Below are positions 1-64,000 of a stretch of DNA of 64,000 bases, in pieces. The position numbers and the translations under genes were made by a program. Source of the stretch: Candidatus Nomurabacteria bacterium (GTDB lineage: Bacteria > Patescibacteriota > Minisyncoccia > Phycocordibacterales > UBA9973); the NCBI GenBank assembly GCA_016199805.1, contig JACQGC010000005.1, positions 6,019-70,018 on the forward strand, read 5' to 3'. Within the stretch, counting starts at the first letter, position 1. Every line of letters starts with the position of its first letter. A model generated the notes under the pieces. That model was given only the letters and a program-made list of their open reading frames with translations, was not told the origin of the DNA and made no database searches.

Positions 1-27
1 TCGGTTCGAATCCGAGAGGTGGCTCCA
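1..27 (+). tRNA. Partial tRNA, 3' end only. It shows a T-arm (GGTTCGAATCC), an acceptor 3' strand and an encoded CCA ending at 27. The 5' part lies outside the window.
   Basis: TCGGTTCGAATCCGAG matches a canonical T-stem/loop. It is followed by a 7-nt acceptor strand, a discriminator and CCA at 25-27. Confidence 0.5.
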
Positions 28-35
28 GAATTTAA

Positions 36-1754
36 TTAGTTGGAAATATCCTCCACTTTTTTTTCTACCACATCTTTTGCATCTTCAAGTTCTTCTTCAA
101 ATTCTTCCAGAAAAATAACTTCTTCGGAGGTAAGTTTTCTGGTAATTTGAGCTGTTTTTAACCGCGCGACGTGGGAGCTTATATCTTTTCGCAAAAGATC
201 AAAAGATTTATCGATCAAATGCTCTGTCTCTTTCGTTTTATCACGGAGACGGCGGATTAATCTTGAAAATTTATACCACGTAAAGATTCCCACGCCGATA
301 ACACCTCCGATGACCAATAGTATTAAAATGACTCCAGAAAAATAGTCCATAATAAAAGCAGCAACATCGGCTAGGAATTTTGATTTAACCACGATGGTCA
401 ATGGGTTTGTTTCTTTGCTTTTAGCTCCCCGCCCGTCAGTGACTTGAGCGGTAAAATTATATGCTCCCGGAGCAAACCTTTTTGTCACAATAATACTAAA
501 ATCTCCCAGAGAATTGGAGCGCGAAGATTCTTGGTGAATAATTTTTTTGTCTTGATAAAAGAAAACTTCTAGGTCTGAATCTGGATAGGTTGTCCCGCGA
601 ATTTTTACAATATCGTCAAAATTAATTTCTTCGGGGTAAGATGTTATTACAGGCACATCAATGGCTTCTATTGTAAAATCAGACGAGGCGGTGGTAGTGT
701 TGCCGACACGGTCAAATGCTGTCACCGTGACTACGTGCGACCCTGGGTTTTGTGGAGGCAGAGGATATGGGTTTGACAGAGCAATTGGTGCAGTCCGTTC
801 TGGTCCACCATCTCCTATTTTTACTTCGTAGTGACTTATACCCGACAAAGTATCCGTAGTGTCAAACAAAATTACCGGTTGCGGTTCAAGGCTATTTTTC
901 CCGTGAGGAAATGTGACAGAAAACGCTTTTGGAGGCGTCGTATCAATATTTACACGATAACGCGCAATTGCTCCCCAGCCGGAAGCGGTGTGTATCTGCA
1001 GACTAAAATAAGAAACACCATCGGCGACTTTATTAAATTTTTTATTGGAAATTGCCGGCATGCTGATGATAGCAGGTTTACTTGCCGGATTTTTACTGAT
1101 TCCCGTACGTATTTCGATAGATCCTTTCGGTAAAATCCAGAAAAATTCCGGATTATTATTCGCATACCACATTGATTGGTCTGAATGAGTCAGAGAGGTT
1201 ACAACAGGAGCATTCTTTTCTGAAGCTCCCAGAGTAGTATCTTTTTGTTCATTTAACGTAGAAGAATTTGAGGTTTGATTGCCAACATTAACAACGGCAA
1301 TTCCGAGATTGTTTAAAATATTCGTTCCGGTTCCATCATTTGCCAAAACCGATCCGGAAGAGAAACTCAAATTGGCCTGACCTATATTTTTTGTTTTGAA
1401 AGTTATGGAAAGAACCTTACCTTGCGCTCCGCTAAACCCTGGATTTAACACTATCCCTTCAAAGTTCACGGTTCCAAGACTGTTTGAAAAAGAAGGTTCT
1501 TCGGCCCAAAGAGATAAAACTGAACCTGTTTTTGAAATGGAAATTACCTGAAGCTTATCCCACGGGAAAGAAATAACACCTGAAACTGCATTCATGGATT
1601 GATCAGAACTCCCTACATATATATTTACAGAAAAAGTACTGCCGATAGCATAAGAATCTAATACCGGAGAAAAAGAAAGAGTCGCTGCCTTTGCAGAAAA
1701 AGGAATAAATGCCAAAAATAAAAAGAACAGAATTATTTTATATATTTTAGCCAT
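36..1754 (-). CDS. Secreted, membrane-anchored surface protein with an N-terminal cohesin-like domain. It has a C-terminal TM helix and a charged cytoplasmic tail.
   Basis: The N-terminal signal peptide is MAKIYKIILFFLFLAFIPFSAKA. A beta-rich segment (LSFSPVLDSYAIGSTFSVNIYVGSSDQSMNAVSGVISF...KLQVISISK) matches the cohesin pattern. A hydrophobic helix near the C-terminus is followed by an RR/K/E-rich tail. Confidence 0.55.
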   Translation of the reverse strand: MAKIYKIILFFLFLAFIPFSAKAATLSFSPVLDSYAIGSTFSVNIYVGSSDQSMNAVSGVISFPWDKLQVISISKTGSVLSLWAEEPSFSNSLGTVNFEGIVLNPGFSGAQGKVLSITFKTKNIGQANLSFSSGSVLANDGTGTNILNNLGIAVVNVGNQTSNSSTLNEQKDTTLGASEKNAPVVTSLTHSDQSMWYANNNPEFFWILPKGSIEIRTGISKNPASKPAIISMPAISNKKFNKVADGVSYFSLQIHTASGWGAIARYRVNIDTTPPKAFSVTFPHGKNSLEPQPVILFDTTDTLSGISHYEVKIGDGGPERTAPIALSNPYPLPPQNPGSHVVTVTAFDRVGNTTTASSDFTIEAIDVPVITSYPEEINFDDIVKIRGTTYPDSDLEVFFYQDKKIIHQESSRSNSLGDFSIIVTKRFAPGAYNFTAQVTDGRGAKSKETNPLTIVVKSKFLADVAAFIMDYFSGVILILLVIGGVIGVGIFTWYKFSRLIRRLRDKTKETEHLIDKSFDLLRKDISSHVARLKTAQITRKLTSEEVIFLEEFEEELEDAKDVVEKKVEDISN

Positions 1755-2608
1755 ATTTTTTTTATAAAAAGAATAAATATTATTACAGTAAGTATTATAG
1801 CAAAGATTACATAATTTTGATACAGAGTTTGCTTGTTTTGAGGTTCTAGGGTTTCAACTTTTTCGTTCCCGTTTTTGTCGACGGCTTTCACATAAATCTT
1901 TTGACTTAAGCTTTGATTCCGAAGTAAATACGGGCTTTTTGCCTCAACAAAAAATCCAAACCGCCCTTCCCTTACTTTGTAATAATTTACACCCGAAGAT
2001 TTGTCTTGGGTGGAAAAAACAAGAAAATATTTTCCGTTAAAAATTCCAGGGTCACTTGTGATTATCGGTGTAAAATCCTCCGGCATTTCTGTGTCCGGAA
2101 AAATAAACTTTGGCTTAAAACCATCGAGAGTGCCTTTGGAGGAAACAACAATCGGCAAAGATTCATTTTTGATTGGTGTACTGGTGCCCATGCCGTCACT
2201 TAAAAGAGATTGAAGGTCCGTCCCATAAATTATGCCGTTCCCTTCTCCCGTAGCTCTTAAAACGATTGAAAATAGAGCATTACGGGCTCCAGAAAATCCT
2301 CCAGGTGTAATACCTGCAAACCTTATAACGCCAGGTTTTGAGATATCTGGCTTTTCAAGCCAAAAATTTACAACAGAATTCCCGTCTCTTACTTCTTTTA
2401 TATCCACCAAGTCAATCGGAAAATTAATACTGCCTTCTATTGCGTTTATGGATTGCCCTTGTGTATCTACCTGCATAGAAATAATGAATTCTTCTCCCAA
2501 GGTAAACTGATTTCCTTTTGAGTCAAAAGATATTTCTGAAGCATAACTAGCAACAGGAATACACAACAGAATTACAGAGAGAATAAGTGTTTTTAAAAAA
2601 ATATTCAT
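1733..2608 (-). CDS. Second cohesin-like secreted protein with a C-terminal TM anchor. It is a paralogue of the upstream gene.
   Basis: It has a signal peptide. The motif ISFDSKGNQFTLGEEFIISMQVDTQGQSINAIEGSINFP...DIKEVRDGNSV parallels the cohesin-like block of the 36..1754 protein. A C-terminal hydrophobic helix is present. Confidence 0.55.
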   Translation of the reverse strand: MNIFLKTLILSVILLCIPVASYASEISFDSKGNQFTLGEEFIISMQVDTQGQSINAIEGSINFPIDLVDIKEVRDGNSVVNFWLEKPDISKPGVIRFAGITPGGFSGARNALFSIVLRATGEGNGIIYGTDLQSLLSDGMGTSTPIKNESLPIVVSSKGTLDGFKPKFIFPDTEMPEDFTPIITSDPGIFNGKYFLVFSTQDKSSGVNYYKVREGRFGFFVEAKSPYLLRNQSLSQKIYVKAVDKNGNEKVETLEPQNKQTLYQNYVIFAIILTVIIFILFIKKIWLKYIK

Positions 2609-2612
2609 TAAA

Positions 2613-3659
2613 TTATCCGGTCCAATTAAATGCCATAATGCTAAAATCTACCAAATCAACCTTTCCATCCCCGTTGATATCGGCCGACTTAGGTGGATTC
2701 GGACGTTTATACCAATATGCGGTAATAGAAAAATCAACCAAGTTAACTTTGTTGTCATTATTTATATCCGCTTTTGATACTACCTTTTCTGTTAATTCTT
2801 TAATAACGTTCTTTGCACCAACTGTAAAGCCAACCACCTTACCAAAAGAACTGATGTCTCCGCCCAGGGCGGCTTTTGATTTTGCACTATGCTGTCCCAT
2901 TTCAAGTTGAGAAGTGTCAAAATTAATTAAATATGTTCCGTTTGCATCGGTTGTTTTTTTTACAAAAAGTTCATTCTCGGAGTTTATGCTCACAGTAACT
3001 TCCGAAGAAGGAGTGCTTTGTCCAAAAATAGCAAGATTATCTCCTTGTTTTACTTCACTTTTATCAGTGGTAATGGTTGGTGCAATAAAAATCCCGCCCA
3101 CTTTTGTGGTTACACCCTCAGTAACACTCAAAGGAAAAGTAAGGAAGGAAGACCGAATACCTTTACTGTCTTCGGAATAGACGCTAAAAATATAACTTCC
3201 GCTGGAAAGGCCGGAAATCGTAACTTGAAAATTGGCATCTGTATCGGCGACCGTCATCGCCACGACTTGCGCATCTTTTAATAGAGTCACAGTACTTTTA
3301 GGATACGCCCTTCCCGTGAACACGACATTTGTATTTGGAATTGAAGATGGAGCATTATTGTTACCTCCGCCACCACCCCCTCCGCCGCCATTATTGATGA
3401 CAGGCGGAAAAATATTACAAATAGATGTGTTGAAAGTGCAAATAGAGGTACAAGAAAGCGACCCGCTTGCAAACCCACGAGAGAGACAAGAAGAACCCCC
3501 TAAGTTTATCCCGTCGCATTGTTCCCCTGCGTCAATAACATTATTGCCGCACCCTGGAACATTAGCTGTCACGGTGATAGTAAGAGCCGAAACCTTCGTT
3601 ATTTCCTTAAGAAAGAAAACGCTAAACGCAATTATAATAATTAAAATTATTGATCTCAT
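2613..3659 (-). CDS. Secreted dockerin-containing protein with a Cys-rich module, a poly-Gly linker and a C-terminal double dockerin repeat.
   Basis: It has a signal peptide. A Cys-rich segment reads CGNNVIDAGEQCDG...SC...C. A G9 run is present. The C-terminus carries two F-hand repeats, DINNDNKVNLVDFSITAYWY and DINGDGKVDLVDFSIMAFNW, which is a canonical dockerin. Confidence 0.65.
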   Translation of the reverse strand: MRSIILIIIIAFSVFFLKEITKVSALTITVTANVPGCGNNVIDAGEQCDGINLGGSSCLSRGFASGSLSCTSICTFNTSICNIFPPVINNGGGGGGGGGNNNAPSSIPNTNVVFTGRAYPKSTVTLLKDAQVVAMTVADTDANFQVTISGLSSGSYIFSVYSEDSKGIRSSFLTFPLSVTEGVTTKVGGIFIAPTITTDKSEVKQGDNLAIFGQSTPSSEVTVSINSENELFVKKTTDANGTYLINFDTSQLEMGQHSAKSKAALGGDISSFGKVVGFTVGAKNVIKELTEKVVSKADINNDNKVNLVDFSITAYWYKRPNPPKSADINGDGKVDLVDFSIMAFNWTG

Positions 3660-3665
3660 TCATTT

Positions 3666-4652
3666 TCATTGATGTTTTTTTGTTGCACTAGATACTATAA
3701 ATTTATTATATCGCTTTACAGACATAAAGATAAGTAACAAGGCAACAACAATCAGAATCAGGAGTTGCCATGGAATAATAAAAAAATTATAACTTGCGCT
3801 CCCTGTTTGATTTGTATTTCCCCATGTCAAATTAAGAACAGCGGTATACCAACCGAAACGAAAATTTTGCAATTGCTTCCAAGCTATTGTGAAAAATCCC
3901 GCAGTATCTTCTCCGTTTTGTGGAATTAATGACTCTCCCCAAATGACATCAAATTTCCTTATGCTATTTGGCAAGACGCTTCCCTCTTTTTTGTTTGCCG
4001 AAATTTTATCGGCGGTGAGTCTGATCATATTTTTGAAACTGATTTCACCCAAGGGAACAATACGGTCTCCGCCTGTATTGTTTAGGCGGTAAAAAAACGA
4101 AACAGGCAAACTGCTAAAAAATCTCTGTCCTCCATTGGTCATAAATTCATTCAATCCTCCCCCTTCTTTTATATCACCATTCACCCGAAGTAATACCAGA
4201 GCTCCGATTCTACCCCCGATTGATACTTCCCCGCCACTTTGTGTGTTTACAGGAGTAGTGCCAAAAAATATCGCGGCAAAATATCCTCCCGGTTCGGTAT
4301 TTTTTGGTATGGTAATAGAATATGGTATCAATTTATTTTCCCCTTTGCCAATCTGAACACTGGAAATAGATTTTATCCAAGTAGCCAAACCGTCTTTGGC
4401 ACCGACGAAATATGGCGCGCCGGAATCCCCCCTAGGTTCAAAATTTTCAAAAGAAGTAAAAAAGGTTTTATTGGAAGATTCCTCGTTGATGATTTCTATT
4501 TCCCCGGATAAGGTTTGCCCCGGGTCACCACTTAATTCTATTCTCGCCGGGGCTATGGTCAAAGCTCGCGCGTAATTTGAAACACCAAATAAAACAATCA
4601 GCACAGGAATAAAAAACAAAAGTGGATATTTTAATTTTATTTGTTTCTTCAT
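3666..4652 (-). CDS. Hypothetical secreted protein with an N-terminal signal/TM and a C-terminal TM helix.
   Basis: It is a long ORF with coherent coding statistics. It shows hydrophobic N- and C-terminal segments only. Confidence 0.5.
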   Translation of the reverse strand: MKKQIKLKYPLLFFIPVLIVLFGVSNYARALTIAPARIELSGDPGQTLSGEIEIINEESSNKTFFTSFENFEPRGDSGAPYFVGAKDGLATWIKSISSVQIGKGENKLIPYSITIPKNTEPGGYFAAIFFGTTPVNTQSGGEVSIGGRIGALVLLRVNGDIKEGGGLNEFMTNGGQRFFSSLPVSFFYRLNNTGGDRIVPLGEISFKNMIRLTADKISANKKEGSVLPNSIRKFDVIWGESLIPQNGEDTAGFFTIAWKQLQNFRFGWYTAVLNLTWGNTNQTGSASYNFFIIPWQLLILIVVALLLIFMSVKRYNKFIVSSATKKHQ

Positions 4653-4657
4653 ACTTA

Positions 4658-5689
4658 TTAGAAGTTTGCGACAGCAGTATAATTAAGCGCTGTGGCATAA
4701 GATCCGGCTTTTGTTAAAGCAGCCACACTTCCGAGATAGTGAGCAGAATAGGTAGTCGTAGCAGAAGGTGCAGAAGCTGAAGCAATCTGATTTGGAGAAC
4801 CGGCAACAAAAGCAAAACCACTGGCTGAGTATGGAGCGCTAACTGTCGCCGTACCACCTGCCGCATCATATCTGACACCAAATTGTTCTGTGCCTGTGGC
4901 GTAAGCAGTATTTGTAGCTCCGATAGCAGCTATTGTATTCGCACCATCCGTCAAAGTACTTCCATTCAATAAAAGAGTATAACCGCTGGTAGCATTTGTA
5001 CCGACTGCCAAAGTATGCGCCACCGTATCAGACCCGGAACCAAGTGTGTCTGATGTTGCGTATCTGGCAACCGTCGGAGAAAGCGAACCAAAGCCGATAC
5101 TGTTACCTGAAATACTGAAAGTGATGGATTGATCCACCGTCGCGCTAACTGCTACTTGGTCGTTGGACAGGATAGTGACAGATGTACTACCTGTGTCTCC
5201 AAAAGTGCCGGCAATGTTAATTGCGTATAAAGCAGGCGAAGCCGGGTTAATCATATTGGCAGAGGTAAGAGTAAGAATTACTTTGTTTCCCGCAACAATC
5301 AAACCTGTACCGCTCGATGGTGCAGTAAGAGTGAGAACTTGCGCTGCCACCGCTGCGCCCCAAGTGTTTGCTGCGTTTGTAGCGGCAATCGTAGCCGTAC
5401 TTTCTGTACCCAAAGTAGCACCGAATGTCATAAATATCGTTGAAAATGTCTTTCCTGTAAGGTTAAAACCAGCCGGAAAAGTTACGGTGATGGTATTACC
5501 AAAAGCAGTACCTGTGGGAGTGGTAAATTTTATAATGTGACTTGCGGCCGTACTAATTTTCAACGAAGACATTGTGTCCGACTTACTGGTAAGCGAGGCG
5601 GCATTAGCAACACGTGCTCCGCTGAATGAAACAACAACCAAGGCAATCATTAAAACGAGGCTCGCAATTCTTTTTACAAATAATTTCAT
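4658..5689 (-). CDS. Secreted Ala/Thr/Ser-rich beta-repeat protein, paralogue A. Its C-terminus ends with YTAVANF.
   Basis: The signal peptide is MKLFVKRIASLVLMIALVVVSFSGARVANA. The start was moved to the internal Met at 5689. The protein is homologous to the 5830..6861 protein, sharing an ISFSIS..GFG block and a YTA.ANF C-terminus. Confidence 0.55.
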   Translation of the reverse strand: MKLFVKRIASLVLMIALVVVSFSGARVANAASLTSKSDTMSSLKISTAASHIIKFTTPTGTAFGNTITVTFPAGFNLTGKTFSTIFMTFGATLGTESTATIAATNAANTWGAAVAAQVLTLTAPSSGTGLIVAGNKVILTLTSANMINPASPALYAINIAGTFGDTGSTSVTILSNDQVAVSATVDQSITFSISGNSIGFGSLSPTVARYATSDTLGSGSDTVAHTLAVGTNATSGYTLLLNGSTLTDGANTIAAIGATNTAYATGTEQFGVRYDAAGGTATVSAPYSASGFAFVAGSPNQIASASAPSATTTYSAHYLGSVAALTKAGSYATALNYTAVANF

Positions 5690-5745
5690 ATTATTTTCAC
5701 AAGTTATTAATAATAAACTAAGTTCATACAAAACGATATACCTAT

Positions 5746-5775
5746 ATTATACACGACTATTCTAAAATATCGTAA
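5746..5775 (-). promoter_or_regulatory. Candidate sigma70-type promoter (TTACGA-N18-TATAAT) for the 4658..5689 gene.
   Basis: On the minus strand, TATAAT sits at 5746-5751 and TTACGA at 5770-5775. They are 18 nt apart and about 55 nt upstream of the start codon. Confidence 0.3.
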
Positions 5776-5829
5776 TTTCCCGGGCACAACTGTGGATAAC
5801 TGTTTTTCATAAATATTTAATATTTCCAA

Positions 5830-6861
5830 CTAAAAATTAGCGGTAGCGGTATAGGTAATCACTCCTCCATAATTGCCGGCCGAAGTCATCGCGGCTATGT
5901 TTGCAAGATAATAAGCGTTGATGGTTTCAAGAGGTGTGGGATTGCTCTTGGTCACGATAAGCTGATTGGAACCAGTGGTGAATTTCCAATTTCTATTTGC
6001 GGGAACTACGTTATGGTCATAAGAGCTTGTAATGGTGGCACCGTTGTCGGCAGAAAAAGCCAGAGCAAATTGTTTAGTACTTGGTAATCCGTCCGGGTCA
6101 TTTGTAATAGTCGCTTCGGTAAGAACTTCTGGCCCCGCAAAAGCGGTACCATTGTATGAGATAGAATAGCCTGATGTTGCATTAGTAGAAACTTGTAAGC
6201 TGTTTCCACTCGCATCTGTGCTACTACCCGAAGTATCATTGGTTGCAAAACGGGCCCCCGATGGAGTGACGACACCAAAGCCGACAGTATTAGTGGAAAT
6301 GGAAAAAGAAATGACTTGAGGTATGGTAACCGTTTGTTCACTTGAAAGGGTAAGTAAATTGCTGTTATTATCCAATGTTCCAACTACAAAAAAATAATCT
6401 CCGGCACTCAAATTTGTATAAGTATAATTTAAACTAAGGCCAACCGGAGTATAAGCATAAGGACCACCTGAAACCGTAGCGATGCCAACCTTATAACTGG
6501 CTACATTGTAGCCGAGGCCCGCTGTCGTCGGCGTCCAAGTTAAATCTACATTGGAACCATTCAATATAGCCGAGAGTGTCCCCTTTGTAACATATGGATA
6601 ATACAAAAGACCGGACCGCTCTATAAAACTGGTCGAGGATGACTGTCCTGCGCCAAACAGATTTTCACTTGAATACAATTTGAAACTGCCGGAACTTTCA
6701 TATCCACCACCACCACTTACCACCGGATCCCTGATGATAAAACTGGGACTGGTCAAATCAGAAGCATGAATAAAATACATCGGCAAAAGAACACCCAGGG
6801 TTATAGAAAATATTATTTTTAATTTTTTATTTTTTATTTGCGGCATTGTATTTTTATTCAA
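5830..6861 (-). CDS. Secreted beta-repeat protein, paralogue B. Its C-terminus ends with YTATANF.
   Basis: It has a signal/TM segment. It is homologous to the 4658..5689 product throughout the C-terminal 200 aa. Confidence 0.55.
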   Translation of the reverse strand: MNKNTMPQIKNKKLKIIFSITLGVLLPMYFIHASDLTSPSFIIRDPVVSGGGGYESSGSFKLYSSENLFGAGQSSSTSFIERSGLLYYPYVTKGTLSAILNGSNVDLTWTPTTAGLGYNVASYKVGIATVSGGPYAYTPVGLSLNYTYTNLSAGDYFFVVGTLDNNSNLLTLSSEQTVTIPQVISFSISTNTVGFGVVTPSGARFATNDTSGSSTDASGNSLQVSTNATSGYSISYNGTAFAGPEVLTEATITNDPDGLPSTKQFALAFSADNGATITSSYDHNVVPANRNWKFTTGSNQLIVTKSNPTPLETINAYYLANIAAMTSAGNYGGVITYTATANF

Positions 6862-7882
6862 TCTTTCGTGAATCTACTTCTGCATAAACCATCTCGGAAA
6901 CATGGGCGATAATTTTTGCAAGCACGTTGAAATCTTGGCCCTTAGTCATCACACATAACAAATAAGGGTTGTTTGGATAATAAATGACTCCACAATCATG
7001 CAGTTCGTTTTCATGTCCCGTGGACTTGCCGTTTGAAACAAAATCCAACTCGCGCTCACCAAACTTGCCGGCCACTTTTATACCCTGCGGAACTCCGGCT
7101 TCCAATCCTTCCTTGAAAGAAGCCCTGCCTAAAAGGGTTAGAATCTTTTCAGAATTTTCTTTGGACAAAAATGAAGCGTTGTAGAGCAAACGAAACAACG
7201 ACGAATAAGATTGAGTAGAGAGGTCCCCTTTTGTTACATCCCCCGGAACAACCAAACCTAAGTCGCGAAAAGTATCAAAAATCAAATCTTCTTTGGGGTT
7301 TATTTTATATAGTTCGTTCACCAAAAGTTCATTAGCTGCATTGTCAGAGTATTCCAAAGTCCTAGCCACCAAATCATCTATAGTGTACGACTGCCCTACT
7401 ACTAGTTTCTTCGCTGGCGCAAAATCTTGGTTGCCAGACGGAATTTCTTGCGAATACAATATCTTACGCTGTAGCAAACTATCGTCTTGGTCAGCTAAAC
7501 GCAGAACCGTCATCACGGTCGGCAATTTAATCAAGCTTGCTGAAATAAAAAGTTTGTTGGAGTTGATTCCAAAAATCGGACCATTCTCCAAATCTCTAAA
7601 ATACACGCTGGCGTCTGATAAATTGCCTTTACTACTCTCCTCGTTTAGATATGTACCGACACTGTTTTGCAGACTTAAATAAGCAACCTTTCTGATGACC
7701 GGTTTATCTTGGCAAGCCAGGCGAGGGTTAAGATAGTGATAATAATTGCTGTAACAATTGAAATTTTGATTATTAAGATAAAAAGAAATAAAATAACCGA
7801 TGACTAAACCGGTAATTAAAAAAAATGCCATTAGCCTGGAATTAGAAATATTTTTAATTTTATTCAACATTAAATTCTTCAT
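6854..7882 (-). CDS. Membrane-anchored serine hydrolase of the class A beta-lactamase / PBP-like family.
   Basis: It has an N-terminal TM. It carries an SxxK motif (SASLIK), an SDN motif (YSDNAAN) and a K(T/S)G-like motif (AGKFG). Confidence 0.5.
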   Translation of the reverse strand: MKNLMLNKIKNISNSRLMAFFLITGLVIGYFISFYLNNQNFNCYSNYYHYLNPRLACQDKPVIRKVAYLSLQNSVGTYLNEESSKGNLSDASVYFRDLENGPIFGINSNKLFISASLIKLPTVMTVLRLADQDDSLLQRKILYSQEIPSGNQDFAPAKKLVVGQSYTIDDLVARTLEYSDNAANELLVNELYKINPKEDLIFDTFRDLGLVVPGDVTKGDLSTQSYSSLFRLLYNASFLSKENSEKILTLLGRASFKEGLEAGVPQGIKVAGKFGERELDFVSNGKSTGHENELHDCGVIYYPNNPYLLCVMTKGQDFNVLAKIIAHVSEMVYAEVDSRKIE

Positions 7883-7895
7883 ATATTATCTAAAA

Positions 7896-10800
7896 TCAAA
7901 AACTGGGTGTCTCCACGGGAACGCTTGCGGGATTGTCGGCTGGAGCGGTATCGTCTGGAACACTACCAGATACAACATTATCTGGAGTTGGAGTTAACGC
8001 AGGGTCTTGGGTTGGTAGAATGGGTTCTGGGGTTGGAAGTGAAAACGGCACCAAAGATGGGCTGGAAATTTTACTGCTAAAAGTCTTGGCGCTCTTTACC
8101 GCCAAAGCAATCCAGCTGAAACTGATGTTTTGTTTTGCTGTGTCTTTCAAAGTGATAGTAAAACCTTTTTCTGATTTATTAGTTACCAGATACTGCACAT
8201 TGTCTGCAAATAAACTATTTGTCGCTTCAGTTTGAGCATTTTTAATTGACTGAATTAGGGAAGCATCAGTTTCAGTATTTAGATTTTCCAACTGTGGGTC
8301 GGCATCGAGAGTAATAGTCGTGTTCACAATGGGTTGTTCTAAATATTCTTTATCAAAAACTATATCTACGGATTGATCTCCTTTATTTATTTTTGCAAAA
8401 CCGGCCGTATCTGTCGTAAAGTATGGTCTGCCAAAAAATACAGTATCACTCATAAACATCACCGCATCCTTGCCGGAGCTGATAGTATCCACCGTCAAAC
8501 CATTGGCAAATATTTGTGGTGTAATTATTTCCATTGAGGCAGCCACTCGGTCGGTAAAAATCTCGGACAAGTTTTGCATATTGGTTTTTTGATTCCGCAC
8601 CTTAATAAGGAAATCCAAGATTCTGGACTCTACTGTTGCGGGAGTATTGGAAAGAGTTGAAGTCAAACCGTCGGAAACAACCGGAGAAAGAGCCAAGGAA
8701 TCTGTGCTACTTCCATCAGCAGTTGATGGAGACGAAAGCCCATTTTGTGCTGTAGCTGTTACAGCATCCAAATCTTCCTGCATCAACATCTCAATAGATG
8801 CTCCGCTGTAATTTGCCAAATTTACAAACACTACCAATGTTCCGCATTTTGTATTTGGCAATTGACCCAAGCCCATAGATGGACAATCTTCCAATTTATT
8901 TGTGTCCATATTTTCCAGAGCCGTGCCTATTACCCTGCCGGCCTGTGTCGCCCGCATAGCATAACCCGGAATGCTGGAAGAAGTCAGATAATCCCCTGCT
9001 TTTATCGGGCCATTTTCCGTACTGAATCTTACCGGCACACGGCCAACGAGCGCTATCGGCACAGAATCCACAGTCTTTGAACCGGCCACAAAACCTGGAG
9101 CGGTGGAAACGACTCCGACTAAAGTATTTTGATATTGTCCCGTGGAACGCAAGACCCCTTGTGAATTGTTTGGGTCTACCATCACCACTTCTCCTTTGGT
9201 CAGACTTTCGGTTGATGTATAATTTTCCGCCAAATCGGCGCCACCGGAAAAGAATCCACCGTTGGTTGACGACATGATATTTCCGTCGGATGTCACACGC
9301 AAAATACTGAGCCCATTATTTTGTAAATTCATAAGGTCCATCCCATTTGTAATCTGGTACGAATTTACAGTCGGTAAAGATATATTACGATAACTATATG
9401 TTAAACCACTAGAAGAATTATAAACACCATTTAAGTTGAGACCGAATGTAGGAAAATCACGACGGAAATTTATTTCCACTTGAGCCCATTGTTCACCTCC
9501 GGCGTTTCCGATAGACCCTCCAGGTGAGCTTATACTATTCCAAGTAGCCACACCGAGAGCGGTCTGGGTCGCAGCCACTCGCGCTTCCATACGCACAAAC
9601 TGGTCCGGAGTTTGTTGCCAATCAAGTGTAGAATTTGAAGCAAGTGCCGGCACATTCATTTCTTCAGAAAGATATTGTCCATCAGCATACCAACCAGCAT
9701 CGTAAATATTGATAGCCTTGGACCCAGATGATCCTCCGAAAAGAGTAATAAATTTTCCATCTGGCCTTTGAAAAGAAAGGGCACCGTCACCCACGCCACC
9801 ACCGAGATACTGACCAGTGGTTGGGTCTGTCACCGAATCAGCAAAAGTTGTAATAACATTGTCAGCAATAGTTCCAACTAAGAAATATGGAGAGGTGTTA
9901 TTTACTCCACCAGCTATTGTTGTTCTATAAATATTACGTGCTGTTGTTCCGGTAGGACCAATAGTAACAGCAGTAAGACTTTCTTGTCCAAGCGTTGTAA
10001 GAGTACATGACTGTGTAGCAGATGGAGCAGAAAGTGGTGATTCAACACCGCCAATAACGTAAGTATATCTCCAGAAGTGTACACCGGTATTACATAAGTT
10101 AGATCCACCAGAAGCTGGAGCAGAAGAAGTAGGAGCTGGTGGCGCAGTATTAAACATTGTAGGTCCTACAGCCACAGTACCGACAGGAGCACCAACAGCA
10201 GAAGTTGCGCCACCCCAAGGGAAATAAATCTCAGTGAGCACATCATTGTTTAGAGCCAAGTTTCCTCCAACAATTAAAAACGTACCATCAGCTCTCGGAA
10301 TAACATGAGAGCCTCTTCCTAGCATTGCAGGAAAAGTTACACCCGCTGCTTCTGTACCGTTGTAAGGATTGACTATACCTGACAGAGTACCACGAGCATT
10401 TGCTGTAGCTTCTCCTCTTATTATTATCCAATACCCGTCTTGTCTTTGAAATGCGAATCCTCCAGATCCATTAGCTCCGCCAAGAACAGCTCCAAGAAAA
10501 AATGTTTTGGTGTTTGCATTATAAGTCATAGTAGCAGTAGATACAGTTCCAACAGCAGACCCTGCTATAACTTTATACATGTTGTTCATAGAACCCTGAA
10601 GCGGTATAGCAAACCCTCCTAAATTTGTAGCTGCTGTCTGTAAAGGACCCGCTGTCATAGTATTGCGAACTGGATCATAAAGAGATGTAGAAGTAGCGCC
10701 AGCACCAGGTAAAATAGTATAAGTGCCATCAACATTAAGAATCGTAAATGCACCACCAGATGGAGCAGTACCAACTATGGATGGACCGAGAGTAAAACGT

Positions 10801-13800
10801 GAACCAGAGGGGGCATATTGATCATAAATATTTGTCACAGCTGACCCTCCACCAAGCACTACTAAATATTTACCGTTGGGACGTCTAATAGCAAAACCTC
10901 CTGCACCTACTGTAGCAGTAGGCTTATCTCCAGTGGCTGTCTGGTTTATAAATGTTGATGTTGTAGAATCATATAGCTCAGCAGATCCTCCCGCTACTCC
11001 ACCATTTACCACCAAGAATGTTTTATCGTCACGAGCAATAACAAAAGTACCATAACCAGCAAGATTATTTAGAAACTGATGATCATTACCAAATGATCCC
11101 ATATAAAATCCTAAACCTGTGGCACCTCCAACTTGAGTCGTTGGCGTAATACGACCATAAGGAAGTGTGAGTTGATTATTGATTGATTCAACACGAGCAG
11201 ATTCACCGCGAGAAAGCATCGGACCGGAAGGCGTGAGCTGCGCAAATGCCGCACCGAGCGAAACATCCGTCGCTCCGTCAACATAAGAAGTTGTAGAGTT
11301 ATCGTTTAAAGTTGTAACTAAAAATGGAGTATCGGTGACAGCAAGCGCCGCGGCTGTACGATAAATTTTTCTGGCAGTTGTACCGGACGGACCAATTGGA
11401 ATATTTGTCAGAGTAACTTTATCTGTGCCACCAGCGCAAGAGGCAGTAGCACTAGCTCCTAGTTGCGACTCTGCTCCGTTGATAATAAAAGTAACAAACC
11501 AAAAATGGGCTCCAATAGTACAAGTACCTCCGCCCGCTGACTCTGTGGCTGTGGGCGCCACAGGCACTGTCGCCGCTACTGCGGTGTAGCTATCCGGAGT
11601 GCTAAAATCAAATCCTAATTTTTTAAATACGGCAGAATTGTCAATAGAATAATCAAACAAGGTTGGCGTCGTAAAATCATAACGAAGTACTGTCGTATTG
11701 TTCCCCGTCCATGTGCCACGATCATCTGCCAGCTTTTTCGGCATAGCGCGATTGAAGTGTACGGCAACCTTCACGCAATTTGCTCCGGACACAGCACGAA
11801 TATTATCTCCAGGGTTTTGAATTTCTTGCCACGAAGCGGCGGCGAGGGGTCCCGAACAACCGGAAGAATTCACGGCAGTTTTTACAAAAAATTGCATAGC
11901 TTTAAATGCGGTATTGGTGACTCCATTTCTGGCCGCCGCATACACAGCTTCCAGCTGAGCCGTCCAACGCAAAGTAGAACCAGTGCTAATATATGAATTT
12001 GAAATATCTTCCGACGTATACCAAGTCGTAGCCGGAGTGATAGAATATGTGGCACCAAGTGATGCATCAACTGTTGCATCGGAACAAGATGTCGTGGTGT
12101 TATCAGCAATACTACAAGAACCTGAACTTATTAATTTTGGCAATCCTGTATCCCCTGCTGTTGTGCGATAAATCTTGCGCGCTGTTGTAGCCGTACCACC
12201 TGGGCCAATTGGAATACCGGAGAGTGCTACCGTTCCGTTAGCTGCCGTACATGCGACGATGTTTGATTTCTGGCTCAATTCGGATTCCACTCCATTTGTT
12301 ACAAATGTCGTGTAATAAGAATGCAGTCCAGCATCACAGCCCGCACCAGATGAAGGAGTACCAGCAACCGGTGCCACAGGAAATGGATCATACATAGGCA
12401 TATTTGTACTGAAATTATTTGTGGCTTGGCTCGCATTACCGGTGATAATCTGCCATGTTCCATCTGTGCGCATTATTGAATGAGCACCAGCACCAATCGT
12501 AGACGGAGCAGTGCCACCAGTGGAAGTATAGGTCGCAAATGAGTCCGTGTCTTGACTATAAATCCACGCATTGGCCGTAGCCCCTCCACCTAAAATTAAA
12601 AACTTTCCATTTTGAAGCGGGATAGCGTGAGCCCCATCTCCCAAGGCAACCGTCGGGCCGTTGTTGGGACGGCAAGTCATAGTATTGGCTGACGGATCAT
12701 AAACAGCCGAAGAATTTATTCTTGAAAGAATGACATATTTACCATCTTGACGTTTAAGAGCCACCGAACCAAGACTATTTATTCCGCAAGTATTTGTAGC
12801 TTGGTTTCCATCAAGACTTGGCCCAGCGGAAGTAAATGCTCCTATTGTGGCATTTCCTGAATATGGATTATAAATATTTGTATTTGAAGTAGAACCTCCA
12901 TTTACTATGAGCGCACGTCCATCGGGCATGGGAAGTACGAGTGCTCCTGCTGCCCAAACACCTGCCGAAGCAGGTGGACCAAGTCCAAAAGTATTTGCCA
13001 CAGGATCAAATATTTGTGTGGTACCTACAGAAGTAGATGCGCCAATAGTCACGAGATATTTCCCATCTGGACGTTTATATGCTACAGTACCCGCCCCAGT
13101 GATGGCAATAGTCGTTCCAGGCCCAAGAGAACTTGGAACAGTACCCATCGTATCAATGTTAGTTGTAGTAGTTGTTGCACCAGTAGCTGTTCCACAGATA
13201 AGAGTATATTTACCGTCTGGTCTTGGAAGAGCTATTGATCCTACACCAACACCAGCAGTAGTTGCAGTATTACAAATAATTGATTGTGATGCAGTCATTG
13301 CACCTGTAACCGAATCATAAAGAGTGGTTGATGTCGCCCCTCCACCATGTACTATCAAGTATCTACCATTCGGACGCGTAAGAGCCAAGGCACCTGCACC
13401 CACGGCGACTGATGTCGTGGGTTGAGATGATGTCGTTATCGTACCCGTACCAGAGTTTGCCGGAATACCATCCGCCAGCTGTAAGCGTCCGCCAGTATTT
13501 AAAAGATTTGAACCTATTGTTCCCAAAGAAAAATCCGTAGCAGCAGTACGAACGATAGAAGAATCCGAACCATTGACGGTAAGTCCCCCATTTGAACCAA
13601 CGGTGAATCTGTCGGTACCGTTTTGATTTATATCAATAGCGTTGCCGGTGCCGGTGCTGTTGATGGACAGCCCAGCTCCGGTGCCAGCATTGGAGATAGT
13701 CAGTGCGTCAACAGCCCCGGCAGAAAGTTGGTCAACCTTCAGTGCATAGTTGGCAGTGGTTCCACCCGATACCGGATTTTGAAAAATCACCGAACCATCG

Positions 13801-14687
13801 GTGGAGCTTAAGGCAATCGTCACATTACCCCCATCAGTATCATTGTTGTAAGTTGTTTGTAAATCCGAACTGCCGCCGCCTGCCCCGCAACCGGCATCAG
13901 TCGTATTACATAAAACTTTTGTCGTACCGTTTTCATTCACTTTGTATTTATTGGCGCTGGAATCATACCAGATATCTCCAGCCGCTGCGCCGGAGGTGCC
14001 CGCCACGCCAGTCTTTAAGAAATCTCCGGTAGCAATTGTGGTTCTTCCAGAAGCGGAATCTAAGGTCAAACCACCAACGCCACCAGAAGAAACAGTCACT
14101 GCGCCGACTCCAGTGTAGGACAAAGCCGAAAGAAGTCCTGGAATAGTCAAAGCTCCTGAACTAAGAACTGGAATTTGATTACCGGTAGCGGATTGAGATG
14201 GAGTAAACCCCCCCACGGTGCCGGAATTGATAGAATACCCTGAAGAAACCACTTGTGGACGCGGAGTGAGAGATTCAAATGTAACACCGACGCAAGAACT
14301 GGCCACTTGAGCTGCCACTTGCACATCTACATATATAGTATTATTACTTTGAAAATCATAATCAAGCGTGTCTCCCCCGGTTGACACATCCCCAATCCCC
14401 GCGTTAAAAACTCCTTCACGAGTGAGGATGGTCATCGTTGACGGAGCACCCGTGGGCCAAACTTTGGACCCTGCCGTTGATGCATCATATAAAGAAAACT
14501 TATAACAATAGTTTGTGCCACTCGTGCCTCCGAGCAAAGCCCCGCTGGAATTTAAAAGTCTGCCTTGAAAACTAATAATTTTGGGTACCCCTGGCGCAGC
14601 ATAGGCAAAATTTATAAAAAAAGATACGACAAAAAAGCACGTTAAAATCCGTAAAATATTTTTATGTTTAGGATTGTTTTTTCCCAT
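7896..14687 (-). CDS. Giant (2263 aa) secreted surface protein. It has many Kelch/beta-propeller-like blades and a domain repeated four times.
   Basis: It has a signal peptide. It has at least 11 blade-like repeats of the form (R/K)PDGKY...GG. An internal roughly 60-aa domain containing TARKIYRT is repeated four times. It is a single uninterrupted 6.8-kb ORF. Confidence 0.7.
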
Positions 14688-14760
14688 TGGACTGCCTCTA
14701 AATTTTACCTTTTTTAGGCAAAAAACAAAAGGGGATAAACATAAATCGACAAGAAACGAG

Positions 14761-15192
14761 TTACTTTTTCTTTTTTATTGAAGTGCTAGGGATTGAAGTC
14801 GGATTTATAGTCTGAGCTGGGGCAATGGTAGTGGCTTTGTCTCCGACATTTAGAGGCGCAACATTTAAAATTTTATTCAGAGAAACACTGTACAAGATAG
14901 CTTTCTTGGCTTGCGCGTATATCAGCACCTTATCTCCTTTCTCGGCTTGCAAAAAAAATGGCTGATCTTTCAATACTTCAGGGTCGGACACAGTGGCGAC
15001 AGTCGGAGTCTCCCCTTGTGGAAGAACGATTATTTTTGAAACTTTCTCCACGAGGCTAGCTGTCTCTTTTTGAGCCACTGCTTGAGGATTTTGTTTTGCG
15101 ACATAAAGCTGATAAGAAAAATATCCGGCGAGAAACAAAGCCACCACTGCCACAGTGGAAATTATGAGAAATACTTTTTGTATTCTTAGCAT
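14761..15192 (-). CDS. Small membrane-anchored hypothetical protein.
   Basis: The ORF has an N-terminal TM helix and a Lys-rich C-terminus. Confidence 0.45.
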
Positions 15193-15255
15193 ATCTAGAT
15201 TATAAAACAGTTATTTTTTTAATGCAATGTGTATAAACAAAACTTAAGGAAAAAC

Positions 15256-15283
15256 TTGACAGAAATATAAAAAGTGTTATACT
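15256..15283 (+). promoter_or_regulatory. Near-consensus sigma70-like promoter motif (TTGACA-N16-TATACT). It points antisense into the 3' end of the reverse transcriptase gene.
   Basis: TTGACA sits at 15256-15261 and TATACT at 15278-15283. No plus-strand gene follows for about 1 kb. Confidence 0.25.
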
Positions 15284-15302
15284 TTAGCTAACCAATTGGC
15301 TT

Positions 15303-16352
15303 TTATTCACTAACCCACAAATAAAAATAATTTTTTATTTTTATAGAAAATTTGTAAGCATCTGTGTGTGAAAGCACTCCTAGGTATGATGCTAAGGTCG
15401 CTTTGATTTTGTCTTTGCCAACTTCCCCTCTTCGGTATGCTTCAATTTTATCTTCAAATTTTCTGATAATCCTCTTTTTCGTTCTTTTACGAATGAGAGT
15501 ATGGGTAGAAAAGATAATATTCCCCAAAAAATCTATGCCCTTGATATAACTTAATATCTCAACTTTTTCCGGATGTAAATGTAAAAATAAAGAATCTCGT
15601 AAAAATATATTTACGGAGTCTAAAATATGGAGTAAATAATCTCTATCTCTTGAAACAATCACAAAATCGTCAGTGTAGCGCGCATAATAACGAACTTTGA
15701 GTTTGTGTTTAATAAATTGGTCAAATTCATTCATATAGATATTCGCAAAAATCTGCGAGGTGAGATTGCCTATAGGCACACCCTTTCTTCCCAATAAATC
15801 TGACGCAGAACTTGTATAACTCTCGATTATGTTTTCCAGAAGCCAAATTATATTCGGATCTTTAATCTTCTTATTTAAGATTGCCAACAAAATATCGTGG
15901 TCAATTGAATCAAAAAACTTACGCACGTCACACTTGAGCACATAGCATGTCTTTGTATTGTTTCTGCTTTCTTTTCGCAACATACCTCGCAAAGTTTCGA
16001 TCCCCTTATGAGTCCCCTTGCCTATTCGGCAAGAAAACGAGTTGGAAATAAATGTTGGTTCAAATATTGGGTTGAGTATATTAAAAATTGCATGGTGGAG
16101 GACTCGGTCTCTGACGGTGGCTTTATGTATATGCCTCAATTTCGGATCTGATATATAAAATCCTTCGTACTCGCCGTGTTTATAGCTTTTGTTTTTTAAA
16201 TCTCGAGATAGTTTGAAAATATTACTCTCAAGCTCACTCTCAAACATCAATACATCTATTTTCGATCCCTTTCCGTGTTTAAATTCTTTCCACGCTAAAA
16301 ACAAAGCCTCGGGTTGAACAATCTTATTAAATAAATCTTTGTGAATAATCAT
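15303..16352 (-). CDS. Reverse transcriptase of the diversity-generating retroelement (DGR) type.
   Basis: RT motifs are present: the LFxxIxxxxAxxAWKEFKHGKGSK N-terminus, the IGNLTSQIFANIYMNEFDQF motif 4 with the DGR-specific SQ, and the YARYTDDFVI YxDD box. It is about 350 aa and has no maturase or endonuclease domain. The start was chosen at the internal Met (16352). Confidence 0.85.
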   Translation of the reverse strand: MIIHKDLFNKIVQPEALFLAWKEFKHGKGSKIDVLMFESELESNIFKLSRDLKNKSYKHGEYEGFYISDPKLRHIHKATVRDRVLHHAIFNILNPIFEPTFISNSFSCRIGKGTHKGIETLRGMLRKESRNNTKTCYVLKCDVRKFFDSIDHDILLAILNKKIKDPNIIWLLENIIESYTSSASDLLGRKGVPIGNLTSQIFANIYMNEFDQFIKHKLKVRYYARYTDDFVIVSRDRDYLLHILDSVNIFLRDSLFLHLHPEKVEILSYIKGIDFLGNIIFSTHTLIRKRTKKRIIRKFEDKIEAYRRGEVGKDKIKATLASYLGVLSHTDAYKFSIKIKNYFYLWVSE

Positions 16353-16706
16353 ATGAATCAAAATGATGTGCCAGTACTTAATAAATCGTATGAATTGTAT
16401 AAGTTGTTTCACGAATATCGCAAGGTTGTTCCAAAGCAAGACAGATTTACCATATATGAACGAAGTGAGCATGTAATGCTGGGGATTATAGAACTTCTGC
16501 TTGAAGCGAGTTACGGCGGCAAAGAAAGAAAGCTAGTCACCCTAGAAAAAGCCAGCGTCAAACTCAATGTGCTCCGATTCCTGATTCGCATAATGAAAGA
16601 AACAAAAACATTTGATATGAAAAAATACATTTCACTGGAACTACTTGTTGATGAAATCGGACGAATGATTGGAGGATGGATACGTTCGCTCAATCTCAAT
16701 AAATAG
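16353..16706 (+). CDS. avd: Avd-like accessory variability determinant, a four-helix-bundle protein of the 23S rRNA IVS protein family.
   Basis: It is about 118 aa. The helical pattern YELYKLFHEY...PKQDRFTIYERSEHVMLGIIE...LEKASVKLNVLRFLIRIMKE...ISLELLVDEIGRMIGGWIRSL is typical of the Avd/IVS family. It is divergent from the RT gene, and the two start codons are back-to-back (CAT|ATG). Confidence 0.7.
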   Translation: MNQNDVPVLNKSYELYKLFHEYRKVVPKQDRFTIYERSEHVMLGIIELLLEASYGGKERKLVTLEKASVKLNVLRFLIRIMKETKTFDMKKYISLELLVDEIGRMIGGWIRSLNLNK

Positions 16707-16710
16707 CTTC

Positions 16711-16750
16711 ACACAAAAGGTATCCAAAAAGGATACCTTTTGTGTTTTAC
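16711..16750 (+). terminator. Strong hairpin (15-bp stem, AAAAA loop) followed by TTTT. It is the likely avd terminator. It also lies in the spacer between TR and RT on the other strand.
   Basis: ACACAAAAGGTATCC-AAAAA-GGATACCTTTTGTGT is followed by TTTAC, directly after the avd stop codon. Confidence 0.55.
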
Positions 16751-16762
16751 AAAAAGAGACTT

Positions 16763-16891
16763 CGGGAGGAAGCCGGACGCCGAGCCAAAGTTGTCGTTGG
16801 CATTGTCGACCGTGTTCGTGTCAAACTTGAGCTTGCCGTCGTTCCAGTTGAGGTACGGAGCGTGATCGAAGCGAACAGAGGAATCCGGATT
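16763..16891 (-). repeat. DGR template repeat (TR).
   Basis: This 129-bp segment is near-identical to 17300..17428. The two differ at 18 positions, and all 18 are adenines in this copy (read on the minus strand). In the target frame this copy contains multiple AAC/AAT codons. Confidence 0.85.
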
Positions 16892-17186
16892 CTGCCTTTA
16901 TCCATCTATGGCACCGGAACTTGAAAGCTTTGCAAAGCAAAATGCAATCTTGCTCCTGAATTTAACTTCACAACACTTATTTTTTAAGTAAGTTTGTGTT
17001 GGGTAAAGACAAGCAGTATCTCTTCATAGTAACGCTCTTTTTGCAACCGTAGTCGCAAAAATTCTGGCTAGTTTCTTTGTGAAAAGAAAGAGTTCGGCGA
17101 TGGCAATCCATAAACTGCCATACATGAGCTTAGACTCAAGGTTAAGTATATTAAAAGTAAATTTAAAAATCAATATGAAATGAAAT

Positions 17187-17225
17187 CAGGGCTACCCACA
17201 TTGTGTTGTGGATAACCCTGATATT
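17187..17225 (-). terminator. Hairpin about 70 nt downstream of the DGR target gene stop. It has T-rich flanks on both sides. It is a candidate terminator or homing-associated structure.
   Basis: CAGGGCTACCCACATTGTGTTGTGGATAACCCTG is an imperfect palindrome. It has a T-run on the plus side and a T-rich tail on the minus side. Confidence 0.35.
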
Positions 17226-17290
17226 TTTTGCCGCGAACTCAAGAATCAAATGAAAGAGTTCAAAAAATTCAAGTATTCGAAGCGATAGAA

Positions 17291-18184
17291 TCACTTCTGC
17301 GGGAGGAAGCCGGACGCCGAGCCAAAGTAGCCGAAGGCACCGCCGACCGCGCCCGTGCCAAACTTGAGCATGCCGTCGAGCCAGTGGAGGTACGGAGCGA
17401 GACCGAAGCGAACAGAGGAAGCCGGATTATCAAACTCTTCGCCGGGCAAGTCCATGTGAAGTTGCTCCCAGCGAACGAAACGCTCCGGATGAGTGAGTAT
17501 GATAGCACCTCCAATAACGGAAGTGGCGCCGAACTCATTGCGTACGAAGACTTCGTGTGCGCGCCGAGTGGAACGTCCGCGGTGACGCATTCCGAGCTGG
17601 AGAGCCGCGACGAGGATATCGCCATTGCCCTGTTGTTCGGAGAGCGTTTCGATTGCCATTGCCGTCCGCGAATGAACGCGTAAACGGTCCATTTGACTCG
17701 CGCGGTAATTGTAGAACGAGCGCGACGCGGCAATTTTCGAGAGAACGGCGCCAGTTGCAATGGCGCGCGGAAAAGCGAACCAACCCACAAACGGCAACGC
17801 GTCTTCCGGAACGAACGACTTCAGCTCTGGTCGGATTTGTGCATACGCCAGCGCAGAGTCTGGATTGAGGTTAAAAACCTCCGCCAGGTATAAAATCTGG
17901 TCACAGATGGACTTCGGACCCTTGTACTCTGGCGGGTACGTGTAGGAGGATGCGACCTCCTCGCTTGCGTACTGGTTCGGGCTGCCGTATTTACGCACGA
18001 GATCTCGGACGAAGTCGCGAACGTCGTTCATGGCTCCCGTGCCGTTGTCGATGAACCGAACGCCACCCTCGTACGAGTCGAGATATTTTTCGACCACGAG
18101 AGGAACCTGCGCTTGAATCATTCCTGTAATATGCTCACGCTGTTCCGGCGACGCCGGGGCGGCTTCTGACAACATCGTTTTCAT
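17291..18184 (-). CDS. DGR target protein (297 aa). It has no signal peptide. The variable repeat encodes its C-terminal about 43 residues, a probable C-type-lectin / FGE-like variable fold.
   Basis: An AAGGAG RBS sits 6 nt before the ATG. The gene is GC-rich (about 58%), in contrast to the genome. The C-terminus ...NPASSVRFGLAPYLHWLDGMLKFGTGAVGGAFGYFGSASGFLPQK is encoded by the VR. The stop codon lies 7 nt past the VR. Confidence 0.75.
   Translation of the reverse strand: MKTMLSEAAPASPEQREHITGMIQAQVPLVVEKYLDSYEGGVRFIDNGTGAMNDVRDFVRDLVRKYGSPNQYASEEVASSYTYPPEYKGPKSICDQILYLAEVFNLNPDSALAYAQIRPELKSFVPEDALPFVGWFAFPRAIATGAVLSKIAASRSFYNYRASQMDRLRVHSRTAMAIETLSEQQGNGDILVAALQLGMRHRGRSTRRAHEVFVRNEFGATSVIGGAIILTHPERFVRWEQLHMDLPGEEFDNPASSVRFGLAPYLHWLDGMLKFGTGAVGGAFGYFGSASGFLPQK
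17300..17428 (-). repeat. DGR variable repeat (VR) at the 3' end of the target gene.
   Basis: It is the 129-bp cognate of the TR. All 18 mismatches correspond to A in the TR. The last 27 nt (minus sense) contain no adenine and are identical between the two copies, making this an IMH-like GC-rich end. Confidence 0.85.
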
Positions 18185-18245
18185 AGTAGTCTCCTTGACC
18201 TTTTCCCCGATTCGCCCGGGTACTGTTTTGCGGCTTATCTTTATG

Positions 18246-18295
18246 AGACGAGCTTTTTAGGGCTTATTTTTAAGCACCAAAAAGCTCGTCTCTAA
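18246..18295 (-). terminator. Perfect 14-bp inverted repeat (GAGACGAGCTTTTT...AAAAAGCTCGTCTC) between the thioredoxin-like gene and the DGR target gene. It is a probable bidirectional terminator.
   Basis: Seen directly in the sequence. The stem includes the U-tracts. Confidence 0.4.
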
Positions 18296-18387
18296 GTGAA
18301 TTCTTGTTAAAGAACCTTAAAAATACTGTTGTATAGTATAACATAAAAAACAGCCACGTGTCAATGTTTTTTGGATATTGTGGCCAA

Positions 18388-19098
18388 TTATTGTTTTTTT
18401 GTATTCCCTGCTGGAGTTTTAACTGCCGGAGTTGGATTTGCCGCACTTTGGAGCTTGAAGGAATCTTTGATACGGGTTTCTAGACCCTCCACGCTTTGAA
18501 AACCGGTCAAGACTTCGTCGTCTATGACCATGGCCGGCAGAGCCGTGTCTTTGATTTTGTATATTTGGAGCATAGATTTGACAGCTGAAAGTTCGGTGCT
18601 GTAATCAAAAGAGTATACCCGCAGTTCCGGATATTCTGTGCGCAAAGTGGAAAGCACCAGGCTCTCTTGCTCACACATGCTGCAATTTGCCGCTGTGGTA
18701 TAGAAATACAGAATAAAGGCGGATTTTATTCCGCAACGCACAGAAATCTGCTTCGCCAAGAGATAATCTTTAATCTGTAGTAAAGAGTAATATTTTTGCA
18801 AATAAGCCACTTCATCGGTCGAGCCCAGGTTTTTTTGGCTCCACTCCAGCTTACTGCCAAGTTCCCCCAACTCCGGAGAATATATCGAGTTTGAAATATT
18901 TTTACAAGAAAGTTCTGAAAGCAAAGAAAACTGGGTTTCTGAAGACAAAATATCGATTGATATTTTGTCTTGAATACTTTTCAGCTGATTGATTTTTTGA
19001 TTGCCGAAATAGTTACTCAAATAAATGGCCGTAAAAAAAAGACCCATCGTAATCAACAAAACAATTAAATATTTTTTCCAATCAAAAGTGTCACTCAT
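18388..19098 (-). CDS. Membrane-anchored thioredoxin-like protein with a CxxC motif.
   Basis: It has an N-terminal TM (LIVLLITMGLFFTAIYL). The C-terminal domain carries CSMC in a thioredoxin-like context (YFYTTAANCSMCEQE). Confidence 0.5.
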   Translation of the reverse strand: MSDTFDWKKYLIVLLITMGLFFTAIYLSNYFGNQKINQLKSIQDKISIDILSSETQFSLLSELSCKNISNSIYSPELGELGSKLEWSQKNLGSTDEVAYLQKYYSLLQIKDYLLAKQISVRCGIKSAFILYFYTTAANCSMCEQESLVLSTLRTEYPELRVYSFDYSTELSAVKSMLQIYKIKDTALPAMVIDDEVLTGFQSVEGLETRIKDSFKLQSAANPTPAVKTPAGNTKKQ

Positions 19099-19128
19099 GA
19101 ATTTTATTTATAACTTTATAACTAATAA

Positions 19129-20451
19129 TTATCTCCAAGCCGGCTTCCTGTTTATAATGGTGTTGTACATGGCTTGCATGAGCCAAAACGGGGCAACCAA
19201 ACTGAAAATGGGGAAATAATAAAGCATATCCATGGAAAGACCCCATTTCCCTTCAGCCATCCTTCTGCCAAAAATCATCGAAAAGAAGATTAGAGTATAA
19301 GTAAGAATGACCAAGAAAAAGAAAGTTTGGATATTGATAAAAAATGGATCAAAGACAAAATTCTTGACACCCGGGTGAAAACCGACTGCTTCATACATAA
19401 TAATTTTCGAATACACAAAACTGCTGAAATTGTATACAATTCGCACAAAAAGATAAAAAACAGCTGTCACCGAGGCGATACGAACAGGCAGGGTAAAGAC
19501 AGAAAAATTACCGTATTTCTTTTTAAACAATACTCCCCTGTAATCAATGGTATTGTTGATAAAACCAAAAATCCAGCGCAGACGTTGGCGATAAAGCTTC
19601 GGAATAGTTTTAGGTGTATTAGTATAAACATAGGCATCATTGCAGTGTTCTATTTTATAACGATGTTGTTGCATCCTGTAGGCGATTTCCATATCTTCCG
19701 TATTGTGTCCCAGGCGATAACCACCCAAATCATCAAATACTTTTTTTCTGAAAACCGTCAGAGGTCCGGGTGTGACATCGATAGCCCCCAAAAACGAAAG
19801 CATTTTCTTAAAGTAAACACCCATATAATACTCGGCTTTTTGAGCACCTTGAACAAAGTTTTTGGAATTATGCACTATGACAGAAGGAACCACAGCCATC
19901 AGGCCCGGGTCTTTTTCAAAATAGCTCATGATGCGCACAAGCGATTCTGGGTCTGCAAATGAATCGGCATCTAGGCACCCGAAAAAATCAGTTTCCAAAT
20001 TTTTGAGTCCCAGGTTTAGTGCAGTAAATTTCCCTCCGTTTTCTTTATGAAAAATTTTTATATTAGGGTAAGAAGTGAATTTATTTATGATACTCAGAGT
20101 ATTGTCCGTAGACCCGTCGTCAATCAGGAAAATCTTGAGCTTGTCTTTCGGATAATTCATGGAGAGAAGCGACTGGATTGTATTATGAATAGTAGTCTCT
20201 TCATTCCAGCAAGGTACGGCGATGGTAACTGGCGAATAAAATTTCAATTCTATTTTGCCCTTTCGGGTTATTATTTTATTTCTGTTTTCCAGAAAGGTAA
20301 CGAAGAAAAACACCTGCACGTAAACAGATAAAAAAATGAATATATCAAGAATTATGGTTCCGATTGAAGTCATATATGTGCTATTAACATAGCATTTTTG
20401 GTGAAAAAAGCAAACCCCGCACCAGAGCAAAGCTCGGTACGGGGCAAGCAA
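19129..20451 (-). CDS. Processive family-2 glycosyltransferase (cellulose/chitin-synthase-like), integral membrane.
   Basis: It has the DDGSTDNT (DxD) motif, the CLDADS motif and the QRLRWIFG (QxxRW) motif. Multiple TM helices flank the catalytic domain. The true start may be the internal Met near 20373. Confidence 0.7.
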   Translation of the reverse strand: MLAPYRALLWCGVCFFHQKCYVNSTYMTSIGTIILDIFIFLSVYVQVFFFVTFLENRNKIITRKGKIELKFYSPVTIAVPCWNEETTIHNTIQSLLSMNYPKDKLKIFLIDDGSTDNTLSIINKFTSYPNIKIFHKENGGKFTALNLGLKNLETDFFGCLDADSFADPESLVRIMSYFEKDPGLMAVVPSVIVHNSKNFVQGAQKAEYYMGVYFKKMLSFLGAIDVTPGPLTVFRKKVFDDLGGYRLGHNTEDMEIAYRMQQHRYKIEHCNDAYVYTNTPKTIPKLYRQRLRWIFGFINNTIDYRGVLFKKKYGNFSVFTLPVRIASVTAVFYLFVRIVYNFSSFVYSKIIMYEAVGFHPGVKNFVFDPFFINIQTFFFLVILTYTLIFFSMIFGRRMAEGKWGLSMDMLYYFPIFSLVAPFWLMQAMYNTIINRKPAWR

Positions 20452-20466
20452 AAAGCTACTAAAATA

Positions 20467-20793
20467 TTACATTCCCTTGTCCATCCCCTCCGCACTGCAG
20501 GATGCGCAGGCCTCCATGCATTTCTTGCACTTGCAACCGAACATCTGAGCAATCGCCGCGACACCCACCAAGAGGTAAATTATTGCCTCCAGGGTTGGCA
20601 TAGATCCGAAAATCAAATTAATGACATTTAGATTGTTGCCCATCAACATTCCCAAACCTACCAAACCCCAATTTAAACCTCCGATCATTATCAAAACCAT
20701 ACAAATCTTGTGCACCATGCAACCTCCGCATTTTCCATTACACATATATTTTTTATATGTTAAATAATAATACACAAAGTATACCATGTTCAT
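20467..20793 (-). CDS. DUF378-family small membrane protein with a Cys-rich C-terminal tail.
   Basis: The GGLNWGLVGLGMLMGN and IYLLVGVAAIAQMFG helices match the DUF378 signature. A CKCKKCMEACASC tail follows. The real start is probably an internal Met (about 20718). Confidence 0.5.
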   Translation of the reverse strand: MNMVYFVYYYLTYKKYMCNGKCGGCMVHKICMVLIMIGGLNWGLVGLGMLMGNNLNVINLIFGSMPTLEAIIYLLVGVAAIAQMFGCKCKKCMEACASCSAEGMDKGM

Positions 20794-20838
20794 AAAATAT
20801 GCTACAATGGTTTATTAACAGTTTAATTAAATAAACAA

Positions 20839-21630
20839 ATGGAGGAAAATAATATCGAGTTTACAAACAAAGAAACAGTGGTGGGGAGCAACAAAAACAA
20901 CGGTCCACAACAAATAGCCGGGGCCATCATTTTAGCAGGCATAATAATAGCTGGCGCGGTTTTATTGAAAAGTAATGGGACTCCTTCTACTCCAAACGGA
21001 GCGAATAACGGAGCCCCGGTAATATCCAAAATATCCCCGGTGAACCCAAGCGACAGAGTTCAAGGAAATCCCCAAGCAAAAGTTACCTTGGTTTTGTATG
21101 AGGACTTTCAATGTCCTTTCTGTGGCGCGGTGTCGGGATTGGAACCAAATAGCTTGGTAATACAGTCCTTAAAACAACGAGACCCGAGCTGGTCACCTTT
21201 TATGCTGGGTCTCAAGGACTATATCACGAACGGCAGTGTGCAGTTTGTCTATCGGGACTGGGCCTTTCTCGGAGCAGAGTCTACCCAATCAGCCGAAGCC
21301 GCAAGATGCGCCGGAGACCAGGGAAAATTCTGGGAATTTCATGATTATCTTTATGTCCACCAAAATGGAGAAAATAAAGGAGCCTTTTCCGATGTTCATC
21401 TGAAAGCTTTCGCTAAAACATTGGGACTGGACACCACGGCCTTTGGCCAATGCTTAGACAGCAACAAGTACGCGCAAGCCGTAGCGGACTCCAAAACCGA
21501 GGGAATGGTGGATGGAATCACCGGCACGCCAAAAGGATTTATTTTGGTAAAAGGCAAAATAGTATCGACAATCGATGGAGCTGAATCGTGGACAACGGTA
21601 AAACCAAAAATTGACGCTGCGCTGAAGTAA
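20839..21630 (+). CDS. DsbA-family thiol:disulfide oxidoreductase, membrane-anchored.
   Basis: A GGAGG RBS sits upstream. It has an N-terminal TM. The FQCPFCGAV CxxC active site lies in a thioredoxin fold. The DsbA-like alpha-helical insert contains ARCAGDQGKFWEFHDYLY. Confidence 0.7.
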   Translation: MEENNIEFTNKETVVGSNKNNGPQQIAGAIILAGIIIAGAVLLKSNGTPSTPNGANNGAPVISKISPVNPSDRVQGNPQAKVTLVLYEDFQCPFCGAVSGLEPNSLVIQSLKQRDPSWSPFMLGLKDYITNGSVQFVYRDWAFLGAESTQSAEAARCAGDQGKFWEFHDYLYVHQNGENKGAFSDVHLKAFAKTLGLDTTAFGQCLDSNKYAQAVADSKTEGMVDGITGTPKGFILVKGKIVSTIDGAESWTTVKPKIDAALK

Positions 21631-21644
21631 AAACAAAAACAAAG

Positions 21645-21677
21645 TAAAAAAATTCCCCAATATGGGGAATTTTTTTA
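21645..21677. terminator. Bidirectional rho-independent terminator between the convergent dsbA-like gene and rpoD.
   Basis: AAAAAATTCCCCAATATGGGGAATTTTTTT has a 9-bp stem, a 3-nt loop, an A-run 5' and a T-run 3'. Confidence 0.7.
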
Positions 21678-21682
21678 CTTTG

Positions 21683-22918
21683 TTAGTCGAAGTAATTTTT
21701 TAAACGAGAAATTTTCTCGTGCTGTCGGAGCTTTTCATGCACCTTGGCTTCAATCTGGCGGATGCGCTCACGGGTCACGCCGAATTCTTCCCCCACTCTC
21801 TCCAGAGTGTGCTGTATACCGTCTATGAGCCCGTAACGCATTTCCAGAATTTTGCGTTCTTTCGGGTTGAGCTCGTCTAAGACTTCGCGGATTTGATCGG
21901 AAAGAATTCGACGGGAAGATTCCTGGTCTGGACGCAAGATTTTGTCGTCCGGAATAAAGTTTTCCAGAGTGGATTTATCATCATCGTCCCCGACTGGCTG
22001 CTCGAGCGACACTGTCTCTTGGGAAATGTTTTCGATGACATGAATCTTTTCGACAGGTATACCCATCTCGGTGGCTATCTCTTCAGCTAACGGTTCACGG
22101 CCCAAGTCTTGCGAGAGGCGGCGGTGAGTCTGTTTGTATTTGGAAATTGTCTCCACCATATGTACCGGAATACGAATAGTGCGGGATTGGTCGGCCAAGG
22201 CGCGGGTAATGGATTGGCGAATCCACCAGGTGGCATAAGTGGAAAATTTATAACCCTTAGTCCAGTCGAACTTCTCTACAGCCTTGAACAGTCCAAGATT
22301 TCCTTCTTGAATCAAATCAAGTAAAGTCAGGTTCGCACTTCGCCCCACATATTTTTTGGCGATAGAAACCACCAAGCGCAGGTTGGCTCGGGCCAGCAGA
22401 TTTTTAGCCTCTTCGTCACCGTGTTCGATACGTTTAGCCAAGTCCTTCTCGTCACTCGCATGAATGAGCGGGTACTGCCCTATTTCCTTCAGGTACATCT
22501 GGATGGAATCATGCATGGACCCTTTATTCAAATCCTTATCGTTCAAATCAATATCCAAGTTAAGCAAGTTTCCGCCTTCGAGTACGTCGATACCGGCCAC
22601 GGCAAACTTTTCATAAAGCTCGTCCAAAAAGAGAATGTTGTTTTCTATGTCTGGGAAAGTTTTCAATATCTCGTCGTAAGTGATAAACCCGCGCTTTCTG
22701 CCTTTTTCTATTATTCCGTTTGCCAAAACGTCCAAGGCCTCGGCTTTTTTCTCAACAGAAGATAGTTTTTTTGCTTTTGTTCCCGACCCATGTCGGGATC
22801 CCGACTTTGGTCGGGACTTTTTGACTTTTTTTGCGGGTTTCTTGACCTTTTTAACTGGTTTTTTAGTTTTTTTGACGGCTTTATTTTTTTTATTTATTTT
22901 TTTGTTTTTCTTTTTCAT
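21683..22918 (-). CDS. rpoD: RNA polymerase sigma-70 factor RpoD with a Lys-rich N-terminal extension.
   Basis: Region 2 reads [39 protein letters not shown]. Regions 3 and 4 include [20 protein letters not shown]. Confidence 0.92.
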
Positions 22919-22943
22919 TTTTTTGCTAATGCTTAAGGCCTAG

Positions 22944-24680
22944 TTACCTAGCGCCTGTGTTAAAACGACCGTTTTTAATGTTTTCTTTTTTCTTGTTTAA
23001 TTCACTTATTTCTTTTAAAATTCTTTTTCCTGTTTCTTCTTCTTTGGTTTGCCTTAATTCCATCATTTTTTTATTTAATTCTTCGTTTATATTTTCCTCT
23101 TCGAGATTTAGAAACATTTCGTTGACACTTTTTTTTAAATCTTCGTTGTTTGAGTAAAACACTTCCGCTTCAAATATCAGGTCTTCTTTTATGTTTTCAA
23201 ACTTTTTGTCAATTTCTCCCAGTTTTTCCAGAATCTTTTTAAAATCTACAATTGGTTCAGCAACCGATTGCTGCCAAAGAGCTATCCCTAAAAGCTTTCG
23301 CTCAATGTAATCTTTTCTGTACAACTTATTTAAGGCCTCCCCGGCTACTTTTATCTCATCTTTCTCGTATTTTTGTTCTTGCTCAATATTTTTTAAATCA
23401 TCCTGAAGGGCACTTTCTTTAATTCCGGACAAATCGCTTATTTTTTTCACAAAGTACGCTTTCTCTATGGAGCTCTCTAGCGCGTTGACGAACGGAAGTA
23501 TCACAACTTTTATTTCCCTGCCCGCCTTGCGCATATCTCCTTTGCAGTTTTTTAAAACTTTTTTCAAAAGAAATTCTATAATGTGTTTTGAATTTTTTAT
23601 TGCTTCTTTCCATGCTTCTACTCCATTCTTTGAAATCAAATCTGCCGGGTCCACACCTTCCGGCATTTCCACCACTTTTACATCCATGCCGAGCGAAAGA
23701 GCAATTTTACCAGCCCGAATGGTAGCATTGGCCCCTGCCTTGTCGGCATCGAAACTGAGCACAATATTACCGGAGAGCCTGCGGATAAGTCCCAAATTGG
23801 AAACGACATGTTCTTTGGATACGGTAGAGTCTGCCAAAGCGGTGCCGGATGTGGACACTGTGTTTTTATACCCTGCCTGGTGCGACAATATCAAATCCAT
23901 TTGGCCCTCGACCAAGATGGAAAAATTATTTTTGCGAATGGAATCTTTGGCTTTGTCTATCCCAAATAGCACTGCGTTTTTACTGAAAATTGGCGTCTCG
24001 GGGCTGTTTAGATATTTGGCCGATTTGCCATCATCTACAAAAATTCTACCGGAGAAAGCTATCACCCGCCCGCTCGAATCAGAAATCGGAAACATTATAC
24101 GTCCGCGAAATCTGTCGTACCATGCTTTCATGGCATTATCTTTGACTAGACCGGCACGTTCCATAATTTTATCGCTAAAATTCTTAGACTTTAGGTGTTC
24201 AAAGAGCTTGTGCCAGTCAAGCAATGCAAACCCGATTCTAAAATCTTTTATAGATTTATCGTTCAGTCCTCTGTTTTTCAAATACTCCAGAACTTCCTGA
24301 TTATTTACCAAATTATTTTCAAAAAATTTAGTAGCTTCTTCCATTACCCTATACAACTTCTCTTTCTCACTTTCCGCTTCCTTCATCTCCAGGCTGTAAA
24401 CCTCAAGTTGCACTCCGGCCCGGTCTGCGAGTAGCCGGAGCGCGCCCTTGAAATCCAAACCTTCAAATTCTTCCACGAAAGTAAATATGTCTCCCGAAGC
24501 TCCGCAGCCGAAGCAATAGTATGTCCCCCGGTCTACAGACACAAAGAAAGACGGAGTCTTTTCGTTGTGAAAAGGACATCGGGCTTTCAGGTTTGATCCT
24601 GCCCGCTCCAGCTTTATATAAGAAGAGACCACTTCTTCAATTGACAGTCTTTCCTTTATTTTTGCAACGGGAGAATTCAT
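22944..24680 (-). CDS. dnaG: DNA primase DnaG.
   Basis: It has a CHC2 zinc finger (CPFHNEKTPSFFVS...YYCFGCGASGD) and a Toprim domain (EGQMDLILS, SFDADKAG). Confidence 0.92.
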   Translation of the reverse strand: MNSPVAKIKERLSIEEVVSSYIKLERAGSNLKARCPFHNEKTPSFFVSVDRGTYYCFGCGASGDIFTFVEEFEGLDFKGALRLLADRAGVQLEVYSLEMKEAESEKEKLYRVMEEATKFFENNLVNNQEVLEYLKNRGLNDKSIKDFRIGFALLDWHKLFEHLKSKNFSDKIMERAGLVKDNAMKAWYDRFRGRIMFPISDSSGRVIAFSGRIFVDDGKSAKYLNSPETPIFSKNAVLFGIDKAKDSIRKNNFSILVEGQMDLILSHQAGYKNTVSTSGTALADSTVSKEHVVSNLGLIRRLSGNIVLSFDADKAGANATIRAGKIALSLGMDVKVVEMPEGVDPADLISKNGVEAWKEAIKNSKHIIEFLLKKVLKNCKGDMRKAGREIKVVILPFVNALESSIEKAYFVKKISDLSGIKESALQDDLKNIEQEQKYEKDEIKVAGEALNKLYRKDYIERKLLGIALWQQSVAEPIVDFKKILEKLGEIDKKFENIKEDLIFEAEVFYSNNEDLKKSVNEMFLNLEEENINEELNKKMMELRQTKEEETGKRILKEISELNKKKENIKNGRFNTGAR

Positions 24681-24683
24681 AAT

Positions 24684-25208
24684 TTATTTTGTAAACTTAA
24701 AGGTGGAAAGAATTTGGTCGAATAATTTAACATCTAGCTTGTTATTTATTGCTATATAATCTTGTTTGTTATTCTGGCTAAAAGAATAAGAGATCTCACC
24801 ACAATCGTCTTCCCGATTCATACTAATACCATTAATAATTTTTGTTGTTGTTTGAGTGTCATAACACCCCTCGCCAAAACTAAATCCTGGATTATTTATT
24901 ATTAAAGAAAATCCTTTTTCTGTATTAGTTGAATCAGTCACAGCCAAAGTGTTAACCACACCACCAGTTTTATTCTCTGAATAGGAAAAATTTGCTGGAT
25001 ACTGAAATTCGAAACCATACTTATTGCTTGTATAAGTTTTCCAATTTGCTGTTTCGTACGCAGTAGTTACTGGAACTTGCTGGACAGCCGGCTCCGAGCT
25101 TTTCTCCAACATTCTTGTGAAAGCAAAATATCCGCCAATTAACACAAGCAGAACTGCAGCCACTCCAACCACAAACCCACCTACAAAACCTTTTTGACTA
25201 TTTTTCAT
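24684..25208 (-). CDS. Membrane-anchored hypothetical protein.
   Basis: It has an N-terminal TM (FVGGFVVGVAAVLLVLIGGYFAF). It shows no recognisable catalytic motif. Confidence 0.45.
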   Translation of the reverse strand: MKNSQKGFVGGFVVGVAAVLLVLIGGYFAFTRMLEKSSEPAVQQVPVTTAYETANWKTYTSNKYGFEFQYPANFSYSENKTGGVVNTLAVTDSTNTEKGFSLIINNPGFSFGEGCYDTQTTTKIINGISMNREDDCGEISYSFSQNNKQDYIAINNKLDVKLFDQILSTFKFTK

Positions 25209-25319
25209 ACTATTTTGTTAAATTGTTAATAATTTTGCTTGACATTTTGTTTGTATTTGCTATACTATGGGTATTCCTTCGAAAAAGTCGCGCTTCGCGG
25301 CTTTTTCTTTTTGTCTCAA

Positions 25320-25922
25320 TTATACTGCTTTTTGAATAATTTTCTTTATATTCTGTAATTCTATCAATTGAACAGGGCTGCCTTCTTGATTTGTAAGTTT
25401 TTTCAACTTTTTTGAAAGGCGTTTATATCCGCTATTTTCTACAGGAAGCGCGCTTGAGAAAATACGAACTTTTGTTTCTCTTTTAATGATTTCTTCTATC
25501 AAGAAAGCAAAATCTCCATCACCTGTAAACAACAAAACCTCTGTATCTGCTTCAGAATTTTTTAGGACATCGAGCGTCATTTCTACGTCACAATTACATT
25601 TCCAAGAATACCCCATATCAACTTTATGAACCACATCTATTTTACAATTCGGGCAAATAACGCTGCTTACCTTGTCCTGATTTTTATAAACACGATATTC
25701 TTTTGCGCGAACAATAACTTCAGATTTATTGCTAGTTAAATTAAGAAATAGATTTTTTCTAATTTCATCGTTTTCTTGTATTCCAGGATAAAAGAAGATT
25801 TTTTCACAATTCCAACGTGTCTCCAGATAATTAATTAGTTTTTGCCAATCAAAAATAAAGTTTAACACTTTTAATGCTGTTGTTTCTGTATTTTGAACAT
25901 CTATAAAGGCAAATGTTTTCAT
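25320..25922 (-). CDS. NYN-domain (LabA/PIN-like) predicted ribonuclease with a small zinc-ribbon insert.
   Basis: It carries FIDVQN and GDGDF motifs. It has a CPNC...CNC insert. Confidence 0.5.
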   Translation of the reverse strand: MKTFAFIDVQNTETTALKVLNFIFDWQKLINYLETRWNCEKIFFYPGIQENDEIRKNLFLNLTSNKSEVIVRAKEYRVYKNQDKVSSVICPNCKIDVVHKVDMGYSWKCNCDVEMTLDVLKNSEADTEVLLFTGDGDFAFLIEEIIKRETKVRIFSSALPVENSGYKRLSKKLKKLTNQEGSPVQLIELQNIKKIIQKAV

Positions 25923-25973
25923 ATTAGATTTAACACAAAAACTATTACAAACCTCGTTCTCTTTATTTATGGA

Positions 25974-28900
25974 TTATTTTTCAAGAACAACCTTACTCTT
26001 GAATCCGGTTCCGGCTGGAATGAGTCTTCCTATTATCACATTTTCCTTCAAACCTCGGAGATTGTCCACTCCCCCTTTGATGGCGTTTTCGATGAGGACT
26101 CGGTTGGTGTTTTGGAATGATGCCGCTGAGAGCCAGGATTTGGTTCGGAGTGATACTTCGGTAATACCTAGAACCACTATTTCCGCGGTGGCTTTTTTAC
26201 CATTTGTGTCTTCCACTCTGAAATTCTCTTCAATGAAAGCGGTATTTTCCACTATGTCTCCGGTAGAGAAATTGGTTTCTCCGGCATCTTTTATCTTTCG
26301 GCGGGAGAACATCTGGCGAATAATTATTTCGGTGTGCTTCCTTGAAATAGAGGCGCTTTGCAATTCGTAGACTTTGTTTATTTCCTGAATGATATATTCT
26401 TCAACCAATTCTTTGCTTCCAAGCTTGAACATCTCGGCAATGTCGGCGGAACCATCGGTCAGAAGCTGGCCTTTTTTGACGGAATCCCCGGCTTTGACTA
26501 CCGGTGTTCGGCGGAAAGCAACGAGATATTCCATTTCATTTTTCTTGCCATCTTCTTTGCTGTCAGAAAGAACTTTGATTATTTTTTCTTTACCATCTTT
26601 GGCGGTAATAGAAATCACTTCTCCGTCAGTCTCGGAAATAATAGCCGGATTTTTAGGAATTCTTCTTTCGAAGATTTCTTCGACACGAGGCAGACCGGTG
26701 GTGATATCCGTTCCCGCCACACCTCCGGCATGGAATGTTCGGAGCGTGAGCTGGGTACCCGGTTCGCCGATAGCTTGCGCGGCGATGATACCGACAGCTT
26801 CACCTTCTTTTACCAAATGGTTTCTACCAAGGTCGAGTCCGTAACATTGAACACACAGACCGTGCACTGTTTTACAGGTGAGTGGTGAGCGGACGAATAC
26901 TTCTTTGAATCCTGCTCCTTCAATATTGTAAGCTTCTTCTTTGGTTACCAAGAATCCTCTCTTGTAAACCACTTTACCGCTTTCATCTTTCAAATCTGCG
27001 GCAAGCACGCGTCCGCGAATGTTTTTCGAAAGCGGAATTTCCATTCCGGAAATATTTTCCTTGGAAACCATTTTACCTTCTTTGGTTCCGCAGTCTTCTT
27101 CGGTGATGACGACATCTTGCGCCACATCCACCAATCTTCGGGTCAGATACCCGGCCTTGGCGGTGTTTAGCGCGGTGTCAGAGGCTCCCTTCCTAGCTCC
27201 GTGAGTAATGACGAAATATTCAATCGGGGAAAGACCTTCCTGATAACAAGGAATAATCGGGAATTCCAATGTCTTGCCTTGGTTGTTTTGGATAAGTCCA
27301 ATCATACCGGTCATCTGCATCAAGCTGGACATCGTGCCTCTGGCTTTGGAAGTAAACAAGTCATAAGTTGAACCGGTTTTATCCAAAGTTTTTGGTAAAA
27401 CTTTTTCCAACTCTTTCTTGGTATGAGTCCAGATTTCAATAATCTTTTGATATTTTTCTTCTTCCGAAAGCAAACCTTCGCTCCATTCCGAGATTATTTG
27501 TTCCTCGAGTTTTTTACCTTCGGCAATAATTTTTGGCTTCTCGGCAGATACGGAGACATTGTCCAGTCCCCAAGTCGTGCCAGAAACAGTGGAATATTTA
27601 AAACCGAATGCTTTAATCTTGTCGAGAATAGCCGGAGTACTGTCCACGCCGCAATGCACTATAAGTTCATCGAGGAGTGCTATCAGCCTGTCCTGGGTCA
27701 TTTCATCATTTAGGTAAGCGAAGTCGGACGGGAGAATACTGTTGAAAAGAAGTTTTCCGACAGATGTTTCAAAAATTCCTCCATCAAATTTTCTGTACTT
27801 GTGCGAATCGGTCGCCAAAACTTTTATTTTGGCGCGGAAAGAAATGATACCGTAATCATAGGCAGTGATGGCGGTGTTTGGGCTTGCAAAATATTTACCT
27901 TCCCCAAGTTCGCCTTCCACCGATTTGGTCATCCAATAACTTCCAAGCACCATATCCATGCGAGGGTTCACTATAGGTTCGCCGTTTTGAGGCTTGAGTA
28001 AATTTTTATTTGAGGCCATCAATTCTTTCGCTTCTCTCTGCGCTTCTTCCAAGAGCGGAACATATACGGCCATCTGGTCTCCGTCGAAGTCGGCATTGAA
28101 AGCCTGACAAACGAGAGGGTGCACCTGCACGGCGTTTCCTTCTATTAGAATAGGATTGAACGCTTGAATACCGAGGCGGTGTAAAGTAGGCGCGCGGTTT
28201 AGGAGCACGTACTTACCTTTAATCACTTCTTCCAACATTTCCCAGACGACACTGTCGCGCTCTTCTATCAGCTTGTTGGCTCCACGAATGTTGAAGGCCA
28301 ATTCGGCTTGCAAAATTTTTGAAATAACGAATGGTCGGAATAGCTCAAGAGCCATGTGTTTCGGCAATCCACATTGGTTCAATTTTAGGTCCGGACCGAC
28401 GACGATAACGCTGCGACCGGAATAGTCTACACGCTTGCCTAGCAGGTTCTGTCGGAAAAGACCTTGCTTGGATTTCAAGTTGTCAGAAAGAGATTTAAGA
28501 GGGCGCTTTTGGGACTGGCTCATTGCTGCAGAGTCATTCTGCTTGGCGATGGAGTTGTCTATGAGCGCATCCACAGCTTCCTGAATGATTCTTTTTTCGT
28601 TTCGGAGGATTACGTCCGGGGCATTGATTTCTTTCAGTTTTTTTAGACGATTGTTTCTGTTGATAACCCGGCGGTACAAATCGTTCAAGTCACTCGTCGC
28701 ATGTCTGCCTCCATCGAGAGCCACCATCGGGCGGAGCACCGGTGGAATGACTGGAATAACCGTCAAAAACATCCACTCCGGCCTGATGTTGGCGTAAGTC
28801 ATGGCGCGAATGAGCGAGAGTCTTTTTTGTAGTTTTTCTTTTTCAACCGCACTGGCTTTTTCCAACATCTTTTCCGTCAAATGTTTCAGCTTGTTCAAAT

Positions 28901-29576
28901 CAAGATTCTTGAAGATAGTGTAAATGGCTTCCGCGCCGATGTTGGCTTCAAAACAAGTACCGTATTTCAAGGAATAATGATGGAAGGATATTTCATTTAA
29001 AACTTTTCCTTCATAAATTTCTCCGATTTCTTTTTTGGTAATCGAGAGCAAAGTTTTCAACTTCTCCCGGGTATCGTTATCGGCTGAATTTTTTGATTTG
29101 GTCTTGAATTCTCTGTCCAAGTTCGAAAGGATAGTTTCCTTTTCGTCTTCGTGAACCTTGGTGATGATGTATCCGGCGAAATATATAACCTTTTCCAAAT
29201 CGGAAACGGAAATATTTAAGAGAATACTCATTCGGGAAGGCACGCCACGCAAGAACCAGATATGGGAAACCGGAGTGGAAAGTTCGATGTGGCCCATGCG
29301 TTCTCGGCGAACGATAGAACGGGTGACTTCGACTCCGCATTTCTCGCAGATGATATCTTTGTAACGAATTCGGCGGTATTTTCCGCAGTAACATTCATAG
29401 TCCTTCTCCGGTCCGAAAATTTTCTCGTCGAAAAGACCTCCGCGCTCACTTCGGCCGGTTCGGTAATTTATGGTTTCCGGTTTGGTCACTTCTCCGAAAG
29501 ACCATTCTTTTATTTGCTCGGGCGACGCAAGTCGGAGAGCAATGGAATCAAATTCTGTTGTATTTAGTGTTTTCAT
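25974..29576 (-). CDS. rpoC: DNA-directed RNA polymerase beta' subunit.
   Basis: The [14 protein letters not shown] catalytic motif is present. It is collinear with RpoC throughout 1200 aa. Confidence 0.97.
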
Positions 29577-29594
29577 ATTATTTATTTGATTTGA

Positions 29595-32500
29595 TTACTC
29601 TTTCGACTTTTTTAAATCTACATCCAGCGCCAACCCACGCAGATAGTTTAGGAGCACGTTGAATGATGCGGGAGAATTTGGCGGTCTGATTGTTTCGTTT
29701 TTGATAATGGAATCAAAAGTAGCCGAACGGCCCAGTATGTCGTCGGACTTGATGGTCAACATTTCACGCAAGGTATAAGCGGCACCGTAACCTTCGAGCG
29801 CCCAGACTTCCATTTCTCCGAATCTCTGTCCCCCGCCTTGAGCCTTTCCGCCGAGCGGTTGCTGGGTGATGAGCGAGTAGGGACCAATCGAACGCATGTG
29901 AATCTTGTCTTCCACCATGTGGTGCAGCTTGAGCATGTACATATAACCCACGGCTACGTCTTGCTGGAAGGGCTCTCCGGTGCGTCCGTCAAAAAGTTTC
30001 AATTTACCATTTTCCGGAAGTCCCGCTTTCTTCAACTCTTCTTTTATTTCTTCATGTTTGGCTCCCAAGAATGGAGGAACTATCGCCTGATAACCGAGAG
30101 AGTTTGCGGCCATACCAAGGTGCATTTCCAAAATCTGTCCTAGGTTCATACGAGAAGGCACGCCGAGTGGTGACAATATAATATCTACCGGTGTACCGTC
30201 GGCCATGTAAGGCATATCTTCTTCGGGCAAAATCGTGGAGATGACTCCTTTGTTTCCGTGTCTGCCGGAAAGTTTGTCGCCGACGGAAATATTTCTGATT
30301 TGCGCCACCTCAATGACTATCTTTTTGATGATTCCGGCTTCCAGCATGTGTCCCAAATCTCGAGAAAATACTTTTACACCGATGATACGTCCACGCTTGC
30401 CGTGCTCCATGCGCAGGGATGTGTCTTTCACGTCTCGGGCTTTTTCAGCAAAGATGGAACGGAGGAGTCTTTCTTCCGGAGTGAGTTCCGTCTCTCCTTT
30501 CGGTGTAATCTTGCCGACCAAGATATCATTTTCTCGGACTTCGGCTCCTATGCGCACCACTCCGTCTTCATCCAAATCTTTTAGCTTCAGTTCTCCGACG
30601 TTTGGAATATCGCGGGTAGTGATTTCGGGTCCGAGCTTGGTGTCGCGGACTATGCAGGTAAACTCTTCAACATAGACGGAAGTAAATTTACTCTTCTTTA
30701 CCAACCTCTCGGAAATAATAATCGCGTCTTCGTAAGTAGAACCGGACCATGACAAAAAGGCCACAAAAATATTCTGGCCGATTGAAATCTGTCCGTTTAC
30801 TGTGCTGGTTGTATCCGCCAAAACATCCCCTTTCTTTATTTTGTCGCCGACGTTTACAAGCGGACGCTGATGAAAGATGGAAAAGTTGTTGTTTCGTAGG
30901 AAATTAACCAAAGTGTAAGTAGTTTCTTTTTTGCCTTTGACGATTATCTTTTTACCGTCCAAATATGAAACCACTCCTTCTTCGGTGGCGATGACCAATC
31001 TGCCTCCATCTCGTGAGGCCAGTTCTTCGATACCGGTGGCAACCAGTGGCATCTCCGGCAACACGCAAGGCACTGCCTGCTTCTGCATGTTACTTCCCAT
31101 GAGGGCTCGGTTTGCGTTGTTGTGTTCCAAAAATGGAACCATGGAAGTAGCTATGGAAAAGGCCTGGTTTGTAGCCACATCTATAAAATCCACCTCTTCA
31201 CGGGCAATTCGGCCCGGTTCTGTCTTGATTCTGGCTTCAACTTTTTCTTCGGTGATTTTTCCATTCTCGTCATAAGGAATACCGGCATGGGCTATGTTGT
31301 ATTTTTCTTCTTCGAGCGCGTTTAGGTAAACCATCTCTCCTGTGATGACACCTTTTTTGACCTTGATGTACGGAGTCTCGATAATTCCGAAATCATTTAT
31401 TTTTGCATAAGTTGCCAAGTGCAAAATGAGTCCGATGTTTGGACCTTCCGGGGTGTGAATCGGGCAAACTCGGCCATAGTGTGAAGGGTGCACATCGCGC
31501 ACTTCCAGTCCGGCTCGTTCACGGGTAAGACCTCCGGGTCCTAGAGCCGAGAGCAAGCGCATGTTTTCCATTTCCGACAGCACGTTTTCCTGCCCCATAA
31601 ATTGTGACAGCTGGTTGGTGGTGAAAAATTCTTTGATGCGGGCTTGCAATGGGCGCTGGTTGATGATGGCAATCGGCATGGCCGTGTCGACATCGATGAT
31701 AGACATTCTGTCTTGAATGTTTCTCTTTATCTGCATCATACCGGTGCGGACTTTTTGCTGGAGAATTTCTCCGACAAAACGCACGCGTCTTTGGCCCAAG
31801 TGGTCTATGTCGTCGGCCTTGGCTGTCGGAGTGTTGTTCAAACTGATGATGTGTGCTATCACCGTCACCAAGTCTTCTCTGGAGATGGTTCGGCGGGCCA
31901 TTTCTACTTCACCCATATCTTTGCCGAATCTTTGGTTAAACCTGAATCGTCCAACCGGAGAAAGGTCGTAACGCTCCGCGGTAAACAAGGAATTGATGAA
32001 TTCTTTGGCATTGTCGGCTGTAGCCATATCGCCGTCTCGGAGACGTTTATAAATCTCAATATACGCTTCGCTTAAAGTCTTTATTCCGTCTTTAGCCAGA
32101 GTTGCCTTGATGATTCCTTCCGCAACGGTGTCTTTATTGAAAGCCTTTATTATTTCGCCGTCATTTTCATAGCCCATGGCCCGCAGAAGCGCGGTAGCCG
32201 GGAATTTTCTTTTTTTGTCTATTCTGATGTAAATTCCCCCGTCCGATTCGGATTCTATTTCAATCCAGACTCCTCGGGCCGGAATAATTTTCGCGCCGAA
32301 ATATCTGTTGCCCTTGCTTTCGGATTCGGTAAAGAAAACTCCGAAGCTTCGCGCGAGCTGTGGCACGATCACCCGCTCCACACCGTTGATGATGAAAGTT
32401 CCATGGTCGGTCATGAGTGGAAGCTCCGACATAAAAATCTCCTGTTCCTTGACAGTGCCCAAAATTTTGTTCGTCAGCTTTACCCGCGCTTTTAGAAGCC

Positions 32501-32759
32501 CGTGATAGGAAAGCTTATTTATTTTGGAATCGTTCTCGTTGGTTTTGGATTCACTCAAAGAGAAAGAAGTGAATTCCAATTGGAATTTTTTCGTGGAGTA
32601 ATCGACAATCGGAGAAAATTCTTTGAAGACTTCTCCGATACCGGTTTCCACCAGCCATTTGAAACTCTTTTGTTGAGCCTCGATTAGATTTGGAAAAGCC
32701 ACGAGCGGCTTTTTGTACCGGCTAAAATACTTCTTCGGACGAGCTGTGCTTTTTTGCAT
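29595..32759 (-). CDS. rpoB: DNA-directed RNA polymerase beta subunit.
   Basis: Conserved RpoB blocks are present ([41 protein letters not shown]). It is directly upstream of rpoC. Confidence 0.97.
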   Translation of the reverse strand: [1054 protein letters not shown]

Positions 32760-32974
32760 AGTTTTTTGCTCTAAACAAAAAAACAGACGCAGAGATGACA
32801 GGGAAAAACAGACGAAAAATGCTTTTCTCTAGCTTCTCTTGAATCTTTCCTTATTTAGATGATTAAGTTAAAAACCCTATTAATATACGCTAATAATATA
32901 AACAGGATTGCATCCGATACTCAATCAATGAATCTCGAATAGCCTACTCTTTTTTTGCTTTTTTGTCAAGCAAA

Positions 32975-33235
32975 TTATCCGTACAGTTCCGGATGTGTGC
33001 CGATGTCGTAAAAAACTACTTTATCTTCAGCAATATATTTGAAAATCGCCCGAAAGTTGCCGGTTATGTTTATACTACTATACCCTGCATATTCTCCGTG
33101 CAATTCATGATTTTTTAGAATTGGGTGATATAAATTTACTTTAAATAGTTCTAATCTTTCAAAAAATTTATCTACTACCCTTTTAGGAATTTTTTTGATT
33201 TTTTTATTAAAATCGTGAGAATAAGAAATTTGCAT
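32975..33235 (-). CDS. Type II toxin of the RelE/ParE (YafQ-like) family.
   Basis: It is 86 aa. It shows the RelE-like pattern (KKIPKRVVDKFFERLELF...GNFRAIFKYIAEDKVVFYDIGTH). It lies immediately downstream of a DinJ-like antitoxin. Confidence 0.6.
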   Translation of the reverse strand: MQISYSHDFNKKIKKIPKRVVDKFFERLELFKVNLYHPILKNHELHGEYAGYSSINITGNFRAIFKYIAEDKVVFYDIGTHPELYG

Positions 33236-33238
33236 AAA

Positions 33239-33511
33239 TTATACATCCATGGCTTTTCTCATTTCCTTCATGTCAGTATAGAATTTCAACTTACCGCTTT
33301 TTAATTCTTTTTCTCCATTTCTAATAGACCTTCTCAATCTAGCATTTGGTATTTCGGGAGTGGTAAATTCTATTCTTTTTTCGGCTATGATTTTTCTGAC
33401 CGCATGATTTAAGGCAATAGAAAGAGTCAGCCCCATTTCGTCTAGGGTTTTTATAAGTTCTTTCTTTACCTTTGGGTCCGTATTAAAATTTATTACTGCA
33501 TTGTTACTCAT
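33239..33511 (-). CDS. RelB/DinJ-family antitoxin.
   Basis: INFNTDPKVKKELIKTLDEMGLTLSIALNHAVRKII matches the DinJ ribbon-helix pattern. The start was placed at the internal Met. There is a 4-nt gap to the toxin gene. Confidence 0.55.
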   Translation of the reverse strand: MSNNAVINFNTDPKVKKELIKTLDEMGLTLSIALNHAVRKIIAEKRIEFTTPEIPNARLRRSIRNGEKELKSGKLKFYTDMKEMRKAMDV

Positions 33512-33551
33512 GTATACAGTATATAGTATTGTATATATAAAAGTCAAGTCT

Positions 33552-34238
33552 TTATTTGTCTCTCTTCTTCCACTCTTCTATAAGTTTATGGTTCCCGGAG
33601 AGTAAAACTTTGGGCACTCTGTAGGTTTTTATTTTTGCTTGTCCTTTCGAAGCTTTATGCAAAGAAGGATATTTCAAGATTTCTGGGCGAGTGTAAACTT
33701 CACTGCTGGACACTCTTTCTTCTTCCAAGGATTCGTATTTGCCGAGCACGCCCTTGATTTGGCGAGAGATGGAATCTATGAGCACCATCGCCGGCAGCTC
33801 GCCGCCGGTTAAGATGTAGTCCCCTATTGAAAACTTCTTGGTTTTTAAAATTTTATCTATCCTGGCGTCTATGCCCTCATACCGCCCACAGATTAAAATA
33901 ATATCCGTATATTTTTTGGAAAGTGTTTTTGCGGAATCAGTAGTAAATTTAGGCGCGCTTGGAATGAAATTTATAATTAGAGTTTTTTTGCTCTTAATTT
34001 TTTTCACTGCTGCTTCCACTGCTTTTAAAATCGGCTCCGCCCGCATGACCATACCCGGTCCCCCGCCATATGGCTTATCGTCCACGGGACGGTAATTGTT
34101 TTTGGGAGCTTTAATGAAGTCTCTCGGATTATAAAATTTTACCGAGATAAGTTTGTTTTCCGCCGCCCGCCCTAAAATGGACTCTTTTAGATAAGAATCA
34201 AACATTTCCGGAAAAATTGTGATTATATGAAAACGCAT
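33552..34238 (-). CDS. trmD: tRNA (guanine37-N1)-methyltransferase TrmD.
   Basis: MRFHIITIFPEMF...ICGRYEGIDARI is the SPOUT/TrmD signature. It sits in the rpsP-KH-trmD operon context. Confidence 0.9.
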   Translation of the reverse strand: MRFHIITIFPEMFDSYLKESILGRAAENKLISVKFYNPRDFIKAPKNNYRPVDDKPYGGGPGMVMRAEPILKAVEAAVKKIKSKKTLIINFIPSAPKFTTDSAKTLSKKYTDIILICGRYEGIDARIDKILKTKKFSIGDYILTGGELPAMVLIDSISRQIKGVLGKYESLEEERVSSSEVYTRPEILKYPSLHKASKGQAKIKTYRVPKVLLSGNHKLIEEWKKRDK

Positions 34239-34290
34239 AAATACATCATAACAAAAATCCCCTCAGGATTTCTCTTGGGGGGATTTTTCT

Positions 34291-34668
34291 TTAAATTCCT
34301 TTTAGGTCTTCCATCGCCTGGTCTACTGTTTTCATCGTCGGAGCGGCGCTCATTGGTCGGTCAGGTCTGGTATAAGTCTGGCTTCCTTGAGTGCTTTCGG
34401 TTCTCTCTGGTCGGGTGCTTCCTTCTGGTTCATTGATTTTCAAATTAACGCGGGCGTTGTTCTTCATACCGATGATACGCAAGAGAGTGCGGATGGCCTT
34501 GGCGGTGTTGCCCATTCGGCCGATAATCTTACCCATGTCGGCAGGATTTACGGTGAGAGTGATAAGCACGCCCATCTCGTCCACAGTTCTTTCGATTTTT
34601 ACATCATTCGGATTGTCTACTAATGCCTTCACTACGTACTCTAGAAATACTTGATCAGCTTCTTGCAT
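34291..34668 (-). CDS. KH-domain RNA-binding protein (YlqC/UPF0109-like).
   Basis: GKIIGRMGNTAKAIRTLL is a KH GxxG loop. It sits in the conserved position between rpsP and trmD. Confidence 0.75.
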   Translation of the reverse strand: MQEADQVFLEYVVKALVDNPNDVKIERTVDEMGVLITLTVNPADMGKIIGRMGNTAKAIRTLLRIIGMKNNARVNLKINEPEGSTRPERTESTQGSQTYTRPDRPMSAAPTMKTVDQAMEDLKGI

Positions 34669-34758
34669 ATATATAAAACTATTTTAAATTTCTAATTTGC
34701 AGTGTTACGACTTGCTGCATGTCTGTATATTATAACCGACCCGCCAAAGGCGGGCAAG

Positions 34759-35067
34759 TTATTTCTTTGCTTTCAACTCTTTTCTCTTCATTGTCGGCTT
34801 TTTCTTCGGCAATACGTTTATTTTCTTGCCTTCAATTATTTTATCGTGCACTAAAAAGTTGTGCATAGTGTCCGAACATTGCGCGCCCTGGCTCATCCAA
34901 TATTTTATCCTGTCGGCGAGTAAATTTTTCTCTCCGGCCTTGGGATTGTAGGTACCCAATATTTCTAAAAATCTTCCGCTCTTGGTGCTATTCTTGGAAT
35001 CGGTCAAAACCGCCCGAAATGACGGGTCGTTCTTTCTGCCTATTCTCTGAAGTCTTATTTTTAACAT
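34759..35067 (-). CDS. rpsP: 30S ribosomal protein S16.
   Basis: The MLKIRLQRIGRKNDPSFRAVLTDS N-terminus is canonical for S16. Confidence 0.92.
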   Translation of the reverse strand: MLKIRLQRIGRKNDPSFRAVLTDSKNSTKSGRFLEILGTYNPKAGEKNLLADRIKYWMSQGAQCSDTMHNFLVHDKIIEGKKINVLPKKKPTMKRKELKAKK

Positions 35068-35140
35068 CCCAGTACTAAAATTTTATTAATAATGCTTATC
35101 GACATGTCCCCGTAATCAAAAATTTAGTACGGGACAGGTA
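35065..35140 (-). repeat. Copy A of a conserved ~76-nt leader element. It abuts the rpsP start codon. It contains an internal hairpin and a long-range inverted repeat.
   Basis: It shares two identical blocks (21 nt and 33 nt) with 47077..47153. Both copies begin at the ATG of the downstream gene. Confidence 0.6.
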
Positions 35141-35239
35141 AGTGTAGCTTAACATAAATTATTAAAAAGGCAAACTTGCCCGCCTGTGCGCGGGTAAAAC
35201 TAGAAAAGGCGCCGGTGCCTTTCTAGACCCCTGACGCCC

Positions 35240-35593
35240 TCAGATTTTCCCCTCTTTCTCCACCCGCCGAATCACGACGATCGGCGGCTTCTTGAAATTC
35301 TCCCAGAACTTCGTCCTCTCTTCGTCGCACTGCTTGGTGAGACGCTCAAGACGCTTCTCACTAAGACCGAGGACATTGTCTTTCACCCAACAGGAGGAAA
35401 TCGGCACAACTGCCGACTCGGCAATCACCTGTACCGGTGCCGTCTGCGCCTTGGCCCGCGGCAACAGCCACATAGACAGCGCAACGAAAAATGCAATAGC
35501 TAGCAACGGAGCCCAAATCGCCCTAACTACTGCCATGAACCGAGCTACACCAAACAGTTGCATTGAAGCATTTACGACACTCTTTTGTGACAC
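35240..35593 (-). CDS. Hypothetical small membrane protein encoded by a GC-rich (about 55%) segment.
   Basis: The ORF has a TM helix. Its composition departs clearly from the neighbouring rpsP and rnr genes. Confidence 0.4.
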   Translation of the reverse strand: MSQKSVVNASMQLFGVARFMAVVRAIWAPLLAIAFFVALSMWLLPRAKAQTAPVQVIAESAVVPISSCWVKDNVLGLSEKRLERLTKQCDEERTKFWENFKKPPIVVIRRVEKEGKI

Positions 35594-35684
35594 AGAACTC
35601 TCCTCGGGGAAAAATCCCCATTAGTCCGAATTGAGTATAACACATTTTACCCCTATCGTCAATGCATATTTTGTGCTATATTGT

Positions 35685-37637
35685 ATGGAAGTGAAAAATA
35701 AACCTCACAAGCAAATAAATAAAGTTCAGGGCACCATCTCCATTTCTGGAAAAGGCACCGGGTATGTGAAAGTATTGGGCTACGAGGAAGACCCGGAAAT
35801 CGATTTCAAACATTTAAACACTGCCCTGCAAGGTGACACCGTGGAAATAATTTTGCACGGAAAAGGAAAAAGCCGACTCACGGCGGAAGTTTCAAAAATA
35901 ATCACGCGCGCCAAAACCCGATTTGCCGGAGTGCTGGAGGCCGAAGACGGTGTGTTTTTCTTAAAGCCGGACGACACAAAAATGTATACGGATATTTTAA
36001 TCCCCAAAGAAAATTTGCACGGCGCAAAGGTGGGACAAAAAGTTTTCGTGGAAATGATTTCTTGGACCGACGCTTCCAAGGCTCCGCTTGGAAAAATAAT
36101 AAAAATTCTGGGCCGTCCCGGCGACAACAATACCGAGATGTATTCCATCGCTATGGAAAAAGGTTTTGACGCCGAGCTTCCCCAAAAAGTGGAAGCTGAA
36201 GCGAGGAAAATAAAACAGGATGGAATCAAAAGTGAGGATTATATTGGCCGCCGGGATTTCCGTAAAACTCTCACCTTTACGATTGATCCATCGGATGCAA
36301 AAGATTTTGATGATGCATTGTCATTTAGGGAAATAAATAAAGAAGAATATGAAATCGGCATCCACATCGCCGACGTGTCGCATTATGTCAAAATCGGTAG
36401 CGCCTTAGACGTGGAGGCTCGCGGACGCGGAACTTCGGTTTACTTGGTAGACAGAACCATTCCAATGTTGCCGGAGGTATTGTCCAACGATTTGTGTTCT
36501 CTGGTGCCAAACAAAGACCGCTTGACTATGAGCGCCGTTTTTGTGATTGATAAAAATGCTCAGGTGAAGACACAATGGTTTGGCCGCACCGTCATTCATT
36601 CGCAAAAGAGATTCACTTATGAAGGCGCCGAGGAATCTATCCAAAAACCCACCGCCCCACTACACAAAGAACTTTCAATCCTGAATAATTTGGCAAAAAA
36701 ACTAACCAAAGAAAGATTCGCCCGGGGTGCCATATCGCTGGACCAAGAAGAAGTAAAATTCGTGCTGGACGATAAAGGCACACCGATAAAAGTTATAAAA
36801 AAAGAACGGGGTGATTCAAACAGACTGATTGAGGAATTTATGTTGCTGGCAAATAAAAAAGTGGCAGAGATACTTTCTCCTAAAAAAACAAAAGGCAAAA
36901 AAGATAATCAACAAGACGGTAGTGTCTCTATTTACCGCGTGCATGACCTGCCGAGTAAAGAAAAAATGATTGACTTGGCGTTCTTTCTGCGCAGTTTGGG
37001 ACATAAAGTAACTCTCCAAAATGGAGTGATTCCAACTTATGAAATAAATAAATTACTAACAAGCTTGGCTGGCAAGAACGAAGAAGACACAGTGCAAAGA
37101 GCTGTGATACGCTCCATGGCCAAGGCTATTTACTCTACGAAGAATATTGGACACTATGGATTGGCTTTTGAATACTACACTCACTTCACTTCCCCTATCC
37201 GGCGTTACCCGGACATTATGATTCACCGATTGCTCGCGAATTATTTGACCGGAAAAAAAGTAAAACAAGAAAAACTTTGGGAATACGAAAAATTGGCTAT
37301 TATTTCTTCGGAACAAGAAAAGCGCGCCTCCGACGCCGAACGCGCATCCATAAAATACAAGCAAGTAGAATATATGAGCAAACGCTTGGGCAAAAGTTTC
37401 GAAGGAGTGATAAGCGGGGTGACCCAGTGGGGCATGTACGTGGAAGAAATTGAAACCAAATGTGAAGGACTGGTGCGGGTGCGGGATATGAACGACGATT
37501 TTTATGTCTTTAACGAAAAGAAATTGGAGCTGGTGGGACAAAAAAAGAAAAAGAAATATCGCCTGGGTGGCAAGGTTAAAATAAAAGTCGCCACCGTAGA
37601 CTTGGAGAAGAAAACAATTGACTATGTCTTGGTATGA
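35685..37637 (+). CDS. rnr: Ribonuclease R (RNB family 3'-5' exoribonuclease) with a C-terminal S1 domain.
   Basis: It has the RNB catalytic region (DPSDAKDFDDALS...HIADVSHYV...YRVHD) and a C-terminal S1 domain. The start was chosen at the Met of MEVKNKPHK (35685). Confidence 0.85.
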   Translation: MEVKNKPHKQINKVQGTISISGKGTGYVKVLGYEEDPEIDFKHLNTALQGDTVEIILHGKGKSRLTAEVSKIITRAKTRFAGVLEAEDGVFFLKPDDTKMYTDILIPKENLHGAKVGQKVFVEMISWTDASKAPLGKIIKILGRPGDNNTEMYSIAMEKGFDAELPQKVEAEARKIKQDGIKSEDYIGRRDFRKTLTFTIDPSDAKDFDDALSFREINKEEYEIGIHIADVSHYVKIGSALDVEARGRGTSVYLVDRTIPMLPEVLSNDLCSLVPNKDRLTMSAVFVIDKNAQVKTQWFGRTVIHSQKRFTYEGAEESIQKPTAPLHKELSILNNLAKKLTKERFARGAISLDQEEVKFVLDDKGTPIKVIKKERGDSNRLIEEFMLLANKKVAEILSPKKTKGKKDNQQDGSVSIYRVHDLPSKEKMIDLAFFLRSLGHKVTLQNGVIPTYEINKLLTSLAGKNEEDTVQRAVIRSMAKAIYSTKNIGHYGLAFEYYTHFTSPIRRYPDIMIHRLLANYLTGKKVKQEKLWEYEKLAIISSEQEKRASDAERASIKYKQVEYMSKRLGKSFEGVISGVTQWGMYVEEIETKCEGLVRVRDMNDDFYVFNEKKLELVGQKKKKKYRLGGKVKIKVATVDLEKKTIDYVLV

Positions 37638-38623
37638 GTAAAAAGATTTACATATTTATAATTCTTCTCGCTCTACTCTTCCCTATTCCTCTTTTGGTGG
37701 AAGAAAAAATCAAAACAATCGAAACCAAGGCTGAACCAGATTTTATCAACATGGCTTTCGAGGGCGATATCATGCTCGACCGTGGAGTAAGGAATTCTGT
37801 CACCAAAAACTTTGCGGGAGATTACTCGCAGTTATTTAAAAACGCGGATATATTAAAAAAGTTCGATATAGTTTTCGCCAACCTGGAAGGCACCGCCTCG
37901 GACAAAGGTAAAAACGCGGGAAGTATTTATTCTTTTCACATGGACCCGGCCGTCATTCCGGTATTGAAAGGAGCCGGCATAAATATATTATCCGTGGCCA
38001 ATAACCATGTCGCCGACTGGGGTTTAAAAGCATATGTAGATAATCTCGCGCGATTAAAAACAGCTGGGATACCTTATGCTGGAGGCGGACAAAATAAAAC
38101 CGAAGCGGAGACACCGACCATTATTATAAAACATGGTATAAAAATTGGATTCCTGGGTTTCTCAGACGTCGGTCCCGACTATATGCAGGCGAGCGAAACC
38201 AGAGCTGGTATACTTTCCGCCAAAGGCCCAAATTTTGATGAAATAATAAAAAATGCCGCAGCACAAGTGGATTTCCTGATTGTCTCATTTCATTTCGGTA
38301 CGGAATACAAAACCATGCACAACAAGAGGCAAGAATATTTGGCGCACGAAGCGGTGGACGATGGAGCAAAGATAGTCATCGGCGCGCACCCGCACGTGGT
38401 GGAAGATTTTGAGACTTACAAAAATAGTTTCATAGCTTATTCCCTGGGAAATTTTATCTTTGACCAGTCATGGAGCGAGCCGACGATGAAAGGAATGTTG
38501 CTTGAAATAAAATTATATAAAAATGGCGAAATGGCTGTGACCAAAGACCCAACGCAACTGAATTCATTTTTTCAGCTGGAAAAAATAATTGAAGGCGAAG
38601 AAGAAAAAGTGGTTTTTGAATAA
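37634..38623 (+). CDS. CapA/PGA_cap-family metallophosphatase-like protein (poly-gamma-glutamate/capsule biosynthesis type).
   Basis: It has an N-terminal TM. The blocks FEGDIMLDRGV...FANLEGTASDKG...SVANNHVADWG are CapA-family motifs. It overlaps the rnr stop by 4 nt. Confidence 0.65.
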   Translation: MSKKIYIFIILLALLFPIPLLVEEKIKTIETKAEPDFINMAFEGDIMLDRGVRNSVTKNFAGDYSQLFKNADILKKFDIVFANLEGTASDKGKNAGSIYSFHMDPAVIPVLKGAGINILSVANNHVADWGLKAYVDNLARLKTAGIPYAGGGQNKTEAETPTIIIKHGIKIGFLGFSDVGPDYMQASETRAGILSAKGPNFDEIIKNAAAQVDFLIVSFHFGTEYKTMHNKRQEYLAHEAVDDGAKIVIGAHPHVVEDFETYKNSFIAYSLGNFIFDQSWSEPTMKGMLLEIKLYKNGEMAVTKDPTQLNSFFQLEKIIEGEEEKVVFE

Positions 38624-38670
38624 AAACGAGTTTGCTCCCGGCAGGTAGGACCTGTCCGGGCGCGTGATTG

Positions 38671-38997
38671 TTACGACACATTGCTATGGGCAGCCGCGAG
38701 ACCTGGCTCTCCTTCTGAGTAGGACAATCCGTACGTCCCGACCCACACTGCTTCCGCGCCTCCTTTCTCGACAGCTTCCACCGCTCCATCCAACAACATT
38801 GCCGGGAAGTGCCGGGAAATATCTTCCCTTTTAATCACCTCCCACTCGTCGTCGTACTCATGCAGCTCACCACCAGGAGTTTTGAATGAAAACCCCCCAT
38901 TGGTTACGCTAAGGACCGCCTGCAAGTTGACACCCGCGAAGCAGTCCGCTTTGCCCCGCTCCGCGGGGTCTTCAAAAAATAACAGAACAAAAGTCAT
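38671..38997 (-). CDS. Hypothetical protein on a GC-rich (about 55-60%) island.
   Basis: It is a 108-aa ORF. The composition of 38640-38990 is sharply different from the flanks. No motif was recognised. Confidence 0.35.
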   Translation of the reverse strand: MTFVLLFFEDPAERGKADCFAGVNLQAVLSVTNGGFSFKTPGGELHEYDDEWEVIKREDISRHFPAMLLDGAVEAVEKGGAEAVWVGTYGLSYSEGEPGLAAAHSNVS

Positions 38998-39044
38998 AAT
39001 TCACCTAATTATGATATTCTTCCTTTTTAGAATTTTGTCAAACC

Positions 39045-41186
39045 TTATTTTGCAATCTGGGTAGCTTCTTCGAATTTCACAGACAGGAGTTTGGAGGCGC
39101 CGTCGCTGCCTATGGTTACGCCGTAGAGCACACCAGCTCGGGACATCGTTTCCCTGTTGTGGGTAACCACTATCAGCTGAGATTGTTTGGATAGTTTCTC
39201 CAACATGTCTCCGTATTTGCGAGAATTTGATTCATCCAGGGCCGCATCGGTTTCATCCAGCACCAAAAATGGCGGTGGGTTCACTTGAGACATTGCAAAA
39301 AGCAGGGCTATAGATGTGAGTGAACGTTCCCCTCCGGAAAATGCGTGCAGTTCTTTCACTTTTTTGTGCGGCAAAGAAACATTTATTTCTATGCCTTTTT
39401 CCAAAATAATTCCCTCATCATCATCTGACTTTGATATTTCTTTCAGCTCGTCGTCTTCATCAATTTCACTAGCCCTTTTTTTCTTGGTCTCCACCACGAT
39501 AGAAAGCGAGCCATGCCCCCCGCCAAACATCAATGAGAAAAATTCTTGAAATTCTATGTTTATTTTTCGGACGCCCTCTTTGAATTCTATGTCTATCTTT
39601 TCTTTCAGATCGGCGATAAGCTTCTGCAGAGACACAATACTCTTTTCCAAATCTTCCATCTCCCTCGCCAAAAATCCATCCCGGTCGGAGACTTCTTTAA
39701 ATTCTTTCAAGAGTTCCGCTCCGTTGCCGAGACCAATATCTTCCAATTTTATTTTTATTCGTTCAATTTTTCTCTTCAGCTCTTCTTGGGGGGTTTTATT
39801 GTCATTTTCTACGAGCGTATAATTTTTGTAAGAAAGTATTTCCTGCCCAATCAGCACCGCGCCCTCTTTGAGCTCGTTTTCAAAAGATTCCGTCCTGCCC
39901 CTTAGATTCCCCTCTTTTATAGACACCATTCCAAGCTCGGAAGAAAGTTCTTGGTGTTTTACTTTCCAAGTAAATTTCTCACGCTCTAGGTCTCGCATAT
40001 CTTCCATCTCTTTATTGATTGATTGTTTCAGGACTTCCGACAGTTCCGCTTTTTCCTTTTCTTCTTTTTCGAGTTTTTCTATTTCAGAAACTGTCACCGT
40101 TTGAGAATTTTTCAATTCAATCAGCTCGGCTTCTTCGTTGTGCCTTTTTTCTATCTGATCCGCTTCGGCTTCTTTTATTTCGCTGCCACACAAAGGGCAC
40201 TTGCCGGAAATTTTTACCCGGTTGGCTTTGGCTTCAATCATACCTTCAATGCGCCCCAATTTACGCTCGAGTTCGTTTTTGGTTGCCCTAATGGAGTTTA
40301 TCTTTTGTTCAATAATTCTCAGCTCTTCAATTTTTTTATTACTCTCGGGATTGCCACTTTCCGTTTGTGAAATTTTTTCGGAGACGACTTTCAGCTCTTC
40401 TGAAATTTTTTCTTTCTCTCTCGCTAAACTATCTTTTTCTTGGTTTATATAAACGCTTTCTTTTTTTAAATATTCCCGGTAAAGGTCCGCCAGCTCCACC
40501 TGCATTTCTTTCCCCTTTTCAAATTTTTCCACCTGCTTTTTCAAAAAATTAAGATGTGGTGCATTTTCCCTGCGCAACATCGTGACCTCTTTTATATTTT
40601 CGTTTGTCTTTTCCAGTTTCCTTTCGGATTCTTTTATTTTGTATTGATAAATTTTAAGCCCGAGCGCGTCTTCCACCATCTCGCGCCTGTCTCGCGCATT
40701 GGCATTCAAGATTCTGTCCGCCTCGCCCTGGGAGATGATATGGTGCCCGGAAGAGCCGATGTTCACAGAGGCGAGCAAGTTGTGAATATCTTTCAGTCGA
40801 ACTTCGGTGCCGTTTAAAATATACTTGTTCAAACCATCGGAAAAAACCTCGCGGGAAATAGAAACCACGTCGTAGTTTAAATTTATATCGTCACCTCCAT
40901 CACCCATAAGTTTGAAAACTTTGTCAGTATTATTGAAATAGATAGTGACCGCCGCCTTGGAGCCCTGGCTTAGATTTTTTGAACCTTTAAAAATAAGGTC
41001 TGTTCCGCCTTTGCCGCGCATGGACTTCATAGATTGCTCACCCAAGACGAAACGGATGGCCTCCACGACGTTGGATTTACCTGAACCATTCGGGCCGACG
41101 ATGGAAACAACCGGGGTCTCAAATTCCAATACCGTCTTGTGGGCAAAAGATTTGAAACCATTTATTTGAAGGGTCTTCAGGCGCAT
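39045..41186 (-). CDS. smc: Short-form SMC-family ATPase (713 aa) with a central CxxC zinc-hook-like motif.
   Basis: The N-terminus LKTLQINGFKSFAHKTVLEF...GPNGSGKSN is a Walker A. Coiled coils are extensive. The CPLCGSEIKE motif sits mid-protein. The C-terminus carries FSGGERSLTSIALLFAMSQVNPPPFLVLDETDAALD (signature motif plus Walker B) and THNRETM. Confidence 0.75.
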   Translation of the reverse strand: MRLKTLQINGFKSFAHKTVLEFETPVVSIVGPNGSGKSNVVEAIRFVLGEQSMKSMRGKGGTDLIFKGSKNLSQGSKAAVTIYFNNTDKVFKLMGDGGDDINLNYDVVSISREVFSDGLNKYILNGTEVRLKDIHNLLASVNIGSSGHHIISQGEADRILNANARDRREMVEDALGLKIYQYKIKESERKLEKTNENIKEVTMLRRENAPHLNFLKKQVEKFEKGKEMQVELADLYREYLKKESVYINQEKDSLAREKEKISEELKVVSEKISQTESGNPESNKKIEELRIIEQKINSIRATKNELERKLGRIEGMIEAKANRVKISGKCPLCGSEIKEAEADQIEKRHNEEAELIELKNSQTVTVSEIEKLEKEEKEKAELSEVLKQSINKEMEDMRDLEREKFTWKVKHQELSSELGMVSIKEGNLRGRTESFENELKEGAVLIGQEILSYKNYTLVENDNKTPQEELKRKIERIKIKLEDIGLGNGAELLKEFKEVSDRDGFLAREMEDLEKSIVSLQKLIADLKEKIDIEFKEGVRKINIEFQEFFSLMFGGGHGSLSIVVETKKKRASEIDEDDELKEISKSDDDEGIILEKGIEINVSLPHKKVKELHAFSGGERSLTSIALLFAMSQVNPPPFLVLDETDAALDESNSRKYGDMLEKLSKQSQLIVVTHNRETMSRAGVLYGVTIGSDGASKLLSVKFEEATQIAK

Positions 41187-41202
41187 GTCTCTCTAGTATA
41201 CC

Positions 41203-41898
41203 TTAGTCTAGCCAATTTTTCATTTTTAAAGCGGCGAGGGCTGCCGACTGTTCGGCTTCTTGTTTTGATTTTCCTTTGCCTTCAGCCATCAGCTCGGGTC
41301 CGAAATAAATACCGACGGTGAAATGTTTATCATGATCAGGGCCCGTTTGGTTTAAAACCTTATAGGCCGGAGTCACCGAGACAAATTCCTGCGCTTTTTC
41401 CTGCACCAGGGACTTGGCGTCGCGCCAGAGTTTTTTATTCACGATTTCTTCCGTCTGAGGCAAGAGAGTTTTGGTGATAAATTTATTGGTCACTTCATAG
41501 CCGGCATCCAGATACATCGCGCCGACCAATGCCTCATAGGTATTGGCTAAAATATACTGCCGGGCCTTACCATTGTCTTTGGCTTCACCTTTGGATAAAA
41601 GCAAATAGTCATTCATACCGATATCGCTTGCGATTTCGGAAATAATAATCGCGTTCACCAAGGCCGAACGGAGCGCGGTCAATTCCCCTTCCGCATAGTG
41701 CGGATACTTGCGGTATAGAAAGTCGGTCACGATAAGCTCCAGCACGGCATCGCCCAAAAACTCCAAGCGTTCGTTGTGCGATAAAGTTGCCCCCCCATTC
41801 TCATTGATATAGGAACGGTGCGTGAAAGCCTGCTTCAGTAAATTTTTGTCTTCAAAGACCACTTTTATTTTTTTCTCAAAATCTGAAAATTTTACCAT
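41203..41898 (-). CDS. rnc: Ribonuclease III.
   Basis: The NERLEFLGDAVLELIV signature box is present. A dsRBD follows at the C-terminus. Confidence 0.9.
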   Translation of the reverse strand: MVKFSDFEKKIKVVFEDKNLLKQAFTHRSYINENGGATLSHNERLEFLGDAVLELIVTDFLYRKYPHYAEGELTALRSALVNAIIISEIASDIGMNDYLLLSKGEAKDNGKARQYILANTYEALVGAMYLDAGYEVTNKFITKTLLPQTEEIVNKKLWRDAKSLVQEKAQEFVSVTPAYKVLNQTGPDHDKHFTVGIYFGPELMAEGKGKSKQEAEQSAALAALKMKNWLD

Positions 41899-41923
41899 AT
41901 ATTACTTTACAACTTTATGAACT
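41899..41923 (-). promoter_or_regulatory. Intergenic copy of the AAAGTTATAAAGT motif, immediately upstream of rnc.
   Basis: On the minus strand it reads AAAGTTATAAAGTTCATAAAGTTGTAAAGTAATAT-ATG. Confidence 0.35.
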
Positions 41924-42844
41924 TTATAACTTTTTACTACTCAATATCTCAATTGCCTTACTGATTAATGGAATAATATCATTATAAATACGAAGTCCGG
42001 GGATAGCGGAAATTTCAAACCAGCGGGCATTGTCCAGGCCAGTGGATTTTTCCAGGACTAGCTCTTTATATTCGCTTTTCGCTAAAAAGTAAACAACTTT
42101 TTTCAAAATCTTCCCTTTTACCGGGTGAGAAGCCACATACTCGTTCTCGCCCAGTTTTTCTTCAATGAAAATATCCAGCCCGATTTCCTGCTTAATTTCT
42201 CTTTTTGTCGCTTCTTCTTCACTATCCTCCCCGTCAATTCCGCCTTTGGAAATAGTCCAATATCCAAAAACATCGTGCACTAGGGCAAATACTATTTTAT
42301 CTTCGTTCCTGGCATAGACCAATGCCCCGCCCTTTTTTTCCACCGGCAGTTTGGTGATATCCAGAGCCTCTTCGGGTTTTTTCTTCTTACTGATTTGTTC
42401 TTTGCCCGGCTCGCCTATCTCTTTATAGACCGCGCCCAAGACACCGTTTACGAATTTGCCGGAATTTTCCCCACCAAAAGTTTTCGCCAATTCTATGGCT
42501 TCATTGATGGCTACCTTTGGAGGCACTTCCTTGCGGTCGCCAAAGAGAAGTTCGGTCAAGCCGATTCTTAGAATATTTCTGTCTATGATGGAGATTTTGT
42601 CTAGCGGCCAGTCCGGAGCGGCTTTTTCAATAATCTCGTCAATTACTTTATGTTTCTTCAGAACCTGTTCGATGAGAGAAAATACGAAAGCATCGTCCTC
42701 AAAACCGGGAGCAAATTCTTTTAGGTTTCTTTTCAGACTTTCTTTGATATTAGATTCGCTGTTTTCTTTATTATTAGGCAAGGTGAAATCCCACTCAAAA
42801 AGCGTCTGCAGCACTATTGATCTGGAAAGGTGCCTGTTTGCCAT
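41924..42844 (-). CDS. nusB: Fusion of an N-terminal NusB-like antitermination domain with a C-terminal NUDIX hydrolase domain.
   Basis: The N-terminal 150 aa are NusB-like (SRSIVLQTLFEWDF...AINEAIELAKTFGGENSGKFVNGVLG). The C-terminus carries a Nudix box, GGIDGEDSEEEATKREIKQEIG. Confidence 0.65.
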   Translation of the reverse strand: MANRHLSRSIVLQTLFEWDFTLPNNKENSESNIKESLKRNLKEFAPGFEDDAFVFSLIEQVLKKHKVIDEIIEKAAPDWPLDKISIIDRNILRIGLTELLFGDRKEVPPKVAINEAIELAKTFGGENSGKFVNGVLGAVYKEIGEPGKEQISKKKKPEEALDITKLPVEKKGGALVYARNEDKIVFALVHDVFGYWTISKGGIDGEDSEEEATKREIKQEIGLDIFIEEKLGENEYVASHPVKGKILKKVVYFLAKSEYKELVLEKSTGLDNARWFEISAIPGLRIYNDIIPLISKAIEILSSKKL

Positions 42845-42935
42845 GATTAGTTATAAAGTTATCAAGTTCATAAAGTTAAAAGAAAATTCAAAACCTTCCT
42901 AACTTTACAAACTTTATAACTTTCTACTTTATAAA
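42845..42935 (-). promoter_or_regulatory. Intergenic region carrying about three copies of the AAAGTTATAAAGT-like motif, upstream of the nusB-nudix gene.
   Basis: On the minus strand it reads TTTATAAAGTAGAAAGTTATAAAGTTTGTAAAGTTAGGAAGG...AACTTTATGAACTTGATAACTTTATAAC. Confidence 0.35.
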
Positions 42936-43160
42936 CTAGCTCTTCGCAAGAGCTGCTTTCGCTTTCTTTTGTTTCTTTTCGGCTTTCTTTATCAAGTCCA
43001 GAACCTTTTTTCCGCGGTAGAAACCGCAAGAAGAGCAGACGGTGTGACGTCTCTTCAGGGCCTGGCAATTTTCGCACTTGGAAAAACTCGTGCTCTCCAA
43101 AGCATGGTGAGAACGTCGGTTGGCCGTATGCGATTTTGTGTGTCTCATTCGTACTACCAT
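42936..43160 (-). CDS. rpmF: 50S ribosomal protein L32.
   Basis: MVVRMRHTKSHTANRRSHHAL followed by C..C...C..C is the L32 zinc-ribbon pattern. Confidence 0.8.
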   Translation of the reverse strand: MVVRMRHTKSHTANRRSHHALESTSFSKCENCQALKRRHTVCSSCGFYRGKKVLDLIKKAEKKQKKAKAALAKS

Positions 43161-43221
43161 AGTGTACCCATCTTAGCATATTAAAGTTGAAATGCAAAAT
43201 AAAATGTGATATTATAAAAAT

Positions 43222-44979
43222 ATGGAAAAGAAAGAGGAAAAACTGAACAATTTGAGGCACACCCTGGCGCACCTTCTGGCCTCCGCCGTCGGAGAAATAT
43301 ACAAGTTTGATAAAATCAAGCTGACCCTCGGTCCGGCTATAGAAAATGGCTTTTATTACGATATTGATTTCGGCGAAGAGAAAATCAGCGACTCCGCCCT
43401 GCAAAAGATTGAAGACAGAATGCGCAAAATTTTGCCAAAATGGACGGACTGGCAGCATAAAGAAATATCCAAAGAAGAAGCCTTGGCCTTTTTTAAAAAC
43501 GAATACAAGGCGGAATTGATAAATGAAATATCCGACCGTGGAGAAAAGATAACTACTTACACCTGTGGCGGCTTTACCGACCTGTGTCGGGGCGGACACT
43601 TGGAACACCCGGCACAAGAGATAGATCCCCTGTCCTTCAAACTGGACCGTGTGGCCGGAGCCTACTGGCGCGGAGATGAGAAAAATAAAATGCTTACCCG
43701 TATTTACGGTTTGGCTTTTGAGACCAAAAAGGAATTGGAGGCATATCTCACGCAACGCGAAGAGGCGGAGAAAAGAGACCACAAAAAATTAGGAAAAGAA
43801 TTAGATCTCTTTGTTTTTTCTGAACTTGTGGGAAGTGGACTTCCCCTCTGGACACCCAAAGGAACAATTTTAAGAAACCTTTTGGATGATTATATTTGGG
43901 AACTTCGCAAGAAACTTGATTATATGAAAGTTGAAATTCCACATATAACCAAAAAGGAATTATATGAAAAAAGCGGACATTGGGATAAATTTAAGAATGA
44001 ACTGTTTAGAATAACTACCCGAGAAGGACACGAGTTTGCTATGAAGCCAATGAACTGCCCGCACCATATTCAAATTTTTGACCGCAAACAATGGAGCTAC
44101 AAAGAATTACCTCAAAGATACGCTAATTCAACTACTTGCTACCGAGATGAACAGACAGGAGAACTTTCTGGTCTCTCTCGGGTTCGTGCTTTCACACAAG
44201 ACGATGCCCATGTATTTTGCCGAATGATCCAAGTAAAAAAGGAACTGGGGGAAATTTGGGATAAGGTGGTAGAACCATTTTATAAATCTTTTGGATTTAA
44301 TTTAAAGCTTCGTTTGTCTCTGCATGACCCTGCTCACCCTGAAAAATATCTGGGCGACGCAAAAAGCTGGGAACACGCCGAGTCTGTATTGAGAGAGCTT
44401 GCCCAAGAACGTAAAACGGAATTTTTTGAGGGTGTAGGTGAAGCAGCATTTTATGGACCAAAATTGGATTTTATGGCTACAGACTCATTGGGTAGACAAT
44501 GGCAAGTTGCTACAATTCAGTTAGATATGAACCAGCCGGAAAGATTTGATTTAACATGTGTAAATGAAAAAGGAGAAAAGGAAAGAATTGTGATGATTCA
44601 TGCAGCAATTATGGGTTCTATTGATAGATTTTTGTCTATACTCATAGAACATGTCGCCGGCAACTTTCCTCTCTGGCTCGCGCCTGTGCAAGTGAAAGTC
44701 ATCCCCGTGCGCACCAGCCACAACGAATACGCCAAAAAAGTTTTTGAAATGCTCAAGGAAAACAATGTTAGAGCGGAGTTTGACGATGCCGAAGAAAACC
44801 TTGGTACAAAAGTCAGAGACGCGAAAAACAACAAAATCCCTTACTGGATAGTAGTAGGTGATAAAGAAATTGAAGCCGACAAAGTCACCTTGGAATCCCG
44901 TGACAAAGGCCAACTAGGCCAAATCTCCAAAGAAGAAATCTTGTCTAAACTTTTGGAAGAAATTAAAAATAAGAAATAA
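43222..44979 (+). CDS. thrS: Threonine--tRNA ligase (class II). It lacks the N-terminal TGS domain.
   Basis: HTLAHLLA is the second-additional-domain HxxxH motif. MNCPHHIQIF marks the catalytic core. The anticodon-binding C-terminal domain is present. Confidence 0.9.
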   Translation: MEKKEEKLNNLRHTLAHLLASAVGEIYKFDKIKLTLGPAIENGFYYDIDFGEEKISDSALQKIEDRMRKILPKWTDWQHKEISKEEALAFFKNEYKAELINEISDRGEKITTYTCGGFTDLCRGGHLEHPAQEIDPLSFKLDRVAGAYWRGDEKNKMLTRIYGLAFETKKELEAYLTQREEAEKRDHKKLGKELDLFVFSELVGSGLPLWTPKGTILRNLLDDYIWELRKKLDYMKVEIPHITKKELYEKSGHWDKFKNELFRITTREGHEFAMKPMNCPHHIQIFDRKQWSYKELPQRYANSTTCYRDEQTGELSGLSRVRAFTQDDAHVFCRMIQVKKELGEIWDKVVEPFYKSFGFNLKLRLSLHDPAHPEKYLGDAKSWEHAESVLRELAQERKTEFFEGVGEAAFYGPKLDFMATDSLGRQWQVATIQLDMNQPERFDLTCVNEKGEKERIVMIHAAIMGSIDRFLSILIEHVAGNFPLWLAPVQVKVIPVRTSHNEYAKKVFEMLKENNVRAEFDDAEENLGTKVRDAKNNKIPYWIVVGDKEIEADKVTLESRDKGQLGQISKEEILSKLLEEIKNKK

Positions 44980-47153
<2,174 letters not shown>

Positions 47154-47162
47154 TATACCTAT

Positions 47163-47191
47163 ATTATAGCAAAATTTACCTGACTTGCCAA
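47163..47191 (-). promoter_or_regulatory. Candidate gyrB promoter (TTGGCA-N17-TATAAT). It would start transcription at the upstream edge of the leader element.
   Basis: On the minus strand, TATAAT sits at 47163-47168 and TTGGCA at 47186-47191. It lies inside the 3' end of pheT. Confidence 0.4.
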
Positions 47192-49023
47192 TCAGCGTTC
47201 TCCTTGATTTTATTGGTTATTTTAGTCATAATATCGTTCACTTCTGTGTCAGTCAAAGTGCGGTCAAAAGACTGAAAAACCAATCTGAAAGCGTAAGAAA
47301 TTTTTCCATCTTTTTTGAATTCATCAAATAATTCCGGACCGCGGATTACCATATCCCCTGCGTTTTCCTTTATAACTTTATAAACTTTTTCACTTTCAAC
47401 TGTATCTGGCACCCACACGGCAATATCTCGGGCGATGAATGGGAAGAGGGACCAGGGCTTGAATTTATTATTCCCCTCTTGAGGGGTGGCGCTTGTGCCG
47501 GGGTGGATAATTTTTCCACCTCCCCCTAAAGGGTACTCCTCAAGAGGAGAATCAATGCAAAATTCATCCAGTTTCATCTCTTTTATTTCTTTCTTGTTTG
47601 CATAAGCCACATGCATCTCTTCTTTGTCTTTTTTGAAGATTGTTCCAATTTCAAAAATTTTTATCTCGTTCATTCCCAAAAGTGGAGCATTGGCTTGGTT
47701 GAGTTTTAGACTTTCTTTTAATCCATCAGTTAAATTTGTGCGCAGAAACTTTTTGTCCGACGCAGAAGCCAGGACAGACACCTCCCCCATACTCCTAAAG
47801 CTACTATTCATGACTTCAGAATACCCGTCATTCAGTAATTTATTTCTAGTCCAGAGTATTTTAGTATATGTTTGGTTTTGTTTCGGCTGGAAATTTATTT
47901 TGGAAATTTTAACTTTCACCTTATCATAACCGAGAATCCTGCCGATTTCTTCCGCCATATCTTCCTCAATTACCAAGTCTAGGCGCATCGTCGGTACGGT
48001 AATTTCAAATTTTCCGGCATTTTCTGTATATTCAAAATTATACCTCTTTAAGATATCTTTTATTTCTTCCACAGAAACTTCTAAACCCAAAATCTTTGAA
48101 ATTTTATCGGTTGAAAAAGATAATTTTCTTTCTTCTTGTTTTTGAGGGTAAACATCTACCACCTCTTCAAAAATTGCTTCCGGGCACATCTCGGCGATAA
48201 GTGCGGAAAACTCAACCATTGCCTCCCCGCAAAGCTCGGGCGATAAATCGTTCTCGAAACGCTTTTTGGCATCCGTAATTATATTCACGGCTTGAGCTGT
48301 CTTTCGCACAGAAGTCGGGTCAAAATTGGCAACTTCTAAAATTATGTCTTTAGTATTATTATCTACTTCCGCAATTTTCCCTCCCTTCACTCCGGCGATG
48401 GCCAAGGCGTTTTTCGTATCAGCTATTACCATATTTGAATTTTTAAGCTTTATTTCTTTGTTGTCCAAAGTGGTTAAACTTTCGCCTCCTGTGGCCTCAC
48501 GCACGAAAATTACATTTTCCATTTTATCCAAATCAAAACAATGCGTGGGCTGGCCATCGTCAAACATCACGATGTTGGCGGCGTCCACGATATTGTTGAT
48601 ACTTCTCTGCCCCATGGATTCAAGGTGTTTTACCATCCATTCTGGGCTTGGGCCAACTTTTACGCCCCGAATTATCCTGCCCATATACCTGCGGCATTTT
48701 TCTGTTTCAATTTTTATTTGAAGTTTTGTTGGTTTTACTTCGGGAATTTTATATTTCGGCGCCGGGTCAACAAATTTAATATTTAGAAGTGAAGCGAGTT
48801 CGCGAGCCACACCCAGGTGGGACAACAAATCATGCGCGCGGTTTGGTAAAACTTTTATATCAAAAACATAATCACCACCCCCTGCCCCCTCGGGTGAAAG
48901 GAGGGGAGGAAGTCTCTCCATTGATTCCATTTCACAAAGGTGATAGTTGAAAATATCCGTGAGTTTGTCTGCGTAGGGAACTTCCGGTATATACCGTTTG
49001 AGCCAGTTGTAAGAAATTTTCAT
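47176..49023 (-). CDS. pheT: Phenylalanine--tRNA ligase beta subunit (short form).
   Basis: The MKISYNWLKRYIP N-terminus is canonical. B3/4 and B5 regions are present. It is followed by pheS. Confidence 0.85.
   Translation of the reverse strand: MKISYNWLKRYIPEVPYADKLTDIFNYHLCEMESMERLPPLLSPEGAGGGDYVFDIKVLPNRAHDLLSHLGVARELASLLNIKFVDPAPKYKIPEVKPTKLQIKIETEKCRRYMGRIIRGVKVGPSPEWMVKHLESMGQRSINNIVDAANIVMFDDGQPTHCFDLDKMENVIFVREATGGESLTTLDNKEIKLKNSNMVIADTKNALAIAGVKGGKIAEVDNNTKDIILEVANFDPTSVRKTAQAVNIITDAKKRFENDLSPELCGEAMVEFSALIAEMCPEAIFEEVVDVYPQKQEERKLSFSTDKISKILGLEVSVEEIKDILKRYNFEYTENAGKFEITVPTMRLDLVIEEDMAEEIGRILGYDKVKVKISKINFQPKQNQTYTKILWTRNKLLNDGYSEVMNSSFRSMGEVSVLASASDKKFLRTNLTDGLKESLKLNQANAPLLGMNEIKIFEIGTIFKKDKEEMHVAYANKKEIKEMKLDEFCIDSPLEEYPLGGGGKIIHPGTSATPQEGNNKFKPWSLFPFIARDIAVWVPDTVESEKVYKVIKENAGDMVIRGPELFDEFKKDGKISYAFRLVFQSFDRTLTDTEVNDIMTKITNKIKENADWQVR
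48871..48915 (-). repeat. GC-rich palindromic element inserted in-frame in pheT. It encodes PPLLSPEGAGGGD.
   Basis: AATCACCACCCCCTGCCCCCTC...GAAAGGAGGGG shares 22 identical nt plus the GAAAGGAGGGG arm with the ligA copy at 56048. Confidence 0.6.
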
Positions 49024-49035
49024 ATTAAAATTGAT

Positions 49036-49743
49036 TTAAAGTTGATTTAAGCGTAAATCTCCCTGATAAAGAAAACGCACATCGGATATCCCCCACCTGA
49101 CCATGGCTATACGGTCAAAACCGTGCCCGAAGGCAAAACCTTGCACCTTGACTGGATCGAGCCCCAGATTGCGCAACACATTTGGGTGCAACATACCTGA
49201 ACCGCCAAGCTCTAGCCACTTGCCTCTAAACTTTGCGAAAACTTCTATGGATGGCTCGGTAAAAGGAAAAAAGCTCGGCCTGAATTCTATTACTGTATCC
49301 TCACCCAACATTTTTTTATAAAAATGAGTCAGCACCCCTTTCATGTCGGCAATGGAAATATCTTCCCCAACCATCGCGCCATCTATCTGATAAAATTGCA
49401 TTTCGTGCGTAGCATCCGTCGCTTCATTTCTGAAAACCTTGCCAATAGAAACAAAAGCGCAAGGAACTCTGCCTTCCTTACCCGCCTGCTCTATGGCCCG
49501 CCCAGTGACACTAGTGGTATGAGTCCGAAGCACATGGTCTTTTCTGTCTTTAATCCAAAAAGTGTCCTGCATGTCGCGCGCGGGGTGGTCTTTCGGAACA
49601 TTCAATACATCAAAATTGTACCACTCACTTTCCAACTCCGGTCCGGTGGCAATTTCAAAACCCATCTCCGAAAAAACTTGATAAGCCTCTTCGGCTAAAA
49701 GCGAAAGTGGATGCAATGTTCCCTTTTTAGTTTCTTTGTCCAT
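49036..49743 (-). CDS. pheS: Phenylalanine--tRNA ligase alpha subunit. It is a truncated form lacking the N-terminal coiled-coil.
   Basis: It has HPARDMQDTFW (motif 1 region), FRPSFFPFTEPS (motif 2) and LGGSGMLHPNVL (motif 3). Confidence 0.85.
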   Translation of the reverse strand: MDKETKKGTLHPLSLLAEEAYQVFSEMGFEIATGPELESEWYNFDVLNVPKDHPARDMQDTFWIKDRKDHVLRTHTTSVTGRAIEQAGKEGRVPCAFVSIGKVFRNEATDATHEMQFYQIDGAMVGEDISIADMKGVLTHFYKKMLGEDTVIEFRPSFFPFTEPSIEVFAKFRGKWLELGGSGMLHPNVLRNLGLDPVKVQGFAFGHGFDRIAMVRWGISDVRFLYQGDLRLNQL

Positions 49744-49964
49744 TAATGAATTGAATTACTTTTTCTTAAATTATATTTACCGTCTTTTTTTTCAAAAACT
49801 ACATTTCCAATATAAATCTTTTTATTCGGGTCGTGGTCTACGGCGTGACGCATTTCGTCAAAATCAGTTTTGTGGTCCTTCCAACCCTCAACCACCTTTT
49901 TGACGCTTTCGTGCTCGTGATTGTGAATGTTTAAATCAGTGTCATGAATTTTGACTTCTATCAT
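49743..49964 (-). CDS. Small His/Asp-rich hypothetical protein.
   Basis: It is 73 aa. The 3' overlap with the pheS start suggests translational coupling. Confidence 0.35.
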   Translation of the reverse strand: MIEVKIHDTDLNIHNHEHESVKKVVEGWKDHKTDFDEMRHAVDHDPNKKIYIGNVVFEKKDGKYNLRKSNSIH

Positions 49965-50003
49965 ATGGTTAAATTAAGTTAAGTTGCTAATAATGTGATT
50001 ATA

Positions 50004-52925
50004 TCACATCTTTTTATAGATTTCCGCCATTTTGCAATATTCGCATTCTGTGTTTTTGCCATAGGAATTATAATTACAGGGTCTGTTTACCCATTCCCCT
50101 TTCTTTACCAGTTCATCGTAATCTTTTATATCTTTCACTAGTAAATCCAATTGCTCTGAAGTTATGGATTTTTCGTAAAAAATTTCCTTTGGATTTTTTG
50201 CTTCCAGAAATTCCAGCCGGCTTTCTGATACTTCCGCTTTCCATTTTGGACTCTGCTTTATCAGATACGAATACATTGCAAGCTGACGCATATACCCGCT
50301 CATCCTGCCCTCTTCGTCCAACTTTTCTATCTCACTTTTCTTGCGAACGCTGCCAGTTTTGAAATCCGTCACCCGCACATTTTGAGCATCAAGATTTTCA
50401 ATCAAGTCTATTTTGCCGTAAATATTTAGGTGCGGAAATCTGTCGTCTTTCGCCGAAACGCTTTGCTCGCTACCTCTACTGGGCGCTATTTCTGGCAATC
50501 TGTTTTTTGCCCAGCGGGAAATAATTTTAAAAACTTCTTTGTCCCCCTCTGCCATGTCTTCCAGTTCTTTTTGAGTTGGGATTTTTCTCTCTTTTAAAAT
50601 TTTATCCAGAGCTGCATGTATCTTGCTTCCAAATTCCATGGCTTCCACTTGGGGCTCCGGAACTTGAAGCAAATTTCTGAAATACCATTGCCATGGACAA
50701 TCAAAGAAATTGTTTAAGAGTGACACAGAGAGATACCTGTCTTTGTATTTAGCGGCTGCCAGTTTTACAATTTCCGGTAAATTCTTGGGTTTTGATTTTT
50801 GTATATCCTTCTTTTCTAAAGAAAATTTTTCTTTTTTAAAAACTTCTGAAGGTAGCTCGGCTATGACTTTCGCCAGTTCCTGTTCTGTATCTTTTTTGGA
50901 TATATATGAATAAGACAAGGTGCAATATTTTTTGGCGCGAGTTATCGCCACATACAGCTTGCGTTTTATGGCATCAATGTCGTTTCCCTCCAGCCACATG
51001 GCGATAGAGGGTGGCAGAGTAAAGCCCATTCTTTTTCCGCCCACAAGTGACCTTTCGTCCATATGGGCTATCCAGACATATTCAAATTCCAGTCCTTTGG
51101 ACGAATGCATGGTCAGGACCTTCACCCCTTCTTTGGGTTTAGTAATAAGGGGTATGTCTTCATCGTAAGAAGCCAGCTTTTCCAAAAAAAGTACAAATTG
51201 CGACAAGGTGAGCTCTGGGTTCCCGCCTTTCGGACGGGCAAGTTTTTCTTTTTCTTTTTTAAATAAGTCCAAGACTGTATTCGTGATTTCTTCCCCGGAA
51301 ACTAAGCCGCCTTTTTTCGCTTGGTCTGTAAACAGCTCTTTGCCTATTTTTTGTATTACCAATTCTGGACTGTTATTTTTGAAAAAATCTTCCCATTCGC
51401 GAAGCTTGGCAATCCATTTATGCGCATTGTTGCTTTCGGAAAAAAGGTCACGAGGAGCGCTCAGGAGCTTATCAAAAGAAAATTCCCGCATATTTTCGCC
51501 CGCCAAAAACATATGGCCCTCTATGCCGGACAAGCCTGAAGTTTTATCCAAAAAAGATCTCGCCAGAGATACCCTGTCCCCGTCGGTAATGATTTTCAAA
51601 ATACGCAAAAACGTATATGCTTCGTCCTGACCAAAAAGACCCAAGGCGTCGGTAGATACTGGAATGCCGAGACCGTGCAGTATTTGAAGAGCGGGTAACA
51701 CTTGGCGATTTTTGGGCACTAAAAGAGCGCAGTCATCCGGGTTAAGACCAATACTTTTTACTTTATCTTTTATATCCAAACCGAGAGCCATGATTTCTTC
51801 TTCCGTGGTTTCAGTTTCCACCAGTCTCACGGGAACCGCTTTTTGCGTTTCTTTTTGTTGGCTAATCAATTTTGAATCGGACATTACACTTTTGAGGAGC
51901 GCGTGAGAAGCGTCCAAGATAACTTGCGTGGAGCGATAGTTGTCTACCAAGGTGACGAGCTTTGCCCCCGGAAAACTTTTCGCAAAACCCTTAAAATGAT
52001 CAATTGAAGCGCCGCTAAACCCGTAAATGAGCTGGCGGTCATCGCCAACCACGAAAATCTCCGGCTTTTCGAGTGGCGCCCAAACCCTGGACAGGAATTC
52101 ATTTTGTATTCGGGAAGAATCCTGGTGTTCATCCACTAAGACATATAGATATCTTTCGCGGATTGCGGATAGTGCCTCGTCTGACACTTCCACCAGTTTC
52201 ACCAAGCACTCGAGTACATCATCATAGTCCAGCAAGTTTTTTTCTTTTTTTGCCTTTTCGTAAAGATCCAAAAATTTTACTATCTCCTCGCTTCTTTTTA
52301 AACTTTCAATTTCTTTTAACGTTTCTTTCTTCAAACTCCCCTTGCTTTCTCCCCGGCTGGAAATATTATCTTCGTCCCCTTCCAAAGACTCTATGGCTTT
52401 ATTTATTTCTTCCGCAAACTCAATAGAAGAAATTCTTTCGCGTTTTAAAATGGAAGAAAGGGACATCAAATCGTGAAAATATCTCATCCGGTCACTGCGC
52501 GGACGTAGATATTCCCACTCATTTTCGTTTAAAATCTGCTCGAAAAAAATGGCGTGGTCTGTGTCTTCCAGGAGCTTCGGGGCTTCCGGTAAATTTAACG
52601 CTTTAAAATATTCACCGAGAATTTTCATCCCAAAACTGTGAAAAGTGTAGACATTCACCTTTTCGCTAGCCTCGCCGATGTAGCGATGAAGTCGTTTTTT
52701 CATCGCCTCCACTGCCGAGTTTGTAAAAGTCAGGCATAAAATTCCATCGGCTTTGATATCCGTCTTTTGCAAAATGTTGGCGATACGCAAAGCCAATATT
52801 TGTGTCTTCCCAGTACCCGGACCAGCCACTACCATGACTGGTCCATCTATGGAGTCTACCGCTTCCCGTTGCGCGGGATTGAGTTTTTTGTATTCTTCTT
52901 TGAATACTTTTCCCGAATCTTTCAT
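50004..52925 (-). CDS. UvrD/PcrA-type SF1 helicase fused to a C-terminal PD-(D/E)XK (RecB/AddA-like) nuclease with a Cys cluster.
   Basis: The Walker A reads GPGTGKTQ. UvrD motifs are present throughout. The C-terminus has DLIENLDAQNVRVTDFKTG and CPWQWYF...C...C..C. Confidence 0.75.
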   Translation of the reverse strand: MKDSGKVFKEEYKKLNPAQREAVDSIDGPVMVVAGPGTGKTQILALRIANILQKTDIKADGILCLTFTNSAVEAMKKRLHRYIGEASEKVNVYTFHSFGMKILGEYFKALNLPEAPKLLEDTDHAIFFEQILNENEWEYLRPRSDRMRYFHDLMSLSSILKRERISSIEFAEEINKAIESLEGDEDNISSRGESKGSLKKETLKEIESLKRSEEIVKFLDLYEKAKKEKNLLDYDDVLECLVKLVEVSDEALSAIRERYLYVLVDEHQDSSRIQNEFLSRVWAPLEKPEIFVVGDDRQLIYGFSGASIDHFKGFAKSFPGAKLVTLVDNYRSTQVILDASHALLKSVMSDSKLISQQKETQKAVPVRLVETETTEEEIMALGLDIKDKVKSIGLNPDDCALLVPKNRQVLPALQILHGLGIPVSTDALGLFGQDEAYTFLRILKIITDGDRVSLARSFLDKTSGLSGIEGHMFLAGENMREFSFDKLLSAPRDLFSESNNAHKWIAKLREWEDFFKNNSPELVIQKIGKELFTDQAKKGGLVSGEEITNTVLDLFKKEKEKLARPKGGNPELTLSQFVLFLEKLASYDEDIPLITKPKEGVKVLTMHSSKGLEFEYVWIAHMDERSLVGGKRMGFTLPPSIAMWLEGNDIDAIKRKLYVAITRAKKYCTLSYSYISKKDTEQELAKVIAELPSEVFKKEKFSLEKKDIQKSKPKNLPEIVKLAAAKYKDRYLSVSLLNNFFDCPWQWYFRNLLQVPEPQVEAMEFGSKIHAALDKILKERKIPTQKELEDMAEGDKEVFKIISRWAKNRLPEIAPSRGSEQSVSAKDDRFPHLNIYGKIDLIENLDAQNVRVTDFKTGSVRKKSEIEKLDEEGRMSGYMRQLAMYSYLIKQSPKWKAEVSESRLEFLEAKNPKEIFYEKSITSEQLDLLVKDIKDYDELVKKGEWVNRPCNYNSYGKNTECEYCKMAEIYKKM

Positions 52926-52927
52926 GT

Positions 52928-53845
52928 TTATTTTATATTATTTAGATGCATTTTAGATTTCCAAAAGAAAAACCCGATTATGATAAAGGTGCAAAGCGGC
53001 GAGACATATTCGGGTATACTAAAACCAAAACTGTGCAGCAGCATGATTATACCCAAGACCAATATCGAATACATGGCGCCATTTTTCAGGTAAACATATT
53101 TTTTTATTCTTTCAATATTACTGACCGTAAGCTGCCGCACCAAGAGAGCTCCCAGGCCATTGCCGAGTAAAATGAGAGGCACGGAAAGAGTAAAGGCGAA
53201 AGCGCCCAGCACGCCATCTATGGAAAAAGTGGTATCGATAATTTCCAGAAAAAAAAGTTTACTCAAATCGGAACGAGAACTGTCGAGTAGATTTTTTTCT
53301 TCCATTTCCGCATTTTGCTTGAAGCCGTGGGTAATGAAAAATAAACTGGAGCCCACTACCGCGCCGAAAGCCATCAGGCTGTCTTGCTTCAAGGCAAACC
53401 AAGAAATGACCGCGAGCAAAACAGAAACAATCGCGTAAAACCAAACTCCTTGTGACATAAAAAATTTCTCTGTCCTTGGTAAACCCAATTTTTTATCTTC
53501 TAAAAATAACCAATGCAAAAACAAGAAGATTAGAAAAACTCCCCCGGCAATCAGTAAAATTGGGGCTGATTTATAGATAGAATCTTGCACGAGCGGGTCG
53601 CTGGACCAGGCCGCCGATAAAACCTGCAGAATAGTAAGAGAGGGATTAAATCCCCAGATTATAAAGAAAGGCAGAAGCCCCCGCACCACAAACACAGCCA
53701 CCAGCATTCCCCAGGTAAGAAACCACAGACGAGCGCGCTTGCCCATACCGGAGAGCACTTCGGCGTTGATTATAGCGTTGTCTACGGATGAGATAGTCTC
53801 AAAAACAGAGAGACCCAGTATGGTAATTAGGGCTGAAAATATCAT
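52928..53845 (-). CDS. TerC/DUF475-family integral membrane protein.
   Basis: An ISSVDNAII motif sits in the first TM helix. There are multiple TM helices. Confidence 0.5.
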   Translation of the reverse strand: MIFSALITILGLSVFETISSVDNAIINAEVLSGMGKRARLWFLTWGMLVAVFVVRGLLPFFIIWGFNPSLTILQVLSAAWSSDPLVQDSIYKSAPILLIAGGVFLIFLFLHWLFLEDKKLGLPRTEKFFMSQGVWFYAIVSVLLAVISWFALKQDSLMAFGAVVGSSLFFITHGFKQNAEMEEKNLLDSSRSDLSKLFFLEIIDTTFSIDGVLGAFAFTLSVPLILLGNGLGALLVRQLTVSNIERIKKYVYLKNGAMYSILVLGIIMLLHSFGFSIPEYVSPLCTFIIIGFFFWKSKMHLNNIK

Positions 53846-53880
53846 ATCCGTATTCTACCTCTTTTTTTACTTTCTGTCTT

Positions 53881-54279
53881 TTATTCGGTTGTTACCCCGT
53901 CGAATTCCGGACCGTCTTTTTCAGCCTCTTCTTTGGTGGCCCGCACTATGCCGTCTTTGTGGTGTGCTGGAGAATAAATGGTGTAAAGTTTCAAGTCATC
54001 GGTTCCGGATGTATTTATGATATTGTGCTCCGCTCCGGCTGGGACGACAATGACCGAACCGTCAGCAAGCTCATAAGTATTTCCGTCAATGATGCATTTG
54101 CCAACTCCTTTTTCAAAACGGAAAAATTGGTCGTTGTCCAGATGCACTTCCATACCTATCTCCTCTCCCGGCTTCAAGCTCATCAGCACGAGCTGGCTGT
54201 GCTTGCCGGTGTATAAAACTTTGCGAAAATTTGTATTTTCAATGGCGTCTTTTTCTATATTTGCGTTGAATCCTTTCAT
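53881..54279 (-). CDS. Cupin-domain protein.
   Basis: The cupin_2 motifs G(x)5H.H...E and VIVVPAGAEHNIIN are present. Confidence 0.6.
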   Translation of the reverse strand: MKGFNANIEKDAIENTNFRKVLYTGKHSQLVLMSLKPGEEIGMEVHLDNDQFFRFEKGVGKCIIDGNTYELADGSVIVVPAGAEHNIINTSGTDDLKLYTIYSPAHHKDGIVRATKEEAEKDGPEFDGVTTE

Positions 54280-54334
54280 GAAATTTTTTGTTTTATTCTC
54301 TAATAAATCCGACTGTATTAGTATAACATGGTTG

Positions 54335-54419
54335 CGGAGGCGGAGAGATTCGAACTCTCGATACCTTTCGGTATGCTACCTTTCCAAGGTAGTGGAATAA
54401 ACCGCTATCCGACGCCTCC
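54335..54419 (-). tRNA. tRNA-Ser (anticodon GGA). The 3' CCA is not encoded.
   Basis: The acceptor is GGAGGCG/CGCCTCC with a G discriminator. The anticodon stem is CTACC/GGTAG with loop TTGGAAA. The long variable arm is ATACCGAAAGGTAT. The T-arm is GAGAG-TTCGAAT-CTCTC. Confidence 0.8.
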
Positions 54420-54457
54420 GTACTCTTAATTTACATTATTTTCGGAAAAAAGAAAGC

Positions 54458-56599
<2,142 letters not shown>

Positions 56600-58000
56600 T
56601 TAGTAATAAGTAGTATAATACGAAGTATAACTGCAACTACCTGAGCCTGTCCAAAGTTGCGAACCCCAGCCGGGGTAGGAATAACAACCTGAATTGAAAC
56701 CCATGCAACTGGCTCCCATATCTGATTGGGTTCCCGAACAGCCTTGCCCAGAATAATCATACAACTGTATACACCACTGACCCGACTGGCAACCATATAC
56801 AAGATTTGAACCACTGGTGTAATTATCCCAATTTCCGTCGCAATCTTCATCTGTGTTTGGCGTCGACACATTCACGGAACCTGCCAGCCCGGTGCAATTC
56901 AAGGTCGCTCCAAAAGTTCCCATTACCGCCAAATCACTTTTTCTAACCAATCTGACCTGTGTTCCATTCCAATATGCTTTCCAGCCATCCCCGTTTAGAC
57001 TAAACCCAGACGCAGTAGCGGCGTCACAGTTTACATTTATTGCCGAGGCGATATCAATCCATGAGCCATTCAAAAACTGAAGCTTACAACCATTTACTCC
57101 GCCGTTCCCTGCGCCTGCATTCCAAGAAACGCTAAAGTTTCTGCTTCCGTTAGAGTCTGAAAGAGCCAAGCCCGTCGGGTTCAAGGTGCTTACCGTCAGA
57201 TTGGAGCTGGCCGTGAGGCCGTTGCCTCCCTCGGTAGAAGTGACCGCAGTCGTCGTGTTGGTTTTTGAACCCAGGGTAGTACCTAAAACGGTAACCGAGA
57301 AAGTACAAGCAGCGCTGTTTCCGAGTGTTGCTCCGGAGAGAGAAACGACACTGCCACCCGCTGCTGCCGAGATAGTTCCGCCGCCGCAACTTCCGGAGAG
57401 CCCATTTGGCGTGTTGACTATGAGCCCAGATAAAGATGAGGCGGCGTTGGGATTGGTAATGGTGAAAGATAGTGAAGTTGTGGCATTCACATTGATAGAT
57501 CCCGCGCCGAATGATTTGCTGATGATTGGAAGAGTGATTATCGGTTGAGCCACCCCGCCACCTTTATAAGTAATTTTTAGTTCGCGTTCGACATTAGTGG
57601 ATACCGGAGTGCAAGCTCCGGGGATACTTCCTCCGTTGTTGTATCCATCTGTAGTTACACTGGAGAGCAGAGCCGGAGGGCTGGTGTTGTCCTTGGTGAC
57701 TTTTACTTTGGCGCAACCCTTGCCGTCACTACCCAATCCGGAAACAACAAAGTTCCAAGTTTGAGTCGTTCCCAGGGCGGGTAAATAAGAACTACCGGAA
57801 GATTTGTCGTTAAAAAGCGTGTATTCGCTGCCACTGTCTGCGGCAAAAAAAGCGTTGTTGGCATCTCTGGCTGAGGTGCCAAAGTTTACTTCCTTCAGAG
57901 CCACATTGGCGACACCCAAGGCAATGGACAAAAGAATCGCCGCAATGCTGACCGCAAAAAGTAAAACGAAACCTTTATTTTTTTTAATATTTTTTGTCAT
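56600..58000 (-). CDS. Pilus-associated large secreted protein (possible minor pilin or tip adhesin). It has an N-terminal TM and a Cys-rich C-terminus.
   Basis: The N-terminus KGFVLLFAVSIAAILLSIALGV resembles a degenerate prepilin helix. A G/S/T-rich beta region follows. The C-terminal domain has about 12 Cys. It is the first gene of the pilin cluster. Confidence 0.5.
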   Translation of the reverse strand: MTKNIKKNKGFVLLFAVSIAAILLSIALGVANVALKEVNFGTSARDANNAFFAADSGSEYTLFNDKSSGSSYLPALGTTQTWNFVVSGLGSDGKGCAKVKVTKDNTSPPALLSSVTTDGYNNGGSIPGACTPVSTNVERELKITYKGGGVAQPIITLPIISKSFGAGSINVNATTSLSFTITNPNAASSLSGLIVNTPNGLSGSCGGGTISAAAGGSVVSLSGATLGNSAACTFSVTVLGTTLGSKTNTTTAVTSTEGGNGLTASSNLTVSTLNPTGLALSDSNGSRNFSVSWNAGAGNGGVNGCKLQFLNGSWIDIASAINVNCDAATASGFSLNGDGWKAYWNGTQVRLVRKSDLAVMGTFGATLNCTGLAGSVNVSTPNTDEDCDGNWDNYTSGSNLVYGCQSGQWCIQLYDYSGQGCSGTQSDMGASCMGFNSGCYSYPGWGSQLWTGSGSCSYTSYYTTYY

Positions 58001-58006
58001 TTGATT

Positions 58007-58552
58007 TTACTCCACCCAATTAAATAAATCCTCGGAAAAAGATACGTTGGAAGTACCGGAACTCTGCGTCCAAGAAACTTTAGAAAAAATTCTCACATCA
58101 TTTGCATTAATGGTTGTCATCCAAACTTTACGGACAAAACCGGAGTCTGTGCCGCTTGAAACAGTGTCATAACCTCCGTTGTTTATATATAATTTACATT
58201 GGCTGAGGGCAGTACAGAGAGAAACATTAAAAGGTACCACCGGTTTGACAAAACCGCATTCGCTCCCTGGAACGCATGAAGCTAGTTTGGTTTTAAAACT
58301 ATCCCAACCAATCTGTCCGGTAACACTGTAAAGCACAGAAGTATCCCGCATATTTCTGAGATATTCTATTCCTTCTTGAGCTAAATAAGCGCCCACTATT
58401 TTCTGTTTGGCATAAGTAGTACTGCTGATACTGGAAGCCAAAATCGACATCAAGCCGAGGAGCGACATGGAAAAAATAGAAATGGCAACAAGTGTCTCGA
58501 CTAAGGTGAATGCTTTATTTGTTTTATTTGTTTTTTTAAAAATTAGTTTCAT
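58007..58552 (-). CDS. Type IV pilin-like protein (pseudopilin/minor pilin).
   Basis: It has a class III signal, KAFTLVETLVAISIF. Confidence 0.7.
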   Translation of the reverse strand: MKLIFKKTNKTNKAFTLVETLVAISIFSMSLLGLMSILASSISSTTYAKQKIVGAYLAQEGIEYLRNMRDTSVLYSVTGQIGWDSFKTKLASCVPGSECGFVKPVVPFNVSLCTALSQCKLYINNGGYDTVSSGTDSGFVRKVWMTTINANDVRIFSKVSWTQSSGTSNVSFSEDLFNWVE

Positions 58553-58590
58553 CTCTTTATGACTTTATAAACTTTCTACTTTATAACTAA
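58553..58590 (-). promoter_or_regulatory. Intergenic AAAGTTATAAAGT-motif copy upstream of a pseudopilin gene.
   Basis: On the minus strand it reads AGTTATAAAGTAGAAAGTTTATAAAGTCATAAAG, about 5 nt before the ATG. Confidence 0.35.
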
Positions 58591-59166
58591 TTATAAATCT
58601 ATGACTCTTTGCGAAACAGATGTTTGTAAAGAAAACGTTGTCGTCGTGGTAGCGTTTAAAGTGATTGTTCCGACCAGTTTGATTGTCACAAAAGGTTGTT
58701 GGGTGTCGCCGGCCGGAGGTTCGGCTCCCAAAACGGAAAAACCGGAAACCGCGGAGAGAGTAACTTCATCCGGATTCATCTGGACAAAAGTGACTCCTCC
58801 ATCAACCGACTTAAAAATTCCGGGCTTGCCGGCATAGGTGCCTATGTAGTAAACCCATTGTCCGCCAAGCGATGACTTGAAAGAAATTCCACCGCCGCTT
58901 GCGCAACTTAAAGGGGTGGTGAGAGTGAGATTTCCGTCAGCGATGCAATGATAAGCATACCCCGTCCTCAAGTTTCTACCCATATCTTCCACTACATAGC
59001 TCAAGTTGTCCATAATGGAACGCATGCTTTGTGATTTCTTGCTGAGTAAATTGGCGTTGAGTAATGCGCCCATGCCCGCCATCACAATGACAATGAAAAG
59101 AGAGATGGCAATCATTGTTTCCAAAATAGTATAGCCTGATTCTTTTTTTATAATATTCTTCTGCAT
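58591..59166 (-). CDS. Type IV pilin-like protein (pseudopilin/minor pilin).
   Basis: It has a class III signal, SGYTILETMIAISLF. Confidence 0.7.
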   Translation of the reverse strand: MQKNIIKKESGYTILETMIAISLFIVIVMAGMGALLNANLLSKKSQSMRSIMDNLSYVVEDMGRNLRTGYAYHCIADGNLTLTTPLSCASGGGISFKSSLGGQWVYYIGTYAGKPGIFKSVDGGVTFVQMNPDEVTLSAVSGFSVLGAEPPAGDTQQPFVTIKLVGTITLNATTTTTFSLQTSVSQRVIDL

Positions 59167-59184
59167 TTCTTTATAACTTTATAA
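59167..59184 (-). promoter_or_regulatory. Intergenic AAAGTTATAAAG-motif copy upstream of a pseudopilin gene.
   Basis: On the minus strand it reads ATTAGTTATAAAGTTATAAAGAA-ATG. Confidence 0.3.
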
Positions 59185-59817
59185 CTAATTTACCTGTATT
59201 CTGCCCGAAGGATATATTTTTATTAAAGATGTCTTCCCCTTCGGTGAACTGACGGTGATTTGCATATAATCAAAACCGGTTACGGTTGTACCGTCGGAAT
59301 AACTGAAAATTGCGCTCGAATTTGGTCTTTTGAAAGTGACACAAATGGGATTCGTAATTGAAGTAGCCACTGCGCCCACATAACTGTCTATTCTGGATAC
59401 ATAATTACCTTTTGTTATAGCAAAATAATTCACGCACTCTCCAGTGCAATTGCCACCGCTAGCAAAATTGCTATTATCAAGGTCTACAAAATAAACAAAA
59501 CTTTTACTGTTTACTCCACTGGAATTAAAATAAATTCCATAAGCTGGTTTCCAAGGAGACACCGTGGGAATTTGGACCGGCTGCAACCCCGAGAGCGAAG
59601 CTTTTTGCGCAGCCACTACTTGTAAGGCAATATCGCTCGCCAAATTTTTAAGATCAATCCTCGACTGAAAATCTCCATAATTAAATATTACCACCGAAGA
59701 CATAATAGTAAAAATGATGAGAACGACGATGAGCTCTATATAGGTCATGCCCTTGTTTAGCTTATAGCTAATAGCTTTTAGTTTGTAGCTTTTTAGTTTT
59801 CTGAAAAAATAAATCAT
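59185..59817 (-). CDS. Type IV pilin-like protein (pseudopilin/minor pilin).
   Basis: It has a class III signal, KGMTYIELIVVLIIF. Confidence 0.65.
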   Translation of the reverse strand: MIYFFRKLKSYKLKAISYKLNKGMTYIELIVVLIIFTIMSSVVIFNYGDFQSRIDLKNLASDIALQVVAAQKASLSGLQPVQIPTVSPWKPAYGIYFNSSGVNSKSFVYFVDLDNSNFASGGNCTGECVNYFAITKGNYVSRIDSYVGAVATSITNPICVTFKRPNSSAIFSYSDGTTVTGFDYMQITVSSPKGKTSLIKIYPSGRIQVN

Positions 59818-59833
59818 TTTTTTTGAAATTTAT

Positions 59834-60640
59834 TTAAAAAAGACCAAAAAGACTAAGACTAAAAATAAACGCCAGCGCTGTGCCAAGAACCAAATACGGT
59901 GCAAAAGGAATTTCGCTTTTCATGCCATGTTTTGATGAAAAAATAATCAGGATTATGCCGATAACCGCTCCGGCCCAAAAAGCCATGACTACGCCCGATA
60001 GCGCGCCAGATAGCCCGAGCAACCAGCCGATAGAAAGAGCTAGCTTAGCGTCCCCTAGCCCCATCCACCTGCCACCCGAGACCAGCCAGAGCAAAGCAAA
60101 AGGAGCGGCAATCAATGGCCCCGCCAAAAATTCCAGCAGTGAGGGTATGTGAGGGAAAAAACCGAAATAACCCAAAAAATTACTGTTGCCAAAAATAAAC
60201 AGACCGAGAAAAGTCAGAATACCCAGGGTCAGAGAAAGTGAATCTGGAATAATTTTATGCCTGATGTCATAAACCGCGATGACTAACAAAAGCGAAAATA
60301 CCACCGCGTAATAAGCGTAAGTGAAACTAAAAGAAAAAGTATTCAGAAAGAAAATATCTTGAAACTTCAGAAAGATGGCGGCAAAAATTAACCCGGTCAC
60401 CAGCTCCACTAGTGGGTACTGGATGGATATTTTTGTCTTGCAGTTCCGGCACTTCCCCCCGAGCCAAAGAAAACTGAAAACCGGAAAAAGCTCGTACCAA
60501 GACAGAGTGTTCCTACAAGACATGCAAGCCGACCTGCCGCCGAAAGTTTTTTGGGTATTCAGACGCAAAATGACGACATTCAAAAAGCTCCCAATGATAA
60601 GACCGAAAACAAAGAAAATTATTGTCAGTAATAAAATCAC
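59834..60640 (-). CDS. pilD: Prepilin peptidase (A24 family).
   Basis: The N-terminus IIGSFLNVVILR is followed by a CxxC...CxxC Zn motif. There are multiple TM helices and conserved Asp residues. Confidence 0.85.
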   Translation of the reverse strand: MILLLTIIFFVFGLIIGSFLNVVILRLNTQKTFGGRSACMSCRNTLSWYELFPVFSFLWLGGKCRNCKTKISIQYPLVELVTGLIFAAIFLKFQDIFFLNTFSFSFTYAYYAVVFSLLLVIAVYDIRHKIIPDSLSLTLGILTFLGLFIFGNSNFLGYFGFFPHIPSLLEFLAGPLIAAPFALLWLVSGGRWMGLGDAKLALSIGWLLGLSGALSGVVMAFWAGAVIGIILIIFSSKHGMKSEIPFAPYLVLGTALAFIFSLSLFGLF

Positions 60641-60676
60641 AAGCTTATTATAACATATATCATCTTTACCCTAAAG

Positions 60677-61225
60677 TTATGTGCAAGCTAAGTCGTTGGC
60701 AGTAAGATTATCGGTTTCTTGTTTTGATTTTCCCATACTATCTACACACCACATCACCGGCGCTCCGCTGGCGCTAGCCGATAAGGGCACTTCTGCGGCC
60801 CAAGCAGTTCCAGTGGCATCCACGTGGCAAGTGGCAGTGTTATATGTACCGGGAGTGGCAACGGCATTATTCAAAGTTACTCCGCCGGCCGCCTTAGCTG
60901 CAGCCAACATTTGTGCATTAATCCCTAAAGCTCCCTGAGCTGCCATTGTACCAGTACAAACAGTTGTATAAGTATTAGCTGCCGCAGTATTGGAATTGTA
61001 AAAAATTTCTCCCTGCCTTTGAGCGTTTACCAAGTTTGCCTTTACAGCTCCGTCACTTCCCTTACCTCTGGCATTATTTAATGATGCCATAACAACCGAA
61101 GCCAAAATACCAATGATGGCCACAACAACCAAAAGCTCAATCAACGTAAACCCGCCCCCCTTCGGGGTCACACCAAATTTTGGTGTGCGGGTAAACCCCT
61201 TATTTAAACTAGATTTTTTCTCCAT
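60677..61225 (-). CDS. pilA: Type IV major pilin (PilA-like). It has an unusually long 28-aa leader created by a 45-bp in-frame insertion.
   Basis: GGGFTLIELLVVVAIIGILAS is a canonical prepilin helix. The leader reads KGFT-RTPKFGVTPKGGG-FTLIEL. The short mature protein has a disulfide pair. Confidence 0.8.
   Translation of the reverse strand: MEKKSSLNKGFTRTPKFGVTPKGGGFTLIELLVVVAIIGILASVVMASLNNARGKGSDGAVKANLVNAQRQGEIFYNSNTAAANTYTTVCTGTMAAQGALGINAQMLAAAKAAGGVTLNNAVATPGTYNTATCHVDATGTAWAAEVPLSASASGAPVMWCVDSMGKSKQETDNLTANDLACT
61146..61197 (-). mobile_element. Small GC-rich palindromic insertion, a 37-bp core flanked by an 8-bp direct repeat GGGTTTAC, inside the pilA leader-coding region.
   Basis: On the minus strand it reads AAGGGGTTTAC-CCGCACACCAAAATTTGGTGTGACCCCGAAGGGGGGC-GGGTTTAC-GTTG. 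Removing the core plus one repeat copy restores KGFTLIEL. Confidence 0.55.
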
Positions 61226-61334
61226 ATGATTTTCTAAATTAATAATAAGGATCTTTTTGACCTCTACTTTTTATTGTACCACATTGTGAAGATATGCAAA
61301 CCACCCTGTGCATAACTATTTTATGGGGTAAAAT

Positions 61335-61682
61335 CTAGTTAACATACCAATCACCACAACATTTTATAAATACAATTTGAGAAAACAGACCGAACCCAAA
61401 GTAAAGAAATCCAATTATTCCTATCATTTTGAATGTTGACCACAACCATTTATACTTTAATGTTTGTTTTGCATACTTATAGTTTAAATAAATTAACAAG
61501 ACCGAGCCCAGAACCGGAATTACCCATGTTAGAGTTTCTCTTGACCCAACATCGCTGACATAACCATGAATGGTGCTCTGAAAATAAAGTGGTACAACGT
61601 ATGTTGTAATCAATAAAACCAGGTTGAGTATTATCTTTTTATACATAGATTTATTTTTTAAAAAATTATTTACCTGTAACAA
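61335..61682 (-). CDS. Small hypothetical integral membrane protein.
   Basis: It has three predicted TM helices. Confidence 0.4.
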   Translation of the reverse strand: MLQVNNFLKNKSMYKKIILNLVLLITTYVVPLYFQSTIHGYVSDVGSRETLTWVIPVLGSVLLIYLNYKYAKQTLKYKWLWSTFKMIGIIGFLYFGFGLFSQIVFIKCCGDWYVN

Positions 61683-61707
61683 GAACAGCTATTGCTACTT
61701 AAAAGAA

Positions 61708-62037
61708 TTATCCGAGCATAGGAAAATGAAGTGTAGCTGCTCTCAAGCCAAAATAAACTAGCAAGATGAATGGTATGTTGATAACTAATATAGCTATCAA
61801 ATATTTCATTCCTCTTCTATCAGAATAAAAACTAGCAATTGATACTAAAATAGCAACCGGGGAAAAACAAATTCCAACAAGAATACCCCAGGGCATGATG
61901 TCTCCTACAAAGTAATTAATAAAATTACCAATATTTATATTGCCGGGAGTGGGAGCAATAATGATAAGGGCGCTCGCTCCAATTAATATTAACAGGGATA
62001 AATAAAACACAAATCTTACAACCTTATTTGTTTCCAT
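61708..62037 (-). CDS. Small hypothetical integral membrane protein.
   Basis: It has three predicted TM helices. Confidence 0.4.
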   Translation of the reverse strand: METNKVVRFVFYLSLLILIGASALIIIAPTPGNINIGNFINYFVGDIMPWGILVGICFSPVAILVSIASFYSDRRGMKYLIAILVINIPFILLVYFGLRAATLHFPMLG

Positions 62038-62039
62038 TA

Positions 62040-63983
62040 CTAATTTAAGTTATCTAGTAATTTATTTAACATATCTAACAATAATTGCGCATCTATTTTT
62101 GACAGCTTTTTAGGTTTTAGATGTTTTGGGTCCGGTTTAGCTAGTTTATTTTCCAAAACTGACTTGAATTTATCTACCTTCAACTTTGCTTTATCTATCT
62201 TCCCCTTCTGAATTGATTTTATTATATTGTCAATCCTTTTATCAAAAGCTTTGATTTTTGCTTGAGTCAAATCCAAGGAATCTATCGTTGCTTTCATGAT
62301 CTGCAAGTATATAACAGGGTCAAAATTTGCGCTTGGAGCTATGGTAAAATCAGTCACTCCGTCACCCGTAACATCTAATGCCAACTGTGGTGTTCCTGTA
62401 GTTTGGTTAAGGGTTATTTCTGCTTGTGTTTGTGTGGTTACGGGAATGTTCACAAAGGATGATGTCGTTGTCTGACCACTCGGAGCTATTGCCTGAGAAT
62501 TAAATGTAAAAGTTCCAATATCTGTACCCTGAAGTACTGTTTTTTGAATTTTATTCTGGCTGAGATTTACATATTTACCTTCTCCAAATTCAAGGTATGT
62601 GCTACCAGGGATACCTTCCTTAATAACGCAATTGCCTGTTACATCATCACAAACTTTTCCGGTAAAATTACCTTGCGTGTCATACACCCCTAGAGAAACT
62701 GGTGAATGAACACTTTGAACCAGAATAATATCTGACTGAAGTGGTTCCGTGTCTGTGATATTTGAAAGGGTAGATGATTTTTGTTCAACTACATTATCAA
62801 TAAACGACAACAGTTGCGGGTCTTCAAAAATATGGCCATGGTCCAGTGTCGACTGACTCAAGTCAAGCCAATATTTTGTACCTTGACCATATATTGCGCT
62901 TTGACTAACCACTGTTTCATCTCCACGTATACTTGTTATTGGTTGAAGATCATCAGCAATATATGTCATTCCAACTATGGTTGACCTACCCCACCCAGCA
63001 ATGTTTATAACATTGATTGATGACGGGAAAGTCATATTATCTATTGAATTATGAAGATTTTCTGCTTGAGTTAATAATACACTGTTTCCTATCGCAGGAG
63101 AAATTAAATCTGAATCTACTGGTTGTGTTCTACCCTCTTGTCCTAAAAGAAAATTATGTTCTTCTTGATAAGAATCTATACTAGGTCCATAAGCTGTAGT
63201 GTATATTTGCTCTGATGGGTCAAAAACTGCTGGATAATTAATTCCTGGTAAATCAAAATATTTCTGGGAAGGCAAAAGCCCATATGCAGATGCCATATTT
63301 TGCGCTAACTTGCGAGCATGAATTTTATCCATGAATGTAAGAAAATAATATGAAAGATCTTGATTGTACCCATGAAGAAGACCTGATAAGGCTTCTGGTG
63401 TACCCAGTTGTGGTACAGCCACCATGATAAGATTATCTATATGATCCACTAAATCACTTTGTCCAGCGGACTTCATATCTTCCAGTTTTTTTATTAGTGC
63501 TTTTGCTAAGAGTCCACCATTGCTGTGGGTAATTATTGTTACTTTGCCTGTCTTGGACGTGTTAATTAAATGCTGGAGTGTACCAATGAGAGTTAAAATT
63601 TGACCATCATTATATTTAGTACCGTTTTGAACTAAATCATTGACTCCTTGTCGCCAGTCATAAGCGAAAGGTTCCCAATCTGAAATTTTGTTTGTTGATT
63701 TTAAATTGTTTAACTCTGCGATTAGACTCTTGTATACATCCGGACCAGATACTGACAAAACATTAGTAGTTCCAATAATATCCCTGGTATATATATTCGG
63801 ATCAATGGAAGACCCGTTTGTGTTTAAATATAAATTTTCTACGTCACTATTTGAACTGGGTTCCCAAAACTTATATTCTGCCGTCATATCTGCAATAGTT
63901 TCCGATTTATATAATCTGCTTGCTTCAATTCCCGGCAGGAAAAGAACATTTGAGAAACAATCAACAGTGCAAGATGGTGTCAC
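62040..63983 (-). CDS. Secreted alpha/beta-hydrolase (lipase/PGAP1-like) with a long C-terminal beta and coiled region.
   Basis: ITHSNGG is a GxSxG-like nucleophile elbow (G replaced by T). It has a Cys-containing N-terminus and a Lys-rich C-terminal helix. Confidence 0.5.
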   Translation of the reverse strand: MTPSCTVDCFSNVLFLPGIEASRLYKSETIADMTAEYKFWEPSSNSDVENLYLNTNGSSIDPNIYTRDIIGTTNVLSVSGPDVYKSLIAELNNLKSTNKISDWEPFAYDWRQGVNDLVQNGTKYNDGQILTLIGTLQHLINTSKTGKVTIITHSNGGLLAKALIKKLEDMKSAGQSDLVDHIDNLIMVAVPQLGTPEALSGLLHGYNQDLSYYFLTFMDKIHARKLAQNMASAYGLLPSQKYFDLPGINYPAVFDPSEQIYTTAYGPSIDSYQEEHNFLLGQEGRTQPVDSDLISPAIGNSVLLTQAENLHNSIDNMTFPSSINVINIAGWGRSTIVGMTYIADDLQPITSIRGDETVVSQSAIYGQGTKYWLDLSQSTLDHGHIFEDPQLLSFIDNVVEQKSSTLSNITDTEPLQSDIILVQSVHSPVSLGVYDTQGNFTGKVCDDVTGNCVIKEGIPGSTYLEFGEGKYVNLSQNKIQKTVLQGTDIGTFTFNSQAIAPSGQTTTSSFVNIPVTTQTQAEITLNQTTGTPQLALDVTGDGVTDFTIAPSANFDPVIYLQIMKATIDSLDLTQAKIKAFDKRIDNIIKSIQKGKIDKAKLKVDKFKSVLENKLAKPDPKHLKPKKLSKIDAQLLLDMLNKLLDNLN

Positions 63984-64000
63984 GGTAACAATATATTCTT

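Follow-up and report, generated by a model that had tools for sequence, protein, structure and literature searches.

Introduction

Small dispersed palindromic repeats are well known. Among them, the MITEs of the Correia and ERIC/IRU type are co-transcribed with their neighbours, form hairpins and have effects on mRNA processing or stability, and Correia elements duplicate a TA and lie at variable distance from genes; to our knowledge, no Correia or ERIC element has been reported at zero distance from a start codon or pairing with an AUG. REP/RAYT and IS200/IS605 systems insert 3' of a fixed short target without duplicating it, by means of a Y1 HUH transposase. In unmasking coupling (MS2 coat-replicase) and in the CaMV 35S shunt, a stop codon stands a few nucleotides before a stem and the next start codon is sequestered or lies just after it.

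Dispersed repeats of ~120-180 bp placed just upstream of many unrelated genes have been described as REP2 in Neisseria and as IR-A and IR-B in Borrelia (PMC3184786). MIRU (Supply 1997) are intra-operon repeats of 40-100 bp that are oriented with transcription, show filled and empty sites and are flanked by 4-nt direct repeats, and their small ORFs overlap the neighbouring genes at their ends, such that translational coupling is preserved (PMC3184786). In the literature and in Rfam, we found no description of a repeat family that directly adjoins start codons, supplies one base of the ATG and pairs with it.

We analyzed a window of 64,000 nucleotides from Candidatus Nomurabacteria (contig JACQGC010000005.1), in which two copies of one element adjoin the start codons of rpsP and gyrB. 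In our best reading this family is specific to Candidatus Nomurabacteria/Paceibacteria, and the element is probably a non-autonomous, MITE-like palindromic insertion at start codons, whose transcript would fold into a hairpin that closes on the AUG. As to translation, there are no Shine-Dalgarno sites in the window, an ATG often follows a -10 box at 6-7 nt, giving starts of leaderless type, and the anti-SD motif is reported absent in a Parcubacteria subgroup (PMC9297842).

The rpsP and gyrB copies

A sequence-only reading of the window had described a structured leader of two conserved blocks shared by rpsP and gyrB, and direct inspection bears out its anatomy: positions 35065-35085 are identical to 47077-47097 (CATCCCAGTACTAAAATTTTA) and positions 35108-35140 to 47121-47153 (CCCCGTAATCAAAAATTTAGTACGGGACAGGTA), with a divergent core of 22-23 nt between the blocks in each copy. 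Each block occurs exactly twice in the window, even with up to 3 mismatches permitted, and 100 dinucleotide-preserving shuffles yielded 0 block matches. Both copies are oriented with the gene and stop exactly at its ATG (Table 1). At gyrB, 9 nt separate the end of the -10 box from TACCT; since the element starts only a few nucleotides past a good promoter, it would form essentially the whole 5' UTR, as had been proposed.

Table 1. Coordinates of the element copies, their host genes and two empty sites in the window
Feature	Position	Strand	Remarks
Ribosomal protein S16 (rpsP) ORF	34759-35067	-	followed by KH protein and TrmD
rpsP (S16) ATG	35065..35067	-	adjoins the element
rpsP copy, 3' arm	35066..35084	-	AAAATTTTAGTACTGGGAT; takes in A and T of the start codon
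rpsP copy, class-1 loop	35085..35115	-	31 nt
rpsP copy, loop segment	~35106-35114		UACGGGGA(C); local pairing with the 5' arm gives the alternative hairpin
rpsP copy, 5' arm	35116..35135	-	GTCCCGTACTAAATTTTTGA; pairs with the 3' arm
rpsP copy, 5' flank	35136..35140	-	TACCT (family consensus T-A-C-Y-T)
thrS start codon	43222..43224	+	empty, leaderless-type (TGATATTAT-AAAAAT-ATG)
GyrB ORF	44980-47079	-	
gyrB ATG	47077..47079	-	adjoins the element
gyrB copy, 3' arm	47078..47096	-	AAAATTTTAGTACTGGGAT
gyrB copy, class-1 loop	47097..47128	-	32 nt; local-hairpin partner UACGGGGG
gyrB copy, 5' arm	47129..47148	-	GTCCCGTACTAAATTTTTGA
gyrB copy, 5' flank	47149..47153	-	TACCT
gyrB promoter	47163..47191	-	TTGGCA-N17-TATAAT with TG upstream; scores 11/12
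pheT start codon	49021..49023	-	empty here; orthologous pheT in locus L115 filled
Ends of the canonical element			TCCCGTAC / GTACTGGGA

Anatomy and distribution of the family

In mRNA order the element consists of TACYT, the 5' arm GTCCCGTACTAAATTTTTGA, a loop, the 3' arm AAAATTTTAGTACTGGG and the ATG, and as a DNA unit it reads ACYTG-TCCCGTAC...GTAC-T-GGG(A). It is AT-rich and present as one copy per site, with a length of 70-76 bp for the short form (unit ~73 bp) and of 105-112 bp for the long one (~108 bp); loop lengths are bimodal, with 29-33 nt in class 1 (99 copies) and 64-70 nt in class 2. The terminal inverted repeats, (G)TCCCGTACTAAATTTT and AAAATTTTAGTAC-T-GGGA(T), are imperfect and 17-19 nt long, and the left end carries an additional ACYTG without a partner in the right arm. 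Over 118 copies among the matches listed, the five positions of the 5' flank hold 0.8-1.9 bits each, with background values outside. The 3' arm is exact in 90 of the 119 copies among the matches listed, an invariance of the arms that is in part an artefact, as the exact arm sequences were the search queries; its variants are chiefly C to U changes (giving G.U) or changes of the bulge base. Class-2 loops carry a 10-codon ORF that ends within the 3' arm, and most copies have no loop ORF. One subfamily bears an 11-nt mini-hairpin inside the 5' arm, with a GGC/GCC to GAC/GTC change of its own.

The exact 5'-arm 20-mer was found at no fewer than 118 loci (at least 72 genomes of Candidatus Nomurabacteria/Paceibacterota, as MAG species), and a second scan located the 3' arm at 120 or more metagenome loci; among the matches listed, the number of copies per genome reaches at least 7. 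The loci stem from groundwater sets, among them Hainich H41/H43/H51 and Rifle. No copy of the element was found in viral contigs of IMG/VR (five 16-mer matches there lacked the 5' arm), and a phage origin was rejected. Among the matches listed, the ATG directly adjoins 114 of 119 copies and a GTG or TTG none of the 119 (p = 1e-9 against the start-codon usage of the window), while the ~110 downstream proteins fall into 79 unrelated blast clusters.

The view of the sequence-only reading, that of a conserved leader of particular housekeeping operons, is not supported: at least 79 unrelated gene families in at least 72 genomes are involved, the copies are mostly intercistronic and not behind promoters, orthologous sites alternate between filled and precisely empty from species to species, and a sister family shows target-site duplications (see below). 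The same reading had held that copies at random positions would make the element a dispersed repeat or MITE. Its behaviour is indeed MITE-like, yet its position is nearly always at a gene start; the choice between a MITE and a gene-start element is a false dichotomy.

The start of the element lies no more than 10 nt past an upstream stop codon in 72 of 114 copies (63%) among the matches listed, and the remaining copies are mostly found 5-9 nt downstream of a -10 box. A gap of at most 4 nt between stop codon and element was seen at 50 of 69 filled sites as opposed to 8 of 24 empty ones (p = 0.001). An intercistronic position was seen for 34 of 36 copies with class-2 loops, which hold the small ORF, and for 53 of 96 copies of class 1 (p = 8e-6).

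Even the rplX/rplE/rpsN junctions of a ribosomal-protein operon carry the element. An integron attC site was considered and rejected, given that the neighbours are conserved housekeeping operons (these same rplX-rplE-rpsN junctions) with no cassettes.

Filled and empty sites

Dozens of orthologous pairs with 75-85% flank identity are precise filled/empty pairs, and the precisely empty sites include gyrB, pheT, thrS, serS, relA, folA, copA and the rplX/rplE/rpsN junctions. At the empty gyrB of locus L074, which reads TGCTATAAT-ATCTGTATAC-ATGGCT, the same promoter stands directly before the ATG; the rpsP orthologue in locus L223 is also filled. The filled thrS of L074 and the empty thrS of the window can be aligned across the junction at 85% identity. 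No filled/empty pair with more than 90% flank identity was found that would point to recent movement, and at any single site the difference may reflect loss instead of gain. Species can differ in the size or loop class of the element that they carry at one and the same gene, and loop similarity is 0.693 within genomes and likewise 0.693 between genomes. Purifying selection on "orthologous" copies, suggested by conserved arms beside diverged flanks, is a weakened reading, because one gene often carries different classes and copies of the same class are already 85-95% alike.

At the flanks of the canonical family there is no clear target duplication, only an ambiguity of one A or else a TG on either side; empty sites have nothing that corresponds to the conserved ACYTG of the left end. 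A sister family, S (TCCCGTTAG...CTAACGGGA, as TCCCGTTAGRR...CTAACGGGA), of 49-123 bp has perfect terminal inverted repeats and is flanked by 3-5-bp direct repeats (TGAA, TGGA, TGAG) in 11 of 16 copies (p ~1e-11). Its orthologous empty sites contain ATGAA once only, and its terminal A restores the ATG. Subfamily B (TACTTG-TCCCGTTAGAAATT...) connects families A and S. For the canonical family, we infer transposition from these sequence comparisons. Neither an autonomous copy nor a transposase with matching ends was found in ~1.7 Mb of locus sequence, arm pairs 160-5000 bp apart that could have bounded an autonomous element being merely neighbouring copies, and a Pfam scan of 39 ORFs in the window detected no transposase domain.

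Pairing of the arms

Both folds claimed in the sequence-only reading exist and are mutually exclusive. The long-range stem between the arms (P1) is the minimum-free-energy fold, at -16.6 to -20.1 kcal/mol, and within it the A and U of the AUG have pairing probabilities of 0.99 and 0.93; with the local hairpin imposed as a constraint, the value is -8.5 to -13.7 kcal/mol. The predicted core hairpin comprises 13 bp (5 bp, a bulged U or C, 8 bp), and its base pairs the UGU of the 5' end with the AUG; in one variant GUCCC...GGGAU-G has become GCCCC...GGGGU-G, which turns the AUG into GUG. The window copies alone give weak folding z-scores (-0.6 to -1.9). Across 99 copies, P1 is 99.6% paired and the alternative hairpin 81.6%, the latter with R/Y variation opposite U and G.

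Comparison of subfamilies A, B, C and S shows fully compensated upper stems (GUACUAAA/UUUAGUAC, GUUAGAAAUU/AAUUUCUAAU, GUUAAAAAUUU/AAAUUUUUAAU and GUACGAAGU/ACUUUGUAC), and the mini-hairpin insert is compensated as well; the inverted repeats of mobile DNA would give the same result. Subfamily B was out of register in the MAFFT alignment. The canonical family itself lacks two-sided covariation, in part because each scan kept one arm fixed. With the 3' arm fixed, the changes in the core of the 5' arm amount to 16 transitions that keep the pair, 3 that break it and no transversions. That the core stem has no transversions, when they make up 14 of 19 changes in the distal AU part, is a stronger signal than the wobble bias, for which pair-keeping changes make up 84% of transitions where 69% would be expected by chance. 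Such wobble-biased substitutions are only suggestive of selection at the RNA level. The one-sided changes are mostly GC-to-AT transitions, as mutation bias alone would favour, and as the inverted repeats of transposons pair by construction, the hairpin could be a by-product. A conserved Y(-2) might have paired with the opening base of codon 2, but the two showed no association. In the comparison with Rfam, likewise proposed beforehand, the window had no match at the gathering score, and a permissive search of positions 34950-35300 returned chance-level matches only (E up to 10).

Proposed mechanism and alternative explanations

If the element is an insertion at start codons, its last A would form the ATG together with the TG of the host, and one transcript would span the element and the downstream gene, with the element making up the complete 5' UTR or, between cistrons, the complete spacer. 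The hairpin would loop the insertion out, so that only a few nucleotides would still separate the AUG from the original transcription start or upstream stop codon, but the AUG would be closed. With no Shine-Dalgarno sites and many leaderless-type starts in the window, translation of the downstream gene would then need the base of the stem to be opened. The stem could plausibly be opened by a ribosome that terminates 5-8 nt before it, by the alternative local hairpin in copies with class-1 loops, or by translation of the 10-codon ORF in class-2 loops, which would end inside the 3' arm. All of these effects on translation are what we infer from sequence and folding.

A more far-reaching version, which we offer tentatively as a possibility, is that of start-codon-seeking mobile DNA that co-evolved with SD-independent translation, the hairpin acting as a bacterial shunt or reinitiation device. 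Integration would take place between the A and the TG of the start codon, and the terminal A of the element would rebuild the ATG; an "anti-start-codon" end, with UGU pairing to AUG or GUG, would loop the element out of the mRNA. Two kinds of ribosome could then still reach the AUG, one that terminates 5-8 nt before the element and, where the mRNA used to be leaderless, one bound at the 5' end. The host, a lineage without an anti-SD, may have domesticated the element as a general coupler or gate of translation.

The strict position and orientation at the AUG would also suit a host cis-regulatory RNA leader, that is, a regulon switch with two folds, read by a protein, an sRNA or the ribosome and spread by ordinary duplication. 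The pairing of the alternative hairpin is kept through A or G opposite U and C or U opposite G, in copy L210 the pair G11-C29 has become A-U, the stem base RUCCCG...GGGAUG is common to all subfamilies while the upper stems vary, and the 3' arm has an apparent likeness to the CsrA SELEX consensus RUACARGGAUGU. We nevertheless regard such a leader as quite unlikely, as the downstream genes are functionally unrelated (79 clusters), sites differ among close relatives, a single gene can carry different classes, family S has target duplications, Rfam offers no match, and the loops are too short and too variable for a ligand pocket; a low-power tblastn search of the collected locus sequence for a CsrA homologue found none. 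A 70-nt element could not have originated separately at hundreds of sites; some copy-and-paste mechanism must have been at work. The zero distance to the AUG would be accounted for if the hairpin were an RNA processing or "punctuation" signal, cut at or near the GGG/AUG boundary, e.g., by RNase III, such that internal cistrons or transcripts with a leader become leaderless or near-leaderless mRNAs, a form apparently preferred by this organism. This fits the leaderless-type empty sites with their -10 box 6-7 nt before the ATG, the stem of ~18 bp approaches an RNase III substrate in size, and RNase III is encoded in the window (41203-41898). Such predicted cleavage would, however, leave the conserved alternative hairpin, the loop ORF and their association with context unexplained; the sequence specificity of RNase III is slight, and a cut between GGG and AUG would have to be made within the helix at 3 bp from the end, for which no measuring rule is known. 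We consider it unlikely as an explanation of the element, and a processing function could sit on top of a mobile origin.

A portable promoter and 5' UTR module, similar to Neisseria REP2, would start transcription inside the loop and use the 3' arm as leader, the 5' arm pairing solely in read-through transcripts. Class-1 loops do carry YATAAW at a fixed position, with a full extended -10 box (TGNTATAAT) in the loops of L049, L061, L088, L102, L040 and L111, and TTGATT lies within the 5' arm. TTGATT and the -10-like hexamer are not spaced as sigma-70 requires, though, class-2 loops and long loops do without the hexamer, a good promoter stands just upstream of the element in many copies, and most copies are intercistronic, which makes this module improbable. 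A scan for internal sigma-70 promoters found none in either window copy. The inverted, sequence-conserved arms might finally be read as half-sites of a DNA-level operator on which a dimeric protein brackets a core promoter, but the distance between the arms falls into two classes ~35 bp apart, most copies lie away from promoters, the zero distance to the ATG and the constant orientation would go unexplained, and an 11-nt hairpin insert is tolerated inside one arm. With spacings of 55 and 90 bp out of helical phase and intercistronic positions, a DNA-looping operator is rejected, and we hold any operator to be highly improbable.

Should the mechanism proposed for the insertion at start codons be true, mobile DNA would have colonized the gaps of a few nucleotides in an extremely compact genome without silencing essential genes, and it would provide a handle on translation start and coupling in candidate-phyla-radiation bacteria that do without Shine-Dalgarno pairing. 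The element can serve as a clade marker and is a source of start-codon mis-annotation in Patescibacteria MAGs.

Comparison with known systems

With REP2, IR-A and IR-B the element shares the supply of a 5' UTR and ATG and internal stem-loops (PMC3184786). REP2 has no terminal inverted repeats and brings its own promoter and ribosome-binding site, whereas the ends of our element pair with each other and with the AUG, most of its copies are intercistronic, and its sister family S has target duplications. Of the ATG only the A comes from the repeat, there is no ribosome-binding site, as the host uses none, and the window copies have no internal promoter of the sigma-70 type. The class-2 loop ORF that ends in the 3' arm is comparable to the small ORFs of MIRU, but MIRU are GC-rich, often tandem and overlap both stop and start codons, while the element is AT-rich, single and anchored at the start codon only.

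Terminal inverted repeats and the presence of short and long classes recall the Correia (CREE/NEMIS) and ERIC/IRU elements (PMC3184786). As is typical of MITEs, the element is short (below ~300 bp), non-coding and multi-copy, has terminal inverted repeats and shows filled and empty sites. On the opposite strand it always follows CAT, as would fit insertion 3' of a fixed target in the logic of REP/RAYT or IS200/IS605. The structures of MS2 and CaMV are single and gene-specific, whereas the element provides such a predicted geometry at multiple sites per genome.

A Repeat Family Abutting Start Codons

The copies before rpsP and gyrB share two blocks that are identical on reading of the sequence, separated in each by a divergent core of 22–23 nt, and both elements end directly at the ATG. 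This arrangement had been described in the sequence-only reading, as had a gyrB promoter that was recovered by our promoter scan (Table). Each block occurs exactly twice in the 64-kb window with three mismatches allowed, and not at all in shuffled sequence. The suggested comparison with Rfam identified no known leader motif, with no match in the window at gathering score and only chance-level hits around the rpsP copy at E up to 10.

A scan of one genome per species for the exact 20-mer of the distal arm returned at least 118 matching stretches, those listed all lying in Candidatus Nomurabacteria/Paceibacterota MAGs (72 genomes, up to 7 listed per genome), and a mirror scan of metagenomes for the proximal arm plus ATG added at least 120 further loci; the viral contigs searched contained none. 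Copy numbers from both scans are lower bounds, and because each scan fixed one arm, the invariance of the arms is overstated. Among family members in unselected flanks, the exact canonical form is the minority. The sequence-only reading had proposed such a search with a tally of the genes that follow, and the tally gave about 110 downstream proteins in 79 blast clusters. Going by N-terminal sequences rather than Pfam, these look like unrelated housekeeping genes, among them ribosomal proteins, Obg, LepA, GatA, FtsA, HolA, RibE, SecY, RodA, ClpB, tRNA synthetases, DnaB and AtpC.

In mRNA sense the element reads T-A-C-Y-T, GTCCCGTACTAAATTTTTGA, loop, AAAATTTTAGTACTGGG, ATG. The 5 nt before the 5′ arm are conserved at 0.8–1.9 bits, and the sequence farther upstream is merely AT-rich. 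Loop length is sharply bimodal, at 29–33 nt (99 copies) and 64–70 nt (20 copies), and the metagenome set has the same pattern. Directly 3′ of the element stands ATG in 114 of 119 copies, ATT or ATA in five and GTG or TTG in none (p = 1e-9 against start-codon usage in the window), a count that is unbiased at this end since the copies had been collected by their 5′ arm. Proteins of one secreted or membrane family have an ORF that begins within the long loop and continues through the 3′ arm, the arm coding for ..KILVLG.. in the signal peptide; these copies end in GGGATT instead of GGGATG.

Structure of the Element RNA

The two arms are predicted to pair in a long-range stem, P1, whose base consists of U.G, G.U and U-A pairs taking in the G, U and A of the AUG; above it follow CCC/GGG, a bulged U, GUACUAAA/UUUAGUAC, a U.U mismatch and AU pairs. 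P1 is paired in 99.6% of cells over 99 copies and folds at −16.6 to −20.1 kcal/mol, with pairing values of 0.99 and 0.93 for the A and U of the AUG. A covariance model scored 79–103 bits on the sense strand vs. 28–40 bits on the reverse. In loop class 1, which includes both window copies, a local hairpin is possible between the loop sequence UACGGGRY and the 5′ arm (81.6% of cells paired over 99 short-form copies), its variation placing A or G opposite U and C or U opposite G. Both alternatives put forward in the sequence-only reading, P1 extending to the AUG and the local hairpin, are predicted for the window copies. Class 2 lacks the local hairpin; here a 10-codon ORF (consensus MTTINNNLKF) begins with an ATG at a constant place in the loop and terminates in the 3′ arm at a TAG 7 nt ahead of the main ATG. 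A complete extended −10 box, TGNTATAAT, is present in some loops outside these two classes.

The covariation check across copies, also proposed earlier, revealed no two-sided changes within the canonical family, in part since one arm was kept constant in each scan. In copies collected by the 5′ arm, the 3′ arm differs mostly at the bulge (17 copies) or by C-to-U changes that yield G.U (10 copies), and about six changes are disruptive. In copies collected by the 3′ arm, the 13-bp core of the 5′ arm has 16 transitions that keep the pair, three changes that break it and no transversions, and variation is free in the distal AU part. Subfamilies have entirely different upper stems, each fully compensated, and in one variant the U-A pair at the stem base has become C-G, turning AUG into GUG. 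In a seven-member subfamily the 5′ arm is interrupted by a GC-rich mini-hairpin of 11 nt, ACGGCTTCGCC, which shows a GGC/GCC to GAC/GTC change of its own. These substitution patterns fit a selected RNA hairpin, and selection at the RNA level is likely rather than proven, because inverted repeats in mobile DNA combined with a GC-to-AT mutation bias yield much of the same pattern.

Genomic Context and Probable Repeated Insertion

In 72 of 114 copies the end of a long ORF on the same strand lies no more than 10 nt from TACYT, and these copies therefore occupy the entire intercistronic space; the stop of that ORF is TAA in 87%, usually 0–4 nt before ACYT. Most other copies have a −10 box, often TGNTANAAT, 5–9 nt upstream, so that the transcript would start at about TACYT. 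Such a start is predicted for gyrB, with its promoter just upstream, and the rpsP copy appears to be arranged likewise, with TGTTAAGCT 5 nt upstream, kept as TGTTAGACT in a filled ortholog (locus L223). No Shine-Dalgarno sequence precedes any of the 49 window genes, consistent with a report that a Parcubacteria subgroup has lost the anti-SD motif (PMC9297842), and many have a −10 box 6–7 nt before the ATG, the signature of leaderless mRNAs, which implies that these are widespread.

When element-bearing genes were compared with orthologs among the other collected loci, many orthologous sites were precisely empty. The gyrB site is filled in this window and empty in L074 (TGCTATAAT-ATCTGTATAC-ATGGCT), pheT is filled in L115 and empty here, and thrS is filled in L074 and empty here at 85% flank identity; upstream of rplX, rplE and rpsN the filled junction comes from a different species in each case, and serS, relA, folA and copA behave likewise. 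Altogether 37 junction-spanning filled/empty alignments were obtained at 75–85% identity. Empty sites are leaderless-type starts or short stop-to-ATG gaps. The inserted unit is ACYTG...GGG, equivalently CYTG...GGGA, and the start codon at a filled site consists of the element's last A and the host TG. One gene often bears different size or loop classes in different species, and loop similarity is the same within and between genomes (0.693 in both); we therefore argue for repeated independent insertion and not inheritance. A search for arm pairs around an ORF in about 1.7 Mb of collected loci revealed no autonomous copy or transposase, and no transposase domain was present among 39 window ORFs scanned with Pfam.

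Related Hairpin Families

A generic search for TCCC...GGGAT detected 39 further hairpins, among which 15 different upper stems occur, all fully complementary; shuffled sequence gave none. Family S, one group of these, has perfect terminal repeats TCCCGTTAGRR...YYCTAACGGGA (right end CTAACGGGA) and a length of 49–123 bp, and direct repeats of 3–5 bp (TGAA, TGGA, TGAG, TGA) flank 11 of 16 copies (p about 1e-11). In most of these the left repeat is preceded by A, reading as an original ATGAA, and the right repeat follows the terminal A of the element, rebuilding ATGAA; at orthologous empty sites ATGAA occurs once. Such a pattern is a classical target-site duplication, one that takes in the TG of the start codon and leaves an ATG on either side of the element. 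In L074 a family S element stands at the start of the nusB ortholog. Subfamily B (TACTTG-TCCCGTTAGAAATT...AATTTCTAAT-GGGATG) has its left flank in common with the window's family and its arm in common with family S, and we infer from these sequences that the three probably form one superfamily of start-codon-associated MITE-like elements.

Other Repeats in the Window

A minus-strand region looks like a diversity-generating retroelement: a pair of 132-nt repeats, in which every difference falls at an adenine of the first copy, fits a template and a variable repeat, the latter at the 3′ end of an ORF. Tandem (G)TTATAAAG octamers form a second dispersed motif (13 matches vs. 1.6 expected); most lie directly upstream of minus-strand ATGs, including those of rnc, nusB and a pilin-like gene, the motif also precedes genes in other loci, and the arrays may be promoters or operators. 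A GC-rich palindromic 37-mer, CCCCTCCTTTC..GAGGGGGCAGGGGGTGGTGAT, lies in frame in two unrelated essential genes, encoding PLLSPEGAGGGD in one and a 12-residue string in the other, and looks like an in-frame RPE-type insertion as in Rickettsia. The DNA ligase ORF also contains a perfect inverted repeat of 25 nt with a 42-nt spacer; it is in frame, adds about 31 residues close to the zinc-finger region and may likewise be a palindromic insertion within a gene.

Table. Location of the features discussed.
Feature	Position or loci	Strand	Remark
Element blocks before rpsP	35065-35085, 35108-35140
Element blocks before gyrB	47077-47097, 47121-47153
S16 (rpsP)	34759-35067	-	followed by KhpA-type KH protein, TrmD
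RelB-type antitoxin ORF	33239-33547	-	directly downstream of trmD in the rpsP-KH-trmD cluster
GyrB	44980-47079	-
gyrB promoter	47191-47163	-	TTGGCA-N17-TATAAT; upstream TG
PheT	47176-49023	-	upstream of GyrB
-10 box close to ATG (examples)	15193-15210, 43205-43221, 53846-53862, 60641-60657
Retroelement-like region	15303-18184	-
Reverse transcriptase ORF	15303-16472	-	Pfam RVT_1
132-nt repeat pair	16760-16891, 17297-17428	-
ORF with putative variable repeat at 3′ end	17291-18184
TTATAAAG octamers	19106-19121, 41905-41937, 42851-42927, 47368-47385, 58555-58570, 59169-59184
RNase III gene	41203-41898	-	preceded by TTATAAAG repeats
NusB-NUDIX fusion	41924-42844	-	preceded by TTATAAAG repeats
Palindromic 37-mer	48870-48906, 56053-56089		pheT, ligA
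Inverted repeat in ligA	55196-55287
Loop-start secreted/membrane ORFs	L053:2602-2712, L069:1047-1157, L086:697-805, L060:2714-2824
Mini-hairpin subfamily	L181, L189, L199, L206, L208, L226, L242
Family S	L161, L216, L062, L192, L221, L222, L047, L215, L010, L031, L077		and others

Possible Mode of Action

The data establish a multi-copy palindromic element with filled/empty polymorphism that abuts start codons in a host lacking Shine-Dalgarno sites, and a duplication of the target in the sister family S. We propose that the element inserts at a start codon, rebuilding that codon, and that its RNA would loop itself out, keeping the AUG about 5–9 nt from the former transcription start or upstream stop, yet locked in the base of the stem. 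With a stop codon 5–8 nt from the first pair, the entry channel of a terminating ribosome would lie at the stem base, and such a ribosome could free the three weak pairs holding the AUG. In promoter-proximal copies the local hairpin would serve as an alternative open state, and in class-2 copies the 3′ arm would be unwound by ribosomes translating the loop ORF.

The distribution of variants bears on this proposal. Class-2 copies are intercistronic in 34 of 36 cases vs. 53 of 96 for class 1 (p = 8e-6; replicated in two independent sets), and in 50 of 69 filled sites no more than 4 nt separate the stop codon from the element, whereas the native stop-to-ATG gap is that short in 8 of 24 orthologous empty sites (p = 0.001). 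Because of this bias and the shorter gaps, we suggest that the survival of a given variant at a given site depends on how it affects translation of the gene downstream. The observations are also compatible with a purely selfish element, its hairpin doing no more than neutralizing the harm of insertion. Cleavage of the hairpin by RNase III, leaving a near-leaderless mRNA, has to be taken as a serious rival, or as an additional layer, because the window encodes this enzyme.

Comparison With Known Systems

Correia and ERIC elements combine MITE anatomy with co-transcription, as the element here appears to, but lack the start-codon position, and we found no description in the literature of this family or of start-codon-abutting MITEs. 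By the descriptions in PMC3184786, the closest systems are the Neisseria REP2 and Borrelia IR repeats and the MIRUs. REP2 and IR repeats lie immediately upstream of genes and supply the ATG but, unlike the element, have no terminal inverted repeats and carry a promoter and ribosome-binding site (PMC3184786), while MIRUs are operon-internal, with 4-nt direct repeats and small ORFs bridging stop and start codons (PMC3184786).

Follow-up and report, generated by a model that had tools for sequence, protein, structure and literature searches.

A 40-bp palindromic element in the leader of a Nomurabacteria major prepilin gene and its recurrence at the same codons of other prepilins

Why does a major prepilin encode G-F-T twice, once within a leader of 24 residues and once at the predicted cleavage site, when most of its homologues have the short leader M..KKG|FTLIE? 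The window, by which we mean the whole 64,000-nucleotide stretch of Candidatus Nomurabacteria DNA that was analysed, contains this gene and the following neighbours:

60677-61225, minus strand: pilA-like major prepilin gene, 182 aa, leader 24 aa owing to an insert
59834-60640, minus strand: prepilin peptidase PilD (peptidase A24; Pfam A24_N_bact 4.4e-32, Peptidase_A24 8.3e-10)
58007-59817, minus strand: three more prepilin-like genes, insert-free, with the sites K-A|FTLVETLVAISIF, S-G|YTILETMIAISLF and K-G|MTYIELIVVL

The translated pilA reading frame is MEKKSSLNKGFTRTPKFGVTPKGGG|FTLIELLVV..., with cleavage predicted at G24|F25 (TLIELLVVVAIIGILA). The class III signal, GGG|FTLIELLVVVAIIGILASVV, has Gly at -1, Phe at +1 and Glu at +5 and precedes a hydrophobic helix some 20 residues long; residues 24-45 match the Pfam N_methyl family above the cut-off (E = 1.4e-7). 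A database search returned an identical protein, a prepilin-type domain protein of Candidatus Nomurabacteria, together with more than 3,500 homologues. The gene for PilD lies directly downstream of pilA, and an A24 peptidase is thus available in the window. Type IVb prepilins have leaders of about 15-30 residues that end in Gly(-1) and are cut by the same A24 peptidase family, and by this analogy it is plausible that the adjacent PilD removes the 24-residue leader of PilA, the length of which lies within the type IVb range.

On the minus strand the gene reads AAG GGG TTT AC|CCGCACACCAAAATTTGGTGTGACCCCGAAGGGGGGC|GGGTTTAC GTTG. The insert is 45 bp long, in frame, and adds 15 residues; its GC-rich core of 37 bp has a copy of GGGTTTAC on either side. 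A first-pass annotation of this DNA had placed it at 61146-61197, of which the start is right and the end is one base short, since the 5' copy of GGGTTTAC runs to 61198. The parts of the insert, listed both as core plus 8-bp repeats and as element plus 5-bp repeats, are:

61191-61198, minus strand: 5' copy of GGGTTTAC
61154-61190, minus strand: 37-bp core
61146-61153, minus strand: 3' copy of GGGTTTAC
61196-61198, minus strand: host Gly codon GGG before the 5' TTTAC
61191-61195, minus strand: 5' TTTAC repeat, the Phe codon and first two Thr-codon bases of the original G-F-T site
61151-61190, minus strand: 40-bp element CCGCACACCAAAATTTGGTGTGACCCCGAAGGGGGGCGGG, of which the last three bases, GGG, are the new Gly(-1) codon
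61146-61150, minus strand: 3' TTTAC repeat, now coding Phe+1 and Thr+2 of the mature pilin
61169-61187, minus strand: hairpin 1, CACACCAAA-A-TTTGGTGTG, a near-perfect palindrome (fold prediction)
61156-61167, minus strand: hairpin 2, CCCC-GAAG-GGGG (fold prediction)
61150-61155, minus strand: 3' arm GCGGGT of the outer stem, pairing with ACCCGC at 61187-61192 (fold prediction)

Both hairpins named by the earlier reader are predicted by RNA and by DNA folding, and a predicted third helix, ACCCGC/GCGGGT, completes a three-way junction with them, both of its arms drawing on bases of the flanking repeats. The minimum free energy of the insert is -32.7 kcal/mol as RNA (z = -3.7) and -15.8 as DNA (z = -3.6). 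The ends of the element, CCCGC/GCGGG, form a perfect inverted match (8/10 if extended) and double as the closing stem of the fold. With its 40 bp the element is without coding capacity for a transposase. Its core occurs once in the window, where no chance match is expected at up to 3 mismatches; GGGTTTAC occurs 5 times against 1.9 expected, and no second copy or half-copy of the element is present within the 64 kb. A search of Rfam gave no family, the best result being a chance-level tracrRNA match (17 bits against a gathering score of 70, E = 3.8).

Is the long leader an insertion or the original state? Deleting the core and one repeat yields KGFTLIE, as had been pointed out from the sequence, and this is the leader form of most homologues. 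The first-pass annotation had proposed an insertion relative to short-leader alleles, by a small non-autonomous, GC-rich, hairpin-forming element, and had named a lack of both empty alleles and other copies as what would speak against it; both were found. Among close orthologues of one minor pilin, filled copies at 90% identity stand beside an empty site at 83%. The same orthologues include decaying copies of unchanged length (EFIRIPKFGVIPKGGG, RFVCTSGFGITPNEHG), a tandem double insertion of the form GFT-..-GFT-..-GFT, and the sequence SFTRTG|FT, probably the remnant of an internal deletion. As for other copies, about 45 were found in genomes and metagenomes of Paceibacteria/Nomurabacteria (Patescibacteria), and a species-level search matched 11 species among 185,579 species genomes. 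Several of the loci came from metagenomes such as the Hainich groundwater and Ga0172379 samples.

These copies are highly specific in their position, 40 of 41 lying at the G/A-F/Y-T codons of prepilin genes. At least four pilin paralogue families carry the element, namely the major pilins, two kinds of minor pilin and a fourth type, so that what had looked like a one-off event in this genome is better described as a recurrent one, the same codons having been hit in many species. The three insert-free prepilins at 58007-59817 are themselves empty sites of paralogue families that are filled in other genomes, with filled counterparts of the FTLVETLVAISIF type in L006, L010, L013, L025 and others, and of the F/YTIIETM type in L009, L017, L018, L030 and L038. 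On a tree of mature major pilins the insert-bearing proteins are scattered among empty ones, and in one minor-pilin family 25 of 120 members have the element while 33 more have other long leaders. The contigs seen hold 1-2 copies per genome, which is low for a MITE and in that respect speaks against a mobile element. In three cases (L002, L009, L038) more than one pilin gene of the same cluster is filled, and both copies in L002 have the loop AAAAATT, a variant private to them that suggests spread inside that genome. The one copy outside a pilin gene is intergenic and lies 13 nt upstream of recA (L020), flanked by cgTTTAC and TTTAC; a second palindrome at that locus has TTTAC on its 5' side only. 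A scan of viral contigs gave 0 matches and thus no sign of a phage as vehicle.

What is conserved in these inserts is their DNA. Over 37 unique genic copies the core has a mean nucleotide identity of 96%, against 56% in the next 48 nt, and the sequence upstream of the element is not conserved (44%). Where two copies encode the same residue they use the same codon in 96% of cases inside the insert and in 42% over the next 16 codons of the pilin. In the metagenome scan every third codon position was left free, and the third positions in the stems were invariant despite being unconstrained. It could be argued that the long leader is ancestral and kept for a function of the peptide, short leaders being deletions, since the peptide FTRTPKFGVTPKGGG is common to many proteins. 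We rejected this account, which seems to us hardly credible: synonymous sites are frozen in the insert and scrambled in the adjacent conserved codons, the intergenic copy is not part of a leader at all, the insert is found in paralogues that are otherwise far more diverged, its distribution is patchy, and copies with a decayed peptide are tolerated.

The boundaries of the element can be read from the differences between its two flanks. The codon before the 5' TTTAC varies among copies (GGG, GGA, GGT, GGC, GCA, ACG), as host sequence would be expected to do, whereas the 3' flank is GGG-TTTAC in 37 of 38 unique copies. Likewise the 5' triplet, GFT in 19 copies and AFT in 5, mirrors the empty sites (G in 52, A in 9), while on the 3' side 25/25 copies read GFT, those with Ala as the host residue included, as do 8/8 of another set. 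The earlier reading of an 8-bp target-site duplication therefore survives in part: the flanking pair of GGGTTTAC is real, and the duplicated target behaves as TTTAC, of at most 5 bp, with the GGG of the 3' copy belonging to the insert. Because that GGG comes with the element, Gly(-1) returns with every copy, and the site is not recreated by luck, or "fortuitously" as had been suggested. TTTAC adjoins the 5' end of every intact copy except those at Y-type sites, which have TACAC..TAYAC on both sides (L009 at 5033, L038 at 284). In the minor pilin family with Y-type sites the two flanks agree in each copy, four copies being F/F and two Y/Y. One locus, L043, is discordant, with TACAC 5' and TTTAC 3', which a simple target-site duplication does not predict and which is a point against the mobile-element reading in that form. 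Between the two repeat copies the third base of the F codon differs in 5/6 informative cases.

These flanks bear on how the element could have arrived. Elements of the IS200/IS605 family and the PATEs derived from them insert in one orientation by a TTAC-type site and depend on hairpins near their ends (PMC5934647, PMC3201880, PMC5027513); IS608 inserts specifically 3' of TTAC and its subterminal hairpins are recognised (PMC5934647, PMC3201880). The pilin element resembles them, since it lies beside a TTAC-type penta- or tetranucleotide in a single orientation, with hairpins near its ends. One may thus suppose a PATE that moved by single-strand "peel-and-paste", inserting 3' of a TTAC-like target without any duplication, such that the 45-nt unit CCGC...GGGTTTAC brings its own terminal GGGTTTAC. 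The distance from the second hairpin to the 3' TTTAC is exactly 10 nt, which is also the spacing at the right end of IS608, all copies share one orientation relative to an asymmetric target, and the flanks of L043, the unlike third bases of the F codons and the second palindrome of L020 would all follow. However, a fixed end predicts something other than the Tyr codons found on both sides at Y-type sites, where the flanks are always concordant, and overall the flanks are mostly like those of a true 5-bp duplication. Moreover the two hairpins are unrelated (CACACC../..GGTGTG and CCCC/GGGG), whereas the ends of IS608 carry similar ones, only 4 nt separate the left hairpin from the junction, known PATEs are much longer than this element, and no Y1 transposase (TnpA) was seen in the window reading frames scanned or the loci examined. 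On balance we consider this route unlikely.

Another way to place the same DNA at the same codons is gene conversion of a homing-like kind, which would copy the insert from one prepilin gene to another in the same genome and, once DNA has been taken up, in other species. The conserved coding sequence for G-F-T-L-I-E would serve as homology, possibly after a site-specific break, and no transposition would be involved. The nearly exclusive use of one conserved site in a conserved gene family, the few copies, the single orientation and the spread between species are all hallmarks of homing, the mixed flanks of L043 resemble co-conversion, and these bacteria carry DNA-uptake pili (PMC7143001). We nevertheless regard it as decidedly improbable. 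Synonymous differences occur right beside the element and the paralogues are weakly similar in their DNA, so that conversion tracts would need to stop exactly at the element boundaries; the intergenic copy of L020 is without surrounding pilin homology; and there is no known candidate for the endonuclease.

We therefore favour, with a probability of roughly 60%, a family of non-autonomous palindromic mobile elements that are kept in prepilin leaders because PilD removes the leader. How would an element survive at the very codons of a cleavage site? In the scheme that we propose, a 40-bp element with its 5-bp flanking repeat circulates among Paceibacteria/Nomurabacteria and would integrate beside TTTAC at the prepilin cleavage site, such that TTTAC then stands on both sides. 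The element end ...GCGGG would place a Gly codon before the downstream TTT-ACN and so restore the class III signal G|F-T-L-I-E, the original G-F-T being moved 15 residues upstream into the leader. PilD, from the adjoining gene, would cut at the second G|F and remove the enlarged 24-residue leader with the extra 15 residues included; since that leader is removed, the mature pilin would be unchanged and the insertion close to neutral. In the opposite orientation the element would give Arg at -1 and would be lost, which would account for the single orientation and frame. Tolerance of the insert had been attributed to its being in frame; in frame it is, but its location in a leader that PilD would discard seems the likelier ground for its survival. 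Mobilisation would presumably be in trans, by an enzyme that probably recognises a folded single strand.

Could the structure instead be kept for what it does for its host? One might think of a functional cis-acting three-way junction of RNA or DNA that pilin genes have recruited as a binding site or as a determinant of stability or translation rate, selection rather than mobility fixing the sequence. In type A copies the stem columns are (almost) invariant and the variation lies in the central AAAATTT loop, a pattern that could reflect selection for a host function and as such speaks against the mobile-element reading. Moreover, there are sister elements at the identical TTTAC|CC...GGG|TTTAC position with other interiors and the same ACCC...GGGT closing stem, and in these the three-way-junction fold is conserved, the variants in L044, L045, L046 and L032 keeping the helices through compensatory changes. 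Hairpin 2 is replaced there by CCCT/AGGG, GCTCGC/GCGAGC or GCTCAC/GTGAGC, and the outer stem is ACCCAC/GTGGGT in L032 and ACCCCC/GGGGGT in L046. The comparative support for the predicted fold is from these sister variants only, not from covariation among type A copies, which are too similar to inform (97.5% of cells paired, with no excess over shuffles). It also suits a cis-acting function that several genes of one pilin cluster can carry the element and that its sole non-pilin copy, a single case, is just upstream of recA, which is often co-regulated with competence pili. However, the element is absent from most homologues and pilin genes, including three of the four in the window, and decayed copies of unchanged length (P0148, P0154, P0156) persist in otherwise intact genes, which implies that the structure is dispensable. 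The variable distance between element and start codon (about 7 to at least 19 codons) and the unconserved upstream sequence speak against control of initiation, and neither an Rfam match nor covariation within type A comes to the aid of this account, to which we give rather little credence.

Few selfish repeats survive within genes, and those that do are instructive; the Rickettsia palindromic elements (RPEs) are the textbook case. The pilin element, far smaller, appears to use another safe harbour, the discarded part of the subunit of a secreted filament. Translation of an RPE adds a stretch of peptide that the host protein survives (review PMC10969869). The likeness is that in both a palindromic repeat lies in frame in reading frames and is translated while the host protein is spared. 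RPEs, however, are about 100-150 bp long, occur in dozens of unrelated genes per Rickettsia genome and stay in the mature protein, whereas the pilin element has 40 bp and 1-2 copies in Patescibacteria, is nearly confined to one prepilin codon triplet and lies in a segment that leader cleavage should remove; the comparison implies no relationship in sequence. With MITEs the element shares its non-autonomy, the lack of a reading frame, strong secondary structure, nested or tandem insertions and decayed copies; its short inverted ends, perfect over CCCGC/GCGGG only, and its short flanking direct repeat, discordant in L043, may be likened to theirs. It differs from them in its much smaller size, low copy number, single orientation and extreme site restriction, and no parent insertion sequence sharing its ends turned up among the window reading frames scanned or in about 294 kb of related loci. 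REP/BIME sequences are extragenic and number tens to hundreds per genome, whereas 40 of the 41 copies here are intragenic. To homing elements such as inteins, or group I introns with homing endonucleases, the likeness is conceptual: a parasite at one highly conserved site of a conserved gene, whose product is removed after expression and leaves the host protein unharmed. Here, however, removal would be the work of the host prepilin peptidase, in the course of ordinary leader cleavage, rather than of self-splicing, and no enzyme is encoded. The leader of PilA is like that of type IVb prepilins in being long and ending in Gly(-1), and unlike it in being secondary to a DNA insertion in a short type IVa-like leader, with a vestigial second G-F-T.

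If the preferred reading is right, many "long-leader" pilins in databases of Patescibacteria would be explained, and annotators should be warned that the N-terminal diversity of pilins in these lineages is partly derived from repeats. Being compact and defined by its sequence, the element would also serve to mark recent exchange of DNA between ultra-small bacteria that have not been cultivated. Literature searches returned no description of leader-site elements in the pilins of CPR bacteria.

How the element finds its site is a further matter. TTTAC occurs 248 times in the window, 15 times between genes and once at a prepilin site, and a preference for TTTAC alone cannot account for 40 of 41 copies in prepilins, which also weighs against the mobile-element reading. 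This leaves two options, a targeting much narrower than a 5-bp repeat would imply or a strong bias in which insertions are retained. Such fidelity to one triplet points to a targeting or mobilising activity in these genomes. One could go further and propose, as a tentative idea that we hold to be rather less probable than even, a family of 40-70 bp site-specific DNA parasites with a three-way-junction or hairpin fold that actively target G-F-T codons in type IV prepilin genes of every kind, perhaps by means of a structure- or guide-based enzyme, bring their own Gly codon and use the host leader peptidase as their "splicing" step. If true, such a parasite would be a new class and would in effect do at the protein level what an intron or intein does, while itself encoding nothing. 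The window reading frames scanned and about 294 kb of related loci yielded no transposase or recombinase with matching ends, which counts against the mobile-element reading, and those loci hold no half-copies or matching ends elsewhere. A reverse transcriptase in the window was considered as a player and rejected, as it is part of a classical DGR that has a TR/VR pair of its own. Finally, a generic screen of all loci for TTTAC|CC..GG|TTTAC gave one extra match, in a RecJ-like gene (L035 at 6837), which we judge to be due to chance because its interval of 25 bp is not divisible by three and looks like normal coding sequence.

Our comparison of related loci indicates that the insert in the leader of the window's pilA-like gene is one case of a recurrent, sequence-conserved family of mini-elements that colonises prepilin leaders in Patescibacteria. 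The pilin begins MEKKSSLNKGFTRTPKFGVTPKGGG↓FTLIELLVVVAIIGILA (arrows mark prepilin cleavage), and its residues 24-45 match the N_methyl prepilin motif of Pfam; the name of an identical protein in a public collection assigns it to Candidatus Nomurabacteria (Patescibacteria/CPR). The 5' DNA of the gene reads, on the minus strand, AAG GGG TTT AC, CCGCACACCAAAATTTGGTGTGACCCCGAAGGGGGGC, GGGTTTAC GTTG, and the locus is laid out as follows, with three more prepilin-like genes after the peptidase gene:

60677-61225, minus strand: pilA-like prepilin gene, ORF encoding 182 aa
61191-61198 and 61146-61153, minus strand: two copies of GGGTTTAC
61154-61190, minus strand: 37-bp core of the insert
59834-60640, directly after the pilin gene: A24 prepilin peptidase (PilD) gene, assigned by Pfam

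The first-pass annotation described two repeats, a 37-bp core and two hairpins, and both the sequence and its folding confirm this description. It also proposed that the leader had been interrupted by an insertion, which the homologues bear out. Most of the 120 best homologues of the window pilin have a short leader (M..KKG↓FTLIE), while the extra FTRTPKFGVTPKGGG is shared with 8 of the 120, and in a distance tree of mature domains these eight carriers are dispersed among short-leader proteins. In the DNA of four of the eight the insert is almost base-for-base the same, and the adjacent pilin codons, conserved in protein, vary synonymously. The core occurs once in the window (chance expectation none), but the event is not a one-off. 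A context-free DNA scan in which each GTDB species was represented by a single genome yielded 12 copies in 11 species, all Patescibacteria, and a scan of JGI metagenomes, with a pattern that fixed codon positions 1 and 2 only and left every third position free, yielded 23 loci; counting the window, the total comes to 41 copies (38 unique). Pairwise nucleotide identity averages 0.96 in the core and 0.95 in the 3' repeat copy, 0.85 in the 5' repeat copy, 0.44 upstream and 0.56 in the next 48 nt. Moreover, identical amino acids use the same codon in 96% of cases inside the insert versus 42% in the following 16 codons, and it is therefore the DNA that is conserved rather than a leader peptide.

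All but one of the 41 copies lie directly after the G/A-F/Y-T codons of a prepilin gene, in one orientation and one frame, and their hosts fall into at least four prepilin paralogue families:

Family 1: major pilins (FTLIELLVVVAIIG)
Family 2: PilV-like minor pilin (FTLVETLVAISIFT), family of window ORF 58007-58552
Family 3: second minor pilin (F/YTIIETMIAISLF), family of window ORF 58591-59166
Family 4: fourth type (FTLVETLFGIAIF)

Three loci (L002, L009 and L038) hold two copies per gene cluster, and the loop variant AAAAATT, found in both L002 copies and in no other, indicates copying within that genome. The 41st copy (L020) lies outside genes, 13 nt upstream of the recA start on the other strand, with flanks cgTTTAC and TTTAC, and adjoins a different palindrome of 67 bp; the element sequence is therefore a DNA entity able to exist outside pilin genes. 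An ancestral long leader is excluded by this intergenic copy and by the synonymous-codon data. The neighbouring palindrome (L020 1361-1427, directly after the copy) has a perfect 21-bp stem (CCCCCACACCTGTTTTTGCGA...TCGCAAAAACAGGTGTGGGGG) resembling the outer stem of a 70-bp element in L009, with TTTAC before it and none after.

Where does the element end? The codon before the 5' TTTAC varies with the host (GGG, GGA, GGT, GGC or GCA, the last encoding Ala, and ACG in the intergenic copy), and the triplet before the 3' TTTAC is GGG in 37 of 38 copies. We also searched the PilV-like minor pilin family separately, comparing -1 residues and flanking triplets of genes with the element (filled) and without it (empty): empty sites have Gly (52) or Ala (9) at -1, and filled genes have GFT (19) or AFT (5) on the 5' side and GFT in 25/25 on the 3' side. 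From the variable 5' codon and the constant 3' GGG/GFT it follows that GGG is part of the element, which makes it 40 bp long (61151-61190). The comparison indicates that Gly(-1) is supplied by the element, even turning Ala(-1) hosts into Gly(-1), so that the rebuilding of the cleavage site, earlier called fortuitous, comes from the element's own GGG. The direct repeat, proposed as an 8-bp target duplication, is instead at most 5 bp long. In a Y-type minor pilin family, whose empty sites have Tyr (14) or Phe (1), the flanks of filled genes match (F/F in four, Y/Y in two, TACAC..TAYAC), as a real target duplication with a TTTAC preference predicts. Against a simple duplication, L043 has TACAC on its 5' flank and TTTAC on its 3' flank, and the third base of the Phe codon differs between the two repeat copies in 5 of 6 informative cases. 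We therefore speak of a 5-bp direct repeat, which is probably, though not certainly, a target-site duplication. Ala at -1, an unusual residue there in class III signal peptides, is found in about 15% of this group's PilV-like minor pilins (K-A↓FTLVE), among them the window's 58007-58552 (site at 58513).

For one minor pilin that bears the insert, the 120 nearest relatives include 25 with intact copies, 61 with empty sites and 33 with long leaders of other kinds. Its nearest orthologues include a filled gene at 90% identity, an empty one at 83%, which is an empty-site allele of the kind that the insertion idea called for, and a filled but mutating copy at 76% (EFIRIPKFGVIPKGGG). More distant relatives include leaders whose length is kept exactly while their sequence is scrambled (RFVCTSGFGITPNEHG, RLFRKPEFGMITGERG), one leader that is probably what an internal deletion left behind (SFTRTG↓FT), and one in which two insertions stand in tandem, giving three G-F-T triplets (GFT-PTPMNIGVSSDKAER-GFT-HTPKFGVTPKGGG-GFT). 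Thus gain, tolerance, decay and re-insertion are all visible, and the decayed copies point to a structure that the host gene can do without. The two flanking repeats are not identical in 7 of the 38 copies (a divergence of about 2% per site), and the core departs from consensus at a similar rate in stem columns, about 1.7%, and by about 5.7% in loop columns, in agreement with young, roughly neutral copies.

Both RNA and DNA folding of the strand give the two hairpins and a third helix, ACCCGC/GCGGGT, which includes bases from each of the flanking repeats and completes a three-way junction (RNA -32.7 kcal/mol, z = -3.7; DNA z = -3.6). Within type A, the near-identical copies of the window's element, there is no usable covariation because the copies are too alike; at pattern-free positions stems changed in 1 of 246 cells and loops in about 20 of 164. 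Close variants replace hairpin 2 (CCCC/GGGG) by CCCT/AGGG (L044), GCTCGC/GCGAGC (L045) or GCTCAC/GTGAGC (L046), and the closing stem by ACCCCC/GGGGGT (L046) or ACCCAC/GTGGGT (L032); the changes are compensatory and preserve all three helices. The element lineage has therefore conserved its fold. This fits recognition of a folded strand by a mobiliser and also fits a host function, which sequence alone cannot separate. A regulatory RNA or DNA structure is possible, given the conserved stems, the several element-bearing pilins per cluster and the single copy near recA, but many paralogues are empty, decayed copies exist, the distance to the start codon varies and there is no Rfam match.

The identical position, TTTAC-CC...GGG-TTTAC, also holds other inserts, the 70-bp one flanked by ACA-TTTAC (Thr-Phe-Thr) at its 5' end and GGG-TTTAC at its 3' end; a further leader hairpin, encoding GRKAL (peptide GRKAL..KG), recurs in minor pilins immediately before Gly(-1) and in L022 stands in tandem with the element studied:

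L014 584-636, minus strand: 43-bp perfect hairpin at the same prepilin site
L009 5665-5744: 70-bp three-way junction at the same prepilin site
L006 about 6380, L026 about 4400, L022 about 7050, L030 about 1150: GGGCCGAAAGGCCC hairpin

A GC hairpin encoding SASACRRR occupies the same site in L041/L042. AT-rich leaders such as GFTHKNILKKISGG (L039, L040, about 2020-2060) are found at this prepilin site too; with ends in common with the element, they may be old decayed relatives.

The most economical account of the pilin insert is a non-autonomous palindromic element that would integrate beside TTTAC. A working gene would survive only insertion at the prepilin G-F-T, oriented with the terminal GGG before TTT-ACN; this would rebuild G↓FTLIE and shift 15 extra residues into the leader, to be removed by PilD, while the opposite orientation would place Arg at -1. 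Cleavage at the second G↓F site and neutrality of the insert are what we infer; a 24-residue leader lies within the type IVb prepilin range. The mobile-element idea of the first-pass annotation is thus essentially supported by the recurrent conserved copies and the intergenic one, though the insert is neither unique nor fortuitous. An IS200/IS605-type single-strand element with its own GGGTTTAC end is suggested by the single orientation of the copies, by the L043 flanks TACAC / TTTAC and by the TTAC-like target, TTAC being the known target of IS608 (PMC5934647, PMC3201880); however, the Y/Y flanks and the two unrelated hairpins fit it poorly. Homing-like gene conversion between prepilin genes would explain the site fidelity but leaves the sharp element boundaries and the intergenic copy unexplained. 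Neither the scanned ORFs of the window nor about 294 kb of related loci yielded a transposase, a recombinase or a matching element end.

A TTTAC preference by itself does not account for where the palindromic element sits. The window has 248 TTTAC sites, 15 of them intergenic and 1 a prepilin site, and equal use of tolerated sites would put about 6-12% of copies in pilins, against the 40/41 observed. Even counting five independent events only, 4/5 in pilins is improbable (roughly 1e-3 by our own calculation). Either the targeting recognises far more than TTTAC, or these streamlined genomes lose intergenic copies very fast. Among described phenomena the Rickettsia palindromic elements, inserted in frame and translated (PMC10969869), come nearest, and bacterial MITEs in general are also close. 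The present element departs from several of their defining features (size, copy number, dispersed targets, parent IS), and we therefore file it under neither. It is conceptually similar to a homing element, with the removal step performed here by the host's leader peptidase. We found no literature description of such leader-site elements, and it is a serious possibility that something new underlies the site specificity.

Within the leader coding region the element has a run of six G (AAGGGGGGCGGG, window 61151-61163, minus strand), where strand slippage could shift the frame, which recalls the poly-G phase variation known from the signal-peptide region of Neisseria pilC; among 38 copies the run shows no variation in length. 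An in-frame GTG (Val17, 61169-61171, minus strand) would as a start give a typical short leader, M-TPKGGG↓FTLIE; the upstream ATG-initiated frame is open in all copies, which provide no evidence for use of the GTG. A short predicted protein of repeated RTPKFG.TPKAAA-like segments (P0134, 110 aa) resembles a false ORF running through palindromic repeats in tandem that have the ACACCAAAATTTGG motif in common; these may be distantly related or may form a separate, unrelated family.

Elsewhere in the window, 15303-18184 holds a classical diversity-generating retroelement; at each mismatched position within its repeat the template has an A (24 A-to-N differences). Its parts and the other features observed are:

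15303-16472, minus strand: reverse transcriptase ORF (RVT_1, 1.6e-26)
near 16760-16880: template repeat, about 120 nt
near 17297-17417: variable repeat, at the 3' end of ORF 17291-18184 (minus strand)
32975-33547: YafQ/ParE-like toxin gene with a small partner ORF upstream
25320-25922: NYN-domain protein
7896-14687: 2263-aa ORF with internal repeats of about 150 nt
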